Shown here: positions 1 to 41,776 of the stretch, piece by piece
Position numbering within the stretch: position 1 is the first letter of the stretch
Layout: every line of letters begins with the position of its first letter
Source: an uncultured Methanosarcinales archaeon
GTDB taxonomy: Archaea > Nanobdellota > Nanobdellia > Woesearchaeales > UBA12501
Length of the DNA stretch: 41,776 bases
Direction: 5' to 3'
Assembly: GCA_964397315.1 (NCBI GenBank)
Contig: CAYNHV010000010.1
Span: forward strand, 1-41,776
Program-made: the position numbers and the translations under genes
The notes under the pieces: generated by a model
The model's input: the letters and a program-made list of their open reading frames with translations, nothing else
Database searches by the model: none
Told to the model about the DNA's origin: nothing

Positions 1-120
1 TCGGGATTTTCTTTAAACCCACTGGAAAATGGCTTTGCGCCATTTTCAATAAAAAAGATTGTCTTCTTTGATGCTCAGAAAAACCCAGAAGATAAGATTA
101 ATAAAATGAAGTCCTCCGGA

Positions 121-345
121 TTATTTCTTTTTCTTCTTGCTTTTCTTGAGGAGCCTTTCTATCTTGTTTTCTTCCTTCTCTATTTTCTCCTCTTCTTTCG
201 CAATCTTGTTGGCCATCCTTTCTATGTTCACATCAACCCTTGCTATCCTTCTTTCAAGAAGCACGAGTATTCTCAGGCTGTACACGATAGCTGCAAGCGT
301 GCCTATGATTATTGCAAGAATTACCCCGCTGAGGTCAAGACTCAT
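121..345 (-). CDS. Small membrane protein: N-terminal TM helix, coiled coil, Lys-rich tail; function unknown
   Basis: 74-aa ORF with hydrophobic GVILAIIIGTLAAIVYSL, charged heptad-like middle and KKSKKKKK end; SD-like GAGGGTGA just upstream and a TATA-like tract at ~384-398 on the minus strand. Confidence 0.8.
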   Translation of the reverse strand: MSLDLSGVILAIIIGTLAAIVYSLRILVLLERRIARVDVNIERMANKIAKEEEKIEKEENKIERLLKKSKKKKK

Positions 346-447
346 TTTATCACCCTCTTTTTTATTGAACAGGCATAGGTGGCTTTATATATAAAAATCT
401 TTCTTTTTGGAGTCGCTAGGCGAGGGCAGAGCGCCTTTTCTGCCTGC

Positions 448-1242
448 TTATTTGGTCTTGCCCCATTCAGAATCAAAAAGGTTCTTCAGTGTCTGGGAAA
501 ACAGCTCTGTGTTCACCCACACCCCAGTATCATAGGTGGGATGGACTTTTGCGTCATGAAGAAGCATGAATGTTATCTGCTGATCGTCAACAACACAGAA
601 TCTTGAGGTTAGCGCTGGCGTCTGTCTTACCTCAGCAATGCCCTTGAGGTTCTCCCTCGCCTTCTTGGCCTCTTCTGACTCTGGCGCGAGCAGCCTTATT
701 GAGACTCCTCTTTCCGTGGCTTTTTTCATCGCCTGCCTGAGGGCCTCTGATTTTCTTACAATTCCCTGCTCTGTGGTCGCTATAATGACTGATTTCTTAG
801 CGTTCTTGATCATTGATTCAAGATGGTTGTAGAGGGCCGATCTTCCCTTCAGAGAGCCTGACAGGTCTGAGGGCTCCACAAGGTCAACGCCCTGAGAGTG
901 AAGCATTTCCAGCTCTTTAAGGATTTCAGAGCCTTTCAGCTCTTCAAGCACCTTTGTCTTGTCCTCTGCATCCTTATTTATGTTCTTTTTAACTCTTTCA
1001 ACAACCTCCTCAGGAGGCACAGCAATATACTTAATCGGCTTGCCGAGTTTGGTTACTGCAAAGCCTTTCTTTTCCAGGCTTTCCAGAACATCATAAGACC
1101 TTGACCTCGGAACATTAGCAATATCAGAAAGCTCACCAGCAGTAGAAACACCCCTGGAAAGCAGGGCGGTCCAAAGCTTGCTCTCGTATGTGTTAAGCCC
1201 AAAATCCCTTAATTTATTTAAAAAGTCTTTTTGAACGAGCAT
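448..1242 (-). CDS. TrmB-family transcriptional regulator / chromatin protein (TrmBL2-like)
   Basis: N-terminal wHTH FGLNTYESKLWTALL...AGELSDIANVPRSRSYDVLESLEKKGF, followed by a PLD-like TrmB C-terminal domain (RFCVVDD). Confidence 0.9.
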   Translation of the reverse strand: MLVQKDFLNKLRDFGLNTYESKLWTALLSRGVSTAGELSDIANVPRSRSYDVLESLEKKGFAVTKLGKPIKYIAVPPEEVVERVKKNINKDAEDKTKVLEELKGSEILKELEMLHSQGVDLVEPSDLSGSLKGRSALYNHLESMIKNAKKSVIIATTEQGIVRKSEALRQAMKKATERGVSIRLLAPESEEAKKARENLKGIAEVRQTPALTSRFCVVDDQQITFMLLHDAKVHPTYDTGVWVNTELFSQTLKNLFDSEWGKTK

Positions 1243-1479
1243 TTTGTCCCTCTCTATGTTTTTATACCTTTTGCTTCACGCTTATATTGGCTGGGTTGGC
1301 TGTGCTGTCTGAGTTGCTAAACCCCCTTAGAACCTCTTTTGTGGCATTTGCGCCAGCTTAAACTGCTTTTTTACTATGGTAGGCGCAGATTATATATAAA
1401 TGTTTCGGTTTTTTAGTATTGGGCAGTAATAAAAACCTGCATTTTTCATTTTAGATGTGCTTTGTGTTTGATGAAAATA

Positions 1480-1631
1480 ATACCTCACCCCTTGATTGCG
1501 CATGGAACCGGGATTTATTATTATAATTATTGTAATAAATATATATTATTATTCAATATAGAAAATAATATAAGTTTAACAAACATCTTATTTTATGCCT
1601 GGTTTCCAAAGGAAATAGGGGGGTGAGGTAT
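1480..1631. other. Probable chromosomal replication origin (oriC): two inverted ORB-type boxes flanking an AT-rich unwinding element
   Basis: GTTTCCAAAGGAAATAGGGGGGT on + at 1602-1624 and degenerate GTTCCATGCGCAATCAAGGGGT on - at ~1487-1508; perfect 12-bp inverted repeat ATACCTCACCCC (1480-1491) / GGGGTGAGGTAT (1620-1631); almost pure A/T tract 1513-1596; directly upstream of cdc6. Confidence 0.85.
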
Positions 1632-1728
1632 GCCTGCATGATTAACACAGATATATATTTGAAAATATATTTCCCACCACAAAAGCCTTTATTAAGATGA
1701 AAACAATACTTCAGAACCCCGGTTTCTT

Positions 1729-3000
1729 ATGGAAAAAGAGAGGGCGAAAAACATGGATAAAGAAGGACTGTCAGGATTTTTTGAAGATTTCCTAAAAAAG
1801 GAACCCATATTTCTTGACAGGACAGTTCTACAATCCAATTACAAGCCAGAAGACATACCCCACAGAGAGGAGCACATCAACCAGCTTGCTCAGATACTTG
1901 CTCCTGCCCTGCGGGGGAACCGGCCATCAAATATTTTTATATACGGGAAGACAGGAACAGGAAAAACAGTGTCTGTTCAGCACACCACAAGATACCTCAC
2001 ACAAACCGCCGACAAGAACAAGAACCATCCCCTCCATGTGGCAACAATAAACTGCAAGCTGAAAAAAGTTGCTGACACCGAATACCGGATTGTTGCTCAG
2101 CTTGCCAGGGAGCTGGGGAAGGACGTTCCGATAACCGGGCTTCCCACTGATGAGGTCTACAGGGTTTTCTTTGACGCGCTTGAAAAAAAGAAGATAACAC
2201 TAATACTTGTTCTGGACGAGATAGATCACCTTATGAAAAAAACAGGAGATGAGATACTCTACAATCTCACCAGGATAAACTCAGAGCTTAAAAACTCCCA
2301 GATTTGTATTCTGGGGATATCAAATGATCTTGTTTTTGTGAATAACCTTGACCCGAGAGTTAAAAGCTCCCTTTCTGAAGAGGAAATAGTGTTTCCCCCA
2401 TACAATGCCCTTCAGATTCAGGATATACTAAAGCAGAGGGCGGCAAAGGCATTCAAGCAGGGGGTTCTTGAACCCGGGCTTGTTGAAAAGTGCGCCGCCT
2501 ATGCAGCCAGGGAGCATGGAGATGCAAGGCGCGCGCTTGAGCTGCTGAGGGTGTCTGCTGAGCTTGCCGAGAGAAGGGGCAAGGAAAAAGTCAGCATAAA
2601 GGACATTGATGGGGCAGAAGAGAAGATAGAAAAGGAGAGGATAATAGATATTGTGGTGGCCCAGCCAAAACAGTGCCAGATAACCCTCTATGCCATACTC
2701 CAGATCCACCAGAAAAGGAAAGGGACGGTCTATACAGGAGAGGTTTATGATGTCTATAAGAGGATATGCGCGAGGACAGGCATGAGGCCCCTCACCCAAA
2801 GAAGAGTGTCTGATATAGTGGCTGAATTTGATATGCTCGGCATAATAAACGCGAAGGTTGCGTCAAAAGGCAGGTATGGCAGGACAAGAGAGATTGAGCT
2901 GGCGATAAATGACAGCATAGTGGAAAAGGCAAAAAACACCCTTGAAAGGGACACAGACATAAGTTCCGGCGAGGGCGGAATCAATGCAGGCCCCCTCTGA
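1729..3000 (+). CDS. cdc6: Orc1/Cdc6 replication initiator (alternative start 1753)
   Basis: Walker A YGKTGTGKT, Walker B LVLDEID, DPRVKSSL, HGDARRALELL, C-terminal WH with LTQRRVSD...SKGRYGRTR. Confidence 0.97.
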   Translation: MEKERAKNMDKEGLSGFFEDFLKKEPIFLDRTVLQSNYKPEDIPHREEHINQLAQILAPALRGNRPSNIFIYGKTGTGKTVSVQHTTRYLTQTADKNKNHPLHVATINCKLKKVADTEYRIVAQLARELGKDVPITGLPTDEVYRVFFDALEKKKITLILVLDEIDHLMKKTGDEILYNLTRINSELKNSQICILGISNDLVFVNNLDPRVKSSLSEEEIVFPPYNALQIQDILKQRAAKAFKQGVLEPGLVEKCAAYAAREHGDARRALELLRVSAELAERRGKEKVSIKDIDGAEEKIEKERIIDIVVAQPKQCQITLYAILQIHQKRKGTVYTGEVYDVYKRICARTGMRPLTQRRVSDIVAEFDMLGIINAKVASKGRYGRTREIELAINDSIVEKAKNTLERDTDISSGEGGINAGPL

Positions 3001-4564
3001 AAAGAAAAAGGAGACAGTAAGGCATTTCCTTGATAGAAAAGTTCTTTTAGGCTCTGATTTCACTGAAAGGATTACAGAAAGCTTTGAAAAGGAGAAGCTC
3101 TGCCAGTGGCTTATGCCCCGCATTGAGGGAGGGGACTGCGTTTTTCTCAATTTTCAGCTTATTGAGCTTCTGAACAACGGGGGGCGGGTTGATTTTGCAA
3201 GACTGGAAAGAGAAAAAGCCCTCCGGGAAAAAGGCATTGACGTGGGGGAGCATAGCGGTCTGTCGAAAAAGAGCGAAAAAGACCCCTCAGAAAAGGGCGC
3301 AGCCCCAGCAGTGAACATCAAATTCTCATACGACAAGGAGCCAAAGAAAAAGGAAATCAATGATTTTGTCCAGCTCTTCAACAGAAGGTTCGAGTCTTTG
3401 AGAAAAATACTCATGAACCGTCAGGAGCTGCAGGGAGCCACCTCAATAGCAAGGGTGGCGGGAAAAAAGGAAAAAAGCGAATGCGCCATTATCGGAGCGG
3501 TGATGCAGAAAAACCATACCTCAAACAACAATATCATGCTGACCCTTGAGGACCAGACAGGCACGATAAAGGTGTTTGCAGGAAAAAACAGGCAGGACAT
3601 ATATGGGCTTGCGAGGGAGGTTGTTCTTGATGAGGTGATAGGGGTGGTGGGCACAAGCGGAGATAACATAGTTTTTTCAAACACAATCATAACCCCTGAC
3701 ATACCCGCAAACAAAGAGGTAAAAAAGGCTCCGGAAAGCGGCCACGCCATCTTCCTCTCAGACCTGCATGTGGGCAGCAAGCAGTTCCTTCCTGAAGAGT
3801 TCAGCAAATTTCTTTCCTGGATAAAAGGGGAGACAGGAACAGAAAAACAGAGGGAGACAGCTTCAAAGGTCAAGTACATCTTCATCGTCGGGGATCTGGT
3901 TGACGGCGTGGGCGTGTATCCTGAACAGGATTCAGAGCTTGTGATTCAGGACATTTACGAGCAATACCAGAGATGCGCGGAGCTCTTAAAAGAGATCCCT
4001 GAGAGAATCCGCATAATAATCTGCCCTGGAAACCACGATGCTGTGAGAATATCAGAGCCCCAGCCATGCCTCAGCAGGGAGTTTGCAAAGCCACTCTGGG
4101 AGATGCCCAACGTGACAATGGTGAGCAACCCATCCATAGTTAACATTCACTCATCAGAAGGCTTCCCTGGTTTTGATGTTCTTCTTTATCACGGATACAG
4201 CTTTGACTATTATGTGGCGAACGTTGATGTGCTCAGGGAGAAGGGGGGCTATGACCGCGCGGACCTTATAATGAGATTCCTGCTGCAAAGAAGGCACCTC
4301 GCGCCTGCTTATTCATCAACCCTTTATGTTGCGGATCCTGAGCAGGACACGCTGGTTATAGAAAAGCCGCCTGACTTCTTTGTCACAGGCCACATACACA
4401 AGTCCTTTGTTGCCAATTACAGGAACATAACCACTGTCTGCGGAAGCTGCTGGCAGTCAACCACATCCTTCCAGGAGAAAGTAGGCCATCACCCAGAGCC
4501 AGCAAGAGTTCCTGTGGTAGACCTGCAAACAAGGCAGGTCAAGATACTGAGGTTTGACAAATGA
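2984..4564 (+). CDS. polB: DNA polymerase D small (proofreading) subunit DP1
   Basis: OB fold plus calcineurin-like phosphoesterase motifs SDLHVGS, GDLVDG, PGNHD, YHG, HLAP, GHIH; follows cdc6. Confidence 0.96.
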   Translation: MQAPSEKKKETVRHFLDRKVLLGSDFTERITESFEKEKLCQWLMPRIEGGDCVFLNFQLIELLNNGGRVDFARLEREKALREKGIDVGEHSGLSKKSEKDPSEKGAAPAVNIKFSYDKEPKKKEINDFVQLFNRRFESLRKILMNRQELQGATSIARVAGKKEKSECAIIGAVMQKNHTSNNNIMLTLEDQTGTIKVFAGKNRQDIYGLAREVVLDEVIGVVGTSGDNIVFSNTIITPDIPANKEVKKAPESGHAIFLSDLHVGSKQFLPEEFSKFLSWIKGETGTEKQRETASKVKYIFIVGDLVDGVGVYPEQDSELVIQDIYEQYQRCAELLKEIPERIRIIICPGNHDAVRISEPQPCLSREFAKPLWEMPNVTMVSNPSIVNIHSSEGFPGFDVLLYHGYSFDYYVANVDVLREKGGYDRADLIMRFLLQRRHLAPAYSSTLYVADPEQDTLVIEKPPDFFVTGHIHKSFVANYRNITTVCGSCWQSTTSFQEKVGHHPEPARVPVVDLQTRQVKILRFDK

Positions 4565-5547
4565 TACTTTTTGACAAGGTTTACGGAAAGCAGGAGATCA
4601 GGGACCGGGCAGCCCTTGACATAATGAAGACAAGAGAAATGCAGAGGCTTAAGGATGTCAACCAATACGGCGCGTGGAGATATGTGACGCCTGAAATGAA
4701 AACCACCCGCTTTGAGCACAGCGTTGGCGTTTATCTGCTTTTAAGGAGCATGGGGGCAGGAAGAGAAGAGCAGATAGCCGGCCTGCTGCATGACATAGGC
4801 CACACAGCATTCTCCCACGCTTTTGATTATGCAGTGGGGAAGTCAGAGGTTCAGGACACCAACGACATTGCCCAGGAAGAAGTTTTGAGGAATTCCGGTG
4901 TCTGGGGGCGTATCCTCAGGGCAGGCATGGACCCATCCTCCCTGCTCAGGCATGATTTATTTCCTCTTCTTGAGAAGCCGCTGCCTGACCTGTGCGCTGA
5001 CAGAATAGACTATGTTTTCAGGGACAGCATATGTTACGGCATCGCCAGCAGAGAAGAGGCAGCAGGCCTTCTCTCAAGCATGGCGGCAGAGAAAAACAGG
5101 ATATTCCTTAATGACGAGGAGTTCGCTTTCAAGCTCAGCGAGATATTCATGCGTATGGACAATGAATACTGGAGAAGCCCCACCCAGGGAGCGATATATC
5201 ACCTGATGGGGGAGTCTATAAGGATAGCAATGAAAGAAAAAATTATTAACAAGGCTGACCTCTTTACAACAGACACGGAACTGATGAAAAAACTCACTGC
5301 TTCGGGGAACAAAGAGATACTAAGCAGGATATCGCTTATCAGACCGGGGATAAGGGCAGAGGACAATCCGGAGGACTATGATTTCTTTGTCCGGGGGAAG
5401 TGCAGGTACATAGATCCTCTTGTCAGCACAGGCAGGGGAGTGAGAAGGCTCTCTGAAATAAACAAGGCAGTAAAGGAGAGAATAGCGGCCTTTAGGCATG
5501 AGCATTCAAAAGGGCACCACATAAAGATAATAGAAGGGAAAAAGTAA
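4561..5547 (+). CDS. HD-domain phosphohydrolase, SAMHD1/YdhJ-like (possible dNTPase)
   Basis: TRFEHSVGV, GLLHDIGHTAFSH, LCADRIDY motifs; ATGA overlap with the DP1 stop. Confidence 0.88.
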   Translation: MILFDKVYGKQEIRDRAALDIMKTREMQRLKDVNQYGAWRYVTPEMKTTRFEHSVGVYLLLRSMGAGREEQIAGLLHDIGHTAFSHAFDYAVGKSEVQDTNDIAQEEVLRNSGVWGRILRAGMDPSSLLRHDLFPLLEKPLPDLCADRIDYVFRDSICYGIASREEAAGLLSSMAAEKNRIFLNDEEFAFKLSEIFMRMDNEYWRSPTQGAIYHLMGESIRIAMKEKIINKADLFTTDTELMKKLTASGNKEILSRISLIRPGIRAEDNPEDYDFFVRGKCRYIDPLVSTGRGVRRLSEINKAVKERIAAFRHEHSKGHHIKIIEGKK

Positions 5548-5556
5548 GAGGGGAAG

Positions 5557-8500
5557 ATGGCTGAAGCGACCAAACCAATGGAAGAATATTTCAGGAGCAT
5601 TGAGAAGAAAACGGATTCAGCATATCTCATAGCTGAAAAAGCAAGAAAAAAGGGCTTTGATCCGGAGGAGAAGGTTGACATTCCTGTGGCAAGAAACATG
5701 GCAGAGAGGGTAGAAGGCCTGATATCCTCGCTTGCCCCGCAGCTTAAGGGCAGCGGTATGACAGAAAGGATACAGGAGCTGGAAAACGAGTACGGCACCT
5801 CAGCCTGGGAAGTTGCCCTGCTTATTGCCGAGGAGGTAGCTAAAGAAAAGTTCTGCAGCTTTGACAACAAGAAAGAAGCAATGGAGATAGGCATAAGGGC
5901 GGGCTTTGCATATCACACCCTTGGCATTGTTGCAGCGCCCCTTGAGGGATTCACAGAGCTTAAGATAAAAAGAAGAAATGACGGGAAGGAGTACGTGGCT
6001 GCCTTCTACTCCGGACCCATAAGGGGGGCAGGCGGAACAGCTGCTGCATTTTCAGTTATTCTGGTTGATTATGTGAGGAAGAAGATGGGATATGAGCCCT
6101 ACGACCCCACTGAAGACGAGATAAAGAGATTCACTGCAGAGCTTCATGATTACAACGAAAGAGTTACAAACCTTCAGTATATGCCATCTGACGAGGAGAT
6201 AGAATTTCTTGCGCAGAGGATTCCTGTAGAGATAAACGGGGACCCCACAGAACAGATGGAAGTGTCAAACTATAAAGACCTCACCAGGCTGGAGACGAAC
6301 AGGGTGAGGGGGGGGATGTGCCTTGTGCTTGGGGAAGGGGTTGCCCAGAAAGCGCCAAAGATATGGAAGCGGCTTTCAAAGTGGGGGGATAAGTTTTCTA
6401 TTGACTGGAGTTTTCTCAAGGAATTCCTTGATCTGCAGGGGAGGATAAAGGCCGGGCAGGAACCCACAACAAAAGAGGATAAGGAAGATGATAGAATAAA
6501 GCCCAACTATGTTTTCATAAAGGACCTTGTGGCAGGAAGGCCCGTCTTCTCCCACCCAAAAAAGGACGGCGGTTTCAGGCTGAGGTACGGCAGGTGCAGG
6601 ACATCAGGGTATTCTGCCGCGGCAATCCACCCCTCTCTCCAGTATGTCATGAAAAAGTATGTGGCCACAGGAACCCAGATAAAGGTGGAGCGGCCGGGCA
6701 AGGCAGCGGCGCTGACAATCTGCGATTCTATTGAGGGCCCTATTGTAAAGCTTGATGATGGGAGCGTTGTCCAGCTTAATGACACTGCAGAGGCAAAGAA
6801 AAGGGCGGAGAACATTGTTGAGGTGCTCTTTCTCGGCGATATTCTTTTCAACTATGGTGACTTCTCTGAGAACAGCCACACTCTCGCGCCGCCAGGATAT
6901 TGCGAGGAATGGTACATCAGGGAGCTTGAGAAGGCAACAGTGGACATGTTCGGCAATCTAGATCCTGAGAAGCTTTCAGAGCTTCTTGGCATCTCTGTTG
7001 AGAACATAGACCGCCTCATGAAAGACCCTCTCACGCACAAGCTCGCTGCAGGCGCGGCCTTCTCTGTCTCAGAAAAACTTGGCATACCCCTACACCCCCT
7101 TTATACGTTTTACTGGAAATCCATAAGCAGGGAAGAGCTGCTTCTCCTTGTTGGCTGGCTTTCCAGGGCAAAAATAGAGAGGGACGGGCAAGGAAAAACA
7201 AGCAAGATAATACTCCCTGTGGAGGAAAAGCCCAAAAGAGCCCTTGAAAAGCTTGGGGTTACCCACTCTGTGATTGCAAAAGAGAATGTTGTCATCGGAA
7301 AAAATAATGCCGCAGCTCTTCTTTACTGCCTCAGCCTTGAAAGCAGCAGCAACATAGAAGGCCTCAAAAAGACCATAGACGAGAACAAGGAGAAAGATGT
7401 TCTTGAGATAGTGAATCTCGTCTCACCTGTTAGAATAAGAGACAAGGGGGGCGTGTTCATAGGGGCAAGGATGGGCCGGCCTGAAAAGGCAAAGATGAGG
7501 AAGCTTACCGGAAGCCCGCAGGTGCTTTTTCCTGTAGGTGATGAAGGCGGAAGGCTGAGGTCTTTCCAGGCAGCAATAGAAGCCGGGAAAATAACCGCGG
7601 ATTTCCCTATATACAAGTGTCATAAGTGCGACAAGGAAACTTTATACAGGGTATGCCACACCTGCGGCGAAAAGACCGCAAGGTTATTCATCTGCAACAT
7701 CTGCGGCCCAAAGGAGAACAGGATTTGCGAGAAGCACGGGGAGGCAGTGGGATACCAAAATAGGGAGATAAACATAAATGAATACTTTGAAAGCGCTCTG
7801 AGGCTGGCTGGCAGCATTGATTACCCTGACCTTATCAAGGGGGTCAGGGGGACCTCCAACAAGGATCATGTTCCGGAGCATCTTGCAAAAGGGATTCTCA
7901 GGGCAAAGCATGACATCTATGTCAACAAGGATGGCACCACCAGATACGACATGACAGAACTTCCAATAACCCATTTCAAGCCAAAGGAGACCAGAACGAC
8001 CATAGAAAAGCTTAGGGGGATGGGTTACACTCACGACATAAAAGGAGAGCCAGTTCATGATTCAGAACAGGTGCTTGAGCTGAAGCCCCAGGACATCATA
8101 CTGCCATCTCCCTTTGAGGTCACTGATGAGCCGTCTGATGAGGTTCTCTTCAGGGTTGCGAACTTTGTTGATGAAGAGCTGAAGAACATTTATGGAGAAA
8201 AGGCGTTCTATAAGATGAAAGGCAAGGACGACCTGGTGGGCCATCTTGTTGTGGGCCTGGCCCCCCACATCTCCACAGGCACGTTAGGAAGGATAATCGG
8301 TTTTTCCAACACCCAGGGCTGTTATGCTCATCCGATGTGGCACGCTGCGTTGAGAAGGGATTGCGATGGGGATGAATGCTGCGTTACTCTGCTTATGGAC
8401 GCACTTTTGAATTTTTCAAGACAGTATCTTCCTGACAAGAGGGGGGGAAGAACAATGGACGCGCCGCTTGTTCTCACACTGAGGGTTGTTCCTTCTGAGG

Positions 8501-9114
8501 TGGATGATATGGTGCATGGGCTGGATGTTGCTTGGAATTACCCTCTTGATTTTTATAACGCGTGCCTTGCATACAAGATGCCCTGGGAGGTTGAAGTGGA
8601 GCAGCTGGGAAAAAGGCTCAGGACAGAAAAGCAGTATGAGAAAATAGGCTACACCCACCCAGTTTCTGACATAAACGGAGGAGTCACGTGTTCCGCTTAT
8701 AAGGTCCTGCCTTCAATGGAGGAGAAGCTTAAGGGCCAGATGGAGCTTGCAGAGAAGATAAGGGCTGTTGACACCAACGATGTCGCAAAGCTTGTCATAG
8801 AAAAGCACTTTCTCAAGGACACAAAAGGAAACCTGAGGAAGTTTTCAGTGCAGAAGTTCAGGTGCGGCAAGTGCAATGAGAAATTCAGGAGACCGCCCCT
8901 CATGGGCAGGTGCACGAGATGCGGAGGAAAAATAATATTCACTGTCGCAGAAGGGTCTGTGATAAAATACCTTGAGCCTTCTATAAGCCTGGCTGAGAAA
9001 TATCATCTGCCGCCTTACCTGAGGCAGAGCCTTGAACTGGTGAAGATGAGGGTGGAGAGCGTGTTCGGAAAAGAGAGGGAAGTGCAGGAGGGGCTTGGCA
9101 AGTGGTTCGGCTGA
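5557..9114 (+). CDS. polC: DNA polymerase D large (catalytic) subunit DP2
   Basis: GPIRGAGGTA, GFRLRYGR, GARMGRPEKAKMR, catalytic RRDCDGDE, Zn fingers, C-terminal PIP-like QEGLGKWFG; no intein seen. Confidence 0.97.
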   Translation: MAEATKPMEEYFRSIEKKTDSAYLIAEKARKKGFDPEEKVDIPVARNMAERVEGLISSLAPQLKGSGMTERIQELENEYGTSAWEVALLIAEEVAKEKFCSFDNKKEAMEIGIRAGFAYHTLGIVAAPLEGFTELKIKRRNDGKEYVAAFYSGPIRGAGGTAAAFSVILVDYVRKKMGYEPYDPTEDEIKRFTAELHDYNERVTNLQYMPSDEEIEFLAQRIPVEINGDPTEQMEVSNYKDLTRLETNRVRGGMCLVLGEGVAQKAPKIWKRLSKWGDKFSIDWSFLKEFLDLQGRIKAGQEPTTKEDKEDDRIKPNYVFIKDLVAGRPVFSHPKKDGGFRLRYGRCRTSGYSAAAIHPSLQYVMKKYVATGTQIKVERPGKAAALTICDSIEGPIVKLDDGSVVQLNDTAEAKKRAENIVEVLFLGDILFNYGDFSENSHTLAPPGYCEEWYIRELEKATVDMFGNLDPEKLSELLGISVENIDRLMKDPLTHKLAAGAAFSVSEKLGIPLHPLYTFYWKSISREELLLLVGWLSRAKIERDGQGKTSKIILPVEEKPKRALEKLGVTHSVIAKENVVIGKNNAAALLYCLSLESSSNIEGLKKTIDENKEKDVLEIVNLVSPVRIRDKGGVFIGARMGRPEKAKMRKLTGSPQVLFPVGDEGGRLRSFQAAIEAGKITADFPIYKCHKCDKETLYRVCHTCGEKTARLFICNICGPKENRICEKHGEAVGYQNREININEYFESALRLAGSIDYPDLIKGVRGTSNKDHVPEHLAKGILRAKHDIYVNKDGTTRYDMTELPITHFKPKETRTTIEKLRGMGYTHDIKGEPVHDSEQVLELKPQDIILPSPFEVTDEPSDEVLFRVANFVDEELKNIYGEKAFYKMKGKDDLVGHLVVGLAPHISTGTLGRIIGFSNTQGCYAHPMWHAALRRDCDGDECCVTLLMDALLNFSRQYLPDKRGGRTMDAPLVLTLRVVPSEVDDMVHGLDVAWNYPLDFYNACLAYKMPWEVEVEQLGKRLRTEKQYEKIGYTHPVSDINGGVTCSAYKVLPSMEEKLKGQMELAEKIRAVDTNDVAKLVIEKHFLKDTKGNLRKFSVQKFRCGKCNEKFRRPPLMGRCTRCGGKIIFTVAEGSVIKYLEPSISLAEKYHLPPYLRQSLELVKMRVESVFGKEREVQEGLGKWFG

Positions 9115-9159
9115 AGCGCCCAAAAAAGAAAAAGGCCTTAAAGCAATCCCCTTATAATT

Positions 9160-9465
9160 TCATTGCTCGGGGGCAATCGCTGCCTGGGCGTGGGGTATGT
9201 CTTTTATTCTGATAATATTCTCCTTATCAACAAGACCCTTCTTTATGCAGAAGCCAACTGATTCCTCTCCTGCAGCATTCAGGTGGCACGGCCCTTTCCT
9301 TATCTCTGACATCAGCCGGTCCTCTTTCATCTCCCCTCCCCTGTAAAATTCACAATCAAGATTAAGTCTCATTCCTCCATCCTCATACACCTTTCCGAGA
9401 AGATTCCTGTCACAGACTGCTATAACCTTGCTTCCGTCTGCTCCTTTGTGTATCTTCACTATCAT
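9160..9465 (-). CDS. DUF424 family protein
   Basis: VIAVCDRNLLGK...FYRG...LNAAGEESV...IPHAQ pattern; usual neighbour of aIF2-beta. Confidence 0.85.
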   Translation of the reverse strand: MIVKIHKGADGSKVIAVCDRNLLGKVYEDGGMRLNLDCEFYRGGEMKEDRLMSEIRKGPCHLNAAGEESVGFCIKKGLVDKENIIRIKDIPHAQAAIAPEQ

Positions 9466-9497
9466 ATTATTCTCCGGAAATCATAAAAGCATATTAA

Positions 9498-9905
9498 TCA
9501 GATATGGGATTTTACAGGATGCTTTGTTCCGCAGGCAGCGCACTTGAGATAAACTGCACCTCCCTCTTTTACCAGTTCTGTGTCAGGCTTTCCGCATTCT
9601 GAGCAGAGAACGAACTCATCAGCGTATTTCCGAACCTTCTCGTTGAACCTTGACGCCGATATCTTCCTCTTCAGAACCAGCTGCCCGCCTTTTAGGCTTC
9701 CCGGGGTGGCAAGCTCTTTAAGAATGAACTTCAGGAGATGGTCAGGTGCCCTGCCAAGACTGTTTGCTATCTGTCCGAAGTTGCTTATTATAGTCTTGTT
9801 GCCTTCAATGTGGCCTCTTGCTTTTGGGATGTCAAACCTCTGTTTCTCTATTGCAGACTCTGGAAGACTCTCCATTCCCTCATCCAGCAGCTTTTCATAA
9901 TCCAT
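9498..9905 (-). CDS. eif2b: Translation initiation factor 2 subunit beta
   Basis: GNKTIISNF, KELAT, C-terminal Zn ribbon CSECGKPDT...CAACG. Confidence 0.95.
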   Translation of the reverse strand: MDYEKLLDEGMESLPESAIEKQRFDIPKARGHIEGNKTIISNFGQIANSLGRAPDHLLKFILKELATPGSLKGGQLVLKRKISASRFNEKVRKYADEFVLCSECGKPDTELVKEGGAVYLKCAACGTKHPVKSHI

Positions 9906-10044
9906 AATGGATTAGAAAAAGAGCCTGTATTTAAAGCTATTTGTGGCATGAAGCCTTTTTTGTGCTGCAGCAGGCCGGTAAAGGCAGCCGGGAGTTTTAA
10001 GCCCCACAGAAACATTTAAATACACATCATAGCAAGAACAGCCC

Positions 10045-10896
10045 ATGGTCCTTGAATCTCTTGTCACGCCATTCAAAGCAGAGAAACACCCTGTGGAAAT
10101 GTTCTTTATAGGGCTTGTGTATTCCTCTGTTGCCATGTTTGTCAGCCTGCAGATATTTGAGGAGATGGCCGGGCTTATAGCTGTGTTCCTCACTGTTATG
10201 GCTTCAATTCCCCTCATGTTTGCCACCATAAAATATGAAGAGGGAAAAGACCTGGTTTGCGAGGGAGAGGCGCGTCTGATTAGGGAGCATTCAAAGGCAG
10301 TCTACTTCCTGGTCATGCTTTTTCTTGGGATTACTGTCTCTTTCACCCTCTGGTATGTGTTTCTTCCGGAGCCGCAGGTCCAAAGCCTTTTTTCCCTGCA
10401 GATAAACACTATAAAGAGCATAAACAGCGGAGTTGGAATGGCAATCGCCTCCCAGGCGAGCATATTTTCAAAGATATTCTTCAATAATCTCCGGGTTCTC
10501 CTTTTCTGCATACTATTTGCTTTTTTTTACGGCGCCGGGGCCATATTCATATTGACCTGGAACGCCTCAGTTATAGCGGTTGCAATAGGGACCTTTGTGA
10601 GAGGCAATCTTGCTGAATACGCAAGCTTTCTGGGGCTCCCTGCCATAGCAAATCATCTTCACATATTCTCGCTTGGCCTGGCCAGGTACATGATTCATGG
10701 CATTCCGGAGATAATGGCTTATTTTGTGGGCGGCCTCGCAGGAGGGATAATATCTGTGGCCATAATAAAAAAGGATTTCAGGACAGAAAGGTTTGAGCGG
10801 GTGCTTCTTGATACAGCAGATCTTGTCCTCATCTCTGTGCTGCTCCTTTTCATCGCAGCTCTTGTGGAGGTCTTTATAACTCCTGTCTTATTCTAG
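10045..10896 (+). CDS. SpoIIM / DUF95-like integral membrane protein
   Basis: Multiple TM helices, IFFNNLRV, HGIPEIMAYF, C-terminal AALVEVFITP. Confidence 0.85.
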   Translation: MVLESLVTPFKAEKHPVEMFFIGLVYSSVAMFVSLQIFEEMAGLIAVFLTVMASIPLMFATIKYEEGKDLVCEGEARLIREHSKAVYFLVMLFLGITVSFTLWYVFLPEPQVQSLFSLQINTIKSINSGVGMAIASQASIFSKIFFNNLRVLLFCILFAFFYGAGAIFILTWNASVIAVAIGTFVRGNLAEYASFLGLPAIANHLHIFSLGLARYMIHGIPEIMAYFVGGLAGGIISVAIIKKDFRTERFERVLLDTADLVLISVLLLFIAALVEVFITPVLF

Positions 10897-11643
10897 AACC
10901 TTAATCTTTCCAGGAGTCAGCTCAAACACATCACCATTCTTTAGAAGGCCGTTTATTATCTCCTCTGACCTGCCGCCTGCCTCTGCTGTGACCTTTTCAA
11001 TATCTGCTCCGCTTCCACTGTCAAGATCTCTTATTATTTTAAGAACAGCATCAGCTTCTCCCTCTTCTTTTTCATCTTCCCCTCCGGCGTCTGCGCCTTT
11101 AGCTTCATCTTGTTCAGCAGGCAATTCTGTTTTTTGTTCTGCTTTGTTTTGGGTCTCTTCAGCAGGCCGGAATCCCTTGTCTTTTTCCTCTTTTGGCTCT
11201 TCATTCAGTGGAGGCTGCTTTTCCGGCGTTTCTGGGGCAAAGTTTTCAATCATCTCTGTCTCCAGCATTCTTACTTCAGCCCATCTCTTGTCCTCCACCT
11301 TTCTTATTATCTCCGGTACAAGGTATATCTCGTTGTTGTACTCCCTGGGGCGGCCTATAACAAGCACAAGGTCCCCCACGGCAACGCTTTCCATCATCCT
11401 GCTTGGCTCAAAGACCCTTGCGCTTATCCTTCCAGAACCGTCATCAATCACAATAGAAGAGTTGTTTGAGAATTCGTCCTGGTTTTTTGCCACCACAGCC
11501 CCAAGGATGTTGGCCCTTGATATTTTTCTCTTTCCGCAGAGCACGTAGTTGGGCTCCCACCCCTCTCTTACCACATAGCTTCCATTAACAAGATGGGCTG
11601 CCTTGGCCTTTACAGCGGTCTGTCTCTCTTGGCTGGTTTTCAT
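10888..11643 (-). CDS. RPA2 (RPA32-like) ssDNA-binding subunit: OB fold, acidic linker, C-terminal winged helix
   Basis: SRANILGAVV, IDDGSGRI, GDLVLVIGRPREY; E/K-rich linker; LLKNGDVFELTPGKIK WH end; 6 bp downstream of mcm. Confidence 0.8.
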   Translation of the reverse strand: MKTSQERQTAVKAKAAHLVNGSYVVREGWEPNYVLCGKRKISRANILGAVVAKNQDEFSNNSSIVIDDGSGRISARVFEPSRMMESVAVGDLVLVIGRPREYNNEIYLVPEIIRKVEDKRWAEVRMLETEMIENFAPETPEKQPPLNEEPKEEKDKGFRPAEETQNKAEQKTELPAEQDEAKGADAGGEDEKEEGEADAVLKIIRDLDSGSGADIEKVTAEAGGRSEEIINGLLKNGDVFELTPGKIKVLE

Positions 11644-11649
11644 AGCGCA

Positions 11650-13671
11650 TCATGTTCTCTGTATGAACCCCCTCCTGGGCTCAAACAGGTCTCCTGATCT
11701 CTTGAGCTTTTCTATTGCCTCATCCACCTTGTCTGCCTTAAGCCCTTTCTCCTCAGCTTCCTTGACAATGTCTTCAACAGGTATTGTTTTCCCTATCTTT
11801 CCTTCCATCTCTGTTATTATCTCCTTGACTACTGTTATGGAGCCTCTTTGCGACGCGGTTATTCCTGTAGTTATCCTGTCTATGTCTATCTGGCCGGTTT
11901 CCCTGTCAAGGCCGACCCCCCTGAGGCAGTAGTCAAGAAGGTCTATGGCTCTTTTAGCGTCTTTTTTGGTCACCTTCTCGCTGAGACGGACTTTCGCGTT
12001 TGCCTCTGCGAGCCTTACCATGGCTTCAAGCTGTCTTGCTGTTATTGGTATTGTCCTGATTTGGCTCTCCTCTGTTGTTCCCGAGCCCCTCATTGTTATG
12101 TAATAGTTCCTTATTTCCTCAACCGCACCGTCACTAAGAGCAGGCCGTATGTTTTTTCTTGCATAAGCTATGTATTTTCTCAGAAGGTGTGTTTCAATCT
12201 CCCCCTCTCTTGATGAGGTTTTCTGGTGGAGGTCCAGTATGAACTTTGCCATCCTCTCGTCGTTTTCCTTGTCAGGAAGGTCCTTTATGGGAAAGATAAG
12301 GTCAAACCGGTTTATCAGTGTTGGGGGGAGGTCTATCTGCTTGCCCACGACTTCATAAGCGTCAAATCTTCCAAACTTGGGATTTGCTGCGGCAAGCACT
12401 GTTGTCTCTGACCTCAGGGTTGCCTGGATGTTTGCCTTGGATATGGTGACTGTCTGCTGTTCAAGAGCCTCGTGCATGGCAGACCTGTCCTCCTTTGTCA
12501 TCTTGTCAAGCTCGTCTATCATGCAGAACCCCCTGTTTGCAAGAACAAGGGAACCCGCCTCCAGAGCCCAGCCCTTGAGGAACTCGTCCTTGACCACTGC
12601 TGCTGTCAGTCCGGCTCCTGAGGCCCCTTTTCCGCTGACATACCTTCCCTTTGGGGCGATTGTCGCTGCCCTCTTCAGCAGCTGAGATTTTCCTGCTCCA
12701 GGATCCCCTATAAGGAGAATATGCATGTCTCCCCTTGTTGTCATGCCGTCATCCCTCACCTTTCTTACCCCTCCCACAAGCTGCAGTATCATTGCCTCCT
12801 TTATCTGGTCATAACCATATATTGACGGGGCCAGGGACGCGGCAATCTTTTGGAGAACTTTCGGTTCCTTTGATATCTCCTTTATTTTTTCCAGTTCATC
12901 ATCGGTTATTATTATGTCCCCGAACTCCTCCTCCACTGTACCGACATAATTGGCTTCAAGAAGAAGGTCAAACCTTATGGACTGGCCGCCGGTCCTAAGT
13001 ATTATGGGCACTTCCTTAACCACACCATTTATTATTATCTTTGTTCCCGGGTTTGTTTTCTTGTCCTCTATGGGGCTCACCAGGTCTTCCTTGAGAAACA
13101 CATCAATCCTCTTTGGCTGCCCCCCGCTCTCCAGCGTCTCTGGAGACTCCTCAAGCACGATTCTCTGCGCATCCACAAGCTCTTTATTCATCAGCCTGAA
13201 CTTTCCCTTTCTTCCGCAGCCGCACCTTGTCGGCTCCTTGAATTTTGTGTCAAGCTGCAGGACAGAAATGACGTTCCCGCAGGCAGGGCACTCAAACCTT
13301 GCTGAAGTCACTTGCGGCCGCACATCCGATTTCTGCCTGACAACACCATCTGTGAATATAAACTTGCCGATGTGCTTGCTTCTGATGTCCCTTATGTAGG
13401 TCTTCTGGGTTTCCGGAATATCCTTAATCCTCGCCCTGAATCCCTTGACTTCCTTTGGAAGATCAAAGTTCTCAACTGCCAGCTCTGCAGCCCGCGCAAC
13501 CTCTTCGGGCTGGTCAAGAAGAAGGTCTGCAAGCTCTGGATCAAACTTTGAGAGCTCGCCAAAATCCAGCACTATAAAGTTCTCCCCTTTTCTTACCTTC
13601 TCAAGTAGCTCTGCATGGTGGTGGGACTGGATGAATTCTTCAAACTTCTTTATCTGGTCCGCAACCTCCAT
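11650..13671 (-). CDS. mcm: MCM replicative helicase
   Basis: Zn finger CPAC..CGC, Walker A GDPGAGKS, IDELDKM, AAANPKFGRF, NRFDL, TARQLE, C-terminal WH; no intein seen. Confidence 0.97.
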   Translation of the reverse strand: MEVADQIKKFEEFIQSHHHAELLEKVRKGENFIVLDFGELSKFDPELADLLLDQPEEVARAAELAVENFDLPKEVKGFRARIKDIPETQKTYIRDIRSKHIGKFIFTDGVVRQKSDVRPQVTSARFECPACGNVISVLQLDTKFKEPTRCGCGRKGKFRLMNKELVDAQRIVLEESPETLESGGQPKRIDVFLKEDLVSPIEDKKTNPGTKIIINGVVKEVPIILRTGGQSIRFDLLLEANYVGTVEEEFGDIIITDDELEKIKEISKEPKVLQKIAASLAPSIYGYDQIKEAMILQLVGGVRKVRDDGMTTRGDMHILLIGDPGAGKSQLLKRAATIAPKGRYVSGKGASGAGLTAAVVKDEFLKGWALEAGSLVLANRGFCMIDELDKMTKEDRSAMHEALEQQTVTISKANIQATLRSETTVLAAANPKFGRFDAYEVVGKQIDLPPTLINRFDLIFPIKDLPDKENDERMAKFILDLHQKTSSREGEIETHLLRKYIAYARKNIRPALSDGAVEEIRNYYITMRGSGTTEESQIRTIPITARQLEAMVRLAEANAKVRLSEKVTKKDAKRAIDLLDYCLRGVGLDRETGQIDIDRITTGITASQRGSITVVKEIITEMEGKIGKTIPVEDIVKEAEEKGLKADKVDEAIEKLKRSGDLFEPRRGFIQRT

Positions 13672-13730
13672 TTTCAGAACAATAAATCAGGGGGCAAAGA
13701 TAAAAACAAAAAACCACAGCACCCCGGAAA

Positions 13731-14273
13731 TTATTTTATCTTGTTCAGGTTCTCAATCAGCTTCCCGAGAGCCTCGTGCACTTCTTCCTCGCTTTTCGTT
13801 CCTGTGCAGACCACCTTTCCGTTGCTGAAAAGGAGGAATGTGGCTTTTGCTTCTGCAAGCTTGTACACAAGCCCGGGGAACTGCTCTGGCTCGTACTCTG
13901 TGTTATCCAGCTTCATGGCCAGGGTGTTGAGGTTGAGGTCCATCCCCACGGTTCCTGATGCAACTATGTTCTGAATCTTTATCTCGGGCTTGATCTTTAT
14001 CTTGATGCCTATCTTCTCAAGGCTCTTGATAATCTTCTGGATTGACTCCTCAACCTTGTCCATTGACCTCGCCCCTGTGCACACTATCTTTCCTGAGCTG
14101 AATATCAGGGCAGAGGTCTTTGGTTCCTTTATCCTTATCACTAGTCCAGGGAACTGCTCTGGGTTGTACTCTGTGTTGCTCAGAGTGGCAGCCATCTTCT
14201 CAAGAGGAATATCATGGCCCAGAGAAGAAGAAACCACTATATTAACCACCTTTATATCTTGCTTGTTGGTCAT
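13731..14273 (-). CDS. tbp: TATA-binding protein
   Basis: Two repeats EYNPEQFPGLV / EYEPEQFPGLV and LIFSSGKIVCTG / LLFSNGKVVCTG; start 14273 chosen from the SD-like GAGGGGGTG. Confidence 0.97.
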   Translation of the reverse strand: MTNKQDIKVVNIVVSSSLGHDIPLEKMAATLSNTEYNPEQFPGLVIRIKEPKTSALIFSSGKIVCTGARSMDKVEESIQKIIKSLEKIGIKIKIKPEIKIQNIVASGTVGMDLNLNTLAMKLDNTEYEPEQFPGLVYKLAEAKATFLLFSNGKVVCTGTKSEEEVHEALGKLIENLNKIK

Positions 14274-14398
14274 GTTCGCACCCCCTCGCGCATCTCTCAT
14301 TTATAAGCTCTTATAAATGAAGACCATATATGTTTTTAAATAAACCCAATCTTTATAAATACTTTGTTTTTTAAATAAATATTTTCCGGTGCATAAAA

Positions 14399-14420
14399 CC
14401 CCTTTGTTTCCACTGGAAAT
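14399..14420 (-). promoter_or_regulatory. Canonical ORB (Orc1/Cdc6-binding) box upstream of tbp-mcm
   Basis: Minus strand reads ATTTCCAGTGGAAACAAAGGGG, matching the archaeal ORB consensus TCCAGTGGAAAC-AAAGGGG. Confidence 0.7.
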
Positions 14421-14462
14421 CGCTCAGAACATGATTTAAAGGCGGAATAAGAGGATTTTGGC

Positions 14463-14807
14463 ATGACGATTATCAACCAAACCAGGAAAAAAACACTGGC
14501 CAGAAAATCCAGGGTATGCTATTCTTGGCTCTTGAAAGCCCGTGGCTTGATGTTCTCCTGGCCCAAAAAGGACTTTGGGATGGTTTTTTCCTTTAAAAAT
14601 GACTCCAGGAGGCCCCTGCACATGCTTTTTGTGTTCTATCCCATTGATGTCCTGTTCCTTGACAGGAACAAGAGGGTTGTTGAGGTAAAGCCTGGCTTAA
14701 GGCCTTTCTCAGCCTATTTTCCAGAGAAAAAAAGCAGGCACATAATTGAGCTTCCAAAAGGCAGAGTCAGCTGCTGCAGGTTGGGAGACCTAATAGATTT
14801 TAGATAA
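14463..14807 (+). CDS. DUF192 family protein
   Basis: ARGLMF, HMLFVFYPIDVLFLD, IIELP motifs. Confidence 0.88.
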   Translation: MTIINQTRKKTLARKSRVCYSWLLKARGLMFSWPKKDFGMVFSFKNDSRRPLHMLFVFYPIDVLFLDRNKRVVEVKPGLRPFSAYFPEKKSRHIIELPKGRVSCCRLGDLIDFR

Positions 14808-14903
14808 AATTTAAATAAGCAATGGGTTTCTTTTGTGTGGCAGCGCATGGCAGCATATGGCTGTGTGCATTATATGTGTGCTGAGGCAGCGTTGCAATAT
14901 AAA

Positions 14904-15052
14904 GGGGCTGTAGTATAACCTGGCTAGAATGGCTGGCTCCAGTCATGGAGCGGTGAGGCTTACAAAGTAAGCTGATGATGAGGTCATCGGTGAGAACCTT
15001 CTTCAAGGTTGGGAGTCACCAGCAGATCAGGGTTCGAATCCCTGCAGCCCCA
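14904..15052 (+). tRNA. tRNA-Trp(CCA) with a 75-nt intron at 37/38 (14943-15017)
   Basis: Acceptor GGGGCTG/CAGCCCC+A; anticodon stem GCTGG/CCAGC with CCA at 14939-14941; T arm GGTTCGAATCC; BHB with CTCC:GGAG central helix. Confidence 0.93.
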
Positions 15053-15172
15053 TCTTCTTGTTTTGTTTTTGGGCTTTGTTTTTGAATAAATTTATATAAT
15101 CACATTCTTAATCAGGGGCAGGAGGATGGCGGAAACAATCAGCAGAGTAACCAACCAAAAAGAGGGAATTGC

Positions 15173-16309
15173 GTGGCTGACATAAGATTCTGGGAGGCAA
15201 CAGCAACACTTGTCGGGTGTATCATAGGGGCAGGCATATTCGGGCTTCCTTACATGATAGCAAAGGCAGGATTCCTCACAGGGGCCCTTGTCATAATCCT
15301 TATGGGCAGTGTTGTGATGCTGGTGTACCTCTATCTGGGAGAGGTGGTTCTCAGGACAGAAGGGAAGCATCAGCTGACAGGATACGCAGAGAAGTACCTC
15401 GGCAGGTGGGGCAAGAGGGCGATGATGGTTTCCATGCTTGTGGGGCTTTATGGAGCAATGACTGCCTACCTCATGGGGGTTGGCGCTGCTCTCGCAGCCA
15501 TATTCGGGGGCCAGCCTTTCTATTACACAATAGCTTTTGCGGTAGTGACAGCAGCGATACTCCTTATAGGTCTGGGGGCTGTTGAAAAGTCAGAGCTTGT
15601 GACGATGATTCTCATATTTCTTACAATAATCATCATAATGGTGTTCACCGTCCCTTTTATGAGCGCAGGCAATCTTGGTGTTTTTGACATAAAAAACTTC
15701 TTCATGCCCTTTGGTGTTGTTCTTTTTGCGTATCTTGGCTTTATCGCAGTGCCTGAAGCCAGCCACATATTAAAAGAGAAAAAGCAGAAGATGAGAAAGG
15801 CCATAATAGCAGGGGTGGTGGTTCCCATGGCTGTGTATCTGGTCTTTGCCTTGATTGTTGTGGGCTCTATAGGGCTTGAGAATTTTGAGCTCATGAATGC
15901 AAACAGCAGGATAGCCACCATCGCGCTTGGAACAATAATCAGCCCAAAGCTTTTTGTCCTTGCCAACATCTTTGCTGTAATGACCATGTTCACATCATTC
16001 ATAGCCATCGGGTTTGCGCTTAAGGAGATGTTCGTGTATGATTACAGGATGCCTGAGAAGCGCTCCTGGCTTCTCACCTGCTCTGTTCCTCTTGTGATAG
16101 CCCTTGCGGGTTTCACGGATTTCATAGAGGTAATCAATGTTTCAGGAGTGTTTGCAGGCGGGCTTGATGCCATCCTGATAATACTCATGTTCCACAAGGC
16201 AAAAGACAAGGGAAGCAGGAGGCCCGAGTACACCATAAGGGAATTCGCTCCGCTGAGCTTTCTGCTGGCCGCGCTCTTCATAGCCGGTGCTGTCTTCTTG
16301 GTCTTCTGA
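15173..16309 (+). CDS. Amino-acid permease (aromatic amino acid / Aa_trans-like, APC superfamily)
   Basis: GCIIGAGIFGLPY TM1 motif, about 11 TM helices; GTG start. Confidence 0.88.
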   Translation: MADIRFWEATATLVGCIIGAGIFGLPYMIAKAGFLTGALVIILMGSVVMLVYLYLGEVVLRTEGKHQLTGYAEKYLGRWGKRAMMVSMLVGLYGAMTAYLMGVGAALAAIFGGQPFYYTIAFAVVTAAILLIGLGAVEKSELVTMILIFLTIIIIMVFTVPFMSAGNLGVFDIKNFFMPFGVVLFAYLGFIAVPEASHILKEKKQKMRKAIIAGVVVPMAVYLVFALIVVGSIGLENFELMNANSRIATIALGTIISPKLFVLANIFAVMTMFTSFIAIGFALKEMFVYDYRMPEKRSWLLTCSVPLVIALAGFTDFIEVINVSGVFAGGLDAILIILMFHKAKDKGSRRPEYTIREFAPLSFLLAALFIAGAVFLVF

Positions 16310-16338
16310 GATCTCCGGGGTTTTTCTTATTTTCACAA

Positions 16339-16409
16339 AGCCGAAAACTGCAAACCTTCTCGGTTTTCCGCATCCTAAAAGCTCAAAAATCCCTCTGGGA
16401 TTTTTGGCT
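16339..16409. repeat. Palindromic (REP-like) intergenic element with two hairpins
   Basis: GAAAAC..GTTTTC (16343-16368) and CAAAAATCCC-TCT-GGGATTTTTG (16384-16406). Confidence 0.45.
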
Positions 16410-16436
16410 CCCTGAAAACACTTTATGTTTTTTTGG

Positions 16437-16555
16437 AATCCGCTATGCATACAATCGCCGTCAAACTGAACCAACAGAAAATATTTCATATTTTCTTAGT
16501 TCCAAAGCCTTTGGTTTTGAAACCTTTATGGTTCAGTTAGGCGATTGTGCGGATT
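16437..16555. repeat. Long nested inverted-repeat element (REP/MITE-like or structured RNA)
   Basis: AATCCGC/GCGGATT, ACAATCGCC/GGCGATTGT and AACTGAACCA/TGGTTCAGTT enclose the hairpins AGAAAATAT-TTC-ATATTTTCT and CCAAAG-C-CTTTGG. Confidence 0.6.
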
Positions 16556-16655
16556 TTTATGATTCAGTATCATTCAGGCTTTCTATTGTTTAGCTGGCTG
16601 AAGCATATCCTGTGAGAATTCCGGCTGGAATGAAAATTTGCGGGCATTCATAGAA

Positions 16656-19600
16656 TCATTTAAGATTGATGTCTGTTTTTTTGCTGCCCTTGCTGCCTTT
16701 CTTTTTTGGCTTTGGCTCTTTTACCTTCTCTGCTTCTCCTGCTGTTTTTCCCCCTCTTTTTCTTAACACAGCTATTATCAAAGAAAGGACAATTATCCCT
16801 GCCAGTGCGTAGAGCAGGTAGGACCACGCAGCAGAGAACCTGTTTTCTCTCACCTGCAGAGTAAACCCTTTTGTGAACCTGTCCCTCTGGCCAGGCACCG
16901 CTATGTCAACAGAGAGCCGGTAATTTCCGTCCATCACTGACTCATTAGGGGATGCAATTATGTCAATCACCCTGCTTGTGTTAGGCTCTATTTCAACCTC
17001 TCTCTCATCAATCTTTATCCAGGATATGTTGTCATTCATCATTATCCTGAACGTGGCTGTCTCGTTTGCATTGTAAATCCTGAGCGGGATCTGAGTTTCA
17101 CTGCCTTTTTTCACGAACACTTTTTCATATGATATCTTGCCATCATCTTCAGGAGTTTCGCCCTCTCCATCAGGAGCGCCTCCTTGAAGCCCCTCCTCTT
17201 GCAGTGTCTTGTTTGCTGCCTCTTCCACCCCCTCAGGGATGCCTGTCTGGTTGGTTGTTTCATTTCCTGTGAGGGATGCCAGGCTTTTTACAGCGTAAAT
17301 GCTTCCATATATTATGCCTGCGAGAATGATGACCATGACAGCCCCAAGCAGCATGAACTTGAGCCATGTCCTGTCCCCCTTGCTCTCCAGGGTTCTTTTT
17401 TTCCCGCTCTCGGATTTTTTATCCTTCTTTTCCTTTTCTGTAGGCATTTCCAGGCTTTCCTGCTTTCTTTTCTCTCGCCACCCTTTTACCCATGATGCAG
17501 CGGCCAGAAGCGCGAGCAGCGCAGCAGCGGCAATAAGGTACCAAAGGTATTTCATGTAGAAAGGCTTGTCTTTTGTGACCTTCAGAATGATCTCTTCTGA
17601 GATTGGTGTTGTTCTTCCCTCCACGTCTATCCTGATGCTTATCCTGTAATTTCCCTGGCTTACCTCATCTCCAGGAGCCACTATTATGTTTACTGTCTCC
17701 TTTTCTCCAGGGGCTATCTCTGCTGACTGTCTGTCAACACTTATCCACTCAACATCCTCTCTTATATCCACCTTGAAAACATTTGGTTCATAGTTATTCT
17801 GTATTGTAACAGGTATTGTTATGTTCTCCTTCCCCCGGACCTCTATCACCCTGCCCTCTCCTCTGAGGCCTGTCCTGTTTACGTATATGGTTGCGTTCTC
17901 AATCATGCCCCTGTCTTCTGTTGTTTCATTCTTCCGGCCGGACAGCCATGACCAAGCCTTTGACAGGAATCCTTGCGCGGCGTTCGTGTCATTCATTGCA
18001 GGCTCCTGCAGCTCTGGAGCCTCCTGGGTGGTTGCGTTTGTTTCATTAATTCCTTCTGCAGGGGCGCCTGCTAGAAGGTAAGCTCCTGCTCCGATAGCTC
18101 CCAGAAGTATGAGTATCCCGAGGATTATCAGCAGCCATTTCAGCCAGGGCCGTTTTCTTTCCTCTACATCAAGAAGCTTTTCCTCAGGCTCCTGTGGCTC
18201 CACTTTTGAAGGCTCTCCCTCTATCTCTTTCCATTCCTCCTCTTCCCTGCTCCTTTTTCTTGCTGCCATCAGCAGAGCAAGCGCCAGGATTATTATGAGC
18301 AGCAATCCAGGCACTATGAAAATCCATAGGTCTGCCAGCTTTTCAAAAAAAGTCTTTTCCCTGAGCTCTATGCTGAAAGCCCGCTCATAACCTATGTTCT
18401 TTCCTTCAGGTACTGCTGTGAGGGTGAAACCATACGTGCCTTCTTCTGTCTCATTGGTAGGATAGATGCTTATGTTCAGGTGCCTGCTTTCTCCGGGAGA
18501 CAGCTCAATTGAATTCTGCCTCGTGGTTATCCAGTCCTGTGTTGTGTTAAGGACAATATCATACTCGCCTGCCCTTATTCCTGTGCTGGAAAGCATAATC
18601 CGGGCGTTTTTTCCTGAGTAGTCAATATCTATCTCGTCTTTCTCTCCACCTATATTGACAGCATATGCTTCCTGGAGGGGTATCACTTCAGAGGCAAAGG
18701 TTTTCTGCACAATTTTTTCAGGAAAGCCGGATATGTTGGCCGAGACCGTGAACTCATAGGTTCCTGTTGCATTGCATGGCACGTCAAGCTTTACAGGCAC
18801 ATCCTTTGAGTCTCCGGGAGGGACTCTTATTGACGTGTAGCCGAGGCTTGACCACGGCATTCCGAAAAGCTCAAGAGAGTATTCGCTTTCCCTTGTGCCG
18901 TCATTGATTATGCGGGCCTCTGTAACGTGCTCCTCGCAGCTTGCCAGCGGCGGGACAGCGTCTATTGTCAGGTTAACAGAGTAGCACTCCTCAACACCCA
19001 CATTCATTGATTTTGAAACTCTCAGCTCGCCTCTTTCTGAAACAGATGAGATAGTGAGATTGTACATTCCCTCTGGAGCTGAGGAGGGGTAAAGTGTCAG
19101 GTTTGTGCTGGTTGACTGCTTCTTTCCAAGGCTTACAGCGCCCTGTTCAAAGAAGGCCCACTCAGCATCCGCGTCCAAGAAGTAGCTGTTCGCCACGTCC
19201 GCGTCGTTACTTACTGTTATTGGAAGCACATTCCTCACGCCCCTGCATACTGAAACGCTTTCAGGAGATGATATTGTGTAATCATAGCAGGGGTTTATCT
19301 TCAGCTCAAAAGGGAGTTCAGCAAGCATACCGCTTCTCTGGGCTTCCGCCATCAGGGTAAAGTCAAGGTCTCCGAACATGCCGCAGGGGGTGGCCACAAA
19401 AACATATACCTCCTCGCTCTTTCCAGGCCCAAGGACAAGCAGGTCCTCGCTGATGCTGATATACTCTGGAAAGGGGGCCACATTAATGTTATATGTCTCA
19501 ACAAAATCTCCTGTGTTCATGACAGTGAAGTCGTACCTTACAGGCATACAGGGGCATATCTCTTCAGGCTGCCTTGTCTGTTTTATGTCAACATTAACGC

Positions 19601-20003
19601 ACTTCCTTATGTCAATTGTCTGCTCAATCTGTTTTGCAGTGCCGAATGCTGTGCTTATTGTGGTTATGAGGTCAAATTTTCCTTTCCTGTTACATGGCGC
19701 ACTTATGAAATTATGAAGCTCTCTGCTCTCTCCGGGTTTCAGGGTGAATGTTTCCTGACTTACTGCAGAATAAGCTGCGCCTTCACCGCTCTGGTTTATC
19801 TCATAGGCGCTTGTGACCTCCCCTGTGTTCTCTACAGTGATAATGTTTTCGGTGCCTGAGCATGCGCAGGAGTAGAGAATCTTGTTCTGCGCATAGGCGT
19901 TGAAGCCCTCATGGGGGCTCTGAACAGCCATGGCAGACTTCAGGCTTATGATGAGAAGAATTGCAAACAGGACCCCGTAAAAAAGCTTTGTTTTACTACT
20001 CAT
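16656..20003 (-). CDS. Large cell-surface protein with repeated Ig-like (NEW3/CARDB-like) domains and five internal/C-terminal TM helices
   Basis: Signal peptide; ~105-aa beta-rich repeats (NTG..Y.I...L.PGES....) with conserved Cys; many NxT/S sequons; hydrophobic TM stretches; start 20003 preferred over 20033. Confidence 0.85.
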   Translation of the reverse strand: MSSKTKLFYGVLFAILLIISLKSAMAVQSPHEGFNAYAQNKILYSCACSGTENIITVENTGEVTSAYEINQSGEGAAYSAVSQETFTLKPGESRELHNFISAPCNRKGKFDLITTISTAFGTAKQIEQTIDIRKCVNVDIKQTRQPEEICPCMPVRYDFTVMNTGDFVETYNINVAPFPEYISISEDLLVLGPGKSEEVYVFVATPCGMFGDLDFTLMAEAQRSGMLAELPFELKINPCYDYTISSPESVSVCRGVRNVLPITVSNDADVANSYFLDADAEWAFFEQGAVSLGKKQSTSTNLTLYPSSAPEGMYNLTISSVSERGELRVSKSMNVGVEECYSVNLTIDAVPPLASCEEHVTEARIINDGTRESEYSLELFGMPWSSLGYTSIRVPPGDSKDVPVKLDVPCNATGTYEFTVSANISGFPEKIVQKTFASEVIPLQEAYAVNIGGEKDEIDIDYSGKNARIMLSSTGIRAGEYDIVLNTTQDWITTRQNSIELSPGESRHLNISIYPTNETEEGTYGFTLTAVPEGKNIGYERAFSIELREKTFFEKLADLWIFIVPGLLLIIILALALLMAARKRSREEEEWKEIEGEPSKVEPQEPEEKLLDVEERKRPWLKWLLIILGILILLGAIGAGAYLLAGAPAEGINETNATTQEAPELQEPAMNDTNAAQGFLSKAWSWLSGRKNETTEDRGMIENATIYVNRTGLRGEGRVIEVRGKENITIPVTIQNNYEPNVFKVDIREDVEWISVDRQSAEIAPGEKETVNIIVAPGDEVSQGNYRISIRIDVEGRTTPISEEIILKVTKDKPFYMKYLWYLIAAAALLALLAAASWVKGWREKRKQESLEMPTEKEKKDKKSESGKKRTLESKGDRTWLKFMLLGAVMVIILAGIIYGSIYAVKSLASLTGNETTNQTGIPEGVEEAANKTLQEEGLQGGAPDGEGETPEDDGKISYEKVFVKKGSETQIPLRIYNANETATFRIMMNDNISWIKIDEREVEIEPNTSRVIDIIASPNESVMDGNYRLSVDIAVPGQRDRFTKGFTLQVRENRFSAAWSYLLYALAGIIVLSLIIAVLRKRGGKTAGEAEKVKEPKPKKKGSKGSKKTDINLK

Positions 20004-20165
20004 GGTTAATAACCCCGATTTATTACTTAGCAATAGAATATTAATATATAAAGGTTTCGTTTTAAGTATTTTAGCTCATATATGGGATGAGATAAGGCCA
20101 AACCAGGGGGAGAATGAGGCTTGAGAGCAGTATTGGCTAAAACAGCAAAATTTATATATGAAATC

Positions 20166-20179
20166 TTAACTATTGTTAA
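20166..20179. promoter_or_regulatory. Palindromic operator candidate TTAAC-N4-GTTAA downstream of the TATA box of the HTH-isc operon
   Basis: TATA-like TTTATATA at 20151-20158; palindrome lies near the expected start site. Confidence 0.4.
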
Positions 20180-20190
20180 TTCTGGTATAC

Positions 20191-20613
20191 ATGGCAGTCC
20201 AACAAAAACAGTATATGCCCCAGGAGATAGAGGTGTGGTACATAATACCTGGCTTGAGAAGGGAGCTCGCAAATGCAATGTCCTCAAAAGGGAGGAGCCA
20301 GAAGAGGATAGCAGAGCTTCTTGGCATAACAGAGGCTGCTGTAAGCCAGTATGTTAAGCACAAGCGGGCCAGTGAGGTAGAGTTCCAGCCAGAGACGCTG
20401 GCAGAGATAAGCAGGTCAGCTGAAAGGATAGCAGGGGACCCTGAAAGCATGGTCTGCGAGATGCAGAGGCTGCTGGCAATAGTCAAGAGAAGCAAGACCC
20501 TCTGCAGGGTGCATTACAGGTTCGGAAGAACGCCAAGAAAATGCGAGGCCTGCATGGGGATAAAAAAAGATGCAGAGGCCGGAAGGAAACAAGGCAATCA
20601 AGGAGAAATGTAA
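20191..20613 (+). CDS. HTH transcriptional regulator with a C-terminal CxxH...CxxC motif (COG2522-like)
   Basis: PQEIEVWYIIPGLRRELA, SQKRIAELLGITEAAVSQY..KR, CRVH...CEAC; first gene of the isc operon. Confidence 0.85.
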   Translation: MAVQQKQYMPQEIEVWYIIPGLRRELANAMSSKGRSQKRIAELLGITEAAVSQYVKHKRASEVEFQPETLAEISRSAERIAGDPESMVCEMQRLLAIVKRSKTLCRVHYRFGRTPRKCEACMGIKKDAEAGRKQGNQGEM

Positions 20614-20667
20614 TATAAACTAATATACAAACTAAGGATATAAACTCTGGGAAGAGAAGGAGTGAAA

Positions 20668-21846
20668 ATGAGAACAATCTATCTTGACAATGCAGCAACC
20701 ACAATGGTTGATGAAAAAGCAGTGAAAGCCATGCTTCCGTATTTTACTGAAAGGTATGGCAATGCCTCATCATCCCACCACAAGGGGCAGGAGGCAAAGA
20801 TGGCCCTGGAAGAAGCCAGGGAGAGGATAGCGAAGTCAATAGGCGCGAAGCATGACGAGATAATATTTATGTCAGGGGGCACAGAAGCAAACAATCTTGC
20901 GATAAAAGGCATTGCTTTTGCCAACAAGGGCAAAGGAGGGCACATCATAACAACAAAGATAGAGCATGACTGCGTTCTTAATGCCTGCAGGTGGCTTGAG
21001 ACGCAGGGTTTCAGGATCACATACCTTGATGTTGACAGAGAGGGATTTGTCAGCCCTGAAGAGCTTGAAAAGGCTCTAACAAAAGACACGCTTCTAGTGT
21101 CAATCATACACGGCAACAATGAGATAGGGACAATCCAGGACCTGAAAAAGCTCGGGGAGGTGTGCAGTAAGCACAATGTAGCATTCCATACAGATGCCTG
21201 CCAGAGCTACACAAAAGCTGAGCTTAATGTTAAAAAGCAGAACCTTGACCTTGTCACAATAAACAGCCATAAGATACATGGTCCAAAGGGAGTCGGAGCT
21301 TTGTTCATAAGAAAGGGAGTTAAGATAACGCCCCTCCTGCATGGCGGAGGGCATGAAAACAAGCTGAGATCAGGCACAGAGAATGTTCCGGGCGTTGTGG
21401 GGTTTGCAAAGGCGGTTGAGGCAGCCAAGAAAGGCCATGTAAGAAGGATGAGAAAGATGAGGGATCGCATAATCAAAGAGCTTCAGAAGATTCCTGACGC
21501 GGCTCTCAACGGACCTCAGGGAGAATGGAGGCTGTGCAATAACATAAACTTCTCATTCAGGTATGTTGAAGGAGAGTCAATAGGCGCGTTTCTTGACGCA
21601 AAGAAGGGAATATGCACATCAACAGGCTCTGCATGCTCCTCACACACTCTTGAGCCAAGCCATGTCCTGCTCGCGACAGGCCTTGAGCCTGAAGAAGCCC
21701 ACGGAAGCCTCAGGATAAGCCTGAGCAGGTTCACCACAGATGAGGAGGTTAAAGTCTTTCTTGAAACCCTTCCTGGAGTGATAGAAAAGCTGAGGAACAT
21801 GAGCCCACTTGCAAAAAACAGGGACATGAAAGGGAGCGAGGTATGA
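20668..21846 (+). CDS. iscS: Cysteine desulfurase (IscS/NifS type)
   Basis: YLDNAATT, GGTEANN, HTDACQ, PLP lysine in SHKIHGPKG, RSGTEN, catalytic STGSACSS. Confidence 0.96.
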   Translation: MRTIYLDNAATTMVDEKAVKAMLPYFTERYGNASSSHHKGQEAKMALEEARERIAKSIGAKHDEIIFMSGGTEANNLAIKGIAFANKGKGGHIITTKIEHDCVLNACRWLETQGFRITYLDVDREGFVSPEELEKALTKDTLLVSIIHGNNEIGTIQDLKKLGEVCSKHNVAFHTDACQSYTKAELNVKKQNLDLVTINSHKIHGPKGVGALFIRKGVKITPLLHGGGHENKLRSGTENVPGVVGFAKAVEAAKKGHVRRMRKMRDRIIKELQKIPDAALNGPQGEWRLCNNINFSFRYVEGESIGAFLDAKKGICTSTGSACSSHTLEPSHVLLATGLEPEEAHGSLRISLSRFTTDEEVKVFLETLPGVIEKLRNMSPLAKNRDMKGSEV

Positions 21847-22259
21847 TGACCAGGCCTAAACAGCAGGGAGGATACAGCGAGAGAGCCCTTGAATACTTTA
21901 AGAACCCCCTGCATGCTGGGGAGATAGACAAGCCTGACGGAGTGGGCAAGGTGGGCAACGCTGTTTGCGGAGACGTAATGCACATATTCATCAAGGTAAA
22001 GGACAACCGGATATCAGACATAAAGTTTAAGACCTTCGGGTGCGTTGCTGCCATAAGCTCCTCTGAAGCGCTGTGCAGGATTGCCAAGGGAAAGACGGTT
22101 GAGGAGGCAGAAAAGATAACAAACAAGCAGATACTTGATCATCTGGGATGGCTGCCGCCTATAAAGACGCACTGCTCTGTGCTCGGAGCAGAAGGCCTGC
22201 ACGAGGCAATAAAGAATTACCGGGAAAAGGATAAGGGAAAGAAGCAGGGAAAAGCATAA
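21843..22259 (+). CDS. iscU: Fe-S cluster scaffold protein (IscU/NifU N-terminal)
   Basis: GNAVCGD, FKTFGCVAA, LPPIKTHCS; ATGA overlap with iscS. Confidence 0.95.
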   Translation: MMTRPKQQGGYSERALEYFKNPLHAGEIDKPDGVGKVGNAVCGDVMHIFIKVKDNRISDIKFKTFGCVAAISSSEALCRIAKGKTVEEAEKITNKQILDHLGWLPPIKTHCSVLGAEGLHEAIKNYREKDKGKKQGKA

Positions 22260-22285
22260 AAATAAACATCCAACTGTGAATTCTG

Positions 22286-23149
22286 ATGAAAGCAGTTCTT
22301 GTAAGGTACGGGGAACTGGCCCTGAAAGGAAAAAACCGGGCTGATTTTGAGAGCAAGCTCAAGAGCAACATTATCAGCTCACTAAGCCTCAGGCCAGCAA
22401 CAGGGCACCCTAGAGTCAGGAGAATCTCAGGCAGGCTTGTGATTTATACCGAAAACCAGGGGGGGGTGATGCAGCAGCTCAGAAGGGTTTTTGGGATTGT
22501 CTCGTTGAGCGCTGCAGAGGAGCTGCCCCTGGACATGGATGGGATAAAGGGAGAATGCCTGAAGCAGGCACAACAGGAGAGCTTCTCAACATTCAGGATA
22601 AGCGTGAGCAGGCTGCAGAAAAACCTCAGGCCAAGCCCTGAGCTTGAGAAGGATATCGGAGCCTTCATTGCGGATGAGACAGGCAGGAAAGTTAAGCTGA
22701 AGAGCCCCGGCCTTGAGATATTCGTTGAGATAGCTGAAAGGGCATATGTTTTCACAGAAAAGCAGAAGTGCGTCGGAGGGCTTCCCGCAGGCATTGAAGG
22801 CAGGGCGCTGGCTCTTATTGAGGGCCATAATTCTGTGCTTGCAGGACTGCTTGCAATGAGGAGGGGATGCGAGCTCGTTCCTGTTGCATATCCTGATACA
22901 GAATGCCTTGAATCCTTTAAGGAGCTGCTTGCGAGATATGGTTGTGAGAGAAAGGTGAAAATTGTAAAAGACATTAAAGAAGCAGGGGATGTTGCAGAAA
23001 GAAAGGGTGCAAGAGCAGTAATAACAGGCCAGCAGCTGGAAACCCTGAGAAGCATTGAAGGAGATGGGGTTGCGTTGCCTGTGCTGAGGCCTCTTGTCGG
23101 GATAAGCCCCTTAATGGCTGAGAAGATTCTCCTTATAGGGAATTCATAG
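22286..23149 (+). CDS. thiI: ThiI-like protein: intact NFLD+THUMP tRNA-binding part, degenerate and truncated PP-loop domain
   Basis: VRYGELALKGKNR..FE, RVFGIVS, GGLPAG, LRPLVG; SGGxDS replaced by IEGHNS. Confidence 0.8.
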   Translation: MKAVLVRYGELALKGKNRADFESKLKSNIISSLSLRPATGHPRVRRISGRLVIYTENQGGVMQQLRRVFGIVSLSAAEELPLDMDGIKGECLKQAQQESFSTFRISVSRLQKNLRPSPELEKDIGAFIADETGRKVKLKSPGLEIFVEIAERAYVFTEKQKCVGGLPAGIEGRALALIEGHNSVLAGLLAMRRGCELVPVAYPDTECLESFKELLARYGCERKVKIVKDIKEAGDVAERKGARAVITGQQLETLRSIEGDGVALPVLRPLVGISPLMAEKILLIGNS

Positions 23150-23163
23150 AGAAAAAAGGCAAA

Positions 23164-24108
23164 ATGAATCATAAAACAGGGGATAAAGGAGATGAGCAGG
23201 AGTTCTTGCGCTGCTTTGAGAAAAAAGTCAGAGACACGGTAAAAGAGCACAAGCTTTTCTCAAAAAAGGACAGGATAATTGCGGCCTGCTCAGGGGGCAA
23301 GGATTCCACAACAGTTCTGCACATACTTAACAAGCTTGGCTTTAATGTTGAGGCCTTCACAGTTGACGCGATAATAGGGAATTACACTGCAGAGAACATC
23401 AGGAACCTGAAGTCTTTCTGCAAAGAGAAAGGGATAAAGCTCAGCGTGATATCCTTTAGAGAAGAGTTCGGGGCGTCGCTCTGCTACATAAGGCAGGCCC
23501 TCTCGTCAAGGGGGGTGAAGCTGAACTCATGCACAGTCTGCGGAACATTGAGGAGATACCTCCTGAACAAGGCTGCAAAGAGCATGGGCGCGGATTGCAT
23601 TGTGACAGGCCACAATCTTGATGACGAGGCCCAATCCATAATTATGAATATGCTGAGGAACAACCTGGAGGTGTCTGCAAGACTGGGCCCGAAAACAGGA
23701 GCTTTGAGAAGCAGGGCAGCCGGTGAAGGCAGAGATGTTAAAGAAAGGAAGAGTTTTGCTGCCAGAGTCAAGCCCCTCTACTTCTGCCCTGAGGCAGAGA
23801 CAGAAAGGTACTCCAGGATAATGGGTTTCCCTGTGAAGTACGAGCCATGCCCCTGCAGGACAGGCTCTTACAGGAACAAGGTTCGGAAGATGCTTGACAG
23901 GCTGGAGCAGGACAATCCCCTCCTGAAAAGGAAAATTGTTGAGGGCTTCAGCAGGATCCTGCCTGCGCTGAAAAAGAAATACTCTTCAGGAGTTCAGATG
24001 TATTGCACGAACTGCGGGGAGCCCTCAAAGGGAAAGGAATGCAGGACATGCGAAATTCTTTCTAACCTTCATTACAAGAGAAGAAGAAACAAAAAAACAA
24101 AAAAATGA
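23164..24108 (+). CDS. ttuA: TtuA/Ncs6-like tRNA 2-thiolation protein (TIGR00269-like)
   Basis: SGGKDS, CTVCG..RR, TGHNLDDEAQ, KPL, CPC, C-terminal CTNC..CRTC Zn finger. Confidence 0.88.
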   Translation: MNHKTGDKGDEQEFLRCFEKKVRDTVKEHKLFSKKDRIIAACSGGKDSTTVLHILNKLGFNVEAFTVDAIIGNYTAENIRNLKSFCKEKGIKLSVISFREEFGASLCYIRQALSSRGVKLNSCTVCGTLRRYLLNKAAKSMGADCIVTGHNLDDEAQSIIMNMLRNNLEVSARLGPKTGALRSRAAGEGRDVKERKSFAARVKPLYFCPEAETERYSRIMGFPVKYEPCPCRTGSYRNKVRKMLDRLEQDNPLLKRKIVEGFSRILPALKKKYSSGVQMYCTNCGEPSKGKECRTCEILSNLHYKRRRNKKTKK

Positions 24109-24155
24109 AAGAGTGTGGAACTTTGGTTCTCACACTTCTAGATAACCTATTGCAG
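24100..24155 (-). ncRNA. Candidate small RNA (orphan promoter, hairpin, U-tract)
   Basis: Minus-strand GAAAGG-TTTATAAA at 24177-24190, hairpin AGTGTG-A-GAAC-CAAA-GTTC-CACACT (24112-24136), then two T7 runs; no ORF. Confidence 0.35.
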
Positions 24156-24277
24156 GGACATTTGTTAAAAGACCCATTTATAAACCTTTCCCGGACCGTA
24201 AAGGCCAAAAAAGGATAAAAAAGGCCCATTTATGATTTATAAGCATTATAACAGTCCAGAATACAAAAAAAGCCCAT

Positions 24278-25357
24278 TTAGCTCTTCTCTTTTCCCAAAA
24301 ACCAGTCTGTAAGCCTTATTTTTTTGAGCTTCCCTATCTTTTCTATCTCAATCACTCTTTTGTTCTCAAGAGACTGGAAAATCCTGGCCAGGGATGTTTT
24401 TGGTATTCCTGTGCTGTTCCTTATTGTTGCCTGGGTGCTTTTCCTGTCGTCCTGAGAGAGCAGGAACTCCACTATTTTTCCCTCCCTATCATTCAATGTT
24501 TTCATTATGTCCCTTGCCCTGGGGTTTAATCCTTCTTTCTCACCCTCAGAGCCCTCATCAGCGCTCTTGCCGGCTTCTTTAGGCGGTGCCTTACCTGGCT
24601 TTCCCTTTTTCCTTCTCCTCCTGTCCTGTTCTGTTCTCTTCTCTTTTTTCTTTCTTCTTCTAAATATCCTATACCCTGCAAAGATTCCCCCTCCGACAAC
24701 AATCAGCCCAAGAACCGCATAAAGGTACTGCCTTGTGGAGTAAAGAATAGACTTGTTAAGCCTTACTGTAACCTCGTTTAGCTCTCCTTGTGTCACGTTG
24801 GCTGTTGTTGAGCCAACCATGCCCTCATAAGCTGCCTGCACCTTACACTCCCCAACAGGAAGCAGCTCTTTCTTGAATGTGCCGAACTGGTCTGTTTTCG
24901 TGGATGAGCTGTGGGACCTGCACTTGAATGTGACATCAGCTCCGTTCACAAGCTTTCCAGAGGGGTTGGCCACGCTGCCCTCAACAGCGCCCACAGGAGC
25001 CAGATAAACAGTCATGTTGGCGGAGGGCCTGAATTCCTCTACAAGGAAGGTCCTCTCAGCAGCATAATCCATCTCAGGAGTTTCTGGCGCGTCAAGGCTC
25101 ATCACAAGCTTCCAGTTGCCTATGCTGATTCTGTAATTTATAATGCCCTGCCTGTTAGCGAACTCTGTGAGGTTAATGGTCGTTCCGGTATTCACATTAG
25201 TGAACTCCATGCTCACAGGCTGTGCAGCCACTAACTGGTTATTCTCCAGCTTCCTGACTGTTATGTAAAGATCTGAATACTCAGCTGCCTGCGAGGCTGC
25301 CAGAGCAGCCAAAAACAGGAGTACAACCCCTATCGCCGTAAAAGATTTCCTGGCCAT
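24278..25357 (-). CDS. Membrane-spanning protein with extracellular beta-sandwich (carboxypeptidase-regulatory-like) domains and a cytoplasmic wHTH (COG2512-like)
   Basis: Signal peptide; GSVANPSGKLVNGADVTF; TM YLYAVLGLIVVGGGIFAGY followed by a basic stretch; TQATIRNSTGIPKTSLARIFQSLENK HTH. Confidence 0.8.
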   Translation of the reverse strand: MARKSFTAIGVVLLFLAALAASQAAEYSDLYITVRKLENNQLVAAQPVSMEFTNVNTGTTINLTEFANRQGIINYRISIGNWKLVMSLDAPETPEMDYAAERTFLVEEFRPSANMTVYLAPVGAVEGSVANPSGKLVNGADVTFKCRSHSSSTKTDQFGTFKKELLPVGECKVQAAYEGMVGSTTANVTQGELNEVTVRLNKSILYSTRQYLYAVLGLIVVGGGIFAGYRIFRRRKKKEKRTEQDRRRRKKGKPGKAPPKEAGKSADEGSEGEKEGLNPRARDIMKTLNDREGKIVEFLLSQDDRKSTQATIRNSTGIPKTSLARIFQSLENKRVIEIEKIGKLKKIRLTDWFLGKEKS

Positions 25358-25454
25358 GAGCCTTATTAAATATCAACCATATTTAAATCTTTTTATGCCT
25401 TAAATCGCAGAGAGAGCATACAAAGTTTTAAAAATAAGCTGTTTCCCTTGAATC

Positions 25455-26084
25455 ATGATGGAAGATGCCACAGAGTATTCTTACACCATAAAAATCCCTC
25501 ATGAGAGGGTTGCTGTGCTGATAGGCACAGACGGAAGCGTAAAGAAGGACATAGAAGGGGCCACAAGGTCAAGAATAAGGGTGGACTCCTCAGGGGGAGA
25601 TGTCTTTATAACAGGAAAGAATCCTGTGGGGCTTTTCTCTGCAAGAGAGATAATCAAGGCAATAGGGAGGGGCTTCAATCCAGAGGTGGCAATGCTTCTC
25701 CTGAGGCAGGACTACTGCTTTGAGCTCATAAACATTGACCAGTATGCGGGCAGGTCAAAAAAGAAGATGGCCAGGCTAAAGGGCAGAGTCATAGGCGAGG
25801 ATGGCAAGTCAAGAAAGACACTTGAGAACCTCACCCAGACAAACATCTCTGTCTATGGAAGGACAGTGGGCATAATCGGCCACCACCCCAATGCTGAGCT
25901 TGCCAGGAAGGCTACAGAGGCGCTCCTGTCAGGATCAAGGCACGCAACCGTGTACAGGATGCTTGAGAAAAAAGCAAAAGAGTTAAAAATGGAGGCAATT
26001 GGAGAAGAGCTTTCAGAGGAAAGAACAAGGGAAAACACAGGAGAAGAGGAGAATGGCAAAGAAGCAGAAAAAAGAGGAGAATAA
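25455..26084 (+). CDS. KH-domain rRNA-processing protein (Dim2/Pno1/Krr1 family)
   Basis: [38 protein letters not shown]. Confidence 0.92.
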
Positions 26085-27729
26085 GAGCAAGCCCATAGCT
26101 TACGAGCTTGCAGAGAAGCACAGGGAGATATCTGTTGCAGAGTTCTTTGAGAAAAACAGGCATCTGCTGGGTTTTGACAACAAGAAGAAAGCCCTGCTGA
26201 CCACAGTAAAGGAAGCGGTTGACAACAGCCTTGATGCCTGCGAGGACGCTAAAATCTCCCCTGAAATATCCCTTGAGATAATAGACATGGGCAAGGACAG
26301 GTTCAGGATAATCATTGAGGACAATGGGCCGGGAATAATCAAGAAGAACATACCAAGCATATTTGCAAAGCTTCTTTATGGCTCAAAATTCCACACCCTG
26401 AAGCAGAGCAGGGGGCAGCAGGGAATAGGCATAAGCGCCGCAGCCCTTTACGGTCAGCTCACGACGGGAAAGCCGATAAAGATAGTGTCAAAGATATCCC
26501 CTGAGTACCCGGGATACTCTTATGAGCTGCACATAAACACCCAGAAGAACAAGCCGGAGATAATAAAAGAAGAGGAAAAGGAATGGAAGAAAGATCACGG
26601 AACAAGAATAGAGCTGGACATAGAAGCATCCTACCAGCAGGGGGGCCAGTCTGTTGACAATTACCTAAAGCAGACAGCAATAGTCAACCCCCACGCAACA
26701 ATAATCTACACAAACCCAAAGGCAGAGCAGATGATCTTTGCAAAAGCAACAGAGCACCTGCCTAAAGAGCCCAGGGAAATAAAGCCCCACCCATACGGCA
26801 TTGAGATAGGCATGCTAATAAAGATGCTGAAATGGAGCAGCTCAAAGACACTCCAGCATTTTTTCACAAGCGAATTCTCAAGGGTGAGCCCTTCTGTTGC
26901 AAAGGAAATATGCTCAAAGGCAGGCCTCCTGCCGAACTCAAGGCCCAACAAGATGACAAGGGATCAGGCAGAGCGGCTGATATCTGCAATAAGAGATACG
27001 AGGATAATAGCGCCCCCTACAGACTGCGTCACTCCCATAGGCGAGAATCTCCTGCAGAAAGGCCTGAAAAAAGAGATAAACGCGGAGTTCTACTGCGCTG
27101 TCACAAGGTCGCCTTCTGTGTACAGGGGCAACCCATTTCAGGTGGAGGCTGCCATAGCATATGGAGGGGATCTCCCTGCAGAAAAGCCCGTAAGGCTCAT
27201 GAGGTTCGCGAACACAGTTCCCCTGCTTTACCAGCAGAGCGCGTGCGCAATAACAGAATCTGTTATCTCAACCCTGTGGAGGAGTTACGGACTGAGCCAG
27301 AGCCAGGGAGCACTGCCTGTGGGCCCCGCTGTTATGGTTGTGCACATGGCATCTGTATGGGCCCCTTTCACTTCAGAGGCAAAAGAGGCGATAGCCCACT
27401 ATCCTGAGATACTGAAAGAGGTAAAGCTCGCTCTTCAGGAATGCGGGAGAAAGCTTGCCCAGTACACTTCAAAGAAAAAAAGATACACTGACGAGCTCAA
27501 GAAAAGAAGCTACATAGAGAAATACATGCCCTACCTTGGAGGGGCATTAAAGGACATTCTTGACCTAAAGAAAAGCGACGAGGAAATCATAGAAAAGAGG
27601 CTGAAGGAAGTGCTGGAGCACAGCAGGGGCAAGCTGAAAGAGGTGAGCATGGAAAATCCGGAGTATGATGGGGAGTTTGCTAAAATAGGGAAGGAGGAAA
27701 AAGAGAAGGGGGTGGAGGAGGATGAGTGA
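26053..27729 (+). CDS. top6B: DNA topoisomerase VI subunit B
   Basis: GHKL motifs [42 protein letters not shown]; start 26053 preferred (SD GAGGAG). Confidence 0.96.
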
Positions 27730-28801
27730 TGTCATAAAATCAATACGCACGGTGGCAAAGGACGTGCATGATAAAATCCTCAAGAAGAAAGCCCCATCTC
27801 TTGAGATGCCTGTAAGAAGCCTTCAGAACGTGACTTATGACACCAAGACAGGGTATTTTGAGCTCAAGGGCAGGATGATGAAAAGAACCCTGAGCGCCCC
27901 CACAATCAAGACATTTGCGCAGACCCTGCTCATGATGAACGAGTCAAAAGGCATAATAAAAGCAGATGACATGGCAACAAAGAGAGAGGTTTATTACGTG
28001 AGCAAGAATTGGGGGGATGCCATGTTTAAGGAGCAGCCAGACTCTGATGCTGTGATGGATGACATAGAGGCAATGCTGTGCGTCAACAGGGAGCAGCTGG
28101 GATTTGTTCCAGAGGAGAAAGGAGGGGCTGTGGCAGGCAAGCTTACAGTGGTTGACAGGGATGAGCAGGGAAAAACCCTGAAGATAGACTGCACAAAATT
28201 CGGCTCAGGAGCATATTCTGTCCCCATATCTGTTGAGGGGCTGAGGTTTGAGACACAGGCAAAATTCATACTTGCAATAGAGACAGCAGGTATGTTCCAG
28301 AGGCTTGTGAAGCACGGCTTCTGGAAAAAGTTCAACTGCATACTCATAAGCCTTGGCGGAGTGCCCACAAGAGCCTGCAGGAGGTTCATAAGAAGATTAA
28401 GCGATGAGAAGAACCTGCCAGTCTATGTTTTCACAGACGGCGACCCTTATGGGTTTCTGAACATCTACAGGACGCTTAAGGTCGGATCCGGAAACTCAGC
28501 CCACATAAACAAGTTTTTCTGCGTGCCAAAGGCAAAATTCATAGGGGTTACGCCCCAGGACATAATAGACTACAAGCTGCCTACTCATACTCTCAAGGAG
28601 GTTGACATCAAAAGGATAAAAGACGGCATAAAGAACGACCCTTTTGTCAAGGAGCACAAGGAATGGGAAAAGGCCCTGAGAACAATACTCAAGCTAGGGA
28701 AGAGGGCGGAGCAGCAGGCATTTGCCAAGTATAACCTCAACTATGTGATGGAGAATTATCTTCCTAAAAAGCTCAAGGAGCAGAAAAGCTGGCTCCCATA
28801 A
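27722..28801 (+). CDS. top6A: DNA topoisomerase VI subunit A
   Basis: TKREVYY (catalytic Tyr), [26 protein letters not shown]. Confidence 0.96.
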
Positions 28802-28865
28802 GGGGCAAAGCAGGGAAATTTTCTCAAAACCTTTATAAAGGAGGATTTTGATTTTATTGGCTGAT

Positions 28866-28951
28866 GGACCCGTTGCATAGCCTGGATAATGCGTTGGCCT
28901 TCTAATCATGAGGCAAGCCAAAGATCGTGGGTTCGAATCCCACCGGGTCCG
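28866..28951 (+). tRNA. tRNA-Arg(TCT) with an 11-nt intron (28905-28915)
   Basis: Acceptor GGACCCG/CGGGTCC+G; anticodon stem TTGGC/GCCAA; TCT at 28901-28903; GGTTCGAATCC; TATA TTTATAAA ~27 nt upstream. Confidence 0.92.
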
Positions 28952-29007
28952 TTTAAGAAAGGCAAAATGCCTGACAAAGGCACTGGATAGGTATTTCATC
29001 AACCAAC

Positions 29008-29092
29008 GGCGGCGTGGCCAAACGGCTAAGGCATTCGGCTGCAACCATAAGGCAGGGCCCGAAGATTCTGGGTTCGAATCCCAGCGCCGCCT
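29008..29092 (+). tRNA. tRNA-Cys(GCA) with a 13-nt intron (29045-29057)
   Basis: Acceptor GGCGGCG/CGCCGCC with U73; stem TTCGG/CCGAA; GCA at 29041-29043; BHB CTGC:GCAG. Confidence 0.92.
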
Positions 29093-29166
29093 TAACCACT
29101 TTCATGGATAGTCAGCCGCGCGCCATGAAAAACACAGCATAGAAAACACAACATGGGGAGGAAGTA

Positions 29167-29571
29167 ATGCCTCAAAAAATAACAGTCTCAACAAATAGCA
29201 GCCAGGAGCTTGTGGACATAACAGAAAGGGTAAAGGATGCAGTTTCAGGCTCAGGAGTGGATAAGGGAATTTGCCTCGTGTATGTGCCTCACGCCACTGC
29301 CGCCATAACAATAAACGAGAATGCAGACCCAAACGTGAGCAGGGACCTTCTGAAAGCTCTTTCAGATGCTGTGCCACATGGGGGATGGATGCATGACCAG
29401 GTGGACAACAACGGGGCAGCCCACATAAAAGCCTCAATAATAGGCCCTTCTGAGTCAATTCCTGTGGAGGGGGGAAAGCTTGTGCTGGGAACATGGCAGG
29501 ACATCTTCCTATGCGAATTTGACGGGCCCAAGGAGAAGAGGAATGTTATTGTGACAGTGGCTCCTGAATGA
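29167..29571 (+). CDS. yjbQ: YjbQ / UPF0047 family protein
   Basis: PHATAAITINENADP, NGAAHIKAS, LGTWQDIFLCEFDGP. Confidence 0.92.
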   Translation: MPQKITVSTNSSQELVDITERVKDAVSGSGVDKGICLVYVPHATAAITINENADPNVSRDLLKALSDAVPHGGWMHDQVDNNGAAHIKASIIGPSESIPVEGGKLVLGTWQDIFLCEFDGPKEKRNVIVTVAPE

Positions 29572-29640
29572 TGTCCAACACCTTTTTAACATGGGATGCT
29601 CAATAAAAACTTAAGCTGAAAAATCACAAAGAGGAACAAA

Positions 29641-30090
29641 ATGCCGAGCTGTGACATGTGCGGGGCCGAAGGTAAGCTTGTGAGGGCATCAGTAGAGGGC
29701 ACTGAGCTGAACGTGTGCAGCAGCTGCGCGAAATTCGGAAAAGTCATGAAGAAGCCAGTCACATTCCTGAAGAATAAGAATGTTGTCAGGGAAACAGCCA
29801 GGGAAGAGAAGCCTGAGATTATAGTTCCTGATTACAGCAGCCTGATAAAGAAGAAGAGGGAGGAAAGAGGGATGAAGCAGGAGGAGCTTGCAAGAGCCAT
29901 AGCAGAGAAGGAGTCGCTCATTCACAAGATAGAGGCAGGCCAGACAGAGCCCAGCATAAGCCTTGCCAGGAAGCTTGAGAGGTTTCTTAAGATAACCCTT
30001 GTTAAGGAGTTTGAGGGGACTGACGGCACATTGCCTTCAAAAACAAAAACCCAGGAGTTCACCATTGGAGATCTGGTCAGGGGGAAGTAG
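29641..30090 (+). CDS. mbf1: Archaeal multiprotein bridging factor 1 (Zn ribbon + HTH)
   Basis: CDMCG..VEGTELNVCSSCAKFG; HTH QEELARAIAEKESLIHKIE; TIGD end. Confidence 0.92.
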   Translation: MPSCDMCGAEGKLVRASVEGTELNVCSSCAKFGKVMKKPVTFLKNKNVVRETAREEKPEIIVPDYSSLIKKKREERGMKQEELARAIAEKESLIHKIEAGQTEPSISLARKLERFLKITLVKEFEGTDGTLPSKTKTQEFTIGDLVRGK

Positions 30091-30792
30091 TCAAGAGGAA
30101 GAAGAGGCGGTCTCTCCAATGCCTTGAGTCCCTTGAGCATTTTCTGTTGTATTTCCTCTTTTGAGCAGGGATTCTATCTCTCCCGCCTTTCTGAATCCCT
30201 CATACTTCTCTCCATTTATTATTAAGGTAGGCACCATGGTTACATTATACAGGAATTTGAGGCTTTCCAGAGCCGGATTTTCTATGTGGAAGTCAAAGGA
30301 ATATACATTGATATTGTTGTGCTTGTCGTGAAGGTAGCTGAGGGCGTATCCCTGCTCATGGCATTTGCCGCAGTCCTTTCTGTTTGAGTAGAAATACATT
30401 ATGAGGTCATAATCAAACCCGCACTCTTTTTTTGCTTTTTTAAGAAGCATCCAGTGCCTCATCTCCAGCAGGTGGTAATATTCCTTGAGATTCAGCACAG
30501 CCTCATCCTTCTTCCCCAGCTTTGATTCCATGAACTCCAGCCGTGTTCCCATCCTGAAAAGTTCGTCGCTTATTCTTGTGTAATTTACTGTTGAGCATGG
30601 GTCTTCAGAGAATAGGAGGTACTGCAGCTCTGTTCCCATTGTATCCATCCTTATTCCCTGCTCCATCTCGTCAAGAGTGGAAAGCTTTTGCGAGCTGAAA
30701 TGGCTCCCCAGGAGTATGCCTGCTATGAACACAAGGGTGGTTATTGAGAATGCAGCAACATACTTTGTCTTGTCTATCTTCTGGCTTCCCAT
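30091..30792 (-). CDS. Membrane-anchored thioredoxin-fold protein
   Basis: N-terminal TM, helical region, YFYS..DCGKC (CxxC) and cis-Pro motif VPTLIING. Confidence 0.75.
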   Translation of the reverse strand: MGSQKIDKTKYVAAFSITTLVFIAGILLGSHFSSQKLSTLDEMEQGIRMDTMGTELQYLLFSEDPCSTVNYTRISDELFRMGTRLEFMESKLGKKDEAVLNLKEYYHLLEMRHWMLLKKAKKECGFDYDLIMYFYSNRKDCGKCHEQGYALSYLHDKHNNINVYSFDFHIENPALESLKFLYNVTMVPTLIINGEKYEGFRKAGEIESLLKRGNTTENAQGTQGIGETASSSS

Positions 30793-30793
30793 C

Positions 30794-32029
30794 TTACCCC
30801 GTCTTTTTTCCCCATGCTATTTTTCTTTTTGTTGCCTTGCAGACTCCTGAGACAACCCACCAGTAAGCGAACACAAACCAGTAAATGGCCATGTAGAGGA
30901 CATACGACAGCGCAAGAGGGCTTTTCTCCTCTGAGTATCTTTTTGCTATGAATATTATGCCGAGGCTGACTGCAATAAGGGTTATAGATAGGAAGACAAG
31001 AGTGTCCATGCGGATCATGAATAGGTCAAAGTTAAGGTTAAAAAGGCTCATTATGTCAAAATCCACTGCCATAAGATTATAGAAGTCCTGGTAAATTCTT
31101 GTGCCGTATGTTATTGCGCTGTTTATGCATATTATGACCACCATGAGCACAAAGATAAGCGACATTGGCAGGACGAAAACCCCCAGGTTGCCGAAGGAGG
31201 GGCTGAAAAGCTTCTTGTACCTGAACACATTGTCCATGAAGCCCACATACCATCTCTTTCTTTGCGCGCTCAATGCCCTGAATTTGCTCGGCCCGACTGT
31301 GTAGACGCTTGAGTCTATGGAATTCTCTATGTTGTATCTTTTGCTCTGTATTCTCAGCGCAATCTCAATATCTTCTGTTATGTTGTTCTCATCATAACCC
31401 CCATGCTTTTTAAAGAAGCTTTTCCTGTATATCGTAAAGGGTCCGGGTGTTACGTGTATGCTCCCCAGCATACTGAATACCTTTCTGAGGTAGATGCCTA
31501 TCATATACTCCACTGCCTGTATCCTCTGCAATATGCCTTTTGGCCTGTATATCTTGAGCGAGGGCGTGACAGCCATTATCTTGGGGTCATTGAAATAGCC
31601 CACCATCTTCTTCAGGCAGTCGCTGTTTACAAAAGAGTCAGCATCAAGGGCTCCGAACAGCTCCCCCCTGCTGCGCTTCAGGGCAAAGTTAAGGCTGCTG
31701 CCCTTGCCGGTGTTAGGCTTACTGAACACAAGGGCCCCCTGCTTCTCAAACCTTTTTGCTATCCTGTATGTGTTGTCTTTGCTTCCGTCATCTATAACCA
31801 TTATCTCCAGCTTTTCTCTTGGGTAATCAAGCTGAAGAAGGGATTTTATTGTTTCAGCAATGGTTTTCTCCTCATTGTAGGCTGGAACAGCCACCGTAAC
31901 CACAGGCAGCCTCCCTGGCTTGGGGTTTTTTGTCTCCCCCAGTCTTTCAAAAAAGTTGAGGAAGAAGAAGGTTGAGGCAAATAGCCCCATATAGCTTATG
32001 ATGTAAACCAGTATCTTGCTGAGCAGCAT
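30794..32029 (-). CDS. Processive GT2 glycosyltransferase (PgaC/cellulose synthase-like)
   Basis: PAYNEE, DDGSKD, DAD, TED, QRKRW motifs plus N- and C-terminal TM helices. Confidence 0.92.
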   Translation of the reverse strand: MLLSKILVYIISYMGLFASTFFFLNFFERLGETKNPKPGRLPVVTVAVPAYNEEKTIAETIKSLLQLDYPREKLEIMVIDDGSKDNTYRIAKRFEKQGALVFSKPNTGKGSSLNFALKRSRGELFGALDADSFVNSDCLKKMVGYFNDPKIMAVTPSLKIYRPKGILQRIQAVEYMIGIYLRKVFSMLGSIHVTPGPFTIYRKSFFKKHGGYDENNITEDIEIALRIQSKRYNIENSIDSSVYTVGPSKFRALSAQRKRWYVGFMDNVFRYKKLFSPSFGNLGVFVLPMSLIFVLMVVIICINSAITYGTRIYQDFYNLMAVDFDIMSLFNLNFDLFMIRMDTLVFLSITLIAVSLGIIFIAKRYSEEKSPLALSYVLYMAIYWFVFAYWWVVSGVCKATKRKIAWGKKTG

Positions 32030-32059
32030 GTTTCCTCCTCTGCTTGAGACCTCTTTTCC

Positions 32060-33505
32060 TTAAGAGCCTTTTATGTACTTCCAAATCTCTACCTCGTCCG
32101 AGCTATATACATTTTTAAATGTTTCGTTATTCCTGAAGAGGTAGAGAAGACCCTCGTCAGGTTTCCTCCAGACCTTACCGTTCCTCATGGGCTTTGTAAC
32201 TGCAATGTATCGTATGTTGTATTCTCCTATAATCTCCTCCGCATTTTTTAATCTTGGAGTGTGAAAGAGGGAGTACATATCCAGGTATCTCCCTTCAAAA
32301 TCCTGTATTGAGCTGAAGTAGCTGTCTATGACCACAGGCCTTCTTGCGAAGTACTCTATAAAATAGCCGCTGGAGTGGTGCGATACAATCACATCCCCTT
32401 CTCTTGAGTTGCCCCTTATCCACTCAAGGCCAAGCGCTGTCTTCTCGGCAGGAGGCATGGTTGACATCCTGACAGAGAAGGAGACCATTGAGAAAAGCAG
32501 TCCGCAGGCAATCACTATGAATGTGAGGTTCTTTATCATGGCCATCTCCCACTTAAAGTCCCTTATCATTTTCAATCCTAATGCTCCGAACAATGCAAGG
32601 CAGAAGTTCGCGTATACCATCACAAACACGCCTCCGATGTACATTAGGGCCAGGACTAATGCCAGGAAAATATATGCCGGGTAATACCTCTTCTTGAGCT
32701 TCCATGAGTGGATAATTCCTATGGTGGCCAGTATGATGTAGAATATCCCTATTGCAAACACCCCTCCCACATCTGATATAATTCCTCTCAGAAAGCCAGA
32801 GGTCGCAGGATTCAGATTGTATAAGAGAGGGACGGGGTTAAGAATGTATAATATCCCAAATGCGAGGAAAAGGGCAAGGCTGAACCTCTGCCTCTCCTTC
32901 TTTAACAGAGAGTATGCCAGCAGAGGCACCATGATAAGCAGCATATTCATAATGCTGAATGCTCCTGCAAGAAGAAAGGCGGAGAAGGAGAGTATTGAGC
33001 TGTCCCTCCCTTTTCTCAGGAAGAAGAGGGCTCCGGCAAGACTTAAAGCTATTGCCATGGAAGCCTGCATTGAGCTGAAAGCGTATATGAAGGCAGGGGA
33101 TGATGAGAGGATCAGAACAGCCATTATCCTTGTGAAGCTTTCAAAACCCAGCCTTCTGAGAATGCAGTAAAACAGGACAGCCGAGAGCACGCCTAAAAGG
33201 AGCGGCAGCACCCTCAATGCTGTTTCAACATCAGAAGCAAGCGAGACAATGGCTGCCAGGAAGTGGTAGGGGGTGAAGTCCATATGCCTCCCTCCTGAAA
33301 CGAGGCTGTCACTCTCAGAGAAGTCCCCTCTTGCCAGCTTCTCCGCCAGTCTGGCGTGATAATAGGGCTCCTCCCCTATCAGAGTTGAATTCCCATCCTG
33401 AAGCCTCAGGAGGGCGGGCAAAAGAAGGAATACGAGCACCATTATGCATAGGCAAAGGATATTCACATTCACTCTTTTTGCTTTTTCTTTTGTTCTTCTG
33501 ATCAT
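32060..33505 (-). CDS. GT-C fold (STT3/AglB-like) membrane glycosyltransferase
   Basis: EEPYYHAR loop after TM1, about 11-13 TMs, C-terminal soluble domain LEWIRGNS..VIVSHHSSGYFI..EYNIRYI; no WWDYG. Confidence 0.7.
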   Translation of the reverse strand: MIRRTKEKAKRVNVNILCLCIMVLVFLLLPALLRLQDGNSTLIGEEPYYHARLAEKLARGDFSESDSLVSGGRHMDFTPYHFLAAIVSLASDVETALRVLPLLLGVLSAVLFYCILRRLGFESFTRIMAVLILSSSPAFIYAFSSMQASMAIALSLAGALFFLRKGRDSSILSFSAFLLAGAFSIMNMLLIMVPLLAYSLLKKERQRFSLALFLAFGILYILNPVPLLYNLNPATSGFLRGIISDVGGVFAIGIFYIILATIGIIHSWKLKKRYYPAYIFLALVLALMYIGGVFVMVYANFCLALFGALGLKMIRDFKWEMAMIKNLTFIVIACGLLFSMVSFSVRMSTMPPAEKTALGLEWIRGNSREGDVIVSHHSSGYFIEYFARRPVVIDSYFSSIQDFEGRYLDMYSLFHTPRLKNAEEIIGEYNIRYIAVTKPMRNGKVWRKPDEGLLYLFRNNETFKNVYSSDEVEIWKYIKGS

Positions 33506-34989
33506 TTTAGCTCACAAAGCACATCATATATTCTTGTCCGGCTGTCATACCTCAGTCTGAAGCACCGCTCGTCAGACGCATATGAAATGTTGTTTATATC
33601 AAACTTTTCTCTCGCGTGCTCAGACACGTAGATGTAATCAACGCCGTACATTGTCAGAGCATCTAAAGCATCTGTCTCAAGTTTTGCAGTGTAAATCTTC
33701 TCTATGGCGTCCATCCTGCTATCAATGTCCCTCTTGAGAAGAAAATTGGTGTCTGCTATGTTCTTCCTTCCAGATATGGCCGCTACCATAGCCCCCTCCC
33801 TGACAGGAGATGCGACCACAGAGCCGTTCTCAGAGTTCTCATTCAGCCACTTGAGGGCTGAGAATTCATCTTCAGACACTGCGTTATCTGCTGAGCTCAC
33901 TCCTGACATTACAGAAGGAAGCACAGACGCAGCCATAAAAGCCAGCAGCAGGGCCGCGAAATAAACCCCCTTCAGCCTTGCAAACTTTGTCTTTTTAATG
34001 TAGCCGAAAGTAAAGCTGTAAAATTTTGAAAAAAGCAATGTTGCTATAACACCGAGGCACATGAGCCCAACCTCAACCTCTATAAGCCTCGCCCAGAGCA
34101 GGATGGCTGCTGAGAACGCAAGCGCTACGAGCAGGTATATCTTCCTGTCCTTTTTCCTGAAAAGGTGATCATATACTGAATAGACTCCGTATGATAGGGG
34201 AAGGGGGCCTATGTGGTATATGGCGCTCAGTATGGTTGTTCCTGAAAAGTGGCTTTCCAGAATAGATAATGGCATGTTCTTCCATATCACTGAAATGCCA
34301 TGCGCAAGAAAAGCGTCCTTGAATATCATAAAGATTATCCATGTGACAATAACAAGCGAGAATATTATGACCTCAACCTCTATCCTCTTCTGCTTGAGGC
34401 TTTCCATGCTGAGCAGGAAGAGATACACCAGGAACCCCAGTATAAGTATAAGCACTGAAGGGCTGGTGAGAGTGAGGATTAGAAGAGAGGCAAGGAAATA
34501 ATAGACATAATCCTCCTTTTCTATCCTGAGGAAGAAATAGATGGAGAGCATTAGAAGAGGAAAGATCAGGCTGTAAGGCGAGATTGTGTTGACAGTTTCC
34601 ATGAAGAACACCGGAATGAACCCTGCAATGAAGGCGGAGAACAACGAGGCGCCATCGTCCCTGCTGATATCTTTTGAGATGAGGTACGCGAGCAGGACCA
34701 TTGAGGCAACAAGAACATTGGGTATAATCTTTCCCACCAACCCGATGGGCAGCAGGAGGTTGAACAAAGCCAGGAAATAATAAAAGAAGGGGGTGAATAT
34801 TCTCTCGCTTCCGCCATAGCTCAGCCCGTCATGGAACAGGGGAAGGCCTGTTGACCTTATGCTCTCAACCTGCCTTATGGCGTCATAGGACTCCTCGCCT
34901 GTGAAATGCGGCGTCTGGAAGGCGATGAGAAGCCTTGCAGCAAGCGTTATTATGAATATCAAGGCCAGGATGTAGGTGCTCTTTCTCAT
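33502..34989 (-). CDS. GT-C fold (STT3/AglB-like) membrane glycosyltransferase, paralog of the adjacent gene
   Basis: GEESYDAIRQ, multi-TM core, ALKWLNENS..VVASPVREG..YGVDYIY; overlaps the next gene by 4 bp. Confidence 0.7.
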   Translation of the reverse strand: MRKSTYILALIFIITLAARLLIAFQTPHFTGEESYDAIRQVESIRSTGLPLFHDGLSYGGSERIFTPFFYYFLALFNLLLPIGLVGKIIPNVLVASMVLLAYLISKDISRDDGASLFSAFIAGFIPVFFMETVNTISPYSLIFPLLMLSIYFFLRIEKEDYVYYFLASLLILTLTSPSVLILILGFLVYLFLLSMESLKQKRIEVEVIIFSLVIVTWIIFMIFKDAFLAHGISVIWKNMPLSILESHFSGTTILSAIYHIGPLPLSYGVYSVYDHLFRKKDRKIYLLVALAFSAAILLWARLIEVEVGLMCLGVIATLLFSKFYSFTFGYIKKTKFARLKGVYFAALLLAFMAASVLPSVMSGVSSADNAVSEDEFSALKWLNENSENGSVVASPVREGAMVAAISGRKNIADTNFLLKRDIDSRMDAIEKIYTAKLETDALDALTMYGVDYIYVSEHAREKFDINNISYASDERCFRLRYDSRTRIYDVLCELK

Positions 34990-35090
34990 ATCCCTGAGCT
35001 TAGCTCCTTTATATATATAATTTTAGAAAGATATATAAATCATCTTGTGATAATTTAATACAGCCTGACAAGGGCGGCTAGGGGTTTTTT

Positions 35091-35843
35091 ATGGGTCTTG
35101 AAAGGATATCTACAGGAATATCAGCATTGGACAGCATGCTTGACGGAGGGTATGAGACAGACATAATCACCACAATATACGGGCCTGCTGGCTCTGGAAA
35201 GACAAACCTCTGCCTTATGGCCATGAAGAAGGTTATAGAAGGGGGGAAAAAGGTCATTTTCGTGGACACAGAGGGCAACTTCTCCATATCAAGGCTCAGG
35301 CAGATATCAGGCGACCACAAGAGAATACTGGACAATACCCTGCTTCTCAAGCCCATGAACTTTGAGGAGCAGAGAAAGGCGTTTGACAAGCTGAGGCAGA
35401 TGGCCAGCGACAAGATAGGCCTGATAATTGTTGACACCATATCAATGCTTTACAGGATAGAGAGGGACAAGGACGAGAACTCAGTGTCCTTCACCAACAG
35501 GGAGCTGAGCCTCCAGATATCATACTTAACCGAGATAGCGAGAAAAAGAGGGATTCCTGTGCTGCTTACCACGCAGGTTTACAGCTCTTTTGATGACAGG
35601 GACAAGGTGAACCTTGTAGGGGGGGACATTGTCAAGTACGGCAGCAAGTGCCTCATAGAGCTTCAAAAGGCCCACAAGAATAAGAGAGCTGTGATACTAA
35701 AAAAGCACAGGTCCCTTCCTGAGTCAGAGCGCGCGCTTCTGGAGATAAGGGAAGGAGGGGTTTTTGGAATCCAGAAAGGAGGCGAAGCAGGAGTTGATGA
35801 AAAATGCAAAAATGAAGGGGAAGAAACCGAAAGAGGAAGCTGA
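35091..35843 (+). CDS. radB: DNA repair protein RadB
   Basis: YGPAGSGKT, VDTEG, IIVDTIS, KHR motif; no N-terminal HhH domain. Confidence 0.93.
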   Translation: MGLERISTGISALDSMLDGGYETDIITTIYGPAGSGKTNLCLMAMKKVIEGGKKVIFVDTEGNFSISRLRQISGDHKRILDNTLLLKPMNFEEQRKAFDKLRQMASDKIGLIIVDTISMLYRIERDKDENSVSFTNRELSLQISYLTEIARKRGIPVLLTTQVYSSFDDRDKVNLVGGDIVKYGSKCLIELQKAHKNKRAVILKKHRSLPESERALLEIREGGVFGIQKGGEAGVDEKCKNEGEETERGS

Positions 35844-35851
35844 ATGCCAGC

Positions 35852-36442
35852 TCACTCCTCTACAAAATCCTCAAGCTTCAGCTCTTTCTCAGGCAGCCCT
35901 CTTCTGCTGATGTACTCCTTTGCGAGTATCCAGAAGAAAAGCCCCAGTGATTTCTTTCCCTTGTTGTTGCTTGGGATGGCAAAATCAATGAAATTGGCCT
36001 GGTTGTTTGTGTCACACAAGGCCATCACAGGAATCCCCATGATCATAGCGTCCTTTACAGCGTTCCTGTCAGGCCAGGAGTCTGTCACCAGCAGTATCTT
36101 CTTCTCAAAGAAGTCCTCAAGGTCAGGGTTTGTGAGTATGCCTGGAGGGTATCTTCCGGCGAATACCTTAATGCCTGTCGCCTCTCCGAAAGCCCTTGCT
36201 GCCTTCCAGCTGTTCTCCCTCCGGCTCGCAACAAGAATATCTTCAGGAGCATACCTTGCAAGCATGCTTGCTGCAATGTCTATCCTCTCGTCAATCCTCT
36301 GGAGATTAAGCACGAAAAGGCCGTCTGTTCTTGCCTTGTAAATGAAGCTGTCCATGTGGGATGTCTTGAACTTTGTCCCTATGTGTATTCCCGCCTTCAG
36401 GTACTCATCAATCGGCACAAGCAGTTTTTCCTGTTCAACCAT
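35852..36442 (-). CDS. rps2: 30S ribosomal protein uS2
   Basis: YLKAGIHIGT, GRYPPGILTNP, ALCDTNN, PSNNKG. Confidence 0.96.
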   Translation of the reverse strand: MVEQEKLLVPIDEYLKAGIHIGTKFKTSHMDSFIYKARTDGLFVLNLQRIDERIDIAASMLARYAPEDILVASRRENSWKAARAFGEATGIKVFAGRYPPGILTNPDLEDFFEKKILLVTDSWPDRNAVKDAMIMGIPVMALCDTNNQANFIDFAIPSNNKGKKSLGLFFWILAKEYISRRGLPEKELKLEDFVEE

Positions 36443-36459
36443 CTTATTCTACCTCTCAA

Positions 36460-36580
36460 TTGCATTTCAGGCAGCACCGCAGAATCATGCTGCTGATTTT
36501 TTCTTGCCTCATCAGCTCCAGCAGGGTCCGCCTCCCGGGCCTCAGAAAGCACTCAGGCGCCATTCCCCGCTTTTCGGCTT
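36460..36580 (-). ncRNA. Structured 5' leader of rps2 (candidate cis-regulatory RNA)
   Basis: TATA TTTATAAA at 36604-36611 predicts a ~140-nt UTR; stems GCGGGG/CCCTGC, CGCCT/AGGCG, GCTGAT/ATCAGC, GCAGCAT/GTGCTGC. Confidence 0.5.
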
Positions 36581-36604
36581 TATCAGAAAGATTAAGAAGG
36601 GGGT

Positions 36605-37138
36605 TTATAAATCTTTTGCAGGGAATTCCTCCAGAACAGCATACTCCGGCCCCTGGCGTGTCAGCTCGCTCTTTACAAGCTTGAAGCCCCTGACACTGGT
36701 TTTAACCCTTTTTATGCTAATCTCCTTGAGCAGCTCCCTGAACTTCTGCTTGTCATGGACGCGCTTCACCCTTGCGAGGGTTATGTGGGGGTGAAACCTG
36801 CTTTCCCTGGGAAACATTCCCTCAAGGGATTCGTCAATCTTTTGCTGCAGCGCGCTTATCCTGTCCTTTGGCTCTGCTCCTGCCCACACAACCCGGATAT
36901 GATTCTCTGAGGGAAACACCCCGATACTGTCAAGCCATGACTCAAAGCTTTCAAACTCAACCCCTCCCACTCTCTTTTTTACCTCCTCAATCTTGCCCTC
37001 CCCTACTTCTCCGAGAAACTTGAGGGTGAGGTGGAACTCGCTGGCAAGCCGGATATCCGCACGATTCAGCTTTTTGACAGCTCTTGAAAGCTCTTCCTCT
37101 GCCTCCTGGCTCACATTAAAAGCTATGAAGAGTCTCAT
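36605..37138 (-). CDS. thpR: RNA 2',3'-cyclic phosphodiesterase (2H family, ThpR/LigT)
   Basis: MRLFIAF start, HLTLKFLG and PHITLAR HxT motifs; true start 37138 rather than 37270. Confidence 0.93.
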   Translation of the reverse strand: MRLFIAFNVSQEAEEELSRAVKKLNRADIRLASEFHLTLKFLGEVGEGKIEEVKKRVGGVEFESFESWLDSIGVFPSENHIRVVWAGAEPKDRISALQQKIDESLEGMFPRESRFHPHITLARVKRVHDKQKFRELLKEISIKRVKTSVRGFKLVKSELTRQGPEYAVLEEFPAKDL

Positions 37139-37184
37139 AAAAACAGAAATCAAAAAATAACTATTTAAAATTTGTGAAGAAGGT

Positions 37185-37586
37185 TTATTGTTTTTCCATT
37201 TCCTCAGTATTCTCCTCCAGGTACTCATCCTCTTCTTTCGGAGGCTCTGGAATCTCGGGCTCCTCTCCAAAGTCTTCTGTGTCCTCTGCGTGTCCGCTTT
37301 CAGAAGATGTGTCTTCTGATCCTCCTTTGTCCTCTTCGCTGGATTCTCCTGTTGAGTCTCCTCTTCCTACAACTTCTGCAAACCCGACTTTTCTCAGGAC
37401 CTTTGTCACTCTTATCTTCACTTCTTCGCCTTCTTTTGTGTTGGGCACAAACAAGACAAAGCCGTCTTTTTTAGCTATGCCGTCGCCTTTCTCACCGACA
37501 GCCTCTATCTTCACACTAATCTCGTCGCCGACATTGACCGGCGCAGCCCCTCCTTCTGGGTTAAACCCGCTGTCTCTATCTCGCAT
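37185..37586 (-). CDS. Single TRAM-domain RNA-binding protein with an acidic tail
   Basis: APVNVGDEISVKIEAVGEKGDGIAKKDGFVLFVP..GEEVKIRV..VGFAEV. Confidence 0.9.
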   Translation of the reverse strand: MRDRDSGFNPEGGAAPVNVGDEISVKIEAVGEKGDGIAKKDGFVLFVPNTKEGEEVKIRVTKVLRKVGFAEVVGRGDSTGESSEEDKGGSEDTSSESGHAEDTEDFGEEPEIPEPPKEEDEYLEENTEEMEKQ

Positions 37587-37761
37587 TCCTATTTCACCCT
37601 TCTGTCTGTTTTAATCTGCGCAAAGCGCATACTGGCTTAAAATAACTTTTTATTTATAAATCTAGTGTTTATGAAAAAAAGAAAAAGCCCCCCTCTCAGG
37701 GGGTTAAGGCTTGTTTCAGGCCTGAAAAGGCAGCCCATCTAATGAGCGCATCCTGGAGAGA

Positions 37762-38793
37762 TTATGATTTTATGTCTCTCAACCCTCCTTCTTCAATGAA
37801 GAACGCGCACTCTCCGTCTGCCAGATGAGGGCTGTCTATGAGCTTTGCCACCCGGCTCCCTTTTTTTCCCTTTCTCAGGTATATCCTGAATGTGGAAGCG
37901 TGCGCCACAATGTGGCCTCCAATAGCCTGGGTTGGATCTCCAAAGAAGACATCAGGCTTTGCCATCACCTGATTTGTGACATACACGCACACATTATGGG
38001 TGTCAGAAAGCCTCAGCAGGGTATGCATATGCTTGTTCAGCTTCTGCTGCCTCTCTGCAAGCGTGCCTCTGCCTATGAACTCTGCCCTGAAGTGCGCTGT
38101 AAGGGAGTCAACAATCAAAACCCTTATGTTCTCCTTGTTGTTCTTGATGAGCTCCTCTGCCTTGTCCGCGAGCAGCATCTGGTGGTCTGAGTTGTAGGCC
38201 TTTGCCACCTTGATGTTTGCAAGAGCTTTCATCGGATCTACCCCTGCTTTCTTGGCCAGCTGCGTTATCCTCTCCGGCCTGAAAGTGTTTTCAGTGTCAA
38301 TGTAAACTGCAACAGCTGTCGGGTCCTCCTTCTGGCAGTTGACAGCCAGTATGTGCCCCAGCTGGGTCTTTCCGGAGCCGTATTCTCCAAAGCATTCTGT
38401 TATTGATGCTGTCTCAACTCCCCCTCCTATGAGTTCGTCAAAAGCAGTGCTTCCTGTTGGTATTCTTGATACCCTTTCTCTTCTCTTCAGAAGCTCGTCT
38501 CCTGATTCAAACCCCATGTCCAGGCTGTCCCTGGCCGCGCTTATCATCTTTCTGGCTACCTGTTCTGAGATGCCTGTAACTTCCACGACCTCTCCTGGGG
38601 ATGAGACTGCTATTGCCATGAGGTCTGTGAAGCCCCCTTCTCTCAGCTTTTGTGCTGTTGCCGCGCCCACGCCAGGAAGCTCCTCTATTCCTGCTTTTTT
38701 CATGACATCCTCAGAGGCGCTTACCTCAATATCGCTCTTCTCTTCCATATTTGTCTCTTCCTCAACAATCTCTTTTTGCTTGCTATAAGCCAT
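37762..38793 (-). CDS. radA: Recombinase RadA
   Basis: HhH LPGVG, FxxG polymerisation-like GFESG, GEYGSGKTQ, DSLTAHFRAE, LAERQQ, GGHIVAHAST; start 38793 with SD AGGGTGA. Confidence 0.96.
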   Translation of the reverse strand: MAYSKQKEIVEEETNMEEKSDIEVSASEDVMKKAGIEELPGVGAATAQKLREGGFTDLMAIAVSSPGEVVEVTGISEQVARKMISAARDSLDMGFESGDELLKRRERVSRIPTGSTAFDELIGGGVETASITECFGEYGSGKTQLGHILAVNCQKEDPTAVAVYIDTENTFRPERITQLAKKAGVDPMKALANIKVAKAYNSDHQMLLADKAEELIKNNKENIRVLIVDSLTAHFRAEFIGRGTLAERQQKLNKHMHTLLRLSDTHNVCVYVTNQVMAKPDVFFGDPTQAIGGHIVAHASTFRIYLRKGKKGSRVAKLIDSPHLADGECAFFIEEGGLRDIKS

Positions 38794-38834
38794 AATTATC
38801 ACCCTTGTTTTTATTAAGTTTGTGATGGGAGGGC

Positions 38835-39119
38835 TTATACAGCCTCTCCCTCACTGCCTGGCTGCTTTAGGACGAGATGCTCGTAAGCCTTCTGCAGCAC
38901 AATCATTGCTCTTGGCAGGTCATTAAGCCTCATTGAGCTTGTGTTCTGCCACACGTCATTCCTGTCCTTGTAGCCTCTGTCCAGGGATATTGTCCTGAAC
39001 TCAACAGCCTGACCGTCCCTCACTCCTGTGTTCTTCCACACAGTAGCTGCCACAGGACCGGCCCTGAACTTCTTTTCAGGCAGGTTCTTTCCTGCCTCTG
39101 TACTTGTTTGGGTTGTCAT
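38835..39119 (-). CDS. Small PC4-like putative ssDNA-binding protein
   Basis: PEKKFRAGPVAATVWKN..FRTISLDRGYKD..W..SMRLNDLPRA: beta-rich with aromatic/basic residues then a helix; SD GGAGGTG; the PC4 fold assignment is inference. Confidence 0.65.
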   Translation of the reverse strand: MTTQTSTEAGKNLPEKKFRAGPVAATVWKNTGVRDGQAVEFRTISLDRGYKDRNDVWQNTSSMRLNDLPRAMIVLQKAYEHLVLKQPGSEGEAV

Positions 39120-39375
39120 TACAACCACCTCCTTGCTTTCGCTTTTTGTTTCAACCCTGTTTTGAGCCCTCCTTTGCAGGATGCTCCAGGGCGGAGCAAG
39201 AAGAATGTATCATGAGCCATTTAAATACCTCATTCCGCCATGTCCAGTGTCCAGTGCAGGAACAGCAGCCGGCCAGAGCCTAATAAAACCGCTCACAAGA
39301 GCTCTCGGAAGAACAACAGCTGTCCAGTGGCTTAGCCGCTTGCTTCTGCATCTTTCCTGTCTATCTTTCTTTCTA

Positions 39376-39843
39376 TTATATGCCCAGGCTTAACAGTTTC
39401 CACGCGCCTGCCAGAAGCAGGGCGGCAAAGAGAACATATTCAGCTGTCCTTCCTGTCCTTATAAACCCGTTCAGCCTGAATCTTGAGAGGGGGTGGAAGG
39501 GCATGATTCCCTCTTTTGTAAACGCATCACTTATTATGTGAATCAGATATCCTGCTGTGACAGCATAAAGGTAAACCCCCACCCCGGAGCCTGTTATGTA
39601 ATATACCAGCAGAAGGAACAGGAAGAGCGCAGCAAAAAGGCTGTGAAAGAAGCCCCTGTGCTCAAACAGCATCGCACCTATCTTGACTTTTCTTCCTATT
39701 TTGGATTCAGGATGGTCCACATCAGGAAGAGCTGAACCAAGGAGTATCAGGAGCATGAACAGGACCTGGTTTTCCGGCTTCCACGCCTGCATGAGGAACA
39801 GTCCCAGGAGGAAGCCTGCTGTGAGGTGTGTCTTGAACATCAT
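39376..39843 (-). CDS. YdjM-like membrane metal-dependent hydrolase
   Basis: TH, GSALPDVDHP, HRGFFHS, HIISDAFT..G motifs. Confidence 0.88.
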   Translation of the reverse strand: MMFKTHLTAGFLLGLFLMQAWKPENQVLFMLLILLGSALPDVDHPESKIGRKVKIGAMLFEHRGFFHSLFAALFLFLLLVYYITGSGVGVYLYAVTAGYLIHIISDAFTKEGIMPFHPLSRFRLNGFIRTGRTAEYVLFAALLLAGAWKLLSLGI

Positions 39844-39899
39844 TTTTCTGATTGAGTTAAAAAAATAACTTTAAATACTTTTCCTGCCTGCTGCAGGCT

Positions 39900-40526
39900 A
39901 TGGTTAATAAAACAGAGGCAGGCAAGGCAGAGGACAAGGCAATCAGAGCAGTGTCTCTTGCAGGTGTCGCTTTCTTTTTTGTGTGGGGCATTGTAACAAT
40001 AGCGTTAAGGGATAATGAGCTGATATTTGACAGGTTCTACTCAGCAGGCATAATGCTTGCAGCGTATCTCCTTTACAGGAGAATGCACCTCAGAATCTTC
40101 ACCCTGGTTTTCGCTCTTGCAGTGCTTTTCCTGCATCACATCAAGCTTTACGGACAGACTTACTGGGGTTTTCTGCAGTTTGACATGATAATGCATTTTG
40201 CTGCAGGCATGGCTCTTGCCCTGATATTCTATAATTATCTTTCTTATGATCATTCAAGGGCATGGTCTGCTGTTATGGCATTTCTCATTGCGGTTGGGAT
40301 AGGCTCATTGAGCGAGATAATGGAATATATCGGATATTACCTTCTTGGCCCGGGAGAGGGCCTGCTCTTTTATGGTGAGGGGGATTTTGGGGAGTATGCG
40401 GATGTGGCCTGGGACATGATATGCAACTCTATGGGGGCGTTTATCATGGCAGCAGGCCCTGCCCTTTTGTCGTGGGCCTTCTGCTTGAAGAATAAGTCGC
40501 GGCAAAAGGGGGGATTAGAAAAGTGA
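39900..40526 (+). CDS. DUF2238/VanZ-like integral membrane protein
   Basis: FDMIMHFAAG, EIMEY, DVAWDMICNSMG; several TMs. Confidence 0.7.
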   Translation: MVNKTEAGKAEDKAIRAVSLAGVAFFFVWGIVTIALRDNELIFDRFYSAGIMLAAYLLYRRMHLRIFTLVFALAVLFLHHIKLYGQTYWGFLQFDMIMHFAAGMALALIFYNYLSYDHSRAWSAVMAFLIAVGIGSLSEIMEYIGYYLLGPGEGLLFYGEGDFGEYADVAWDMICNSMGAFIMAAGPALLSWAFCLKNKSRQKGGLEK

Positions 40527-40552
40527 GGATCCTCCTGGATATAATCCTAATG

Positions 40553-41716
40553 TTATTTTATGAAGTCCACGTCGCTTGAGGACACCACAGTCTCGGTCTT
40601 ATCATGGCTGCTTGTCTCTTCCTGCTCAACAGCCCCGGTATCCTCCCCAGCAGCCTCTTCTTCACCCGCCTGCGCCCCTTTTTCTGCTGCTTCCTGTTGG
40701 GGCGCTTCTGCAGCAGTCTGCTTCTCCTGCTTCACGCTCTCAAGCCGTTTCTTCTCCTCCTCTGGATCAGGGTCAGGAAAGACGAGCTGGGCGATAAACT
40801 CTATCCTGTCAAACATGGGGTTCTTGTTCACTCTCCCAACCACTTTTATCTGCTTTCCAAGGAGATCATGCTTTACCTGCTCAAACTTTTCAGGGGATTC
40901 CCTGAACTGGACAAGCTCATTGCCCTCCATCTTGAGCAGGTTCTCAACCTGTTTCCTGAAGAATGTAGTCCTTATGTTGCCTGTGCCGTCGTCAAGTATG
41001 ACATTGAAAACATATGATGGTGCGGGCGTGACATTGCCGTGCTGGGAGCATACTGTAGAGCCATCTTTTGGCATGGCTTTCTTGCCGCACTCAGGGCAGG
41101 TCTCAAAGAATTTGATATCATAAGCCTGGACTATTGTGCCGAGAAGCTCTACATCCTGCATGTTTTCATCAAGCTCCTTCACGCTCTTTCTTGTTGAGGT
41201 TGTCCTTTTTACCTCTCCTACCTCCTCTCCCTCTGGCTGCAGCTCAAGTTGGCCATGGTCTCCGAGGTGAACCTCCTTTCTTCCCCTGTTCTCCTTGACA
41301 TAAGCAGACTCTATCTTTATGGTTATGTCCTTGCTCAGCTCATTAAGCCTGTCAGCCTGCGAGCCCCACATCACAACCCTTATCGTGCCTGTTTCATCAC
41401 CCACTATGAAAGAGCCCACTTTTCCTGACCTTGTCTCTGTCTGAAACTCCCTGACCTCAAAGACCTGCTGGACCTTGCCCACCAGCTCCACGTTTCTCAT
41501 GCCTGCAAGAATGTTCTTTATCTTAAGCCTTCCTGATGACTTGTCAAAGAGCTTGACACCCATCTCGTTCGCTATTATGTGGGCTGCCCCCTCCTTTGAT
41601 ATGAGTCCTGAAAGCTTGTCTATCTTGGCCCTTATGCGCTCGTCAAGCTGCTCATCTGTGATGCCTGCACTGTCCTTCAGCTTCTGCCTGACCTCCTCAT
41701 AAGGAACCTTAATCAT
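40553..41716 (-). CDS. rpa: Replication protein A large subunit (RPA1/RPA41-like: N-terminal helical domain, OB folds, Zn finger, acidic tail)
   Basis: GLISKEGAAHIIANEMGV, GDETGTIRVVMWG, CPEC..CSQH, LDDGTGNIR. Confidence 0.88.
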   Translation of the reverse strand: MIKVPYEEVRQKLKDSAGITDEQLDERIRAKIDKLSGLISKEGAAHIIANEMGVKLFDKSSGRLKIKNILAGMRNVELVGKVQQVFEVREFQTETRSGKVGSFIVGDETGTIRVVMWGSQADRLNELSKDITIKIESAYVKENRGRKEVHLGDHGQLELQPEGEEVGEVKRTTSTRKSVKELDENMQDVELLGTIVQAYDIKFFETCPECGKKAMPKDGSTVCSQHGNVTPAPSYVFNVILDDGTGNIRTTFFRKQVENLLKMEGNELVQFRESPEKFEQVKHDLLGKQIKVVGRVNKNPMFDRIEFIAQLVFPDPDPEEEKKRLESVKQEKQTAAEAPQQEAAEKGAQAGEEEAAGEDTGAVEQEETSSHDKTETVVSSSDVDFIK

Positions 41717-41776
41717 GTTTTATCAACACCCTGAAGAGCAGGTTATGCCTTTATTTATATAGTTTTTTGTTGTTTA

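What the first reader, a model, noticed from the sequence alone, without database searches (positions are those of the whole stretch)
14320..14420. Textbook ORB box 12.8 kb from oriC, upstream of tbp-mcm-RPA2
The minus-strand TTTCCAGTGGAAACAAAGGGG fits the classical archaeal ORB consensus better than either box at the cdc6-linked origin. It abuts a degenerate opposite-strand copy (TTTCCGGTGCATA, ~14383-14395) and an AT-rich tract (~14325-14385). It may be a second origin or loading site without a linked cdc6, or Cdc6 may act as a transcription factor for the helicase/TBP operon, forming an initiator-controlled replication regulon.
Basis: partly seen in the sequence, partly recalled or inferred. 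Interest (0 to 1): 0.7.

Follow-up and report, generated by a model that had tools for sequence, protein, structure and literature searches.

The report
Origin-recognition box in helicase operon promoter
A DNA box of the kind that marks archaeal replication origins sits at a fixed place in the promoter of the TBP and MCM helicase genes across an order of tiny uncultured archaea, which suggests that the replication initiator also controls helicase supply.

Summary
TTTCCAGTGGAAACAAAGGGG lies at 14399-14419 (minus strand), 125 nt upstream of tbp-mcm-OB and 12.8 kb from the cdc6-linked oriC of a Woesearchaeota genome assembled from a metagenome.

- **It is a true ORB.** A matrix trained only on 34 cdc6-adjacent boxes from 20 other genomes ranks it 2nd in the 1.47-Mb genome. 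Scores are 22.1 bits against 22.6 and 20.7 for the two oriC boxes, and 16.2 for the next hit.
- **It is conserved.** A strict sense-strand ORB lies upstream of tbp in 21 of 35 assessable related genomes. It lies upstream of the operon in 41 of 71 MCM loci.
- **It follows mcm.** Where tbp sits elsewhere, the ORB stays with mcm.
- **It does not look like an origin.** There are one or two direct copies rather than an inverted pair. The G-string points at the promoter, opposite to oriC. The gap to a conserved BRE/TATA takes set values, 39 nt here.

Best reading, about 55%: an Orc1/Cdc6-responsive element of the helicase operon promoter. A second origin is unlikely. Binding and expression remain untested. 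I found no report of this in print.

The parts
14399..14419 (-). Origin recognition box (ORB): TTTCCAGTGGAAAC core with dyad, 3-nt spacer, G-string. The TTCC-to-GGGG arrow points towards tbp.
   Evidence: Sequence read. One of 2 strict-pattern matches in the genome. 22.1 bits with a matrix trained on cdc6-adjacent boxes of other genomes, rank 2 of the genome.
14379..14398 (-). 3' extension specific to promoter-type boxes: TTTTAT directly after the G-string (14393-14398) and AAAATAT (14379-14385).
   Evidence: Position-frequency tables of 68 promoter-type and 34 oriC-type boxes. T[TA]TA[TA] occurs at +21 to +30 in 21 of 68 promoter-type boxes against 1 of 34 oriC-type boxes.
14352..14365 (-). 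Conserved BRE/TATA-like element AAAGTA-TTTATAAA, 39 nt downstream of the ORB's G-string.
   Evidence: Near-invariant in tbp-upstream regions of the order. The gap from the ORB is 39 nt in 12 loci plus this window.
14274..14351 (-). Leader and promoter region with three further TATA-like boxes and a GGGGGTG Shine-Dalgarno-like motif 6 nt before the tbp ATG at 14273.
   Evidence: Sequence. Relatives share the GGGGGT(n5-7)ATG arrangement. No transcription start site has been mapped.
13731..14273 (-). tbp (TATA-binding protein). The open frame runs on to 14300, but relatives start at the ATG at 14273.
   Evidence: Pfam PF00352, E 9e-64. Alignment starts in relatives.
11650..13671 (-). mcm (replicative helicase), 59 nt downstream of tbp. 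The gap holds a T-run but no TATA-like box.
   Evidence: Pfam MCM domains. Gap sequence. 39 of 40 relatives have no TATA-like box in this gap by my regular expression, and gaps range from -4 to 314 nt.
10888..11643 (-). OB-fold protein gene, 6 nt downstream of mcm. It is RPA-like by fold family only.
   Evidence: PF01336, E 3e-7. No NCBIfam match.
1488..1623 (.). The cdc6-linked oriC, for comparison. Inverted ORBs at 1488-1507 (-) and 1604-1623 (+) have their TTCC ends facing an AT-rich stretch at 1508-1603.
   Evidence: 22.6 and 20.7 bits. The same (-,+) geometry holds in 14 of 14 cdc6-linked pairs of relatives.
1729..3000 (+). Main orc1/cdc6 gene, the presumed reader of the boxes.
   Evidence: Pfam Cdc6_C and Cdc6_lid. 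NCBIfam NF001625 scored above its cut-off.

Best explanation
The box is a genuine Orc1/Cdc6 recognition site built into the promoter of the tbp-mcm-OB operon. It is not part of an origin. An Orc1/Cdc6-family protein is proposed to bind it as a monomer with defined polarity, its AAA+ (G-string) side facing the core promoter. From that upstream position it would tune transcription of the operon, so that helicase (and TBP) supply follows initiator level or nucleotide state.

I lean towards activation. The box lies upstream of, and does not overlap, the conserved BRE/TATA 39 nt away. Repression of a TATA-like element that directly abuts the G-string is also possible.

Shown: the box is an ORB by sequence. 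It is conserved in position, orientation and spacing. It follows mcm.

Inferred: Orc1/Cdc6 binds it, which of three paralogs does so, that tbp and mcm are co-transcribed, and the sign of any effect.
For: - **ORB identity.** A pattern derived from tbp-upstream boxes recovers inverted pairs next to cdc6 in relatives. It gave 93 matches in 41 genomes against 4 for the reversed control (cdc6 coordinates). By my sorting of those 93 rows, 45 are cdc6-adjacent, 29 are upstream of tbp/mcm, 11 lie in a third kind of locus and 8 are other. Conversely, a matrix trained only on 34 cdc6-adjacent boxes of 20 other genomes ranks this site 2nd in the genome (22.1 bits; next non-ORB hit 16.2).
- **Conservation upstream of tbp.** A strict sense ORB lies upstream of tbp in 21 of 35 assessable genomes. 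That is 16 of 21 in other families and 5 of 14 in the window's own family.
- **Conservation upstream of the operon.** 41 of 71 assessable MCM loci carry one, as do 6 of 10 further families.
- **Independent of the neighbour.** The upstream neighbour gene and its orientation vary.
- **Fixed architecture.** The gap from the ORB end to the conserved BRE/TATA is 39 nt in 12 loci plus this window, 53 nt in 5 and 25 nt in 4, out of 35 loci with both features. The sequence in between differs among them. Two-box promoters are direct repeats spaced 81-85 nt in 8 of 9 cases.
- **Follows mcm.** In 6 genomes with tbp elsewhere, the ORBs with the same BRE/TATA sit directly upstream of mcm, and no ORB core lies upstream of the separate tbp.
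- **Likely operon.** No TATA-like box lies in the tbp-mcm gap in 39 of 40 loci, and some gaps are -4 to 35 nt.
- **A single box can bind.** A single full ORB binds Pyrococcus Cdc6 with high affinity (PMC1904270, passages read).
Against: - No binding, start-site or expression data exist. No RNA run holds the stretch.
- The box has been lost in many lineages: 9 of 14 genomes of the window's own family, and 27 of 71 MCM loci have no strict box. It is therefore dispensable.
- 3 loci carry only an antisense box.
- The gap classes of 25, 39 and 53 nt differ by 14 nt, which is not a helical repeat. A simple same-face model therefore does not hold.
- A T-run between tbp and mcm could terminate transcription.
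- The 'follows mcm' cases probably reflect only about two independent events.
- The operon is always near oriC (4-27 kb), so a replication-linked positional role cannot be separated from a transcriptional one.
- The test for shared within-genome variation between promoter and oriC boxes is weak (0.52 against 0.46, p about 0.03, 14 genomes).
Confidence: 0.55

Rival explanations
1. The box is an accessory Orc1/Cdc6 site with a replication-linked role that is not transcriptional. Options are initiator titration or inactivation near the origin (as at datA in E. coli), a boundary of the replication-gene island, or a one-sided MCM loading or parking site.
For: The operon with its box lies 4-27 kb from oriC in all 21 genomes where tbp and cdc6 share a contig, and it is always transcribed towards oriC. 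Thermococcales keep a second Cdc6-bound ORB cluster outside oriC, inside dp1 (PMC1904270). Class-specific flanks could equally mark a non-origin mode of binding.
Against: Set spacing to a BRE/TATA and strict sense orientation relative to the operon are not needed for titration. One or two boxes give little capacity. The box follows the operon's first gene whatever the upstream neighbour.
Confidence: 0.2
2. The box is read by a non-initiator Orc1/Cdc6 paralog acting as a dedicated transcription factor (as Orc1-2 does in Sulfolobales), not by the origin-binding initiator.
For: The genome encodes three Orc1/Cdc6-family proteins. A roughly 365-aa paralog occurs in nearly all genomes of the order. 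Promoter-type and oriC-type boxes share the 20-nt core but differ in the 3' flank, GT(T/A)TAT against T[CG]A[GC]GG. That difference could discriminate between paralogs.
Against: The 20-nt core, G-string included, is the same in both classes, and this site scores as high as the oriC boxes with an oriC-trained matrix. Pfam finds no winged-helix domain in the 365-aa paralog. No correlation with paralog content was seen: all genomes of the window's family have three matches whether or not they keep the box.
Confidence: 0.15
3. The site is a second or dormant replication origin with no linked cdc6.
For: It is a high-quality ORB next to about 100 bp of AT-rich DNA. In two-box lineages an AT-rich spacer of about 63 bp lies between the boxes.
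Against: There is a single box here and direct repeats elsewhere, with no inverted pair among the 9 two-box loci. All 14 cdc6-linked pairs have their TTCC ends facing the unwinding region, whereas here the G-string faces the AT-rich DNA. In Sulfolobus oriC1 each of the two inverted ORBs is individually required (PMC12141716). The AT-rich DNA is a conserved array of BRE/TATA elements.
Confidence: 0.07
4. The match is a chance match or a decaying relic with no present function.
For: The box is lost in many lineages. The organism is uncultured and nothing has been tested.
Against: The expected chance count is 0.15 per genome, and about 2e-5 for a given 450-nt stretch. The invariant positions are kept while the N positions differ between sister species (G000, G002, G003). 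The box is conserved across at least 24 of 32 families by my count.
Confidence: 0.03

Closest known systems
ORB cluster inside the dp1 gene of Thermococcales (Matsunaga et al. 2007, PMC1904270; passages read)
   Same: ORB elements outside the intergenic oriC, a few kb from cdc6, conserved within an order, and bound by Cdc6/Orc1 in vivo and in vitro in Pyrococcus. A single full ORB suffices for binding.
   Different: That cluster lies inside a coding region within the 5-kb origin zone and includes mini-ORBs. Here the box is intergenic, 4-27 kb from oriC, in sense orientation at set distances from a BRE/TATA, and tied to the mcm operon. Binding is untested here.
DnaA boxes in bacterial promoters and the datA locus (review PMC8203912, seen as a search listing and abstract start only; details recalled)
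   Same: The origin-recognition motif of the replication initiator is reused outside the origin in promoters of replication-related genes. This gives initiator-dependent transcription or titration.
   Different: The protein family and the domain of life differ. No regulation by an archaeal origin-binding Orc1/Cdc6 through an ORB in a helicase promoter turned up in my searches.
Sulfolobales Orc1-2, DNA-damage-response regulator (PMC9738581, search listing and abstract start only)
   Same: An Orc1/Cdc6-family protein acts as a transcription regulator at promoters.
   Different: By recall, Orc1-2 recognises a short promoter motif that is not an ORB, and it is a non-initiator. Here the promoter carries a full ORB indistinguishable in its core from the origin boxes.
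Sulfolobus oriC1 ORB2-DUE-ORB3 (PMC12141716, passages read)
   Same: The same kind of box, each binding one Orc1-1 monomer with defined polarity. The window's own oriC at 1488-1623 has this inverted geometry.
   Different: The site at 14399 has no inverted partner and the opposite polarity relative to the AT-rich DNA.

Membership tests
Archaeal origin recognition box (Orc1/Cdc6 binding element) | Sequence: TTCC...GAA core with dyad, followed by a G-string at fixed spacing | tested here: met
   Full match to the strict pattern. 22.1 bits with a matrix trained only on cdc6-adjacent boxes of 20 other genomes, rank 2 in the genome. The paper's stated 'TTCC' and 'GAA' core motifs are present.
Archaeal origin recognition box (Orc1/Cdc6 binding element) | Bound by Orc1/Cdc6 | not testable with these tools
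   Needs a gel shift, a footprint or DAP-seq with the recombinant proteins.
Archaeal replication origin (oriC) | At least two ORBs in inverted orientation flanking an AT-rich unwinding element, TTCC ends inward | tested here: not met
   There is a single box, and the G-string side faces the AT-rich DNA. 14 of 14 cdc6-linked pairs have the opposite geometry. Two-box promoters are direct repeats in 9 of 9 cases.
Archaeal replication origin (oriC) | Adjacent initiator gene | tested here: not met
   The neighbours are tbp and a DUF192 gene. The three Orc1/Cdc6 genes are at C10:1729, C27 and C4.
Archaeal replication origin (oriC) | Replication starts there | not testable with these tools
   Only contigs of DNA runs are available. 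At 12.8 kb from oriC, coverage could not resolve a second peak.
Initiator-regulated promoter (works like a DnaA-box promoter) | Initiator box at a fixed position and orientation relative to the core promoter, conserved across taxa | tested here: met
   Gap classes of 39, 53 and 25 nt cover 21 of 35 loci, plus this window at 39 nt. A sense box is present in 41 of 71 loci against 3 with an antisense box only. The box follows the operon's first gene.
Initiator-regulated promoter (works like a DnaA-box promoter) | Transcription changes with initiator binding | not testable with these tools
   No RNA holder is listed and the organism is uncultured.
Initiator titration locus (works like datA) | Cluster of initiator boxes near the origin that lowers free or active initiator | tested here: inconclusive
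   The site is near oriC in all 21 same-contig cases, but it has only 1-2 boxes. The effect on the initiator is untestable here.

The most novel reading that the evidence does not exclude
In Woesearchaeales the origin-recognition code has two dialects. Origin-type ORBs carry the flank T[CG]A[GC]GG and form inverted pairs. Promoter-type ORBs carry the flank GT(T/A)TAT plus AAAATAT, occur as direct copies, and sit at set distances from a BRE/TATA. Through the second dialect an Orc1/Cdc6 protein, either the initiator itself or a paralog, would directly control transcription of the replicative helicase and of TBP. This would be a minimal archaeal counterpart of cell-cycle control of MCM genes, with further ORB-marked loci in other families forming a small initiator regulon.
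Probability: 0.4. Interest if true: 0.75.

Novelty: new variant of a known kind. Interest (0 to 1): 0.6.

Why it matters
How archaea match helicase supply to initiation is largely unknown, and DPANN archaea have no experimental system. A conserved origin box wired into the mcm promoter gives a concrete hypothesis that can be tested in vitro: whether the initiator also acts as a transcription factor. It also gives a sequence rule (flank and geometry) that separates origin-type from promoter-type ORBs, which origin-prediction tools would otherwise miscall as a second origin.

Tried and rejected
- **RNA evidence.** No RNA holder is listed for window 11600-15000. The holders are four DNA runs from two studies, kept as contigs. 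I did not lay reads, because contigs cannot show starts or depth.
- **Rfam on 14200-14520.** The only hit is a chance-level snoRNA match (E 0.93, 16.5 bits against a gathering score of 45), so no known RNA explains the region.
- **The bacterial promoter/terminator scan** is uninformative for an archaeon.
- **Other near-matches in the genome** (C38:3451, C39:379, C2, C8, C11) lie in coding sequence or lack the GAAA or the G-string. I rejected them as ORBs.
- **GTCTCA-repeat clusters**, seen with ORBs in other families, do not occur in this genome. The largest cluster is 4 copies in 300 bp.
I replaced it with the base-composition expectation and the tool's reversed-pattern control.
- **Shared variation between promoter and oriC boxes within a genome** gives only a weak signal (p about 0.03, 14 genomes). 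One promoter box identical to an oriC box was dropped by my filter.
- **Outside the order.** In the listed rows of a 121-genome class sample, no ORB lay next to mcm. 69 rows were not listed.
- **Rows dropped from counts.** Two tbp loci sit at contig edges (G008, G018). Nine of the 80 MCM loci were set aside at first (L072, L090, L096, L107, L110, L112, L115, L120, L121). Of these, L090, L107 and L115 were added back as 'no box' after reading them. L050, L068 and L099 were too short or mis-cut.
- **Literature.** Searches, and passages read, found no report of an ORB in a tbp or mcm promoter. Subscription-only papers are not covered.

Full report
**What is there**

The window is contig C10 of a 1.47-Mb, 61-contig genome. 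Record titles of its closest MCM relatives place it among Woesearchaeota / Nanoarchaeia, a DPANN group.

Pfam annotation gives this layout:
- a TrmB-family gene at 448-1242 (-);
- an intergenic oriC;
- orc1/cdc6 at 1729-3000 (+), then DP1, an HD-domain gene and DP2;
- further on, on the minus strand, an OB-fold gene (10888-11643), mcm (11650-13671) and tbp (13731-14273; the open frame runs on to 14300);
- a divergent DUF192 gene at 14463-14807 (+).

That is 125 nt upstream of the tbp ATG, with its TTCC-to-GGGG direction pointing at tbp.

The oriC at 1488-1623 has two inverted boxes. One is at 1488-1507 (-) and one at 1604-1623 (+). Their TTCC ends face an AT-rich stretch.

**Is it more than chance, and is it really an ORB?**

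I derived the pattern YTCCANNNGAAAYNNNGGNG from boxes seen upstream of tbp in relatives.
- In this genome it has two matches, the right oriC box and the finding. Base composition predicts 0.15.
- Across 41 related genomes it has 93 matches, against 4 for the reversed control.
- I sorted the 93 rows using the tbp and cdc6 coordinates and the loci. The result is 45 next to the main cdc6, 29 upstream of tbp or mcm, 11 in a third kind of locus and 8 other.

So a pattern taken from tbp promoters finds the cdc6-linked origins.

The converse test also holds. I trained a weight matrix only on 34 cdc6-adjacent boxes from 20 other genomes. Its three top hits in this genome are the two oriC boxes (22.6 and 20.7 bits) and the finding (22.1). 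The next hits score 16.2, 14.6 and 12.7 or less.

**Conservation**

| Sample | Strict sense ORB present |
|---|---|
| tbp loci of the 41-genome sample (one genome for most families of the order) | 21 of 35 assessable |
| of these, the window's own family | 5 of 14 |
| of these, other families | 16 of 21 |
| MCM loci from public genomes | 41 of 71 assessable (3 antisense only, 27 none) |
| ten further families, 640-860 nt upstream of mcm | 6 of 10 |

In the first sample the box lies within about 300 nt upstream of tbp. In the second it lies within 450 nt upstream of the operon's first gene. The two samples overlap in genomes. In the ten further families the distance fits tbp lying in between, but tbp was not checked there.

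Two further points show selection on the motif rather than plain inheritance:
- Between sister species (G000, G002, G003) the invariant letters are kept while the N positions differ.
- The upstream neighbour gene, and even its orientation, varies between lineages.

The box has been lost often, so it is not essential.

**It goes with mcm**

In a clade where tbp is not upstream of mcm (G026, L091, L094, L108, L116, L117) and in L101, one or two ORBs with the same BRE/TATA sit directly upstream of mcm.

I located the separate tbp in six such genomes. It keeps a TATA-rich promoter but has no ORB core in the roughly 300-420 nt upstream. These cases probably represent only about two independent rearrangements.

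In tbp-first loci the tbp-mcm gap ranges from -4 to 314 nt. It lacks a TATA-like box in 39 of 40 loci by my regular expression. Co-transcription is therefore plausible, although this window has a T-run in the gap.

**Architecture**

*Spacing to the promoter.* Downstream of the box lies a nearly invariant AAAGTA-TTTATAAA element, at 14352-14365 here. I measured the gap from the ORB end to that TATA in the 35 loci that have both features:
- 39 nt in 12 loci, and also in this window;
- 53 nt in 5 loci;
- 25 nt in 4 loci.

The sequence in between is otherwise diverged.

*Two-box promoters.* These are direct repeats. Eight are spaced 81-85 nt apart and one 34 nt.

*Flanks.* Promoter-type boxes share a 3' extension, GT(T/A)TAT at +21 to +26 and AAAATAT at +34 to +40. 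Origin-type boxes continue instead with T[CG]A[GC]GG. It is not an ORB.

**Why not an origin**

- All 14 cdc6-linked pairs examined have the minus-strand box first. Their TTCC ends therefore face the unwinding region.
- At the promoter the G-string side faces the AT-rich DNA, and there is no inverted partner.
- In Sulfolobus oriC1 each ORB binds one Orc1-1 monomer with defined polarity, and each of the two inverted ORBs is individually required (PMC12141716, passages read).
- The AT-rich tract here is a conserved array of BRE/TATA-like elements, not an anonymous unwinding element.

**Mechanism proposed**

An Orc1/Cdc6-family protein binds the box and modulates the tbp-mcm-OB promoter. Activation is slightly favoured, because the box sits upstream of the conserved BRE/TATA without overlapping it. 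Occlusion of the TATA-like TTTTAT that abuts the G-string is the alternative.

Which of the three paralogs binds is open. The flank difference could be the discriminator.

A replication-linked role such as titration or a boundary cannot be excluded. The operon lies 4-27 kb from oriC and is transcribed towards it in all 21 same-contig cases. That arrangement is shared by descent, so the cases are not independent.

**Comparison with what is known**

- **Closest archaeal precedent.** This is the Cdc6-bound ORB cluster inside dp1 of Thermococcales. In that work a single full ORB bound Cdc6 well, while a lone mini-ORB did not (PMC1904270, passages read).
- **Closest by function.** It resembles DnaA-box promoters and datA of bacteria (PMC8203912, listing only; details recalled).
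- **Other Orc1-family regulator.** Orc1-2 of Sulfolobales also regulates transcription (PMC9738581, listing only).

None of my searches found an ORB reported in a tbp or mcm promoter, or any ORB analysis of DPANN genomes. A 2026 preprint on complete Nanobdellota genomes has no occurrence of ORB, MCM or TBP in its main text. Supplements were not opened.

**Limits**

- Everything rests on sequence comparison.
- Related genomes are not independent samples.
- Many assemblies are fragmented.
- Strict-pattern counts miss degenerate boxes, for example in G037.
- The sorting of the 93 rows and the counts by family were done by hand from tool tables.

Noticed in passing
L031 (about 1900-2200), L032, L033, L034, L037, L038: In six other families of the order, one to three tandem direct ORBs (22-34 nt apart) sit inside dense clusters of GTCTCA/TGAGAC repeats. 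In two of them they lie upstream of homologous-looking coiled-coil ORFs of about 150 aa with no Pfam match. This could be a second origin-like or iteron-like locus. It does not occur in this genome.
   Followed up: partly
L132, L135, L137, L141, L143, L144, L147, L148, L150, L151 (ORB near position 2200-2280 of each): In other orders of the class, a second ORB 6-13 kb from cdc6 lies within or just before an open frame of about 210-260 aa. It is followed directly by short tandem repeats (CAAC, AATC, CAGA, CTCA units). No tbp or mcm is nearby.
   Followed up: partly
window 14300-14375 (minus strand): Five TATA-like boxes lie between the ORB and the tbp start codon, and similar arrays occur upstream of tbp in relatives. 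This could allow TBP to act on its own promoter or leader.
   Followed up: no
window 1717-1734 (minus strand): A weak ORB-like box (TTCCATAAGAAACCGGGG) overlaps the cdc6 start codon. It scores below 10.5 bits with the oriC-trained matrix.
   Followed up: partly
window 1488-14419, and relatives: In all 21 genomes where tbp and cdc6 share a contig, the tbp-mcm operon lies 4-27 kb from oriC and is transcribed towards it, that is, head-on to forks leaving the origin. It lies on either side of oriC relative to cdc6.
   Followed up: partly
G000:C27:13522-14652 and G000:C4 (L125:968-2065): There are two further Orc1/Cdc6-family genes, at 32% and 30% identity to the main one. Pfam detects no winged-helix domain in the 365-aa one. 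No ORB lies near either.
   Followed up: partly
Relatives (for example G105:C27, G162:C8, G113:C2, G136:C39): MCM matches are split in two within single open frames of 1,100-2,062 aa in a dozen or more Nanoarchaeia genomes. This is as expected for intein-containing mcm genes.
   Followed up: no
window 13701-13722 (minus strand): A T-run (TTTTTTGTTTTT) lies in the 59-nt tbp-mcm gap and is a possible attenuator or terminator. T-runs are common in this gap in relatives.
   Followed up: partly
window 4561-5547 (+): An HD-domain gene sits between the DP1 and DP2 genes of DNA polymerase D, directly downstream of cdc6.
   Followed up: no

Follow-up and report, generated by a model that had tools for sequence, protein, structure and literature searches.

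A catalytically dead ThiI-like protein as the probable tRNA-binding subunit of a split ThiI in an uncultured archaeon

The window analyzed here, which is the whole stretch of 41,776 nucleotides of archaeal DNA, encodes a ThiI-like protein, named ThiI* in the following, that has lost the catalytic motifs of its family. Its domain content, conservation, and distribution suggest that ThiI* binds tRNA as the non-catalytic member of a heterodimeric s4U8 synthetase of the [4Fe-4S] type, in which catalysis would be carried out by ThiI-C, a protein encoded elsewhere in the same genome. We put the probability of this reading, in which both the dimer and its product are predictions, at roughly 0.7. Judging from the sequences, the partner of ThiI* is most likely this separate, live ThiI catalytic protein, and not TtuA*, the TtuA-like protein encoded by the neighboring gene. 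The gene and its domains are as follows:

22286-23149, + strand: ThiI*, 287 aa, a ThiI-like protein of the PH1313 type, candidate tRNA-binding partner, itself non-catalytic, in a split ThiI/TtuI
22295..22510, + strand: NFLD (ThiI ferredoxin-like domain) of ThiI*, aa 4-75, Pfam PF22025 (ThiI_fer), E 2.6e-19
22535..22756, + strand: THUMP domain of ThiI*, aa 84-157, Pfam PF02926, 30.5 bits (cut-off 20.6), E 4.8e-7
22775..22801, + strand: linker GGLPAGIEG of ThiI*, aa 164-172, the best-conserved stretch of the family
22811..23146, + strand: dead, C-terminally shortened PP-loop domain of ThiI*, aa 176-287, proposed dimerization module

As in ThiI/TtuI enzymes, the NFLD of ThiI* (PF22025) is followed by a THUMP domain (PF02926), the coordinates of which were reproduced by a genome-wide search. 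The ThiI PP-loop model of Pfam matched only partially, at aa 169-225, and TIGR00342 matched over profile positions 1-203 of 373 with 151.7 bits, which is below its curated threshold of 264.5. At the position of the PP-loop motif SGGxDS, ThiI* reads IEGHNS (aa 178), and the short family as a whole reads roughly IEDxx-S; the GESLGQVASQT motif, which represents the GxSLGQVASQT loop of ThiI/TtuI, is replaced by GQQLET (aa 248). Neither the catalytic Cys nor the CXXC+C arrangement of these enzymes is present, as the cysteines of ThiI* (positions 91, 162, 195, 207, and 220) form no CxxC motif. The protein ends 17 aa past the LRPL motif, so that its PPase domain is cut short at the C-terminal side. 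A sequence-only reading of this DNA had described the same NFLD/THUMP module, open frame, altered motifs, absent CxxC, and shortened C-terminus, all of which were recovered here with Pfam, TIGR00342, and alignments.

The best solved relative of ThiI* is PH1313 from Pyrococcus horikoshii (PDB 1VBK; E 7.9e-27 over aa 1-249 of 287), and ThiI* belongs to the type defined by this structure, for which there is no curated model. The two proteins share the order NFLD-THUMP-PP-loop and the absence of SGGxDS (HDELS in the alignment of PH1313), as well as a C-terminal deletion, which the passages on PH1313 in PMC9957541 describe; they differ in length (307 versus 287 aa), and PH1313 comes from a hyperthermophile. 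According to the same passages, this "ThiI-like protein" crystallized as a homodimer, and they name neither a partner nor an activity for it, so that ThiI*, too, could be a homodimer with another role. The review also credits Pyrococcus, where it touches on this genus, with several ThiI homologs, and Thermococcus species have a full-length ThiI, judged by record names. Hence, the PH1313 type does not in every case stand in for full-length ThiI.

ThiI* is under purifying selection. In an alignment of 30 sequences with 33-58% identity, 23 columns were invariant, including R7, Y8, E10, K14, G15, and N17 in the NFLD loop RYGE..LKGKNR and G164, G165, P167, G169, and G172 in the linker. Even in the dead PP-loop domain R193, G194, P269, and L270 were invariant, and C195, L267, and R268 came close to invariance. 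The mean column identity was 0.69 for the linker, versus 0.47-0.56 for the other regions of ThiI*. Three ortholog pairs, the third of which uses the unpublished genome G242, gave dN/dS values of approximately 0.13-0.18 (0.005/0.038, 0.327/1.78, and 0.205/1.62), with similar values for TtuA in the same pairs; these ratios are rough, because dS approaches saturation in the distant pairs (1.6-2.9), while very few changes separate the two closest orthologs.

The short form is also present as an intact frame of 243-374 aa in approximately 75 further genomes of the phylum, and thus in some 76 of the 251 genomes surveyed, which argues that the ThiI* frame is neither a product of chance nor decayed. 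The loss of every catalytic motif and of the C-terminal third would fit a decaying thiI remnant without function. The number of intact frames, the invariant columns, the dN/dS values well below 1, and the existence of a stably folded, crystallized homolog (1vbk) all contradict this reading, however, and leave it with a practically negligible probability; a pseudogene is ruled out by the conservation and the dN/dS values. The sequence-only reading had taken ThiI* for a pseudo-enzyme that supplies tRNA binding, and this part is supported: the protein is conserved, has retained the tRNA-binding module, and does not evolve neutrally by the dN/dS check.

The catalytic domain that ThiI* lacks is encoded on another contig of the same genome:

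G000:C15:14085-14702, - strand: ThiI-C, approximately 206 aa, matching TIGR00342 positions 173-365

ThiI-C contains the motifs SSGIDS, CVIC, GENLGQVASQT, and PPGCC, and its residues C85, C88, and C169 were invariant in 45 relatives. These cysteines form the CXXC+C motif of the [4Fe-4S]-dependent TtuI class, which ThiI-C shares with the M. maripaludis enzyme and which binds a [4Fe-4S] cluster in archaeal TtuI (PMC9825150). No THUMP domain was found in ThiI-C, and in a search of the genome ThiI* was the only ThiI-type THUMP protein. Likewise, searching the genome with TIGR00342 yielded no further ThiI-type match and no full-length ThiI, so that in the studied genome a live ThiI catalytic domain stands on its own, in place of a full-length enzyme. 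The best NCBIfam match of ThiI-C was NF006222 (PRK08349; 186.7 bits, positions 2-187 of 198), which is also a stand-alone ThiI-type PP-loop domain. This family is named "hypothetical protein" and carries no assigned function, and ThiI-C scores under its cut-off of 251. A total of 4309 ThiI-C-like proteins were found at E <= 1e-10.

A survey of 251 genomes of the phylum found ThiI in fused form in 53, meaning that the N and C matches lay within one frame of 358-515 aa, and split into two genes in 76, while no genome contained both arrangements. Three genomes had only the N-terminal form, two of them with the match at a contig end, and three had ThiI-C alone. Counted from either side, ThiI* and ThiI-C therefore co-occur in 76 of 79 genomes. 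The genes of the two proteins were never close together in the 76 split genomes, being found either on separate contigs or at a spacing of over 3 kb; such a distance is unusual for obligate subunits and is a point against the heterodimer. Our searches of the openly accessible literature returned no published split or heterodimeric ThiI.

A mechanism for the proposed heterodimer can be derived from the ThiI homodimer, in which the NFLD and THUMP domains of one subunit offer U8 to its partner's PPase domain (PMC4041423). In the T. maritima enzyme, the loop equivalent to RYGE..LKGKNR extends to the partner subunit's active site (PMC4041423). ThiI* has kept exactly this loop invariant, along with its GGLPxGxEG linker and some portions of its dead domain. 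The NFLD-THUMP module of ThiI* would grip the acceptor stem and the 3'-CCA end of the tRNA, the dead PP-loop domain would serve only for dimerization with ThiI-C, and the active site of ThiI-C would receive U8 in trans, as in the homodimer. The two proteins may have originated when a full ThiI was duplicated and the copies then lost complementary parts.

The proposed pair would thus have the same domains and the same mechanism as the ThiI/TtuI homodimers of T. maritima (4KR6), B. anthracis (2C5S), and M. maripaludis ([4Fe-4S] TtuI). Unlike these, it is encoded by two genes, with one product lacking catalysis and the other lacking RNA binding, and the dimer would consequently contain a single active site and a single tRNA site, where the homodimers contain two of each. 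A further parallel is provided by Ncs6/Ncs2 (Ctu1/Ctu2), a live PP-loop thiolase with a catalytically dead paralog. The sequence-only reading had drawn this analogy for ThiI* and TtuA*; the paralog relationship is matched by ThiI* and ThiI-C, the former being a dead relative of the latter, and not by ThiI* and TtuA*, for which the co-occurrence data revealed no dependence.

If the pairing is true, it would explain thousands of DPANN proteins of approximately 205 aa, now annotated as "hypothetical protein", "ThiI", or "QueC". Nature would then have resolved a homodimer that works in trans into a heterodimer of an enzyme and a pseudo-enzyme, which would put the mechanism deduced from the ThiI-RNA structure of T. 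maritima to a direct test in evolution. In addition, a "broken" thiI would not mean the loss of s4U8, and genome-based inference for these archaea would have to be corrected accordingly.

Only 14 nt separate ThiI* from the downstream gene, which encodes a second candidate thiolase:

23164-24108, + strand: TtuA*, 314 aa, a TtuA/NcsA-family [4Fe-4S]-type tRNA 2-thiouridine synthetase
23290..23307, + strand: PP-loop SGGKDS of TtuA*, aa 43-48, invariant in 29 relatives
23530..23541, + strand: catalytic CxxC of TtuA*, C123/C126, invariant in 29 relatives, aligned with the third CXXC of PH0300 TtuA
23848..23856, + strand: CPC of TtuA*, C229/C231, third cluster cysteine position, invariant in 29 relatives, aligned with "CP" of PH0300
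24004..24051, + strand: C-terminal zinc finger CxxC...CxxC of TtuA*, C281, C284, C293, and C296, invariant in 29 relatives

TtcA-family group II is characterized by five CXXC(H) motifs, corresponding to an N-terminal and a C-terminal zinc finger (PMC3980101). TtuA* has the PP motif, the third CXXC, and the further catalytic Cys of this group, and lacks the first two CXXC(H) motifs. The alignment with PH0300 TtuA begins at PH0300 residue 23, and upstream of the ATG the frame stays open for just 14 aa (328 versus 314 aa). This is too short to hold the first zinc finger and rules out a missed upstream start that would restore it. The 29 relatives and the PH0300 alignment thus agree with the sequence-only reading, which had noted complete catalytic motifs and a missing N-terminal zinc finger in this TtuA, 14 bp downstream of ThiI*. 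TtuA* is related to the solved structures 3vrh, 5mko, 5gha, and 6scy (E 1e-38 to 1e-33), with which it has in common the PP-loop, the catalytic CXXC with the additional Cys, and the zinc finger at the C-terminus. It scores far under the equivalog cut-offs, with 164.9 bits for TtuA(54) (cut-off 450) and 142.8 bits for NcsA(34) (cut-off 500); both models match all 29 relatives, again well under their cut-offs. TtuA* is the sole member of the TtuA/NcsA family in this genome, which also encodes Elp3 (661 bits). It is probably an independent enzyme and the only 2-thiouridine synthetase of the genome, for which Elp3 and the sole membership point to U34 as the probable target. The slightly higher score with TtuA(54) than with NcsA(34) is a point against this target, but as both models match so far under their cut-offs, the scores do not separate U34 from U54.

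The genes for ThiI* and TtuA* are preceded by three genes in the same direction:

20173..20613, + strand: small HTH protein, 146 aa, first gene of the co-directional cluster, possible regulator
20662..21846, + strand: cysteine desulfurase of the NifS/IscS type (iscS), sulfur donor, Pfam Aminotran_5, E 9.9e-88
21843..22259, + strand: IscU/NifU-type Fe-S scaffold (iscU), Pfam NifU_N, E 4.9e-40

The HTH protein had only weak matches to HTH-family Pfam models, all under their cut-offs, and its gene ends 48 nt before iscS, the end of which is overlapped by the start of iscU by 4 nt. The desulfurase scored 501 bits with the NCBIfam model NifS, below the cut-off of 530.75, and 316 bits with the IscS-subfamily model NF002806, above the cut-off of 304; the scaffold protein scored 162.7 bits with NifU_clost, below the cut-off of 187.9. 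A promoter and terminator scan of positions 19900-24400 gave 3 hits versus 4.2 +/- 2.0 and 6 versus 5.9 +/- 2.7 expected, which is at chance level, using a bacterial consensus that is not apt for an archaeon. TtuA* is probably co-transcribed with iscS and iscU, and with ThiI*. We propose that both ThiI* and TtuA* are found behind iscS-iscU because all of these thiolases would share one sulfur and Fe-S supply, with TtuA* acting as an independent 2-thiouridine synthetase on U34.

The sequence-only reading had proposed a different partner, with ThiI* binding tRNA for the zinc-finger-less TtuA* in a two-subunit 2-thiolase whose target position might have changed. Beyond the 14-nt spacing and the probable co-transcription, the thiI*-ttuA neighborhood is indeed conserved: a distance of at most 1.3 kb between ThiI and a TtuA-like gene was seen for ThiI* in 32 of 61 split genomes (with 23 cases sharing the strand), versus 4 of 26 fused genomes, and in a second sample ttuA was adjacent at 7 of 18 short-form loci, versus 1 of 62 fused loci. 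There are precedents as well. In Pus10, a THUMP domain goes together with activity at positions 54/55. Examples also exist of THUMP proteins that assist a catalytic partner distinct from themselves, such as Tan1 with Kre33 (PMC11109946). However, ThiI-C rather than ThiI* adjoins ttuA in 8 split genomes, and full-length ThiI does so in at least 4 genomes, so that the neighborhood ties ttuA to ThiI as such and not to the dead form specifically. There are also iscS-iscU-ttuA clusters without ThiI*, and iscU-ttuA adjacency without it at L010, L013, L014, and L015. TtuA-like genes are present in 217 of the 251 genomes, versus approximately 132 for ThiI, and none was found in three genomes with a split ThiI (G055, G103, and G210). 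The expected co-occurrence of a degenerate ThiI with a truncated TtuA did not materialize either: the N-terminal zinc finger was absent from 25 of the best 30 TtuA-like loci, with 11 of these zinc-finger-less genes in ThiI-less genomes and 2 in genomes with a full-length ThiI, while the split genome G067 has kept the finger. ThiI* thus co-occurs with ThiI-C and not with TtuA, and its invariant parts are those that work with the ThiI-type PPase domain in ThiI. Judged by its wider distribution and the finger-less forms in ThiI-less genomes, TtuA* is not dependent on ThiI*, and we regard the two-subunit 2-thiolase as quite unlikely.

Genomes with just one of ThiI* and TtuA argue only against an obligate tie, and the striking adjacency may reflect a looser functional or physical one. 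The conserved adjacency would allow ThiI* to be a shared THUMP adaptor, which dimerizes with ThiI-C for s4U8 and also docks on the neighboring zinc-finger-less TtuA/NcsA; we consider this very improbable. Equally improbable is the corresponding view of iscS-iscU-thiI*-ttuA as one thiolation assembly, in which the dead subunit would pass the same tRNA to two [4Fe-4S] thiolases. ThiI* might also do without a catalytic partner, as a homodimeric tRNA-binding or chaperone protein, or serve some other enzyme. PH1313, solved as a dimer and without known activity in the passages of PMC9957541 that concern it, would fit such a role, as would the distance between the ThiI* and ThiI-C genes. The near-perfect co-occurrence with ThiI-C, the mutual exclusion of split and fused forms, and the conservation of the trans-acting NFLD loop and the linker speak against it, and ThiI-C would otherwise be left without a domain to position the tRNA, which makes this reading unlikely. 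Independent of the pairing of ThiI* with ThiI-C, the zinc-finger-less TtuA proteins suggest that the N-terminal finger is dispensable in some lineages.

The source genome is archaeal (1.47 Mb in 61 contigs, 93% complete, with the window as contig C10), and the closest homologues come from sources labelled Candidatus Woesearchaeota or Nanoarchaeota. Five head-to-tail genes on the forward strand occupy 20173-24108, with successive gaps of 48, -4, 26 and 14 nt; the last of these separates ThiI* from TtuA*, as had been read from the sequence alone.

Genes of the cluster at 20173-24108
20173-20613, +, small HTH protein (Pfam HTH matches weak, all under cut-off)
second gene, +, NifS/IscS cysteine desulfurase (Aminotran_5, E 9.9e-88)
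third gene, +, IscU/NifU scaffold (NifU_N, E 4.9e-40)
22286-23149, +, ThiI*, ThiI-like, 287 aa
23164-24108, +, TtuA*, TtuA/NcsA-like, 314 aa

Within the ThiI*-TtuA* span, no tRNA genes or structured elements were found, nor support for any antisense ORF. At its C-terminus, the HTH protein that leads the cluster has a Cys-rich tail (C..H......C..C, identified by eye); regulation of iscS-iscU-thiI*-ttuA through sensing of a metal or Fe-S is a possible role.

In ThiI*, aa 4-75 form a ThiI ferredoxin-like domain (NFLD) and aa 84-157 a THUMP domain, while its PP-loop domain was matched only as a fragment by Pfam. Profile TIGR00342 aligned over positions 1-203 of 373 (151.7 bits, cut-off 264.5). The absence of catalytic motifs was confirmed: IEGHNS replaces SGGxDS at aa 178, GQQLET replaces GESLGQVASQT at aa 248, CxxC is absent, and the protein stops early, 17 aa past the LRPL motif. 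ThiI* lacks the catalytic features that define ThiI and has the features of PH1313-type proteins. The top solved relative is PH1313 itself, from Pyrococcus horikoshii (1vbk) (E 7.9e-27 across aa 1-249), which likewise has no PP motif; selected passages of a 2023 review describe it as a “ThiI-like protein” with missing conserved residues, a C-terminal deletion, and no confirmed activity (PMC9957541).

Relatives of ThiI* retrieved by database search were 250-320 aa long, with 33-58% identity and the same anatomy, and full-length ThiI proteins ranked lower by score. An alignment of 30 short members contained 23 invariant columns, among them R7, Y8, E10, K14, G15 and N17 (N-terminal loop), G164, G165, P167, G169 and G172 (linker), and R193, G194, P269 and L270 (dead domain). 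By region, mean column identity was 0.56 for the NFLD, 0.55 for THUMP, 0.69 for the linker, and 0.47 for the dead PP-loop domain. In three ortholog pairs, dN/dS of thiI* was well under 1 (0.005/0.038, 0.327/1.78 and 0.205/1.62, compared with 0.02/0.104, 0.278/2.87 and 0.203/2.21 for TtuA), although these ratios are rough, since dS approaches saturation in the distant pairs and changes are few in the close one. An unpublished genome (G242) is part of the third pair. ThiI* thus belongs to a conserved family and is no wreck.

A profile search of the same genome detected an open frame on contig C15, ThiI-C, which matches TIGR00342 at positions 173-365 only. Its translation contains SSGIDS, CVIC, GENLGQVASQT and PPGCC. 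The best family matches were NF006222 (PRK08349, “hypothetical protein”; 186.7 bits, cut-off 251) and the C-terminal half of ThiI, and the best structures were ThiI of T. maritima (residues 173-365) and of B. anthracis (residues 186-374). C85, C88 and C169, invariant in 45 relatives, form the CXXC+C motif, which, according to passages of PMC9825150, binds an essential [4Fe-4S] cluster in TtuI of M. maripaludis and P. furiosus. ThiI-C has no RNA-binding domain, and the only two THUMP proteins in the genome are ThiI* and a 383-aa frame on contig C24. The stand-alone form is abundant, at 4309 proteins (113-361 aa, E <= 1e-10), with the source names “hypothetical protein”, “ThiI” and “7-cyano-7-deazaguanine synthase”. 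The last name (QueC), carried in public records by P0149, P0178 and P0184, seems to be a misannotation, given the ThiI-type matches of these proteins and their ThiI motifs.

Three queries were run against one set of 251 genomes of the phylum and gave matches in 132 (ThiI*), 142 (ThiI-C) and 217 (TtuA*) of them. From the relative positions of ThiI* and ThiI-C matches, genomes were classed as having a fused (one-gene) or split (two-gene) ThiI.

ThiI classes among 251 genomes
Fused: 53 genomes; both halves within a single open frame, 358-515 aa
Split: 76 genomes; N-type frame 243-374 aa (one stop-interrupted), C-type frame 180-275 aa
N half only: 3 genomes; G107 and G227 at contig ends
True stand-alone C half only: 3 genomes; G020, G216, G237
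Weak C-type match only: 10 genomes; matches to other PP-loop proteins, 291-346 aa

In the split genomes the halves lie on different contigs or at least 3.2 kb apart. Fused and split forms were found together in none of the 251 genomes, which is a pattern rather than a statistic, as kin are not independent. The split set includes the unpublished G242. The weak matches (E 1e-9 to 1e-15), all in ThiI-less genomes, are to a different PP-loop protein, whose gene abuts the TtuA-like gene in G153 (C2:76029-76448 beside 76445-77275) and lies near it in G195 (C1:69162-69587 and 66146-66943). It may be an additional partner of PP-loop type, or a paralogue, within this cluster.

TtuA* had been described as catalytically complete with no N-terminal zinc finger, and both observations held. 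SGGKDS, the catalytic CxxC (C123, C126), CPC (C229, C231) and the C-terminal CxxC...CxxC are all invariant among 29 relatives. As the alignment to P. horikoshii TtuA (PH0300) begins at residue 23 of the latter, and the open frame upstream of the ATG spans only 14 aa, the first zinc finger is truly missing. The family models TtuA(54) and NcsA(34) scored 164.9 and 142.8 bits, both far under their cut-offs. TtuA* is the sole TtuA/NcsA-family gene in its genome, which also encodes ThiF-type E1 enzymes and Elp3 (661 bits), an enzyme that makes the xm5 part of wobble-uridine modifications; for these reasons, we lean towards 2-thiolation of U34 as its role. At 23698-23760 (aa 179-199), TtuA* carries around 13 extra residues (around ...RSRAAGEGRDVKERK...) that are missing from 27 of 28 aligned relatives; locus L021 has a shorter insertion at this site.

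The sequence-only reading further proposed that ThiI* supplies tRNA binding to the finger-less TtuA*, as an Ncs2/Ncs6-like two-subunit thiolase. N-termini were read in the 30 best TtuA-like loci and crossed with the ThiI classes of their genomes.

Zinc finger in the 30 best TtuA-like loci, by ThiI class
Absent, 25 loci: 12 split; 2 fused (G151, G175); 11 no ThiI (G002, G035, G050, G072, G074, G082, G104, G109, G153, G177, G229); 0 ThiI-C only
Present, 5 loci: split G067; fused G117; no ThiI G038, G071; ThiI-C only G237

With 11 finger-less loci in ThiI-less genomes and 2 alongside a fused ThiI, the supposed dependence on ThiI* did not hold; finger loss thus goes with lineage and does not depend on ThiI*. 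TtuA-like genes were present in 73 of the 76 split genomes, and none was found in G055, G103 or G210 (95-99% complete) with the TtuA* query at E <= 1e-8. ThiI-less genomes have the TtuA-like gene immediately after iscS-iscU (L010, L013, L014 and L015) or after IscS only (L030). L007 and L008 show the arrangement iscU-thiI*-ttuA, and iscS-iscU-ttuA forms the core of the cluster.

Distances were tallied for the 61 split genomes with a TtuA place among the 150 matches listed (of 233). ThiI* lay within 1.3 kb of ttuA in 32 of these (23 on the same strand, 9 on the opposite), within 5 kb in 39, and on a different contig in 20, while ThiI-C lay within 1.3 kb in 8 (all same strand), and either half within 5 kb in 48. 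The ThiI neighbour of ttuA is the dead half in many split genomes, though not always, and a fused ThiI adjoins ttuA in 4 of 26 fused genomes among the matches listed. A second set, 80 named public loci (18 short and 62 fused forms, 3-kb radius), had a TtuA-like gene near 7/18 short forms versus 1/62 fused, and an IscS-like gene near 4/18 versus 26/62. The adjacency of ThiI* and ttuA is thus genuine, with enrichment in this lineage. It is consistent with an operon for a common supply of sulfur and Fe-S, and is compatible with some looser tie between ThiI* and TtuA; it is no demonstration that ThiI* replaces the zinc finger.

The best explanation, to which we assign a probability of roughly 70%, is a split ThiI formed by ThiI* and ThiI-C. 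As described in passages of the report on T. maritima ThiI-RNA structures, one subunit binds the acceptor stem and CCA end through its NFLD and THUMP, which place U8 at the active site of the other subunit's PP-loop catalytic domain (PPase); the dimer interface consists mainly of the PPase domains, loop Ser12-Arg21 of the subunit B NFLD folds onto the PPase of A with Lys17 entering the active site of A, and the authors conclude that only a ThiI dimer can position U8 (PMC4041423). By analogy, we infer a heterodimer in which ThiI* would contribute the NFLD, THUMP and a PPase-fold dimerisation domain, and ThiI-C would contribute the live PPase domain only, so that the pair would form exactly one complete in-trans site. 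The proposed working would be that of the canonical homodimer, but with the two roles on two genes. Invariance in ThiI* falls on the parts that this model needs: the loop at the N-terminus, the linker, and patches within the dead domain. Literature searches (result listings and selected passages) returned no published description of a split or heterodimeric ThiI. The sequence-only interpretation is supported in part: ThiI* is a functional pseudo-enzyme in a thiolation operon, but the choice of TtuA* as its partner is probably wrong.

Elsewhere in the window, a 359-aa protein (24278-25357, -) combines a signal-like N-terminal segment, CarboxypepD_reg (E 4.6e-10), a membrane-like stretch, a linker rich in lysine and arginine, and, at the C-terminus, a weak match to a TrmB/MarR-type winged helix, an unusual mix of extracellular and DNA-binding domains. 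A 1125-aa protein (16656-20033, -) is built of repeated modules with Cys, broken up by several hydrophobic segments that each precede a charged linker, and resembles a large protein of the surface or membrane. The only two tRNA calls of the window lie at 28865-29092. One, at 28865-28952 (+), 56 nt upstream of tRNA-Cys, was called by ARAGORN as type undetermined, its “anticodon (tc)” at position 37 having two bases; it may contain an intron or be an archaeal tRNA that is atypical in some other way.
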